This document shows, piece after piece, positions 1-32,000 of a DNA stretch of 32,000 nucleotides. Position numbers and translations under genes: made by a program. The stretch's first letter is position 1. The number at the start of each line of letters is the position of its first letter. The notes below the pieces were generated by a model, which was given only the letters and a program-made list of their open reading frames with translations, was not told the DNA's origin and did no database searches. Origin of the DNA: Maledivibacter halophilus (GTDB lineage: Bacteria > Bacillota > Clostridia > Peptostreptococcales > Caminicellaceae); assembly GCF_900167445.1 (NCBI RefSeq), contig NZ_FUZT01000009.1, positions 169,058 through 201,057 on the forward strand, in the 5' to 3' direction.

Positions 1-1441
1 GAAATATGGAAGCAAGGCTGTAGTGTCATGTATAGGTCAGGGAGGAGAAAATCTTGTAAAGTATGCATCAATTATGAATGATGGACCAGAAGCTAGATGT
101 ATAGGGAGATCAGGAATGGGAGCAGTTATGGGTTCAAAAAATCTAAAGGCTTTGGTTGTATATGGCAGTAAAAAATCCAATATTCTATATGAAGAAGAAC
201 TGATTGAAGATATAAAAAATATTTCAAAGAAGTTAGGTAAGGACTTGAAGGAGCATCCCTTTAGGAAGTATGGAACTCCCTTTGCATATGCAGGTTCTTT
301 AGCTACCGGAGATTTACCTATTAAAAATTGGCAGCTTGGAGCTTATGAAGGGATGAATGAATTATCAGCATCTGCTATAGAAAGGAAAATGGAGATAAAA
401 CCATATTTTTGCAGCCAGTGTATCCTTGGCTGTGGTATTACTGTACATGTTAAAGAAGGGAAATATGCCAGCATAAAAACTGGTGGACCAGAATATGAAA
501 CCCTTGGAATGCTGGGAGCTAATTTATTAATTACAGATCCACAAGCTGTTCAATATGGGAATGAATTATGTAATAGATATGGCATAGATACCATTTCCTG
601 TGGAAGCACAATAGCTTGGGCCATAGAAGCCTTTGAGTATGGATATATTACGAAAAATGAAACCCAGGGACTTGAACTCAGATGGGGAGATTCTGATATG
701 ATGATAGAGCTTATTGAAAGAATTGTTTTTAGAAGGGACATTGGTGATATTCTTGCAGAAGGAAGCTATAGAGCATCCCAGGCTATTGGTAATAATAGTG
801 AAGCCTTTGCTGTACATGTGAGAGGTCTAGATTTGCCTGCCCATGATCCAAGGGCCCATGTCTCAAGTGCCGTTGCATATGTTACCACTCCAAGGGGAGC
901 ATGTCATCAGGCAGGAGCCCATAGTTCAAATAGCAAACCTAATGCTATTGAGACAGTTCGGTGGAGTAAAGAGATGGTACCAGGAAAACCAGAAAATGTA
1001 GGTTCATGGGTGGCAGAATTGCAAAATGCCATGAATATGGCAGATTCTTTGGGAGCATGTAAATTTTCTGGTCTTGTATTAGGAGGAAGTCCTATCTCAA
1101 AACATGCTGAGTGGATCAATTTGATTACCGGGTGGAATATGACTCCTACGGACATAGCTGAAGTGGGTGAAAGAATTCATAATTTAAAATGGCTTTATAA
1201 CTATAGATGTGGTACTACTCGTAAGGATTTGGCAATGCCTACAAGAATATCGACCCGTAAACGGGGGGAAGGAGTAAATGGAAATGAACTTCCAGCAATT
1301 GATATTATGTTAAGTGATTATTTTTATCAGCGTGGCTGGAGTGAATTTGGAATTCCGCTTCCCGAGACCTTGGAAAAATTGAAAATTATTGAATACATGC
1401 CTGAAAATTATACTGCTGGACCTAAGCTTTCAAAGGGTTAA
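1..1441 (+). CDS. Aldehyde:ferredoxin oxidoreductase family protein (tungsten pterin enzyme), 5' end outside window
   Basis: Open frame continues to window edge (KYGSKAVVSCIGQGGENLVKYASIMND...), GRSGMGAVMGSKNLKA motif, Cys motif CSQCILGCG, PGGPEYETLGMLGANL-like segment; stop at 1439-1441. Confidence 0.93.
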   Translation, partial: KYGSKAVVSCIGQGGENLVKYASIMNDGPEARCIGRSGMGAVMGSKNLKALVVYGSKKSNILYEEELIEDIKNISKKLGKDLKEHPFRKYGTPFAYAGSLATGDLPIKNWQLGAYEGMNELSASAIERKMEIKPYFCSQCILGCGITVHVKEGKYASIKTGGPEYETLGMLGANLLITDPQAVQYGNELCNRYGIDTISCGSTIAWAIEAFEYGYITKNETQGLELRWGDSDMMIELIERIVFRRDIGDILAEGSYRASQAIGNNSEAFAVHVRGLDLPAHDPRAHVSSAVAYVTTPRGACHQAGAHSSNSKPNAIETVRWSKEMVPGKPENVGSWVAELQNAMNMADSLGACKFSGLVLGGSPISKHAEWINLITGWNMTPTDIAEVGERIHNLKWLYNYRCGTTRKDLAMPTRISTRKRGEGVNGNELPAIDIMLSDYFYQRGWSEFGIPLPETLEKLKIIEYMPENYTAGPKLSKG

Positions 1442-1478
1442 TTTATTATAGAACTATTAATCGGAGGTTAAAATTATT

Positions 1479-1697
1479 GTGCTAAAAGTAAATGGAGACG
1501 ATATTTGGATTGAAAAAAGTATGACTATATCGGAAATTATATCTAAACTTAGAGAAGAATCCTATAATGATATACTTCTTAATCAACCCTTTATAATATT
1601 AGTCAACAAAAAATATATTCCTGAAGATAAATACAATAAATACAAACTAGACTTTGGAGACGAAGTTACAATAATTCCTTATATTGCAGGAGGATAA
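1479..1697 (+). CDS. MoaD/ThiS-like sulfur-carrier small protein
   Basis: 72 aa beta-grasp-like sequence ending in ...VTIIPYIAGG (C-terminal GG); directly downstream of AOR gene. Confidence 0.8.
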   Translation: MLKVNGDDIWIEKSMTISEIISKLREESYNDILLNQPFIILVNKKYIPEDKYNKYKLDFGDEVTIIPYIAGG

Positions 1698-1829
1698 AAG
1701 ACTGTTCCATTAAATAAAGTGAGGTAATAGTGAACTTTAAACTATAATTATTATGAAACTCAACCAATTTAGAATTATGCAATTTCTTGATTTATATAAA
1801 TTATTAAATAATAAGAGGAGGAAACAACC

Positions 1830-2726
1830 ATGAAAAAAATAGGCGTTTTAGGTGCAGGGGCAATGGGCAGAGGCATGATTAAAAATTTAATAGAATCAGG
1901 ATACGAGGTTTATGTATACGATCCATCTTCCAAGGCCCAGGAGATATCCAAAAATATGGGAGCTGATGTACTTAATTCTCCAAGGGAAGTTGGAGCAGTA
2001 GTTGAAATTTTATTAGCTAGTTTACCAACAAGTCAGGCTGTAAAGGATTCTATATGTGGAGAAAATGGTGCTCTGCAATCATTAAAAGAGCAATCAATTA
2101 TATGTGATATGAGTACTACAGCCGTTTCTACTGAAAAGGAATTGTATGCACTATGTAAGGAAAAGGAAATTGGTTACTTAGATTGTCCAGTTAGTGGTGG
2201 ACCAATGGGAGCAGAAAATGCTACTATGTCTATTATGGTTGGAGGAGATAAGGAGATTTTTGATAAGTCAAAGGAAGTTTTTAATATTATTGGAGGCAAT
2301 ATTTTCTATTTAGGTAAATCTGGTTCAGGTCAGACTATAAAAATATGCCATAATATGGTGTTAGCCGTAACAACCATATCCCTTGTGGAATCCTTTATAA
2401 CTGCTGTTAAAGCGGGGGTTAACCCTAAAACCCTTGCCGATGTATTTAAGGTGAGCGTAGCTAAAAGTGGTACTTTAGATGTATTTGGCGATAATTTGGT
2501 AAATGGTACCTATGAAAAAACTATATTTGCCCTGAGCCATATGCATAAGGATGCAAATCTTTATATGGGATTGGCTGATGAATTAAAAACACCGTCTCCA
2601 GTTAGTAGTGTTGTATATCAATTATTTAATGCTGCTATAAATAAGGGACTGGGTTCTAAAGATCAAACTGCGGTTGCAGAAGTTTTAGAAGAAATGTCAG
2701 ATTTCAGAATAGCTTTTAATCAATAG
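1830..2726 (+). CDS. NAD(P)-dependent beta-hydroxyacid dehydrogenase (3-hydroxyisobutyrate dehydrogenase / tartronate semialdehyde reductase family)
   Basis: N-terminal Rossmann GVLGAGAMGRGMIKNL, DCPVSGGPMGAENATMSIMVGG, GSGQTIKICHNM motifs; RBS GGAGG upstream. Confidence 0.92.
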   Translation: MKKIGVLGAGAMGRGMIKNLIESGYEVYVYDPSSKAQEISKNMGADVLNSPREVGAVVEILLASLPTSQAVKDSICGENGALQSLKEQSIICDMSTTAVSTEKELYALCKEKEIGYLDCPVSGGPMGAENATMSIMVGGDKEIFDKSKEVFNIIGGNIFYLGKSGSGQTIKICHNMVLAVTTISLVESFITAVKAGVNPKTLADVFKVSVAKSGTLDVFGDNLVNGTYEKTIFALSHMHKDANLYMGLADELKTPSPVSSVVYQLFNAAINKGLGSKDQTAVAEVLEEMSDFRIAFNQ

Positions 2727-2873
2727 TCTACAGTTTATTATGAATTTATAAGTAAGATTGTAAAAAAATAATTCTTTAATTTGAGGATCAATAAAGCGGA
2801 TTTTTCTATGGGAAATCCGCTTTATTATAACAAGCTTATATATAGACGGATGCTAAAAAGGAGAGGATATGCG

Positions 2874-4061
2874 ATGAATTTGCCATTAGAAAATATTAAG
2901 GTTTTAGACTTAACTAGGGTATTGGCAGGCCCATATTGTACAATGATTTTAGCTGATTTGGGAGCCGAAGTCATTAAAGTTGAAAGGCCCTATACTGGAG
3001 ATGATTCAAGGGCATTTGGTCCATATGTGGAAAATGAGAGCATGTATTTTATTAGTATAAATAGAAATAAAAAAAGTATTACAGTTAATTTAAAAAGTGA
3101 TAAAGGAAAGGATATTATTAAGGAATTAGTTAAGAAGGTTGATATAGTAGTTGAAAACTTTAAGCCCGGAACGATGGAAAGATTAGGGCTGGGATATGAT
3201 ACATTAAAATCAGTAAACGAAAAAATTATTTATGCCGGATTATCAGGATTTGGCCATTATGGACCTTATAGCAGCAGACCAGCCTATGATGGAGTAGTTC
3301 AGGCCATGGGTGGGATAATGAGTATTACAGGTCAAGAAGGAGGAGAACCAACGAGGGTTGGCTCTTCAATAGGAGATATATTTGCTGGGATTTTTGGTGC
3401 TATAGGGATATTATCAGCAATTAATAAGAGAAAAGTTGACAGGCTAGGAATGAAAGTAGATGTATCTATGCTGGACTGCCAGGTTGCAGTACTTGAAAAT
3501 GCTATTTCTAGATACTTTGCAACGGGAAAATCTCCAGTACCTATGGGTAATAAACATTCTTCCGTTGTTCCCTTCGAACCTTTTAGTACAAAAGACGGAA
3601 AAATAATGATAGCAGTAGGAAACGATAATTTATGGTTGAAGTTTTGCACATCAATAAACAGGGAGGATTTAAAAAAGGATGGAAGGTTTAAAACAAATCT
3701 TTTAAGATATAATAATTATGATTATCTAAGGCCAATAATCCAAAAGGAATTAATTAAAAAGACTACGAAGGAATGGGAAAAAATCCTGATAAATGAAGGA
3801 ATTCCTAGTGCACCTATTAATAATATAGAGATGTTGGTCAATAATGAACAGGTAATTGCGAGAAAAATGATTCAGCAGATAAAGCATCCTAAAGCCGGTA
3901 GGGTAAGTATTCCTGGAGTTCCTATTAAGATAAGTGGGTGCTCTGATGACATAAGGTTTTCTGCTCCAGTGCTTGGGCAGCATACAGAGGAAATTTTAAA
4001 GGAATATTTAAGTATATCTAGTGACAATCTTGAGATAATGAGAAAGGAAGAAGTTATATAA
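2874..4061 (+). CDS. CaiB/BaiF (family III) CoA-transferase
   Basis: MNLPLENIKVLDLTRVLAGPYCTMILADLGAEVIKVERP and GFGHYGPYSSRPAYDGVVQAMGG motifs. ORF track starts at 2781, but ATG 2874 after AAAGGAGAGG fits the family N-terminus. Confidence 0.93.
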   Translation: MNLPLENIKVLDLTRVLAGPYCTMILADLGAEVIKVERPYTGDDSRAFGPYVENESMYFISINRNKKSITVNLKSDKGKDIIKELVKKVDIVVENFKPGTMERLGLGYDTLKSVNEKIIYAGLSGFGHYGPYSSRPAYDGVVQAMGGIMSITGQEGGEPTRVGSSIGDIFAGIFGAIGILSAINKRKVDRLGMKVDVSMLDCQVAVLENAISRYFATGKSPVPMGNKHSSVVPFEPFSTKDGKIMIAVGNDNLWLKFCTSINREDLKKDGRFKTNLLRYNNYDYLRPIIQKELIKKTTKEWEKILINEGIPSAPINNIEMLVNNEQVIARKMIQQIKHPKAGRVSIPGVPIKISGCSDDIRFSAPVLGQHTEEILKEYLSISSDNLEIMRKEEVI

Positions 4062-4077
4062 AGAAGCTATTCTAACC

Positions 4078-4131
4078 TGTTGTGCTAGTAAATGAAATAT
4101 TAAAAACTCCGGTATAGGAACTAGCACAACA
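4078..4131. repeat. Palindromic repeat unit with 12-bp arms (TGTTGTGCTAGT...ACTAGCACAACA)
   Basis: Perfect 12-bp inverted arms around AAATGAAATATTAAAAACTCC; related sequence at 11711-11881. Confidence 0.8.
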
Positions 4132-4179
4132 AGTTATTTTAAGGAGTAGGGTAATTTTATGCTGCTGTTTGTATTTCAA

Positions 4180-4902
4180 TTAAACAATTTTTCCAATTAA
4201 ATTTATAGGAACTGAAAAGTCCTTATTTAGTTTACCCTCACTAATAGCTATTAGTGTTGTACATGGTCCAGCAGATTTATAAATATCTATCTCGAAATTA
4301 TCTTCAAATTGAATTTCTATACCTTGATATTTACACAGCTTATCTAGCTCACCCTTTATTCCGGAGGAGCCAACAGGTATAATTTCTTTTATATTTTTTA
4401 ATTTCAATATCTTCTCTAATATTTTTATATCACATATAAGTCCTTGATTTTCTAAGACCTCATTTCCAATACTTGGGATACCTATAGAATAAATGGAACT
4501 ATTCTTGTAAATACTATCTATCACAATATCATCTTTATTTATAATTCCAAAACCAGTTATACCTAAAGCAGTCATTGAAGTTTTCATGTTTTTTTCTGTA
4601 CTTATTGTAATTGGAATATTAAATTCTAGTTCTGATATTTCATTTTGTACTCCTTTTAAAATTTCATCTCCAGTTGGATTAGGCTCATTGGAAATATTAG
4701 CGGTAATACCTATAGGTTTAGCACCTATAGATATAATTTCCATAAGACATACTCTGGTTGTATACTTTCCAGTAATATTGTATGGAACCTTTACAATATC
4801 ATTTTCTTTTAATCCTATGGCTCCACATGAATCACAGGCTATAACTAAGTATTGAGATTCATTGAGGCTGATAAAATTCACATCTCTATGTTTATAAATC
4901 AT
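4180..4902 (-). CDS. cblS: alpha-ribazole kinase-like (AIR synthase-related fold)
   Basis: MIYKHRDVNFISLNESQYLVIACDSCGAIGLKENDIV... with AIR-synthase-like features, immediately downstream of a CblT-like ECF S-component on the same strand. Confidence 0.75.
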   Translation of the reverse strand: MIYKHRDVNFISLNESQYLVIACDSCGAIGLKENDIVKVPYNITGKYTTRVCLMEIISIGAKPIGITANISNEPNPTGDEILKGVQNEISELEFNIPITISTEKNMKTSMTALGITGFGIINKDDIVIDSIYKNSSIYSIGIPSIGNEVLENQGLICDIKILEKILKLKNIKEIIPVGSSGIKGELDKLCKYQGIEIQFEDNFEIDIYKSAGPCTTLIAISEGKLNKDFSVPINLIGKIV

Positions 4903-4905
4903 TTT

Positions 4906-5409
4906 CTAACTCCTTTGTTTATTAAATAAAGTGTTTTTTAAGGGTATGAATACTAAAGCTGAAAGAATAACGTTTAAGGTGCTTCCTATTAATAAAAATG
5001 GAGCTATTCCAAGGAAAAAAGGCCATCCAAATTGAGGAAATATAAGTAATATGAGGGGGGATACAATTCCATTTAATAATATTCCAACAAAGGCACCTAT
5101 AAATATATTGGTTTTTTTATATACAAACCCATATAGATAAACTGAAATAAACATCATAATTGCGACTATTAAATGAACTGGTAATGAAAGGGGAAAACCA
5201 ATGCTTGCAGAAGTTAAAATATGACCTAAAAATCCAATTGTTCCACCTGTAATTCCTCCCAAAATTAGACCGGATAAATAACCGGCAGTAGAGTCAAAAG
5301 CAATTGTTCCCAAGGGGCTTGGAATCTTAATATAAGAGCCTACAAAGCTTAGAGCAATAAACATTGCCATAAGAACCAATTTTTTTGTATTACCTTTCAT
5401 CAAAGACAC
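4906..5409 (-). CDS. cblT: ECF transporter S component, alpha-ribazole transporter-like
   Basis: Small polytopic membrane protein (MSLMKGNTKKLVLMAMFIALSFVGSYIKIPSPLGTIAFDS...), 4 bp from cblS-like gene. Confidence 0.72.
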   Translation of the reverse strand: MSLMKGNTKKLVLMAMFIALSFVGSYIKIPSPLGTIAFDSTAGYLSGLILGGITGGTIGFLGHILTSASIGFPLSLPVHLIVAIMMFISVYLYGFVYKKTNIFIGAFVGILLNGIVSPLILLIFPQFGWPFFLGIAPFLLIGSTLNVILSALVFIPLKNTLFNKQRS

Positions 5410-5550
5410 CTCCTAAATATAGATTTAATAATGTAGATTTATAAATGCATTGTATATAGTATAGTATCTTTTATTTATAAATTCAATTCTATATAATATT
5501 TTATGCTATATAAATTATAAAATATTGCAATAATATAAAGATATACAAGA

Positions 5551-5580
5551 ATATAAAGTTTATATAATTTAACTTTATAT
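5551..5580. promoter_or_regulatory. Inverted repeat in the cblT / yetF divergent intergenic region
   Basis: ATATAAAGTT-TATATAATTT-AACTTTATAT, perfect 10-bp arms. Confidence 0.4.
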
Positions 5581-5644
5581 GGTGGAATAATGTATAAATT
5601 AGCCTATGAGTTTGTTTCACTATAACCAATGAAAGGATGAAAAG

Positions 5645-6340
5645 ATGGAGCTAGAATTTATAGGGAAGTTAACCCTTCAATTGATTTTAGGTTTTTTTTC
5701 ACTTTTAATTATTACAAAGATATTAGGGAAAACTCAAATAAGTCAGGTAACGCCCTTTGATTTTATTTCTTCTTTGGTATTGGGAGAGCTTTTAGGAAAT
5801 GTAGTTTATGATAAAGAAATTCATATATTTGTATTTTTATATGCAATTTTTATGTGGACATTTTTAATATATATTATAGAAGTAATAACACAAAAATTCA
5901 GACGTACTAGAAGTTTTTTTGAAGGCAATCCTTCAATTTTAATTAGAAATGGACAAATTGATTTTCATCAGTTAAAGAAAGAAATGTTAGATATAAATGA
6001 ACTTATGAGCCTTCTAAGAGGAAGAGATATTTTTTCAATTAGGGAAGTGCAATATGCCATTTTAGAACCAAATGGATCACTGAGTATATTAAAAAAATCT
6101 AAATATGATACTCCAACAAAGGAAGAATTAAATATTGTTAATAAGGAGGTATATTTGCCTGTAGCCTTTATACTGGATAAGGAAATTATATGGGAAAACC
6201 TTAATGCTTGTGGATTTGATGAAAGCTGGCTTAGAAAAGAACTTGAAGCTAGTGGTATAAAGGACATAAATGAAATTTTTTTTGCAGAATGGAAATATGA
6301 TGAGGGCTTACATATTGTTCCATTTAGGGAAAAGAAATAA
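5645..6340 (+). CDS. YetF/DUF421 family membrane protein (copy 1)
   Basis: N-terminal TM helices followed by ILGKTQISQVTPFDFISSLVLGELLGN and REVQYAILEPNGSLSILKK, characteristic of YetF/YdfR/DUF421. Confidence 0.9.
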   Translation: MELEFIGKLTLQLILGFFSLLIITKILGKTQISQVTPFDFISSLVLGELLGNVVYDKEIHIFVFLYAIFMWTFLIYIIEVITQKFRRTRSFFEGNPSILIRNGQIDFHQLKKEMLDINELMSLLRGRDIFSIREVQYAILEPNGSLSILKKSKYDTPTKEELNIVNKEVYLPVAFILDKEIIWENLNACGFDESWLRKELEASGIKDINEIFFAEWKYDEGLHIVPFREKK

Positions 6341-6359
6341 TAAAAATTTTTGGAGGATT

Positions 6360-7052
6360 ATGTTAATGAAATATTTAGATACGGTAATGGAATTAGTCAT
6401 AGGTTTTATGGCTCTTTTTATTATTACAAAGATGATTGGTAAAAGACAAATTAGTCAGATTACTCCTTTTGATTTTATTTCTGCCATAGTATTGGGTGAA
6501 CTTTTAGGCAATGCCATATATGATAAAGAAATTGGATTACTATATATTATAAGTACATTGTTATTATGGGGAGTTCTTATGGTATTAGTTGAATTAATCA
6601 CACAGAAATTTAGAAAAACAAGGGGATTTTTAGAAGGCAATCCTTCTATAGTGATTAGGCAGGGATTAATTGATCGTAAGGAGTTAAACAAAAATAAGAT
6701 AGATATTAATGAATTACTAAATATGCTAAGACAAAAAGATGTTTTTTCAGTTCGTGAAGTTGAGTATGGAATTTTAGAAGCTGATGGAAAAATGAGTGTT
6801 TTGAAAAAATCTAAATATACACAGCCTACAATCGAGGATTTAGGGCTAACTAAAAAACCTTCATATTTGCCATTTGCATTAATTATTGATGGAGAGATTG
6901 TATTGGACAATCTAAAGAATAGTGGATTTGATGAAAAATGGCTCCAGATACAATTAAATAATCAGGGGTTTGATAGGGCTAAGGACATATTCTATGCTGA
7001 ATGGAAACAAGACGAAGGAATGCATATTGTACCTATGAAAGAAAAAGCATGA
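6360..7052 (+). CDS. YetF/DUF421 family membrane protein (copy 2)
   Basis: Strongly similar to copy 1 (MIGKRQISQITPFDFISAIVLGELLGN; REVEYGILEADGKMSVLKK). ATG 6360 after TGGAGG preferred over ORF-track start 6270, which overlaps copy 1. Confidence 0.9.
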   Translation: MLMKYLDTVMELVIGFMALFIITKMIGKRQISQITPFDFISAIVLGELLGNAIYDKEIGLLYIISTLLLWGVLMVLVELITQKFRKTRGFLEGNPSIVIRQGLIDRKELNKNKIDINELLNMLRQKDVFSVREVEYGILEADGKMSVLKKSKYTQPTIEDLGLTKKPSYLPFALIIDGEIVLDNLKNSGFDEKWLQIQLNNQGFDRAKDIFYAEWKQDEGMHIVPMKEKA

Positions 7053-7409
7053 TGAGTTTACAAAAATTCACATATATAAAACCACTATTTTGTATAGACA
7101 GTATTAATGTTTAGCAAATATTATAGTAAAAGCTTAAATACCTCTTTGCTACCTGTTGAAATACTTGTTTTAGATCTTTCAAAGTAGATTTAATTCAATA
7201 ATATTCCATTGATTTGACATAATTTATTGGTTATTTGTCAATAATACTAAACTGATGGTGGATTTAAAGCAGAAAATTTTAAAAAATTTTTTGCTTTCAT
7301 CTTTAGGATATCCTAGAAGAGTTGTTTGTTCAAATAATTAAAATGTAGATTTATTAAACTTTAAAGTTGTTTATGTTTGGAGAATTTTATATGGAAGGGA
7401 GAAAAAAAT

Positions 7410-8396
7410 ATGAAAGAATGTTATTTAGGAGTGGATGTGGGGTCTGTTAGTACTAATATTGTTGTAATGGATTCAAATAAAAGTGTAGTAGACACTTTAT
7501 ATATAAGAACGAAGGGTAAGCCTATAGAAGCTTTGAAAATGGCACTTAGACAAATGAAAGATAGACTAGAAGATGATGTGACTATATCAGGACTAGGAAC
7601 AACAGGGAGTGGAAGACATCTAGCAGCCACCATGCTGGGAGCCGATATTGTTAAGAACGAAATAACGGCCCATGGTGTGGCGGCTCTAAATATTGTACCC
7701 GATGTTAAGACTATTATTGAAATAGGTGGACAGGATTCAAAAATTATTTTACTTAGAGATGGGATCATATATGATTTTGCTATGAATACAGTTTGCGCAG
7801 CTGGAACTGGGTCTTTTTTAGATAGACAGGCTGAAAGACTGGGAATTCCAATACGGGAATTTGGAAGCCTTGCATTAAAATCAAAGTCTCCCGTAAGGAT
7901 AGCAGGTAGATGTGCAGTTTTTGCAGAATCAGACATGATACATAAACAGCAGCTTGGACATAATCAAGAAGATATTATAAATGGGTTATGTGAAGCAATG
8001 GCAAGGAACTATCTCAATAATCTTGGTAAAGGAAAAGATATAAAGCCTCCAGTTGTTTTCCAAGGGGGAGTTGCAGCTAATATAGGAATAAAAAGAGCAT
8101 TTGAAAAATTATTGGGATGTGAAATAATTGTCCCCAAGTTTGCAGGAGTAATGGGGTCAATCGGAGCATGTCTTTTAGCTAAGGACGAGGTAGAAAAAAC
8201 CGGTAAAACTAAATTTTTAGGGTTGGATATTGCAGATAGTACATTCAATGTAAAAAGCTTTGAATGTGATAACTGTCCTAATATGTGTGAAGTAGTTGAG
8301 TTTTATAGAGATGAAAAATTAGTTGCAAGATGGGGAGATAAATGCGGCCGATGGAGTAATGCCCAGTTGAGTCGTGGAGATGAAAAGCTGGCGTAG
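7410..8396 (+). CDS. Acyl-CoA dehydratase activase (BadF/BadG/BcrA/BcrD ATPase family)
   Basis: LGVDVGSVSTNIVVMD, GTTGSGR, EIGGQDSKIILLRDG, NTVCAAGTGSFLDRQAERLGI, GGVAANIG motifs; start ATG 7410 after AAGGGAGAAAA. Confidence 0.93.
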   Translation: MKECYLGVDVGSVSTNIVVMDSNKSVVDTLYIRTKGKPIEALKMALRQMKDRLEDDVTISGLGTTGSGRHLAATMLGADIVKNEITAHGVAALNIVPDVKTIIEIGGQDSKIILLRDGIIYDFAMNTVCAAGTGSFLDRQAERLGIPIREFGSLALKSKSPVRIAGRCAVFAESDMIHKQQLGHNQEDIINGLCEAMARNYLNNLGKGKDIKPPVVFQGGVAANIGIKRAFEKLLGCEIIVPKFAGVMGSIGACLLAKDEVEKTGKTKFLGLDIADSTFNVKSFECDNCPNMCEVVEFYRDEKLVARWGDKCGRWSNAQLSRGDEKLA

Positions 8397-8426
8397 AGGT
8401 CAGAAGTTAAATTACGGAGGTGGGAT

Positions 8427-9434
8427 ATGTTTGTAAAAGTTGGTATTCCAAGGGCACTTCTTTATTATGAATATTGTAAATTATGGATATCTTTTTTTGA
8501 AAATCTAGGTACCAAGGTTATAATATCAGAAAAAACAAATAAGGAAATTCTTGATAGAGGGGTAAAAAATACTGTTGATGAGGCATGTTTACCAGTTAAG
8601 ATTTACCACGGGCATGTTTTGAATTTAAAGGACAAAGTTGATTTTATTTTTACGCCGAGAATAGTAAGTGTTAATAAATATGAATATATTTGTCCTAAAT
8701 TTTGTGGACTACCTGAAATGATAAAATATTCCGTTAAGGGGCTGCCTCAGTTTATTGATACTACAATAGATTATAGAAAGTCAAGAAAAAATTTTAATAA
8801 GACAATTATGGAGATAGGAAATTATATTACCAAGGATAAAAATAGGATCAAATTTGCCTTTGAAAATGCCCTCAAAAAGCATAATGAATATAAGTCTCTC
8901 ATAAAAAAAGGTTTATTACCTATTGATATATTAAAAGGAGAGAACTATGAAGAAAATATTAATGAGGGTAAAGAAAAAGTTGTACTTTTAGGACATCCAT
9001 ATAATATATATGATTCCTATTCAAGTATGAATATTGTCGAAAAGCTCAGGAAGTACAATCTTTCAGTTGTAACTTGTGATACTTTAGATGAAGATGTTAT
9101 TAATCACAAAGCAAAAGAGTTAAATAAGAAGATGTTTTGGAGTTTTGGAAGAAAGATTCTTGGAACTGCTTTGTATTCAATTGATGATGAAGAAGTTTGC
9201 GGAATTATTTACCTTTCGTCCTTTGGATGTGGGTTGGATTCTGTTATAGCTGATGTTGCTGAAAGAAGAATAAGAAGAAACTCGAAAAAACCCTTTACCA
9301 TGCTAACCATAGATGAACATACTGGAGAAGCAGGGTTAGATACAAGAATAGAAGCTTTTGTAGATATGATTAAATGGAGGAAAAAAAATGAAAATAACTT
9401 TTCCCCACATAGGGAATACATATATCCCCATTAA
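8427..9434 (+). CDS. Acyl-CoA dehydratase activase-related protein (DUF2229 / CoA protein activase type)
   Basis: VGIPRALLYYEYCKLWISFFENLGTKVIIS... and TIDEHTGEAGLDTRIEAFVDM motif. Confidence 0.82.
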   Translation: MFVKVGIPRALLYYEYCKLWISFFENLGTKVIISEKTNKEILDRGVKNTVDEACLPVKIYHGHVLNLKDKVDFIFTPRIVSVNKYEYICPKFCGLPEMIKYSVKGLPQFIDTTIDYRKSRKNFNKTIMEIGNYITKDKNRIKFAFENALKKHNEYKSLIKKGLLPIDILKGENYEENINEGKEKVVLLGHPYNIYDSYSSMNIVEKLRKYNLSVVTCDTLDEDVINHKAKELNKKMFWSFGRKILGTALYSIDDEEVCGIIYLSSFGCGLDSVIADVAERRIRRNSKKPFTMLTIDEHTGEAGLDTRIEAFVDMIKWRKKNENNFSPHREYIYPH

Positions 9435-10488
9435 AGCAATGTTTGACGATTTGGGGGTAGAAACGGTGATTCCACCGAGATGCAGTAAGAAGACATTAGA
9501 ACTAGGAACAAAATATGCTCCAGAGTTAATATGTTTGCCTCTTAAAATAAATTTGGGAAATTATTTAGAAAGTATTGAAAAGGGAGCAGATACAATAGTG
9601 ATAACAGGGGGCTGCGGTCCTTGTAGATTTGGTTATTACTCCGAAGTTCAAAGGGAGATATTAAAAGATTTAGGCCATGATGTTGATATAATTGTACTTG
9701 AAGCACCTCAGGGAGATAAAAAGGAATTTTTCCGTAGAGTTAGCAAAATTTCAAATACAAAAAATATTATTAAAATAACTAAAAGCTTAAAAAATGCAAT
9801 TGTAATATTAAAAAAGTTAAATAAGCTTGAGGAGATAGTTCTTAAAAATAGGCCATATGAGATTAATAAAAATGAAATTAACAATTTATATAGTGGTCTT
9901 ATTAAAAAATTAGAAAAGAGTACTGGCTCTAAGGAAATGACATATTATCTCAATAAAGCCTTGAAGGAAATAGATGAAATACCACTGGATAAAAATAGAG
10001 ATGTTTTAAAAGTTGGTATAGTTGGTGAGATATATACAGTAATAGAAGATTTTTCAAATTTGGACATCGGTAAAAAGTTAAATGAAATGGGTGTAGAAGT
10101 CCATAAATCCCTTAGCACTGGAGAATGGATTACTGAGATGTTGTTTTATAGAAGTTTAGGGCTATCAAATGAAAGGAAAATATGGAATGCAGCAGATCCC
10201 TATGTAAAAACCTGTATTGGGGGACATGCCAGAGAGACAGTTGGCAATACAGTATTGTACTCTCAAAAAGGATATGATGGAGTTATACAGCTAATGCCTT
10301 TTACTTGTATGCCAGAAATTGTTGCAATGAGCCTTATGCCAAGTATACAAGCTGAAAACAATATTCCCGTACTATCTCTAATTATAGATGAAATGACTGG
10401 AGAAGCAGGATATCTTACAAGACTTGAGGCATTTATTGATTTACTTAGGAATAGGAAAGAAAATCCAAAATATAACAGAGCTTTGTAA
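9388..10488 (+). CDS. Acyl-CoA dehydratase activase-related protein / 2-hydroxyacyl-CoA dehydratase-like component
   Basis: MKITFPHIGNTYIPIKAMFDDLGVETVIPPRCSKKTLELG...CLPLKINLGNYLESIEKGADTIVITGGCGPCRFGYY...; IDEMTGEAGYLTRLEAFIDLL. Overlaps the previous gene by 47 nt. Confidence 0.82.
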   Translation: MKITFPHIGNTYIPIKAMFDDLGVETVIPPRCSKKTLELGTKYAPELICLPLKINLGNYLESIEKGADTIVITGGCGPCRFGYYSEVQREILKDLGHDVDIIVLEAPQGDKKEFFRRVSKISNTKNIIKITKSLKNAIVILKKLNKLEEIVLKNRPYEINKNEINNLYSGLIKKLEKSTGSKEMTYYLNKALKEIDEIPLDKNRDVLKVGIVGEIYTVIEDFSNLDIGKKLNEMGVEVHKSLSTGEWITEMLFYRSLGLSNERKIWNAADPYVKTCIGGHARETVGNTVLYSQKGYDGVIQLMPFTCMPEIVAMSLMPSIQAENNIPVLSLIIDEMTGEAGYLTRLEAFIDLLRNRKENPKYNRAL

Positions 10489-10681
10489 ATATTTAATTTG
10501 TAAAGGTTTAATATGAGACTCTTATTTCAGTTTCATCTGATATATAAGAGAGTCTCATTTTTTATTTTCTTTTCTATGGAATTACCGTAATGATTATATT
10601 GTATTAGTATAAAAAGTATGGTAAAATGACATTTAAAAATGTATATCTATAAACTGAATTTAATTATAGTGAGGTGGGGTT

Positions 10682-11032
10682 TTGAAGATTCTTAGGCAAT
10701 TAGCTATTATATTAATCATTGCTTTTTCTGGAGAAGTGCTTAGCAAGATATTTCACTTGCCTTTACCGGGAAATGTTCTTGGAATAGTAATATTGTTATG
10801 TCTTCTTTCATTAAAAATTATTAAATTAGAAATGATAGAGGATATAAGTAAATTTTTGTTAGATCATTTGCAATTCTTTTTTATACCTGCTGGAGTTGGA
10901 TTAATTTCTAATCTGGAATTGCTTAAAAGCAAGGGTGTAGCTATTTTATTAATATGTGTAATTTCTACGATTGTTGTTATGACCGTTACGGGATTGACTA
11001 TTGAGTTTCTAAAAAGGAGTTTTAAAATATGA
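10682..11032 (+). CDS. lrgA: LrgA/CidA family holin-like membrane protein
   Basis: MKILRQLAIILIIAFSGEVLSKIFHLPLPGNVLGIVILL, typical LrgA N-terminus; followed by LrgB. Confidence 0.9.
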   Translation: MKILRQLAIILIIAFSGEVLSKIFHLPLPGNVLGIVILLCLLSLKIIKLEMIEDISKFLLDHLQFFFIPAGVGLISNLELLKSKGVAILLICVISTIVVMTVTGLTIEFLKRSFKI

Positions 11033-11721
11033 TTGATTTGTTACATACACCATTATTTGGAGTTATTATTTCAATAATAGCTCTTGAAATAGGATTATAT
11101 ATAAATAGAAAAACAAAAATTTCTCTATTAAATCCTTTATTAATTAGTATAGTTCTAATTATAGTAATTCTTATTAAGTTTGATATATCCTTAGAGGCAT
11201 ATAATGAAGGTGGAGGTCTAATATCCTTTTTTCTAGGTCCTGCCACGGTTATATTAGCGGTTCCCTTATATAAACAGTTTGAAATTTTTAAAGCTAATAT
11301 ACTTCCTATAATTGTTGGTATAACTGTAGGATGTCTTACTTCAGTAATTAGTGTGGTATTTTTATCAAAATTATTTGGTCTATCAGATGATATACTTAGA
11401 TCATTGATTCCTAAATCAATAACTAATCCTATAGGAATTGAATTATCAAAGCAAATAGGGGGGATACCTTCTATTACTGTAACAGCAATAATCATTACAG
11501 GAATATTCGGATCTATAATTGCACCTTATGTATTTAAAATATTTAGAATTAAAGACAAAGTTGCTATTGGCGTGTCTTTGGGTACCTCATCCCATGCATT
11601 GGGAACGACAAAGGCCATAGAGATGGGGGAAACAGAAGGGGCCATGAGTGGTCTTTCTATTGGTTTAGCGGGATTAGTAACGGTGATTTTAATTCCTTTA
11701 TTAATTAACCTGTTGTGCTAG
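11029..11721 (+). CDS. lrgB: LrgB/CidB family membrane protein
   Basis: LLHTPLFGVIISIIALEIGLYI...GVSLGTSSHALGTTKAIEMGETEGAMSGLSIGLAGLVTVI; overlaps lrgA stop by 4 nt. Confidence 0.92.
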   Translation: MIDLLHTPLFGVIISIIALEIGLYINRKTKISLLNPLLISIVLIIVILIKFDISLEAYNEGGGLISFFLGPATVILAVPLYKQFEIFKANILPIIVGITVGCLTSVISVVFLSKLFGLSDDILRSLIPKSITNPIGIELSKQIGGIPSITVTAIIITGIFGSIIAPYVFKIFRIKDKVAIGVSLGTSSHALGTTKAIEMGETEGAMSGLSIGLAGLVTVILIPLLINLLC

Positions 11722-11881
11722 TTTCCATATCAGGAGTTTTAATATTTCCTTTTAGTTCATGCTATAAACCTGTTTTTTCATATAGCTTTTAAGGAAGAAA
11801 CAGGTTCATAAAAATCACTCAAATGAAATATTAAAACTCCCTAAGTTATATTTTAAACAAAAATTTGATTTACTAGCACAA
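11713..11881. repeat. Larger copy of the same repeat family, 10-bp terminal inverted repeats
   Basis: TTGTGCTAGT (11713-11722) ... ACTAGCACAA (11872-11881), containing inverted copies of the GGAAATATTAAAACTCC core plus an inner AACCTGTTT/AAACAGGTT hairpin. Confidence 0.75.
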
Positions 11882-11946
11882 AGGGTTAATTGAGATAATT
11901 GTATAATTCTAATTTGGGACAATTGCATAATATATACAGTAGTTTT

Positions 11947-12168
11947 CTAAAGATTTTTATTATAATTCATTAATTCTTTTTCTCCCATTTCAACCAGCTT
12001 TTTAGTCATATGTCCACCTACATATCCTCCATAAAAAACATTTTTACCAGAATCAAGACCACTTTCATTAGTTAAAAGATTCTTAGTTATTCCCAATTCA
12101 TTAGCTATTTCATACTTCATTTCATTTAATGCCTTCATTGCGTTTGGATCTACAGGACCTTTAGCCAT
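11947..12168 (-). CDS. Alpha/beta-type small acid-soluble spore protein
   Basis: MKYEIANELGI and GGYVGGHMTKKLVEMGEK motifs of alpha/beta SASPs. Confidence 0.9.
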   Translation of the reverse strand: MAKGPVDPNAMKALNEMKYEIANELGITKNLLTNESGLDSGKNVFYGGYVGGHMTKKLVEMGEKELMNYNKNL

Positions 12169-12452
12169 TATATTTTCACCTCTCTTATCAATATTTCTTA
12201 TATATTATTTTTTTAGGATTTCCTTTTGTTCATACTAGGTAATAAAAGGTTATTAATGATATCATAATGAATATAAATTTTTCATTACTGCTATTTTAAT
12301 CTTTTGATATAGTGAAACTAATTCAAAGATAGATTTATAAATCTTAAAAAATTGCAGAAGCATCGATATTTTTAAAATCTATAAATTAAGTTTTGAGATT
12401 GTTTCACTATATTAAGTTGAAGGAAAAAAGTAAATGTGTTATAATAATTATA

Positions 12453-12476
12453 CAATATACAAAAGAATGTATATTG
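12453..12476. promoter_or_regulatory. Palindromic operator candidate upstream of yhfZ
   Basis: CAATATACA-AAAGAA-TGTATATTG, perfect 9-bp arms, 6-nt spacer, just before the RBS of yhfZ. Confidence 0.6.
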
Positions 12477-12494
12477 ATGAGAGGTTGAATATTT

Positions 12495-13433
12495 ATGAGT
12501 AATTATAAAAAGAAGCTGATGTCTAAAAATGGAAAAATAACAATGCAGCTTGCAAAGGAAATGCTAACTTTTCAAGTTGGAGATAGAATAAGTACGGTTG
12601 GTCAATATTCTAAAAGATTTGATACTGCTAGAGGAACTGTTCAATCTGCATTGAAGTTTCTTCAAGAAATTAAAGCAATAGGATTAGAATCTAGAGGGCA
12701 TTTAGGAACATATATTATTAAAATAAATTATAAAAAGCTTTGGGAAGTATCGGATTTTGGGGTTATAATGGGAGTAATGCCTTTGCCCTATTCAAAGAGG
12801 TATGAAGGCCTTGCAACTGGACTTTATAGTGCATTTGAAAAAGGTGGTATACCATTTAGCTTGGCATTTATGAGAGGTGCTGCAAAGAGAATAGAAGCAC
12901 TGACATCAGGAAGATATAATTTTGCTGTTATATCAAAATTAGCAGCCACATTAGAAATGAGAAAATCCTCTGATATAGAAATTGTTTATGAATTTGAAGA
13001 AGGTAGTTATGTTGGAAATCATGTTATTATTTTTAGAGATGACAAGGAAAGTAAAATATGTGATGGAATGAGGGTAGCATTAGATACAACATCTATAGAT
13101 CAAATTATATTAACTTCCTATGAGTGTGAAGGAAAGGATGTAGAATACATCGATACTCCTTATAATCAGATTTTACAAAAGCTAAAAAATGATGAAGTTG
13201 ATGCAGCAATTTGGAATGTGGATGAAATACAAGAAAAAAATCTTGAGTATAATATCTATCCTTTAACAAATCCTAAGACGAGGGAAATTGATAAAGAAGA
13301 CACCATTGCTACTATAGTTATAAGTAAGGGTAATCTAGAGTTTAGAGACATTTTTAAGAAATTTATTAAAATGAAAGAAGTAGAAGAAACACAAAAAAAG
13401 GTTATAGATAATCATATGATTCCTATATATTAA
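12495..13433 (+). CDS. yhfZ: YhfZ family transcriptional regulator (GntR-like wHTH + periplasmic-binding-like domain)
   Basis: wHTH RISTVGQYSKRFDTARGTVQSALKFL then PBP-like domain; heads a yhf-type operon. Confidence 0.85.
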   Translation: MSNYKKKLMSKNGKITMQLAKEMLTFQVGDRISTVGQYSKRFDTARGTVQSALKFLQEIKAIGLESRGHLGTYIIKINYKKLWEVSDFGVIMGVMPLPYSKRYEGLATGLYSAFEKGGIPFSLAFMRGAAKRIEALTSGRYNFAVISKLAATLEMRKSSDIEIVYEFEEGSYVGNHVIIFRDDKESKICDGMRVALDTTSIDQIILTSYECEGKDVEYIDTPYNQILQKLKNDEVDAAIWNVDEIQEKNLEYNIYPLTNPKTREIDKEDTIATIVISKGNLEFRDIFKKFIKMKEVEETQKKVIDNHMIPIY

Positions 13434-13447
13434 GTTTTTTTTAAAAT

Positions 13448-13471
13448 GAATATACAAAAAAATGTACATTG
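13448..13471. promoter_or_regulatory. Second palindromic operator candidate, upstream of yhfY
   Basis: GAATATACA-AAAAAA-TGTACATTG: same architecture and 6-nt spacing as 12453-12476. Confidence 0.5.
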
Positions 13472-13487
13472 AAAAGGAGAAAAGAAA

Positions 13488-13853
13488 ATGGATAAACCAT
13501 TAAAGGAAAGATTAGAGATTCTAAAGCAGGCAGGAGAAATAAGTGATGAAATAATGGGTGTTGTTATAGAATTTATAAAAAATTTTGAGAAAAAATATTC
13601 ATTAGAAATTAATGAAGAAAATGGATCTATGCTTATTACTCACCTTTCCATGGCCCTGGCAAGGATAAAAAGAGGAGAAGAAATTGATGGAATGGATGAA
13701 TCAGTTCTAAATGAAATAAAACAAAATCCAATTTATGGGGAACTTCCTGAGTTTTATGATGAGATTGAGAAAAAATTACAAATTAAGATACCAGATTCTG
13801 AGAGAGGATTTATAGCAGCCCATGGATCTATATTAATAGATAAATGCAAATAA
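13488..13853 (+). CDS. yhfY: YhfY-like PRD-domain protein
   Basis: NGSMLITHLSMALARIKRGEEIDGMDESVLNEIKQNPIYGELPEFYDEIEKKL; PRD-like, position next to yhfZ. Confidence 0.78.
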   Translation: MDKPLKERLEILKQAGEISDEIMGVVIEFIKNFEKKYSLEINEENGSMLITHLSMALARIKRGEEIDGMDESVLNEIKQNPIYGELPEFYDEIEKKLQIKIPDSERGFIAAHGSILIDKCK

Positions 13854-14020
13854 TCTACAGGTGTTAGTATAGATCAAAATTTGATAATAAAAAAGCCACA
13901 TATGTTTTTTCATAGAGATTATGTTTTTTATAAATTTATAATACTTTAGAGTTAAACATCTATTGGTAGTTATGTAGCATTTAAAAATAAACTAAAATAG
14001 TCAAGGAAAGAGGTGAGTAT

Positions 14021-14383
14021 ATGATTAAGATTGTAGTTGGTGGAGCAATTGATAAACAAAATATTGCTAAGATTATAGAAGGAATAGGAGGGAAAGATGT
14101 AAAGGTTGAAATAAAATCAGATATAGAAGCTGCAATGGCAGTTAAAACTGGTACTGCTGATTATTACTTTGGGGCATGTAATACAGGTGGTGGCGGAGCT
14201 CTTGCAATGGCAATAGCTTTGTTAGGAGCAGGTAAATGTGCTACCCTATCGATGCCTGGTAAAGCACCAGAGGAAGAGAAAGTTATTGAAGCAATAAATA
14301 AAGGTAAAGTTGCATTTGGATTTACAAATGAACATATTAATCAAGCAGTACCTATGATTTTAAAGCTTATAATAAATAAATAA
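14021..14383 (+). CDS. yhfU: YhfU family (DUF2620)
   Basis: MIKIVVGGAIDKQNIAKIIEG...TGTADYYFGACNTGGGGALAMAIALLG. Confidence 0.85.
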   Translation: MIKIVVGGAIDKQNIAKIIEGIGGKDVKVEIKSDIEAAMAVKTGTADYYFGACNTGGGGALAMAIALLGAGKCATLSMPGKAPEEEKVIEAINKGKVAFGFTNEHINQAVPMILKLIINK

Positions 14384-14397
14384 AGAGAGGGATTGTC

Positions 14398-15681
14398 ATG
14401 AGGTATATTCTAATTTTTTTAACAGGAGCAGTGGCTTCAATGTTAGCAAATAGAGGAATAGCAATATTTAATGATGCGGTTAGGCCTATTATTCCCGAAT
14501 TCAAAGAAGGTAGAATGAAAAGATCAGAATTAGCAGCTACAACATTTGCTTTAAGTATTGGGTTGGTTATTGGATTTGGTATTCCTTTTTCTATAATGTC
14601 CCCAATTATTTTGATTCATTCATTATTTTTAGGCACAGATATAATTGGAACATTTTTTCATGGAGAACCAAGCAATAATTGGCTAAAGGATAAGAAAAGT
14701 GTAAGGGGATTCATATTATCAGGACTTGCCGGTGGAGTTTATGGACTTCTATTACTCATAGGATTAAAGTGGTTTGTTGATGGAATTCAAAAATTACCGG
14801 TAAATGTGTTTGATGCTTTAGGTGGACTAGGAGATCCAGTTATATTTGCATTTGCTGCCTTTCCTCCCTTGGCAATAGCATTTGAATATGGCTATAAAAA
14901 GGGGATATTTTCTTTGGGGATTGTTTTACTAATAAGACAGATTATTGAAAGGTTAGGATATGGAAGTCCTGATGGATGGGCATTATTAGCAGGATTTATA
15001 ATTCTTATGTTATTTGCTATAAAAGAAAAGAATGAAAGTAACGTAGATACTGCATCCTTATTTGTTGATAGGGTTAAAAATATAAGAAAGAATATGGTAT
15101 GGATTGCTATTATGGGTGCTTTATATGGTATGTCCTGTAATATAAATCTATTGATGGAAGGACCACAATCTTTATTAGCTTTAAAAGAAGGGTTAAAATC
15201 TGATGCTGTAAACTTTAGCTTAGCGAGAGCATTATCCTTCATACCATTAAAAGGGACAACTTCTTTGGCAACTGGGACATTTGTTACTGATGGTTTTGGA
15301 TTTGTTGCTACAGTTGGTATATTAGCACCTAATATTATAATAGCTGGTATCTTAGGTGCTGCAGTAATTTCTTTGGAGGCATCTAGTTTATTGGTATTTG
15401 CAAGATTTTTTGATAGATTTCCTGGAATCAGAAAAGCGGCAGATAATATAAGGAGTGCAATGTCCAAATTATTAGAGGTGGCTTTAATTGTGGGATCAAT
15501 GCTGGCTGCTAATAATATTGCACCAGGGGTTGGATATTTTGTTGTGGCAGGATTGTACTTGCTTAATGAAACTGCAAAACGACCATTGGTTAAGATGGCA
15601 GTTGGACCTATTGCAGCTATTCTTGTTGGAATCATAGTTAATATTTTAGCGTTAATAGGATTATATATGCCAGCAGCTTAA
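14398..15681 (+). CDS. yhfT: YhfT family polytopic membrane protein
   Basis: ~12 hydrophobic segments; FGIPFSIMSPIILIHSLFLGTDIIG; operon position. Confidence 0.85.
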   Translation: MRYILIFLTGAVASMLANRGIAIFNDAVRPIIPEFKEGRMKRSELAATTFALSIGLVIGFGIPFSIMSPIILIHSLFLGTDIIGTFFHGEPSNNWLKDKKSVRGFILSGLAGGVYGLLLLIGLKWFVDGIQKLPVNVFDALGGLGDPVIFAFAAFPPLAIAFEYGYKKGIFSLGIVLLIRQIIERLGYGSPDGWALLAGFIILMLFAIKEKNESNVDTASLFVDRVKNIRKNMVWIAIMGALYGMSCNINLLMEGPQSLLALKEGLKSDAVNFSLARALSFIPLKGTTSLATGTFVTDGFGFVATVGILAPNIIIAGILGAAVISLEASSLLVFARFFDRFPGIRKAADNIRSAMSKLLEVALIVGSMLAANNIAPGVGYFVVAGLYLLNETAKRPLVKMAVGPIAAILVGIIVNILALIGLYMPAA

Positions 15682-15723
15682 TTTATCTAATCAAATTATT
15701 AGAATAGTAGAAAATATACTTAG

Positions 15724-15761
15724 CTACAAAACCATGGAACTGCTAGTCCGTGGTTTTGTAG
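15724..15761 (+). other. Strong RNA hairpin between yhfT and yhfS, no U-tract
   Basis: CTACAAAACCA-tGGA-actgctag-TCCg-TGGTTTTGTAG; 11-bp perfect outer arms. Confidence 0.6.
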
Positions 15762-15802
15762 TTGAGAATAGTATATAAAGAAACTTTTAAGGAGAATTAA
15801 TT

Positions 15803-16897
15803 ATGAAAACATATCCAATAAAAGCAATAGATTTTGAGAAAGCAAAAAAAATGCAATTTAAATTAGTAGACATTATCCATCAAAATTTTGATGGATATGA
15901 ATTTCTTCAAGATGGAGATTATGGAGTTGTACCAGGAGTTGGGCAGCCAAGATATACCCAAAAAGTAGAAAGAGTTTTAGCACAGTTTTTTGGAGCAGAG
16001 GAGGCTGTATTAGTTAGAGGATCTGGAACAGGTGCTATTAGAAATGTAATGAATGGAGTATTAAAGCCCAATGGGAAAATATTACTTCATAAAGCTCCCA
16101 TTTATCCTACAACTAAAATTATTGTGGAATCAATGGGACTTGAACCCCAATATATAGATTTTAATAAAATTTGTGATATAAAAATTGAAGATCTTTCTCA
16201 TATATCCTTTGTACTTATTCAACATTCAAGACAGAAGCTGGAGGATAGATATGACTTAAATGAAGTTATTAATAAACTAAAGAGTGTAAATAATGATATG
16301 ACCATATTGGTTGATGACAATTATGTAGTTATGAAGGCAGAAAAAATAGGAGTACAGCTTGGAGCAGATGTAAGTGCTTTTTCACTTTTTAAGCTTTTAG
16401 GGCCTGAAGGGCTAGGGTGTGTTGCTGGCAAAGGAAGCATAATAGATAAAATAAGACAAATGAATTATTCAGGAGGGAGCCAGGTTCAGGGACATGAGGC
16501 GATGAATGCTTTAAGGTCATTAGTATATGCTCCAGTATCCTTAGCAATACAAGCTGAAGAAGGAAATAAAATAGTCTATAGATTAAACTCAGGAGAAGTA
16601 AGGGGAATAAAATCTTCATTTATTGCAAATGCACAATCAAGAGTTGTTTTAGTAGAATTTGAAAAACCAATAGCTAAAGATGTGCTTAAATATAGCTCTA
16701 AGTTAGGGGCGGCTCCTTATCCAATAGGTGCTGAATCAAAATATGAAGTAACGGCTATGTTCTATAGAGTATCTGGAACTTTTCTCAAATCAAATCCTAA
16801 ATTAGAGGATTATATGATACGTATTAATCCAATGAGGGCAGGTGCAGATACTGTTATTCGAGTATTAAAGGAAGCAATTGATAAGGCATTAGAATAG
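15803..16897 (+). CDS. yhfS: YhfS family PLP-dependent aminotransferase-like enzyme
   Basis: VRGSGTGAIRNVMNGVL, LVDDNYVVMKAEKIGVQLGADVSAFSLFKLLGPEGLGCVAG. Confidence 0.87.
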   Translation: MKTYPIKAIDFEKAKKMQFKLVDIIHQNFDGYEFLQDGDYGVVPGVGQPRYTQKVERVLAQFFGAEEAVLVRGSGTGAIRNVMNGVLKPNGKILLHKAPIYPTTKIIVESMGLEPQYIDFNKICDIKIEDLSHISFVLIQHSRQKLEDRYDLNEVINKLKSVNNDMTILVDDNYVVMKAEKIGVQLGADVSAFSLFKLLGPEGLGCVAGKGSIIDKIRQMNYSGGSQVQGHEAMNALRSLVYAPVSLAIQAEEGNKIVYRLNSGEVRGIKSSFIANAQSRVVLVEFEKPIAKDVLKYSSKLGAAPYPIGAESKYEVTAMFYRVSGTFLKSNPKLEDYMIRINPMRAGADTVIRVLKEAIDKALE

Positions 16898-16908
16898 GGG
16901 GAAACTCA

Positions 16909-18084
16909 ATGTTTTTAGATATGACATTAAAAAGAAATCCAAAGTTAATAAAATATGCTGTTGAATTCCATAGAAAAGCTGAAATTAGACCTAATTCATA
17001 TATTCTAGATATGGATACGATAAAGAGTAATACAGGAAAATTAGTAAAAAGTGCAAAAAAATATGGCATAGAGCTCTATATGATGACAAAGCAAATAGGA
17101 AGAAATCCTCAGATAGCAAGTATTATTGCTGAGGCTGGAATAGAAAAGGCTGTGGCAGTAGATCCATGGGAAGCATTGGCTCTTGGAAGAGCAGGAATAA
17201 AGCTTGGCAATGTAGGTCATTTAGTTCAAATTCCCTTTGGAATGATAAAGGAAATTTTAACCTACAAGCCTGAAGTAATTACAGTATTTACTTTGGAAAA
17301 GGCAGAGGAAATTTCTAAATTAGCCCTAGAGATGGGAAAAAAGCAGGATATTCTTTTAAGAGTTACAGGAACTAAAGATACGGTTTATGAAGGGCAAGTA
17401 GGTGGATTTAAAGAAGAGGAGCTTATACAAAAAGCTGAGGCAATAGAAAAACTAAAGGGAGTAAATATAGTAGGAGTAACTGCTTTTCCATGTTTTTTAT
17501 ATGATTCATATGAAGGGAAGATCCATGAAACAGAAAATGCATATACAGTGGTTAGATGTGCTGAGAAGCTAAAGAGTAAATTGAATATTGATGTTAAACA
17601 GATTAATATGCCGAGTGCAAATGCAATAGCTTCTCTACCTTTAATGAAAGAATTGGGAGCTACCCACGGGGAGCCTGGGCATGCTATAACTGGTACTACT
17701 CCATTACATGGAATTAAAGAACTAGATGAAATTCCTAGTATCGTATATGTTAGTGAGATATCCCATTGCTTTGAAAATAAGGCATATGTATATGGTGGTG
17801 GACATTATAGAAGATCTAATGTAGATAAGGCTATGGTAGGTAGGGATTTTGAGACTATGAAAAATAATGTTTTAAAAGCCCAAGATATATCTCCTGAAGC
17901 TATTGATTATTATGGGACTTTAATAATTGATAATAAGAAGGCCTTAGTAGGAGATACAGCAATTTATTCATTTCGCACCCAAATTTTTGTAACAAGAAGT
18001 GAAGTTGTTCTAGTTGAAGGAATACAAAAAGATATGCCTAAAATAATAGGAATATATGACAGCTTGGGAAAGAAGCTTAGATAA
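16909..18084 (+). CDS. yhfX: YhfX family PLP enzyme (alanine racemase-like fold)
   Basis: MFLDMTLKRNPKLIKYAVEFHRKAEIRPNSYILDMDTIKSNTGKLVKSAKKYGIELYMMTKQIGRNP; adjacent to yhfS. Confidence 0.88.
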   Translation: MFLDMTLKRNPKLIKYAVEFHRKAEIRPNSYILDMDTIKSNTGKLVKSAKKYGIELYMMTKQIGRNPQIASIIAEAGIEKAVAVDPWEALALGRAGIKLGNVGHLVQIPFGMIKEILTYKPEVITVFTLEKAEEISKLALEMGKKQDILLRVTGTKDTVYEGQVGGFKEEELIQKAEAIEKLKGVNIVGVTAFPCFLYDSYEGKIHETENAYTVVRCAEKLKSKLNIDVKQINMPSANAIASLPLMKELGATHGEPGHAITGTTPLHGIKELDEIPSIVYVSEISHCFENKAYVYGGGHYRRSNVDKAMVGRDFETMKNNVLKAQDISPEAIDYYGTLIIDNKKALVGDTAIYSFRTQIFVTRSEVVLVEGIQKDMPKIIGIYDSLGKKLR

Positions 18085-18097
18085 AGGTCGTGGTAAT

Positions 18098-19321
18098 ATG
18101 AAAAAACGAGCTATTGTATTGATAATAGACAGTTTAGGAATAGGATATATGGATGATGTTAAAAGGGTTCGCCCTCAGGACGAAGGTGCAAATACCTTTT
18201 ATCATATTTTAGATAAATCAAAGGATATAAAAATACCCAATCTAGAAAGATTAGGAATAAATAGAGTCCTTAGACATCCAAGATTAAAGAAAGACATAGG
18301 AATTGCTAGCTATGGAATACTCAATTTACAGCATTATGGTGCTGACAGCTATGCAGGTCATCAGGAGATAATGGGAACTAAACCTAAAAAGCCTTTGATG
18401 AAACCCTTTGTATATTTTATGGATAATGTAAAGGCTGCCCTTGAAAAACAAGGATATAAAGTAGAAATACCTAATACCTATAGACCCTATTTATTGGTGA
18501 ATGAACTGGTTGTAGTTGCAGATAATATAGAAACTGATTATGGACAGATTTATAATATTACAGCACCACTGGATCATATATCCTTTGATGAAGTATTAAA
18601 GATAGGGAAGATTGTTAGGAAGAATGTAAAGGTAAATCGCGTAATAGCTTTAGGTGGAAAAGATGTCTCTATAAAAGAAATTATTGATAGTATAGAAAGA
18701 CGAGAAGATGGACTTATAGGAGTAAATTCGCCAAAATCAGGGGTATATAAAAAAGGATACCAGGCAAGACATTTAGGCTTTGGTGTAAACCCAGAAAAGC
18801 AGATTAGTAGTATTTTATCAAAACTAGGAAAAGAAATTACTCTTATTGGCAAAATGCAAGATGTTATCAAATGTGATAAAGCAAAAAATATACCAGCAGT
18901 GGATACACAGCTGGTTATGAAAGAAATAATAAAACAACTTCACCAAATGAATGAAGGATTGATTTCAGCAACAGTTCAAGAAACTGATTTGGCAGGGCAT
19001 GCCCAGGATGTTGAGCTTTATGCAAAGAGAATAATGTTAGTAGATAAATATTTAGGTATCATCATAGAAAATATGACTAAGGATGATTTGCTTATAATTA
19101 GTGCTGATCATGGTAATGATCCTACAATTGGTCACAGCCAACATACTAGGGAAAAGACTTTTTTACTGGCATATAGTAAAAGATTAAGTAGTAATTATAT
19201 TGGAGAAAGAAAAACACTATCGGATATAGCTGCAACAATTGGTGAGTATTTTAATTCATTATCACCAGAGAATGGACAGAGTTTTTACAGTTCATTAAAT
19301 AAAAAATCTGATATAAGATAG
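18098..19321 (+). CDS. yhfW: YhfW family phosphopentomutase-like metalloenzyme
   Basis: MKKRAIVLIIDSLGIGYMDDV and LIISADHGNDPTIGHSQHTREKTFLLAYS motifs. ATG 18098 preferred over ORF-track start 18056. Confidence 0.87.
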   Translation: MKKRAIVLIIDSLGIGYMDDVKRVRPQDEGANTFYHILDKSKDIKIPNLERLGINRVLRHPRLKKDIGIASYGILNLQHYGADSYAGHQEIMGTKPKKPLMKPFVYFMDNVKAALEKQGYKVEIPNTYRPYLLVNELVVVADNIETDYGQIYNITAPLDHISFDEVLKIGKIVRKNVKVNRVIALGGKDVSIKEIIDSIERREDGLIGVNSPKSGVYKKGYQARHLGFGVNPEKQISSILSKLGKEITLIGKMQDVIKCDKAKNIPAVDTQLVMKEIIKQLHQMNEGLISATVQETDLAGHAQDVELYAKRIMLVDKYLGIIIENMTKDDLLIISADHGNDPTIGHSQHTREKTFLLAYSKRLSSNYIGERKTLSDIAATIGEYFNSLSPENGQSFYSSLNKKSDIR

Positions 19322-19344
19322 TAATAATAAAATCATATGAAAAA

Positions 19345-19380
19345 AGACCTCTTTTATTTTGACAAGAGGTCTTTTTCTAT
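19345..19380. terminator. Rho-independent terminator after yhfW
   Basis: AAAGACCTCTT-ttattttgac-AAGAGGTCTTT-TT, 11-bp stem with flanking A and T tracts. Confidence 0.9.
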
Positions 19381-19393
19381 TTAAGTAGAAATC

Positions 19394-19603
19394 CTATTCA
19401 AAATCTGAATCTTCATAAAATCGTGATGGGTCTATTATATCTTCGTCCTTTTTCATTGACCAAGGCATAACATATGCGTTTTGCTGTTTGGGTATAATAT
19501 CATAATCATGGGAATTATAACTTTTATCTATTAGATTCATGGCTTCCTTGGCACTAGTATAATCCTTATCCTTTGTGTTTTTTTGTTTTGTCATCTTATT
19601 CAC
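19394..19603 (-). CDS. Small hypothetical protein (69 aa)
   Basis: Acidic, Tyr-rich ORF with GAGGTG RBS-like sequence upstream on the minus strand; no recognised family. Confidence 0.5.
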   Translation of the reverse strand: MNKMTKQKNTKDKDYTSAKEAMNLIDKSYNSHDYDIIPKQQNAYVMPWSMKKDEDIIDPSRFYEDSDFE

Positions 19604-19907
19604 CTCTTTATTTTAATGGAGTAAGATAATTGCATAATGTATATAAATTTCTAACTGAAATCCCTACAATATTTATTTGTAAATATGAATTAAATATGCA
19701 ATTTTCTCAAATAGTATTTATATTATATTATTTCTTATAAAATAAAAATTATTATAGATAAAACAATTGCATGATTATTCAGATAAATAGTTTTAACTTG
19801 ATTTCTCTATGATTTAAAAATTTTGGTATAATAGTTATATATAACTATGTTGAAATTTAGATTGTGGAGGCTAAATATTATTATGTAAAATTTAAAATTT
19901 TTAGGAG

Positions 19908-20228
19908 GTGAAGAAAATTACATATAATTCTAAATTAGTCACGGATTTTTTAGATGAGTTGTTTGATGCTATTTTACTACTAAAGGATAGAGAAGAATGT
20001 TACAGGTTTTTTGAAGATATTTGTACTATTAAAGAGCTGCAGGCAATATCCCAAAGGCTGCAGGTGGCAAAGCTGCTAAGAGCAGATAAAACTTATCATG
20101 AAGTAGAGAAAATAACCGGTGCAAGCACAGCAACAATTAGTAGAGTAAATAAATGTCTTCTTTATGGTGCAGACGGATACAATATAATATTAGACAGAAT
20201 TGATAAAATGGAAGGGGAAAGTAAATAA
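19908..20228 (+). CDS. YerC/YecD family TrpR-related DNA-binding protein
   Basis: ELFDAILLLKDREECYRFFEDICTIKELQAISQRLQVAKLL...TYHEVEKITGASTATISRVNKCL; start codon uncertain (see finding). Confidence 0.9.
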   Translation: MKKITYNSKLVTDFLDELFDAILLLKDREECYRFFEDICTIKELQAISQRLQVAKLLRADKTYHEVEKITGASTATISRVNKCLLYGADGYNIILDRIDKMEGESK

Positions 20229-20461
20229 TTGAGTAAATTGCATAATATATGTAAAGAATTTTAAAATTAATAATGTTAATTATGCAAGTTTCTTAATTAA
20301 GTACAATTGAATAAAGGAAAAAAGAGGAGCAGAAATTAGTTTGCAGAAAAAATCTTATAGTGAAAAAGCATGAGGATATCGTAGTCTGTATTAATAATTT
20401 TATATTTATTGAATTTTAGGTATTTATATTTTTAGTATTCATAAAAGTTTTTATAAAAGAA

Positions 20462-20480
20462 GGAGGCAAAATGCCTCCAA
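20462..20480 (-). terminator. Terminator of the thi operon
   Basis: GGAGGC-aaaat-GCCTCC; on the minus strand followed by TTCTTTTAT. Confidence 0.75.
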
Positions 20481-20483
20481 ACT

Positions 20484-21083
20484 TTAGATGCTTTTTACTT
20501 TTTCAGATAATTTTCTAGCTGATGAATATGGGTCAAGGGATGACATTATATATGACATCACTGCCACTCCATCTGCTCCTGCTTTAATAATATCTCGAAT
20601 ATTTTTTTCATTAATTCCCCCAAGGGCTATAACGGGAATATTGACTTTAGATTTAATATTTTTTATTAAATTAATTCCTTTAGGTTTAAGTCCTTTTTTA
20701 CAATCAGTTTCAAAAATATGACTGGCTAAAATATATTTAGCTCCATATTTTTCAGCATCTATTGCTTCCTTTACACTATGGACTGATAATCCAAACAGTA
20801 CTCCATTTAAATCTGGTTTGTGGTTTTCAAAATCCTTAATACCTATATGAAAAAAGTTAGCATTAGAAATTATAGCGGATTTTAAGTTCCCATTAATTAT
20901 TAATTGAGCACTAAAGGAATTAGTTATATTTCTCAGTTTGAATACAATGGGAAGCAGTTCTTTATATGCTAAATCCTTTTCACGAAGTATGACTGCTTCG
21001 GTTCCACCCCGTAGAGCTTCTAAAACTACACTGTATAGATTACCAGATTTTATTAATTTCCTATTGGTTATGAGATAAAGCAC
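20484..21083 (-). CDS. thiE: Thiamine phosphate synthase (ThiE/TenI family)
   Basis: LRGGTEAVILREKDL, IINGN, GLSVHSVKEA, VIALGGINEKNIRDIIKAGADGVAVMS. Confidence 0.88.
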   Translation of the reverse strand: MLYLITNRKLIKSGNLYSVVLEALRGGTEAVILREKDLAYKELLPIVFKLRNITNSFSAQLIINGNLKSAIISNANFFHIGIKDFENHKPDLNGVLFGLSVHSVKEAIDAEKYGAKYILASHIFETDCKKGLKPKGINLIKNIKSKVNIPVIALGGINEKNIRDIIKAGADGVAVMSYIMSSLDPYSSARKLSEKVKSI

Positions 21084-21084
21084 A

Positions 21085-22398
21085 TTAGTCGTCCTCTCTC
21101 AATATATTAATATTTTTTCCTTTCATAACTTTATTCATATTTCTCATTGAACACATTTTCCCACACATTGTACAGCTATCATCGTGCTCTGGAGTAGATT
21201 CCTTCCTATATCTTCTTGCTTTTTCCTCATCAATTGAAAGATTAAACATTTTTTCCCAATTCAGATTTTGTCTTGCCTTACTCATTTCATAATCCCACTG
21301 CTTTGCACCAGGAATATTTTTGGCTATATCTGCTGCATGGGCTGCAATTTTAGTGGCAATAATTCCTTCCTTCATATCTTCAAGATTAGGTAATCTTAAA
21401 TGTTCTGCCGGTGTAACATAACAAAGGAAATCGGCACCATTAGAAGCTGCAATGGCCCCACCTATGGCACTTGTAATATGATCATATCCTGGAGCTATAT
21501 CAGTTACAATAGGTCCTAATACATAGAAAGGAGCACCATGGCAAAGCTTTTTCTCAATAAGCACATTAGCTTTTATTTCATTTATAGCCACATGACCTGG
21601 GCCTTCTATCATTACTTGAACATTTCTTTCCCATGCTCTTTTAGTTAGTTCTCCAAGTATCATTAATTCTTTGATTTGGCTTGCGTCGGTTGCATCATTT
21701 ATACTTCCGGGACGGCAAGCATCTCCAAGGCTAAGGGTAACATCGTATTTTTCACAAATATCAAGAAGCTCATCATAATACTCAAAAAATGGGTTTTCTT
21801 CATTATTAAGTTCCATCCAAGCATAAATAAGAGAGCCACCCCTTGAAACTATGTGATTAAGTCTTCTATTTCTCTTGAAAACCTCAGCAGTTTCTCTGTT
21901 GATTCCTGCATGAATTGTTATAAAGTCAACACCATTTTCAGCATGTTTATGGGCTACGTCTAAGAATTCTTTGGCAGTAATATCCTTAAGCTCTTTATCA
22001 TAGAAACCTACAGCATCATAGATTGGTACAGTTCCAATCATGGCTGGTGACATATCAACAAGCCTTGTTCTAAATTCTTCAGTTTTTCCATAGGAGCTTA
22101 AGTCCATAATGGCTTCTACATTAAATTCTAGAGCTCCTTTTACCTTTTCAAGCTCTTTTTCTATATTATAGCAGTCCTTTGAAATACCAAGATTCACATT
22201 TATTTTTGTTCTTAGTCCTTCGCCAACTCCTTCAGGATTTAAGGACTTATGATTCTTGTTTGCAGGGATTACTATTTTTCCCTCAGCTATTCTTTTTCGT
22301 AATATGTCTATATCCATACCTTCTTTTTTAGCTACTATTTTCATTTCTTCAGTGATAATTCCTTTTTTAGCAGCATCCATTTGAGTTGTATAATTCAT
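21085..22398 (-). CDS. thiC: Phosphomethylpyrimidine synthase ThiC
   Basis: [38 protein letters not shown]-terminal [11 protein letters not shown] iron-sulfur motif. Confidence 0.97.
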
Positions 22399-22422
22399 AT
22401 GTAAATCATCCTTTCATTTATT

Positions 22423-23526
22423 TTATATTTGCAACCAGTCTTTAAACACTGGTTGATAGCCTTTACTTAATAATATTCTTTTCATTTCTTCTACACTGCG
22501 TTTGTCAGAGATTTCAAACTGACTGTCGCTTTTTGTCTTAGAAGAATGACCTCCTACTTCAGTAGATACTCCCCCAGACATTTTGGTAACTCCTAGGGGA
22601 ATAAGATTATCTCTAAAATTTTGACTTTCTCTTGTTGATATTGTTATACCAGCCCTTGGCAGAAAAAGTCTCAGTGCCAGTAATATTTGTACTAAGCTTT
22701 TATCATCTACTAGAAAAATATCGTTAAAGCTTCCTACATGGGGTCTAATCCTTGGAAGGGATACACTTATCTCTGTATCGGAATATTTATTCTGGAGATA
22801 TAGGGCATGAAGTCCTGTGAAAAAGCCTTCCTTTCTCCAATCGTCTAATCCTAAAAGTGCTCCAATATTTACACTATGGATTCTTGCTTTACATGCTCTT
22901 TCCGGTGCATTTAATCTAAAATCATAATTTTTCTTTGGACCGGCTATATGAACCCGATCATATATTTCTTCATTGTAAACTTCCTGATATATTGTAAGGG
23001 AGTCAACGCCAGCCTTTACAACTTTGCTATATTCTTCTTCAGTTAATGGATAAATTTCTATGGCAATAGAATCAAAATATTTTTTAAGAATTTTTACAGC
23101 ATCAATAATATATGACACTGGACTATCCTTTTTTGATTCACCGGTTAATATTAAAATATGTCTCAAACCTGTTTTAGAAATTGCCTTGGCTTCCTGCTCT
23201 ATTTCTTCTAGAGTCAGCTTTTTTCTTATAATATTATTTGAAACATTGAATCCACAGTAAGAGCATTTATTGACACAATGATTAGCAATATACATGGGAG
23301 TAAATAAGTGCATTATTTTACCAAAATTCTGTACCGTTAATCTATGGGATTTTTGGGCCATTTCTTCTAAAAAGTTTTCAGCTGCTGGAGATAATAAAGT
23401 TAAAAAGTCATATTTATCTAGTTTTTCTTTATTAATTACTCTTTGAATATCTTGCTTAGTTATTTCACTAAAGAAATTAGAAAAATCAAAATCCTTTATT
23501 TTGCTGTATTCATTATAGAAGGACAT
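22423..23526 (-). CDS. thiH: 2-iminoacetate synthase ThiH (radical SAM)
   Basis: [14 protein letters not shown] radical SAM Cys motif; [11 protein letters not shown]; between thiC and thiG. Confidence 0.95.
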
Positions 23527-23539
23527 TTTAATACCACCT

Positions 23540-24307
23540 TTACTTATTCAGAAATCCTGTTAATGGAGAAGAAGCCTCTGCAAATTCTTTCTCTGGGGCT
23601 GTTTTTGAAAGATAGGCTATTCTTCCAGCTTTGACACTCAAATTGAAGGCTTTACCCATATTTATAGGATCACCGGCAGTTGCTATTGCAGTATTGACTA
23701 AAACTGCATCTGCTCCTATTTCCATAGCCTCGGCAGCATGTGAGGGCTTACCTATACCTGCATCTACAATAACTGGCAGATTAATTTCATCTATTAGTAT
23801 TCTGATTAATTCCTTAGTTTCGAGTCCCCTATTTGTACCTATTGGAGCTCCTAGGGGCATAACTGCTGCGGCTCCAGCATTTACTAGATTTTTGGCAGCC
23901 ATTAAGTCAGGACTCATATATGGAAGAACTACAAAACCTTCTTTAGCTAAAGTTTCTGTGGCTTTTATGGTTTCATAGTTATCTGGAAGAAGATACTTAT
24001 TATCAGAAATAACTTCGATTTTTATCCAGTTACCACATCCCATAGCCTTTGCAAGTCTTGCTATTCTAACTGCTTCATCGGCATTTCGTGCACCAGAAGT
24101 ATTGGGTAGTAAAATGTAGTCCTTTGGAATATAATCTAATATATTTTCCTCCTTTGATTTCAAATCTACTCTTCTAAGGGCCATTGTAATTACCTTAGAC
24201 TCAGAGCTTTTTATTACGTCTGGAATAATTTTTTTGTTTGGAAATTTTCCTGTGCCTATAAAGAGCCTATTATCAAGTTCTACATCACCAATAATTAATT
24301 TGTCCAT
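23540..24307 (-). CDS. thiG: Thiazole synthase ThiG
   Basis: [73 protein letters not shown]. Confidence 0.97.
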
Positions 24308-24309
24308 TT

Positions 24310-25125
24310 TTACACATCCTTTTCTCCCATTATTATTCTCAAAACTGTATTGGCTTGATGGTTAGCAGCAATTGCAACTCTAGGAGACATAAGTCCACAT
24401 CCGGGTTTTGCTTCAGATACATCATCCCCTATTAAATAAAAATTTTCTCTAATTTTTTTTGTTGCTATGGTATTGCTGGAAAAATAGCCTGCCAATCCAG
24501 AGGCTGCCACTATCTTTTTTTCAGGCATTTTCTGTAATACAATATTTATGAGCTTCGCCTTGGATCTGGGATTATCAAAGGCTTCAACTATTATGTCTAC
24601 ATCAGAGAAAATTTCTTCTACATTGTTTTCATCTATATAAGTATCTTTAGTTTCTATTTTTACAAAGGGATTGATTTTTGAAATTAAATCTTTCATAGCT
24701 TCAGTTTTTTTCATTCCCAAATGCTTTATAAAGTATTGCTGTCTGTTTAAATTACTAGGTTCAACTATATCAAAGTCTATGAGTTTTAAATATCCTATTC
24801 CAATTCTAGCCAGTGAAATTGAAGCATTTGAGCCCAAGCCTCCAAGTCCAGCAATTCCAACTCTGGCTTTTTTTATTTTTTCATGAACTCCCGGCGTATG
24901 ACGTGATATCATAAGGGCTTCAAGCTCTTCATAGGATGGTATTTCGCCTTTTTTTATAAGGCTTATTCTATCCTGCTTTTTAAGGGGAATATCTTCACTT
25001 ATGATAAATCCGTTGTGAATTACTATATCTGCATTGGGTCTATAGCTTTCTTTTATAGAAAAAGCTGTAGCCTTATTATCTACAATAATGAGTTTTTCGT
25101 TAAGGAAGATTTCCATTCTAACCAC
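24310..25125 (-). CDS. thiF: ThiF/MoeB-family sulfur-carrier adenylyltransferase with an N-terminal beta-grasp-like extension
   Basis: [43 protein letters not shown]; N-terminal [19 protein letters not shown] resembles ThiS. Confidence 0.93.
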
Positions 25126-25309
25126 CGCCTACTAGACTAATAATTTCAATTTTATCTTTTTTGTTAAGCATAAAATTTTTATAGTTTTCCCTGGAAATGA
25201 TTTTAAAGTTTACTTCTACAACTACTTTATTCATGTCGAGATTTAGATTTTTAAGCAGATCGAGAATTGTAATATTTTGAAAATCCATTTTCTTGTCATT
25301 TACTATCAT
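25118..25309 (-). CDS. thiS: Sulfur carrier protein ThiS
   Basis: 63 aa, ends VGGG after [14 protein letters not shown]; first gene of the thi operon. Confidence 0.9.
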   Translation of the reverse strand: MIVNDKKMDFQNITILDLLKNLNLDMNKVVVEVNFKIISRENYKNFMLNKKDKIEIISLVGGG

Positions 25310-25351
25310 GCCGGACCTCCTTTCATTGATTGATGGTTAAAGTAAAATAGT

Positions 25352-25372
25352 TAAAGTTAATATATAACTTTA
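25352..25372. promoter_or_regulatory. Operator-like palindrome 1 (TAAAGTTA-N5-TAACTTTA)
   Basis: Perfect 8-bp arms with 5-nt spacer. Confidence 0.5.
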
Positions 25373-25411
25373 TATATTTATGTAATCATTGAAAAATGTT
25401 ACCTTCATAGC

Positions 25412-25432
25412 TAAAGTTAAAGTTTAACTTTA
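25412..25432. promoter_or_regulatory. Operator-like palindrome 2 (TAAAGTTA-N5-TAACTTTA)
   Basis: Identical arms and spacing to palindrome 1. Confidence 0.5.
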
Positions 25433-25590
25433 AGTATAGAGAAACAATTTATACATCATAAACAATCCTAGGAGCATAGATGTTTTTAAAATCTATAAAT
25501 AAACCTTTTAATCAGTTAAATTTAGATGGTTTAAGTTAATATGGAGCTTTAGGTATCTAGATAGTTGTTGGAAAACCTCATTTTCAAGGT

Positions 25591-25611
25591 TAAAGTTAAA
25601 TTTGAACTTTA
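25591..25611. promoter_or_regulatory. Operator-like palindrome 3 (TAAAGTTA-N5-GAACTTTA)
   Basis: One mismatch relative to palindromes 1 and 2, same spacing. Confidence 0.45.
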
Positions 25612-25634
25612 AATTGTGAATATGAAATAAAAAA

Positions 25635-25655
25635 GGAAGCAGATAATCTGCTTCC
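25635..25655 (-). terminator. Second rho-independent terminator in the thi leader
   Basis: GGAAGCAGAT/ATCTGCTTCC; on minus strand followed by TTTTTTATTTC. Confidence 0.8.
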
Positions 25656-25731
25656 CTCATAACACTCATAGTATAAGAATATAGTAAGTGAAAATAAATG
25701 TTTTTAATGTTTAACAAGCTTTAAATAAAAA

Positions 25732-25756
25732 ATCACAAATTCTAGGAATTTGTGAT
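25732..25756 (-). terminator. Terminator of the TPP riboswitch expression platform
   Basis: ATCACAAATT-cctag-AATTTGTGAT followed by TTTTTATTTA on the minus strand, ~42 nt downstream of the aptamer. Confidence 0.8.
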
Positions 25757-25798
25757 AAGTAATAAACTATATTATATAAAAATACTTACTATAACACA

Positions 25799-25882
25799 CT
25801 TCCCTACGGTGGGATTAACCACGTCAGGTTATGAGGGTCAGAAATAACATTTCTATCTCAGCCTATTATATAGGCTCCCCTA
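25799..25882 (-). promoter_or_regulatory. TPP (thiamine pyrophosphate) riboswitch aptamer
   Basis: Minus strand reads GGGGAGCCTATATAATAGGCTGAGATAGAAATGTTATTTCTGACCCTCATAACCTGACGTGGTTAATCCCACCGTAGGGA: canonical GGGG...GGCUGAGA, GACCC, AACCUGA, GGUUAAU, CCGUAGGGA THI-box elements. Confidence 0.97.
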
Positions 25883-26059
25883 GTTACTATTAAATTTTTT
25901 CTTCAAAGGAATTATAACATGTTTTGAAGAATTTTACAACATAAATGATTAGTCTAAAAGAAAAAAATTCTTAAAGTACAAATTATTGTAAGAAAATAAT
26001 GGAGGGAAAAGATGGAATATGTAGAATTATAGAAACATACAGAATTTAACATTCTATTA

Positions 26060-26389
26060 TTTATATGTTAGCCAGGCATTAAGTTCTATTAAATTTTTAT
26101 ATAAATATGTTTTAAGCAAGGAAAGAAAAGATAGATATACAATTCTTTCCCAAATAGTTTTAAATATTCTTAGGGAATATGCAAAATATGAAAAACCAGA
26201 AGATTGGTTATTTACAGGAGGAAAAGAAGGTGAATATTTAAAGGAACGATCAGTTCAACTCTTAGATATATACAAGAAGTATTAGGGCATACAAGTTCAA
26301 AGACCACCGAAATATATACTCATGTGAGTAAAACAAACTTAACAAAAATAAAAAGTCCTTTAGATAAAATATTAAAAAAAGACAATTAA
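26060..26389 (+). pseudogene. Degraded tyrosine recombinase (XerC/D- or IntI-like) with two internal deletions
   Basis: Translated pieces: SQALSSIKFLYKYVLSKE | RKDRYTILSQIVLNILREYAKYEKPEDWLFTGGKEGEYLKERS | SSTLRYIQEVLGHTSSKTTEIYTHVSKTNLTKIKSPLDKILKKDN*. The last piece is in a different frame; the central catalytic part is missing. Confidence 0.85.
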
Positions 26390-26437
26390 TATTACTAATA
26401 GAAAGGTTTTAAAGGTATATACAGCTATAGGAAAGCA

Positions 26438-26462
26438 TTACCGACATAAATAGTCGCGTAAC
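26438..26462 (+). repeat. Boundary hairpin motif, copy 0
   Basis: TTACCGACATAAATAGTCGCGTAAC. Confidence 0.45.
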
Positions 26463-26471
26463 ATACTTATC

Positions 26472-26505
26472 TAGAAGTATTAGCGACATGGGTTAGTCGG
26501 TAACG
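26472..26505 (+). repeat. Boundary motif copy 1 (tagaagtattagCGACATgggttAGTCGGTAACG)
   Basis: Near-identical to 28759-28792. Confidence 0.7.
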
Positions 26506-26629
26506 CATTAGTTAGATAAAATTCCCAACTCATTTCGGAGATTACTATTGGGTTATTTAATATTGGATTAGAATATGAGTTGTGAATAATCAATAGATGA
26601 AGTATATTTATGAAGATTGAGGGGATGGT

Positions 26630-27586
26630 TTGATTATGTATCTAAAAAGAAAATATATTAGTCTATTATATGTATTAATAATTGCTCTTACTGTTGGGTG
26701 TAGCAACAGTATGGAAGAAATTGTTTACAATTTTCCTTTAGAAAGAGATGTAGTAGAGCAAGTAATATTAGAGAAACAATTAACTTGGCGCATAGAAGAT
26801 GAACAATCTCTTAACGAAGGCCAATCAAATTTCTCATTAAGAGATGAAGATAACGTTTTTTGCAGTATAAATAGTACAGACGGAGAATGGGGAAGAGTTA
26901 TAATATTACAATTCCATTTTCCACTAGATTATACAACAGAGCAAATACAGCAGTTTAATAAAGAAGAATGGCCTAGTATATTTGAACTTACCTGTACTTT
27001 TTACGGAAATAGTAAAAATGCAAAAAAAATCTATAAAGAGTTTTTAGGTTATTTAAAAGGCAGGAACAGTAATGAATATGATTATGGATACTTTACAAAA
27101 CGTATAGACGATACTCATTTTAGAGTAAAATTAGCTCCATTCACAAATAATAGCAACTATTATCAAATAGCTACTTTAGAAATTTTAAATAGTGAGACTT
27201 ATGAAAAAAGAGCATTTGAATTTGCAAAAGGATGGATAAATAGGGCAAAAAGACAAGGAATAAAAGTATTAGACAATATTAGTGTTTCTGATATTATAGA
27301 AATTAAAACAGAAGATGAGGAATTACGGTTAATTGTTGAAGGTCATTTAGAGGATATTCAAGAATTAAAAAATATACCTAAAAATCTTCAAGAAGTACTT
27401 ACCCATCACGCACATAAGGACGACTATTTTACCGCCAAGTTAGTGGACGATACTAGTAGTATGGATGTGTTTGTTCTTGCTACTTCTCTTAACTCTAGAG
27501 AATTAGGACAAGATAGAAGTCATCATATTAATTATTATACTAAAGGGAAATTAAGTGTTATAAATTTTAGTCCATTAAATGAATAA
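26630..27586 (+). CDS. Hypothetical lipoprotein
   Basis: Signal peptide with lipobox LTVGC; 318 aa; no recognised domain; RBS GAGGGG upstream. Confidence 0.75.
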   Translation: MIMYLKRKYISLLYVLIIALTVGCSNSMEEIVYNFPLERDVVEQVILEKQLTWRIEDEQSLNEGQSNFSLRDEDNVFCSINSTDGEWGRVIILQFHFPLDYTTEQIQQFNKEEWPSIFELTCTFYGNSKNAKKIYKEFLGYLKGRNSNEYDYGYFTKRIDDTHFRVKLAPFTNNSNYYQIATLEILNSETYEKRAFEFAKGWINRAKRQGIKVLDNISVSDIIEIKTEDEELRLIVEGHLEDIQELKNIPKNLQEVLTHHAHKDDYFTAKLVDDTSSMDVFVLATSLNSRELGQDRSHHINYYTKGKLSVINFSPLNE

Positions 27587-27745
27587 AGAATATTTGAATA
27601 ACAAGTATGAATATAAAGTTGCTACTTCTTAAAACATAAAGAAAAATTTACTATTTTCAACTATCATAAAGGTTATTTTAATATAAATGATTTAAAAGAT
27701 ATTTATTTACATTAAATTGAGAATAAAAAATTAAGGAGATTAATA

Positions 27746-28411
27746 ATGAATGAAAAACAATTAATTGCAGAAAAAGCAGTTGATTTTATCAAGGATGGAA
27801 TGATTGTTGGCTTAGGAACAGGTTCAACTGCTTATTGGGCAATTACAAAAATAGGTGAATTAGTTCGAAATGGTATGAATATTAAAGGTGTTCCAACATC
27901 TATAAATACAGAAAAATTAGCACAAAATTTAAATATTCCTTTAGTGAATATTTCTGAGATTAAAAAAATAGATATAACAATTGATGGGGCTGATGAGTTT
28001 GATGAAAATAAAAATGTTATAAAAGGTGGTGGAGGTGCACTTTTAAGAGAAAAAATTATTGCTTCAATTACTAATTATTATATTATAATAGCTGATTCTT
28101 CTAAAAAAGTAGAAGTTTTGGGAAACTTTCCATTACCTATAGAAGTAACTCCTTTTGCTCATGAGATAACAATTTATCAATTAAAACAGTTAGGATGTTC
28201 AACGAATTTAAGGTTAGAAAATGACAAACCATTTATAACTGATAATAAGAATTTCATAGTTGATTGCAAATTCAATAGGATTAACAAACCAGAAGAATTA
28301 GCAAATAAATTAAATAGTATTCCAGGTGTTGTAGAGCATGGATTATTTTCAAATATGGCAGATATTCTAGTTACCGTAAATAATTGTGGAGAAATTTCAA
28401 TTATTGAATAG
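27746..28411 (+). CDS. rpiA: Ribose-5-phosphate isomerase A
   Basis: VGLGTGSTAYWAI, DITIDGADEFDENKNVIKGGGGALLREKI, full-length with RBS AAGGAG. Confidence 0.95.
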   Translation: MNEKQLIAEKAVDFIKDGMIVGLGTGSTAYWAITKIGELVRNGMNIKGVPTSINTEKLAQNLNIPLVNISEIKKIDITIDGADEFDENKNVIKGGGGALLREKIIASITNYYIIIADSSKKVEVLGNFPLPIEVTPFAHEITIYQLKQLGCSTNLRLENDKPFITDNKNFIVDCKFNRINKPEELANKLNSIPGVVEHGLFSNMADILVTVNNCGEISIIE

Positions 28412-28439
28412 CATTATATGATAGCTTATTTAAATTACT

Positions 28440-28790
28440 ATGGAGGCGGTTTTCATAGGTCGAGCGACCACATCATCTAACATTGTGTTTAGCGTAAAGG
28501 TGCGCAGAAGAATTGTACGCGTTGGAACACATACTGGACATGATAACCTTAAGACTAGATTATATTCACATTTTAGAGGAAAAAATCAAAGAAGTAGTAT
28601 TTTTAGGCGGAATATTGGTCGGGTTTATTTAAATAAAGATAATAAGAATTATTTACCAATTTGGAATTCCAGTAGAAATAATAAGAGTTCAACTCTTAGA
28701 TATATACAAGAATTATTAGGACATAGAAGTTCAAAGACAACAGAAATATATACTCATTTAGAAGTATTAGCGACATATGAGAGTCGGTAA
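28440..28790 (+). pseudogene. Chimeric ORF: GIY-YIG-like nuclease remnant joined to tyrosine recombinase C-terminal fragment
   Basis: RIVRVGTHTGHDNLKTRLYSHFRGKNQRSSIFRRNIGR (GIY-YIG-like family) followed by SSTLRYIQELLGHRSSKTTEIYTH and an out-of-family tail LEVLATYESR derived from the boundary motif. Confidence 0.7.
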
Positions 28791-28792
28791 CG
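28759..28792 (+). repeat. Boundary motif copy 2 (tagaagtattagCGACATatgagAGTCGGTAACG)
   Basis: Near-identical to 26472-26505. Confidence 0.7.
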
Positions 28793-28808
28793 TAACATAT
28801 GCCTATAT

Positions 28809-29426
28809 TTGTTAAACCGAGGAGGTCAAAAAATGAGATATATTTTTGCAATTGGTGGAGGAGAAATAAGTGAGTTAGAAACATTTGGTATAGATAAAAA
28901 GATAGTTGAAGCTGCTAAAAAGGCTAAACCGAATGTATTATTTATACCTACAGCTAGTGGAGAACCACAAGGATATATAGATTCATTTAACAACGTATAT
29001 GGTAAAAAGCTTGGATGTAAGACAGATGTCCTTTTATTGTTAGAAGGTAAAATACTTTGTGGTTTAAGTGCTGGCTCAATTTGCTGGTTTAAAAGTGGCC
29101 ATGGTGACTCTGAAAGTTTTGAAACAGAAGGTAAATGGAATTATATAAGGGTAGAAGGAATAAACCTATTAGATGCTATGCACTGTCCACACTATAATGA
29201 AGATAATAGAGAAGAAGATTTTTCAAAGAAGATATTAGAATATGATGAGATTGGTATAGCTATTGATAACAACTGTGCAATTGAATTTAAAGAAAATAGC
29301 TATAGAGTACATAAAACAGAAAAAGAAGCAAAAGCTTACAAAGTTTATCTAGACAAGGGACAAATTATAAAAGAAGAGTTGGTTAATATAACAGAGTATA
29401 AGTCAGTTAAAAGAGTTGTTTTGTAA
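28809..29426 (+). CDS. Peptidase E-like (S51 / class I GATase-like) protein, probably internally deleted
   Basis: Possible start ATG 28830. FAIGGGEI..., GLSAGSICWFKSGHGDS, GIAIDNNCAIEF motifs; the GGGNT-type middle segment expected between TDVLLLL and EGKILCGLSAGS is absent. Confidence 0.75.
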   Translation: MLNRGGQKMRYIFAIGGGEISELETFGIDKKIVEAAKKAKPNVLFIPTASGEPQGYIDSFNNVYGKKLGCKTDVLLLLEGKILCGLSAGSICWFKSGHGDSESFETEGKWNYIRVEGINLLDAMHCPHYNEDNREEDFSKKILEYDEIGIAIDNNCAIEFKENSYRVHKTEKEAKAYKVYLDKGQIIKEELVNITEYKSVKRVVL

Positions 29427-29443
29427 GTAGGGCATACGATCAC

Positions 29444-29583
29444 CTAACAATGCCTTACCGTTCGCTACGTGAAGTAAGTTTCTAGGGTTAGTGAAGCACA
29501 TGTTTTCACTGGGTGCAATCACCACCAAGGAGTATTCTTTATGGGTCCGTTCAAGCACGTAGGCAAGCCGAGATGTTAAGCGA
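29444..29583 (+). repeat. Structured intercassette element A (~140 nt)
   Basis: ACCTAAC...GTTAAGC ends; stems CTTAC/GTAAG, AGTGAA/TTCACT, GGTG/CACC; strongly similar to element C. Confidence 0.8.
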
Positions 29584-29621
29584 AAATTAGTGGTAACTAC
29601 ATTTAAATGAAGGTGGTTTAT

Positions 29622-30125
29622 ATGAAAATCTTAATATTTCTTCATGGAACAATAATAATGCATAAAAATGGTCTTGATAAAAGTAGAGAAGAAAGAGTAA
29701 AGCAAGTTTTGAGTGATGATAACTCAATTCATGATTTTTTAAATTATATTCCGATTGGTAAGTCATATGAAAAATTAAAAATTTGGGTTAAGCAAGAAGT
29801 GGAAATTTTCTATCTCAGTTCCAACCAGTTACTTGATGATATAAATAAAGATCTTTTTGTTTTGAGAAAATATGAATTTCCAAAAGGTAAATTGTTATAT
29901 AGAAAAAATGGTCAAAGTTACAAAGATATTGCAGAAGAAATAATACCAGACATTCTGATTGAAGATAATTGTGAAAGTATTGGTGGAACAGCTGAAATGG
30001 TTTACCCAAATATGTCAAGTTTAATAAAAAAACAAGTTAAATCTATTGTATTAAAAGAATTTGAAGGAATAGATAAGTTACCAACTAATGTTGAAGATTT
30101 AAAAGACTGGTATAAAATAGTTTGA
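29622..30125 (+). CDS. Hypothetical protein, possibly HAD-like
   Basis: MKILIFLHGTIIMHKNGLDKSREERVK...VFVLRKYEFPKGKLLYRK-like...IPDILIEDNCESIGG. Intact ORF; ORF-track start is 29607, with internal ATG 29622 after GAAGGTGG. Confidence 0.75.
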   Translation: MKILIFLHGTIIMHKNGLDKSREERVKQVLSDDNSIHDFLNYIPIGKSYEKLKIWVKQEVEIFYLSSNQLLDDINKDLFVLRKYEFPKGKLLYRKNGQSYKDIAEEIIPDILIEDNCESIGGTAEMVYPNMSSLIKKQVKSIVLKEFEGIDKLPTNVEDLKDWYKIV

Positions 30126-30155
30126 ATCTTTGTGTCATGGGAATCACTAACCATC

Positions 30156-30278
30156 GTCTAACAACGAATTTACGTAAAGGTGCTTTTAGAGAAGATTATT
30201 GAGGTAGATGAACCACATTTCTTCACTAAGGGTAGCCGCCTTAGAGTTCAGAGACGTCGCAAATACAAAACGTTATCT
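30156..30278 (+). repeat. Structured intercassette element B (~123 nt)
   Basis: GTCTAACAACG...AACGTTATC ends; stem CTAAGG/CCTTAG; shares CCACAT..CTTCACT, GGGT, GTTCA, ACGT and ACGTTA blocks with A and C. Confidence 0.65.
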
Positions 30279-30340
30279 AACATTTTATTTCATTTTTTAT
30301 TTATAGAATTATTTGAGCTTGTACAGGAGGCGATTAAATA

Positions 30341-31134
30341 ATGGGCAAATTTCATGATGTCAATTTTATTAATCTACCATATAAATTAAAATCAATGCAT
30401 TGTTGGAAAAAGATACTATTGGTTGTTCTAGTTCAGAGATATTTTTTCTTGAAGGTATCTCAAGTGGAGGAAATGCATATTTGAAAGTCTGTAGTAGTGA
30501 AAGTGATTCTATGGAAAAAGAAAAAAATATTTTAAATTGGCTGGATGGGAAAGTACCTGTTCCAAAGGTGCTTCATTATAATGTTTTCGATAATAAACAA
30601 TTCATGCTAATTTCAGAAATAAAAGGTTTAAATGCAGCTCATTATTATTATACTTCTAAACCAGCCACAGTTGACACAATGTTAGCAAGATCTCTTAGAT
30701 TAATTCATGATATAGATATAACGTGCTGTCCATTTGATAGTAGGCTTAATATAAAGATTGGTGAAGCCAAAAAACGTGTTGATTGTGGATTAGTGGATGA
30801 AAATAACTTTGAAGAAAATTATATATGAAAGGCAAGTGAAGAATTATATAAAATGGTTTTAGAAAAGAAACCTGATAATGAAGATTTTGTTTTTACTCAT
30901 GGTGATTATTGTATGGCTAACATAATATTATTGGGTAATAAATTGAGTGGATTTATTGATTTAGGAAGAGCAGGAGTTAGTGATAGATATCAAGATATAG
31001 CATTAGCAGTACGTAGTTTTGAACATAATTTTGGAACAGACAAGTGGAATGATTTATTTTATAAAGAATATGGCATTGAAGATGTGGACTATTCTAAAAT
31101 AGAATTTTATATTTTGCTTGATGAATTGTTTTAG
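30341..31134 (+). pseudogene. Aminoglycoside phosphotransferase (APH(3')-like), disrupted by a frameshift and an in-frame stop
   Basis: GKVPVPKVLH, RLIHDIDITCCPF, FVFTHGDYCMANIIL, GFIDLGRAGVSDRYQDIALAVRS, FYILLDELF. In-frame TGA at 30826-30828; frameshift near 30390-30405. Confidence 0.88.
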
Positions 31135-31155
31135 AAAAAGGGAATGAAATAAAAC

Positions 31156-31303
31156 GTCAGATAATAATACCTTGCCGTTCACTGTGTAAAGCAAGTTTTT
31201 AGGGTAAGCGCAGCACATACCTTCACTGGGAGCAAGCTCCACCAAGAGAGCATTCCTTACGGGCCCAGTTCAGGCACGTCGGCAATCCGGGACGTTAGCT
31301 GAC
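31156..31303 (+). repeat. Structured intercassette element C (~148 nt)
   Basis: GTCAGaTAA...TTAgCTGAC complementary ends; stems CTTGC/GCAAG and GGAG/CTCC; closely matches element A. Confidence 0.8.
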
Positions 31304-31441
31304 ATCGGACAAAAAGATAGCCGCGCGTCCATGTGCAGATTTGATAGGGATGAACTATGTAGAAGTTTAACTCAATAGTTAGATATGACTAAATAACAAA
31401 TGATTATAAAATTAATACTATTTAAATTGGAGGTAAAATCA

Positions 31442-31933
31442 ATGGAAGCAAAAGTAAGACAAGCAGTAGATAGTGATAGAGATATTTTTGTTGATTACAC
31501 AGTAAAATTAAGTAAATTCAATCGAAGTAATCATGCTAATGAATCAAAAAATGATGATTATGAATCAGTTTTAAATGCAATACAAAGAAAAGCTGAAAAA
31601 ACATTCTGTAATAGAAATGAAGAGACTTTAATCTTAATTGCAGAATTAGAAAATAAACCTGTAGGATATGCATTAGGCAGAATATATGAACAGGATGAAA
31701 CAGCTGATAATGGAACAGGTTTAATGGGATTATTTGATGAGTTATTCGTTGATGATATAGCAAGAGGGCTTGGATTAGGACAAAAACTATTAGATAAAAC
31801 GATTATCTGGATGAAAGAAAAAGGAATTAATAGAGTTAAATTACATGCTTATTCTTGGAACAGTAATGCTAAAAAAGTATATGAACGAAATGGTTTTAAA
31901 GAATATGCAGTATCGTATGAAAAGTTTATCTAA
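31442..31933 (+). CDS. GNAT family N-acetyltransferase
   Basis: VKLSKFNRSNHANE, GLFDELFVDDIARGLGLGQKLLDKTIIWMKEKGINRVKLHAYSWNSNAKKVYERNGFKEY. Confidence 0.9.
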   Translation: MEAKVRQAVDSDRDIFVDYTVKLSKFNRSNHANESKNDDYESVLNAIQRKAEKTFCNRNEETLILIAELENKPVGYALGRIYEQDETADNGTGLMGLFDELFVDDIARGLGLGQKLLDKTIIWMKEKGINRVKLHAYSWNSNAKKVYERNGFKEYAVSYEKFI

Positions 31934-32000
31934 TTTTATCGCATCATGAATATATTTTTAATCATAGTATTTTAGCTAATATTATTTATACTATATGAAA

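Follow-up and report, generated by a model that had tools for sequence, protein, structure and literature searches.

Genes and cassettes of the Maledivibacter halophilus locus

In the window, the 32,000-nucleotide stretch of Maledivibacter halophilus DNA analysed here, the remains of a tyrosine recombinase gene are followed by a series of gene cassettes on the plus strand. The first remnant (26115-26389, plus strand), recognized in translations, by tblastn with P0005 and by alignment, has suffered a frameshift and lost its HxxR box through an internal deletion, and its C-terminus closes with LGHTSSKTTEIYTHVSKTNLTKIKSPLDKILKKDN and a stop codon. Behind it lies an attI-like region (26390-26514, plus strand; fold z-score -3.8), in which TTACCGAC/GTCGGTAA repeats form a strong hairpin at 26435-26507; the same layout is seen after nine homologous recombinase genes. 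The region ends in a GTTA junction (26511-26514), and the first cassette begins directly after it with GAT, a triplet complementary to the ATC that precedes the TAAC of element Z. This cassette (26512-28532) consists of a lipoprotein-like ORF (26630-27586), rpiA (27746-28411; Pfam PF06026) and, after rpiA, the truncated element Z (about 28470-28532; TAAC at 28478-28481), of which the 5' arm alone is left and which was seen both by nhmmer (28471-28508, E 0.004) and by alignment.

Element Z is interrupted by the remnant of a GIY-YIG-type gene (28533-28685, approximate limits, plus strand), identified through the PF26468 match of a 116-aa ORF in loci L001 and L002. A second recombinase remnant, the C-terminal 24 codons of the gene (28686-28760, plus strand; Pfam PF00589, tblastn and direct repeats), is 93% identical to 26252-26323 and is joined by a deletion to the 3' half of the attI-like hairpin (28750-28792), giving a fused feature at 28686-28792. 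The decayed recombinase that a preliminary description of this DNA had placed upstream, in the same orientation, is therefore represented by two remnants.

The peptidase E-like gene of that description is a plus-strand cassette gene with a peptidase S51 domain (28833-29426; Pfam PF03575, and a gene call in L001), followed by element A. Cassette 2 (29576-30272, limits that assume a G|TTA crossover) contains a hypothetical ORF (29622-30125) and element B; the ORF had been called HAD-like, a label that we do not retain, as it has no Pfam match. In cassette 3 (30273-31294), which ends with element C, the 5' triplet TCT is complementary to the AGA preceding the R'' box of C. Its APH-like gene was correctly recognized, with Pfam PF01636 matching both pieces, but it is a phosphotransferase pseudogene, since it is broken into two ORFs (30400-30828 and 30853-31134). 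Cassette 4 (31295-32000), also on the plus strand like cassettes 2 and 3, carries the expected GNAT acetyltransferase gene (31442-31933; Pfam), and its own element lies beyond the window, at 887-1047 of locus L082. In all, the array of M. halophilus is at least 21 kb long and comprises about 18 cassettes.

Elements A, B and C are attC-like and are given on the minus strand, which is the modelled folding (bottom) strand. Element A (29437-29586) has its TAAC (R'') at 29445-29448 and its GTTA (R') at 29575-29578, and was found by nhmmer and by a covariance model (77.9 bits, E 1e-21). Element B (30151-30283; TAAC 30159-30162, GTTA 30272-30275; 77.6 bits) is a shorter homologue of degenerate form, and element C (31154-31305; 95.3 bits, E 7e-27) has a degenerate R'' box, TAAT, at 31162-31165 and GTTA at 31294-31297. 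A and C are 78% identical over 90 nt. The model, which describes a repeat family of about 155 nt, was built from related elements of other genomes and then run on the window, where these three were the sole significant matches in 32 kb (next best 9.7 bits, E 0.27). The elements have a GC content of 0.39-0.58 against about 0.25-0.30 in their surroundings, so that coordinates, composition and model scores agree with the earlier observation of a GC-richer element 3' of each of three codirectional genes. That these elements are structured holds by comparison across genomes but not by thermodynamics, as single-sequence DNA folding of A, B and C on both strands was no better than that of shuffled sequences (z +1.0 to -0.8).

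With the recombinase destroyed, one site truncated, one gene decayed and the site scores low, the local array is probably inactive, a fossil unless recombinase is supplied in trans. What distinguishes locus L001 from the window strain is a deletion of about 8.5 kb, which was considered as a precise cassette excision and rejected: in this one strain pair its ends lie within an ORF and 5' of a PHP gene, at a repeat of 15 nt (GTTTAATAAAAAAAC), so that it is a microhomology deletion and carries no information on site-specific excision. The strain comparison proposed earlier thus gave no precise gain or loss, and it is other data, considered below, that map the crossover to GTTA.

A family of hairpin elements in Clostridia

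The elements of the window belong to a large family. With a profile HMM (nhmmer) we found 291 copies at about 70 loci in Alkaliphilus, Tissierella, Proteiniborus, Vallitalea and other Clostridia, with many of these loci represented by 8-kb fragments of draft genomes or MAGs. Because an exact 3'-arm pattern served as the seed of the set, its conservation looks higher than it is; this pattern matched 79 genome stretches, almost all from Clostridia, and the roughly nine non-Clostridial loci contained no nhmmer element and look like chance matches. The scan was not exhaustive, since M. halophilus itself was missed though B and C fit the pattern. At every locus the elements are co-oriented, 0.7-1.2 kb apart, up to 10 per 8 kb, and lie 3' of small same-strand ORFs. 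The cassettes so delimited have a median length of 936 bp (n=172), with the longest ORF on the element strand in 159 and on the other strand in 12, and encode GNATs, ParE toxin, CPT, APH, glyoxalase, HD and PHP proteins. Searching with a model of the elements, as had been suggested, has yielded what was predicted of cassette sites: copies in the hundreds, arrayed head to tail, each 3' of an accessory ORF unrelated to the others. A match to a known ncRNA family, which would have spoken for another origin, did not appear: Rfam 15 gave no gathering-score match on the elements of the window and six canonical loci. One sub-threshold osmY match, unrelated, lies beside one element.

Each element can be described as a long imperfect hairpin with covarying stems and with TAAC...GTTA ends that are invariant or nearly so. 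Over about 130-160 nt, TAAC (R'') leads across a spacer to a covarying L box, and the L' box leads across another spacer to GTTA (R'); between L and L' lie, in this order, an optional side hairpin, a conserved long stem and an apical hairpin. In the bottom-strand alignment 97.4% of cells pair, compared with 92.3% in shuffled alignments, and there are 94 double-sided changes where 29 are expected; none of 500 shuffles reaches either value, and alignments slid out of register pair in 36-50% of cells. The L-box pairs show 10-16 compensatory changes each. RNAalifold recovered the L box alone from a mixed-length alignment of 79 sequences, and gave a clean result once restricted to the 47 elements that belong to the main length class, with energies of -32.2 kcal/mol on the bottom strand and -25.6 on the top strand. 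The non-Watson-Crick cells are biased in the same direction, with 156 top-strand A.C cells, equivalent to bottom-strand G.T, against 56 top-strand G.T cells, 37 of which stem from one doubtful pair. The wobble pairs thus fall mostly on the strand antisense to the upstream gene. This asymmetry is our basis for proposing a single-stranded DNA substrate, and the signal left by an antisense RNA would look no different. The consensus structure contains no conserved single-base bulges (extrahelical bases) and has instead an asymmetric 5/2-nt internal loop and the side hairpin on the R''/L'' arm. Conserved unpaired motifs of the elements look RNA-like, and the element sequence is far more conserved across genera than that of classical attC sites, which could point to an additional or different function.

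The limits of the cassettes are marked by two features. The triplet before the TAAC of a given element complements the triplet after the GTTA of the preceding element in 90/78/90% of cases at the three positions (n=159), whereas comparison with the triplet at its own GTTA gives 45/43/40% (n=203), close to the 45/34/37% of random pairs. Moreover, homologous cassettes in different genomes are similar from right after one GTTA to the next and no further, and sit among unrelated neighbours in each genome, as in the pairs from A. pronyensis and A. hydrothermalis (93% over 716 nt), A. serpentinus and MAG M1-B18 (93%), and loci L029 and L027 (87%). Together, the triplet rule and the GTTA-to-GTTA homology place the crossover in GTTA and identify the cassettes, as far as sequence comparison can, as discrete units like those of integrons. 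The rare GAAC R'' boxes are preceded by a GTTC in three of seven cases, a co-variation that puts the crossover 5' of the fourth base. The earlier prediction of an exchange inside GTTA is borne out by all three lines of evidence.

The recombinase at the head of the arrays

A tyrosine recombinase gene, intact or decayed, lies upstream of the elements and co-oriented with them in all nine scan loci, and the same layout occurs in the complete genomes of A. metalliredigens and C. formicaceticum, so that the common recombinase anticipated by the preliminary description does exist. The linkage was checked for these 11 members of a family of more than 7700 proteins (E<=1e-40). In the nine loci and in the window, a repeat-bearing attI-like region with a GTTA junction follows 70-130 nt after the recombinase stop codon, and the next triplet of the junction matches the R'' box of the first cassette in five of six loci and in the window.

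The 93-aa remnant of the window, used as a protein query, retrieved short fragments alone, and the full-length homologues were obtained by tblastn on the loci. TIGR02249 is among the best NCBIfam matches of the intact homologues, which score 215-232 bits, in two stretches, below the cutoff of 265 (IntI1 control, 508). On the XerA model NF040815 (cutoff 220), two of them score 226.9 and 235.9 bits and a third, whose sequence has a gap, 214.7. The best match among solved structures is VchIntIA (2a3v, E 1e-42). In the alignment, about 41 residues of IntI1 that make up the IntI-specific domain are absent from the homologues, and the window remnant, which keeps the part of the gene where this domain would sit, has the short form as well. 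The earlier label 'IntI/XerC-like' therefore stands as far as the resemblance to the IntI/XerA group is concerned, but by the defining feature of IntI the enzyme is not an IntI.

The same data bear on one alternative, that the locus is an ordinary integron remnant (CALIN) of the classical family with a decayed IntI and nothing distinct about it. In its favour are the ORFs followed by imperfect palindromes with AAC...GTT ends, the folding bottom strand, the recombinase remnants nearby and the VchIntIA and TIGR02249 matches. However, the subthreshold scores and the missing domain, also in the window remnant, argue against this explanation, as do sites of about 155 nt that are conserved in sequence across families and carry a side hairpin, and a recombinase that is always co-oriented with its array. 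In addition, the published IntegronFinder 2.0 table lists 0 complete integrons, 0 CALIN and 0 In0 for A. metalliredigens QYMF, despite its recombinase gene and at least four sites. We therefore consider an ordinary integron remnant unlikely.

Alternatively, the sites may be real but served by another enzyme, such as the host Xer, a different integrase or group II introns, with the recombinase gene as a frequent passenger. The size of the recombinase family, of which 11 contexts were examined, leaves room for this view, and group II introns do occur 28 nt past three of the C. formicaceticum sites. It is nevertheless very unlikely, because the gene heads the array in the same orientation in 11 of 11 contexts and, in the nine scan loci and the window, is followed by the repeat-bearing region with its GTTA junction, which the first cassette matches in five of six loci and in the window, and no other recombinase recurs in the scan loci. 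That the elements are selfish MITE/REP-like repeats, or act in 3' UTRs as structured RNAs or terminators, and have no part in cassette exchange hardly merits credence: although they are GC-rich, intergenic, hairpin-forming and conserved, with RNA-like unpaired motifs, this would leave the triplet complementarity and the GTTA-to-GTTA blocks without explanation and fits neither their uniform orientation 3' of ORFs, nor wobble pairs antisense to the upstream gene, nor the Rfam result for the window and six canonical loci. A MITE/REP origin in particular was rejected, since the copies at each locus are on one strand at regular, gene-sized spacing and their flanking triplets follow the cassette rule rather than a duplication.

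A probable integron-like cassette system and its closest known counterparts

The region is very probably the proximal, decaying end of a chromosomal integron-like array of mobile gene cassettes, in line with the cassette-mobilising reading first proposed, and the array model, the cassette boundaries and the recombinase linkage all favour it. Each cassette consists of a small promoter-proximal ORF and a recombination site of about 130-160 nt. In the mechanism that we propose, a dedicated IntI/XerA-like recombinase, encoded just upstream in the same orientation and devoid of the IntI-specific insertion, would recognize the site in the form folded by the bottom strand of the DNA, and its cut would fall in GTTA on the 5' side of the A. 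Cassettes would be excised as circles and inserted at the attI-like GTTA junction about 70-130 nt 3' of the recombinase stop codon. The array architecture, the covariation, the bottom-strand wobble bias, the cassette limits, the crossover position and the linkage to the recombinase and attI-like site come from the sequences themselves, and the single-stranded substrate, the chemistry and the identity of the acting enzyme are proposed by analogy with integrons.

The analogy is closest with sedentary chromosomal integrons, such as the V. cholerae superintegron with its VCR attC sites and VchIntIA. Both have long co-oriented arrays of approximately 1-kb single-ORF cassettes rich in GNAT acetyltransferase and toxin genes, each ended by an imperfect-palindrome site that has AAC...GTT ends and is homogeneous within the array. 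In both the crossover falls in the GTT core with the bases after it belonging to the next cassette, and an attI-type junction adjoins a tyrosine recombinase gene. The bottom strand, which is the folding strand in those integrons, is probably so here as well, judged from wobble bias and alifold energy. In contrast to those integrons, the Clostridia system belongs to hosts of the phylum Bacillota, goes undetected by IntegronFinder 2.0 in the A. metalliredigens table, and has a recombinase that lacks the IntI-specific domain and is co-oriented with the cassettes. Its sites, conserved in sequence across several orders of Clostridia, have an asymmetric internal loop and an optional side hairpin in place of conserved single extrahelical bases. 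In IntI, it is the specific domain that contacts the extrahelical bases (2a3v). Co-orientation as such is shared with 'inverted' integrons, for example that of Treponema denticola, in which intI has the same orientation as the cassettes; the additional domain of IntI is present in their integrases, and the standard model detects their attC sites. XerA-type Xer proteins (NF040815; PDB 5hxy, 4a8e) resemble the Clostridia recombinase, of which two intact homologues pass the NF040815 cutoff, in being about the same length and in having no IntI insertion. Xer acts at a single double-stranded dif site of about 28 bp in chromosome dimer resolution, whereas the Clostridia recombinase heads arrays of up to dozens of hairpin sites of about 155 nt that bound mobile cassettes.

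On this evidence, it seems likely that Clostridia (Peptostreptococcales, Tissierellales, Vallitalea and relatives) have a widespread integron lineage of their own, probably active in some genomes, with an IntI/XerA-like recombinase that lacks the hallmark domain and a long, conserved attC-type site, and that current detection misses it. We found no description of this system in the literature, where paywalled work may contain one. IntegronFinder surveys have reported Firmicutes to be almost without integrons and have called this unexplained (PMC4889954; 10.1101/2022.02.28.482270). If our reading is true, this near-absence is in part a detection artefact, and a distinct cassette system in Clostridia would go some way towards solving the puzzle. 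It would also give access to a large stock of cassette genes in anaerobes that is so far unexplored. Finally, the system would be a natural experiment in which a tyrosine recombinase recognizes folded sites without the IntI domain, and the question of how such sites are recognized matters both for how integrons arose from Xer-like enzymes and for recombinase engineering.

The cassette array in the window and its decay

The cassette array begins directly beyond a housekeeping thi operon (thiS-thiF-thiG-thiH-thiC-thiE, minus strand, before about 26.1 kb), ahead of which lies an ordinary TPP riboswitch (RF00059, 78.3 bits, 25784-25891, minus strand). The encoded ThiC, ThiH, and RpiA proteins have exact matches in Maledivibacter halophilus (Bacillota, Clostridia, Peptostreptococcales, Caminicellaceae), which is therefore the source. 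From about 26.1 kb to the end of the window, everything is carried on the plus strand. The first feature is a tyrosine recombinase gene in decay (26115-26389), which is frameshifted and has lost its HxxR region through an internal deletion; it is followed by a strong hairpin of TTACCGAC/GTCGGTAA repeats (26435-26507; fold z -3.8) ending in GTTA at 26511-26514. Next come a lipoprotein-like ORF, rpiA, a truncated element termed Z (about 28470-28532, 3' of rpiA), a GIY-YIG gene fragment, and another remnant of the recombinase (28686-28760), to which the 3' half of the hairpin is fused, so that the co-oriented upstream recombinase noted in the preliminary description is represented by two remnants. 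The remaining units are a peptidase S51 gene just before element A (29437-29586), a hypothetical ORF, element B (30151-30283), a split APH pseudogene, element C (31154-31305), and a GNAT gene. The 116-aa ORF at 28440-28790, annotated as a gene in public assemblies, consists of the 5' half of Z, a GIY-YIG_3 fragment, and a recombinase C-terminus; this chimera is almost certainly not a true gene.

The preliminary description had identified A, B, and C as GC-richer elements, each lying 3' of one of the successive genes, and their GC content is indeed 0.39-0.58 against about 0.27 in the surroundings. A and C share 78% identity over 90 nt; B, also related, is shorter. A covariance model, R1, trained on elements from other genomes only, recovered C, A, and B at 95.3, 77.9, and 77.6 bits, respectively (E 7e-27 to 1e-21), while its next-best match anywhere in the 32-kb window reached 9.7 bits; the observation is therefore real and far beyond chance. 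A known noncoding RNA would have offered another explanation, and no Rfam family matched the elements in the window.

Taking together a locus from another strain (L001, SRR31549800) and the continuation of the contig (L082), the array extends over at least 21 kb, and every gene along it has an element on its 3' side, about 18 in total. The stretch within the window looks like a fossil, as its recombinase is destroyed, Z is truncated, the APH gene is a pseudogene, and its sites score 78-95 bits compared with about 100-134 for canonical copies. The expectation of exact cassette loss between strains did not hold for the single strain difference that could be examined. L001 is missing about 8.5 kb of the array, between a point within the 29622-30125 ORF and the sequence just upstream of a PHP gene, and the junction is a 15-nt repeat, GTTTAATAAAAAAAC (window 30019-30033, L001 9749-9763, L082 6745-6759). 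The loss in L001 is a microhomology deletion rather than a site-specific excision.

Fold and strand of the element

The consensus element (about 155 nt) reads ACATC-nnn-TAAC-AAT-rtGTTTACG-cAAGG-[GGTGC...GCACC]-ACATCCCTTCACCGG-[GGAGC GAA GCTCC ...]-CCGGTTCAGGGACGT-CGTAAACac-GGAGAC-GTTA-nnnGAmAT. Its consensus structure is a single long imperfect hairpin comprising the R box (TAAC/GTTA), an asymmetric internal loop, the L box, an optional side hairpin, a conserved 12-bp stem, and an apical hairpin. That the elements are structured, as first proposed, was not apparent from single-sequence folding of A, B, and C, which was unremarkable, but it is supported by covariation across genomes. The L box covaries strongly (GTTTACG/CGTAAAC, GTTCACG/CGTGAAC, ATTTGCG/CGCAAAT, ATTTCCG/CGGAAAT). 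In the bottom-strand alignment, 97.4% of cells can pair against 92.3% in shuffles, and double-sided changes number 94 against 29 expected (0/500 shuffles as high in either case); slid controls gave 36-50% pairing.

Among the non-Watson-Crick cells, 156 are top-strand A.C, equivalent to bottom-strand G.T wobbles, versus 56 top-strand G.T, 37 of which stem from a single doubtful pair; several paired positions alternate between G-C and A.C. This asymmetry suggests that it is the bottom strand that folds functionally, which would match integron attC sites and differ from a sense-strand RNA, although an antisense RNA would yield an equal wobble bias. A single-stranded mechanism may accordingly be envisaged for a bottom-strand fold of this kind.

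A shorter element subtype (113-127 nt), with ...ATTTCCGTTCGCTACGCACA... in its 5' arm and no side hairpin, occurs in eight loci (L017, L023, L031, L033, L037, L073, L074, and L077), and elements A (about 29436-29590) and C (about 31153-31309) of the window are related to it.

Cassette units and their distribution

A 3'-arm pattern, run against 185,579 species genomes, matched 79 stretches. Nearly all belong to Clostridia: Alkaliphilus (five species), Natronincola, Tissierella, Brassicibacter, Sporosalibacterium, Proteiniborus, Vallitalea, Anoxynatronum, Marinisporobacter, Anaeromonas, and many MAGs. Trained on 47 elements from the main length class, an HMM detected 291 copies across these loci, a set that was seeded with the exact 3'-arm pattern and includes many draft fragments; roughly nine non-Clostridial stretches, apparently chance pattern matches, contained no HMM element. 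Within each locus the copies lie on a single strand at intervals of 0.7-1.2 kb, with as many as 10 in 8 kb. They delimit 172 units with a median of 936 bp, whose longest ORF shares the strand of the element in 159 cases and opposes it in 12, in agreement with the head-to-tail arrangement originally suggested.

The triplet preceding TAAC, the R'' box at the start of an element, complements the triplet following the GTTA of the preceding element at 90/78/90% (n=159), whereas agreement with the triplet after its own GTTA is 45/43/40% (n=203), compared with 45/34/37% for random pairs. This is the signature of classical integrons: each cassette includes the bases 3' of the crossover that precedes it, and these match its own R'' box. 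The rare GAAC R'' boxes are preceded by GTTC in 3/7 cases, which places the crossover 5' of the fourth base. Furthermore, homologous cassettes are shared between A. pronyensis and A. hydrothermalis (93% over 716 nt), A. serpentinus and MAG M1-B18 (93%), and L029 and L027 (87%); their neighbors are unrelated, and similarity starts directly 3' of one GTTA and ends at the next. Judged from these sequences, the cassette is the unit, with a crossover in GTTA, the position predicted at the outset. In the window, the triplet rule is kept by the first cassette, whose GAT (26515-26517) complements the ATC ahead of the TAAC of Z, and by cassette 3 (TCT against AGA of element C); cassette 2 breaks it, which fits decay.

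The draft genome of Alkaliphilus peptidifermentans DSM 18978 contains at least 10 contigs (L006, L012, L021, L028, L030, L038, L042, L047, L061, and L063), many of just 1.6-8 kb, that consist almost entirely of cassettes; its array or arrays must be very large and, like Vibrio superintegrons, disrupt the assembly. Canonical elements on contigs binned as Petrimonas (L069), Thermosipho (L077), and Halanaerobiales (L074) reflect either mis-binning or cassette transfer across phyla. Below threshold, the osmY RNA motif (RF03036; 23.4 bits, gathering score 46.9, E 0.014) matches a cassette 5' leader just downstream of an element (L020, 5927-6035, minus strand), probably by chance.

The recombinase and the relation to known integrons

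By tblastn, the same recombinase family lies upstream of, and co-oriented with, the elements in all 9 pattern-recovered loci where it was found, four of which hold intact copies, and the layout recurs in the complete genomes of A. metalliredigens QYMF and C. formicaceticum. The proposed proximity to a common recombinase is thus observed, with 11 contexts inspected within a very large family, and the adjacent recombinase would be the acting enzyme. A region of 70-130 nt 3' of each recombinase stop codon carries repeated (T)TACCGAC/CCGAAC-type motifs and terminates in a GTTA junction, beyond which lies a typical cassette 5' end. The triplet after this attI-like GTTA agrees with the first element's R'' box in 5/6 loci, and a compensatory GTTG/CAAC pair is seen at one locus.

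The recombinases are 31-33% identical to IntI1, have VchIntIA as their best solved relative, and retain the catalytic R, K, HxxR, H, and Y residues. They lack about 41 IntI1 residues that form the IntI-specific domain; the window remnant, which keeps this site, has the short form. They pass NF040815 (a XerA/'integron integrase' model) but score 215-232 bits with TIGR02249, split in two stretches and under the cutoff of 265. As RefSeq names the protein 'site-specific tyrosine recombinase/integron integrase', the likeness has so far been recognized for the protein alone.

Three group II introns (RF02005, 129-146 bits) in the C. formicaceticum array (CP020559.1; L084 12111-12369, 15792-16051, and 19804-20063) each carry an RT ORF and start 28 nt past the 3' end of an attC-like element in cassette orientation, recalling the group IIC-attC introns of classical integrons. 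RT genes also occur in the A. metalliredigens array, one of them split by a serine recombinase.

Complete integrons were absent from Firmicutes in one survey (PMC4889954), and another study reported a few CALINs and a single complete integron, that of Limnochorda (10.1101/2022.02.28.482270). For A. metalliredigens QYMF, the counts in Table S1 of the IntegronFinder 2.0 paper are 0 complete, 0 CALIN, and 0 In0, despite the recombinase and at least four sites that this genome carries. Our full-text literature search found no description of the system. The evidence as a whole supports the integron cassette interpretation. By the definition used in the field (IntI domain and standard attC model), the system falls outside the integron class. 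Its sequences indicate that it would be an integron functionally, and it is best placed as a variant of the integron kind.
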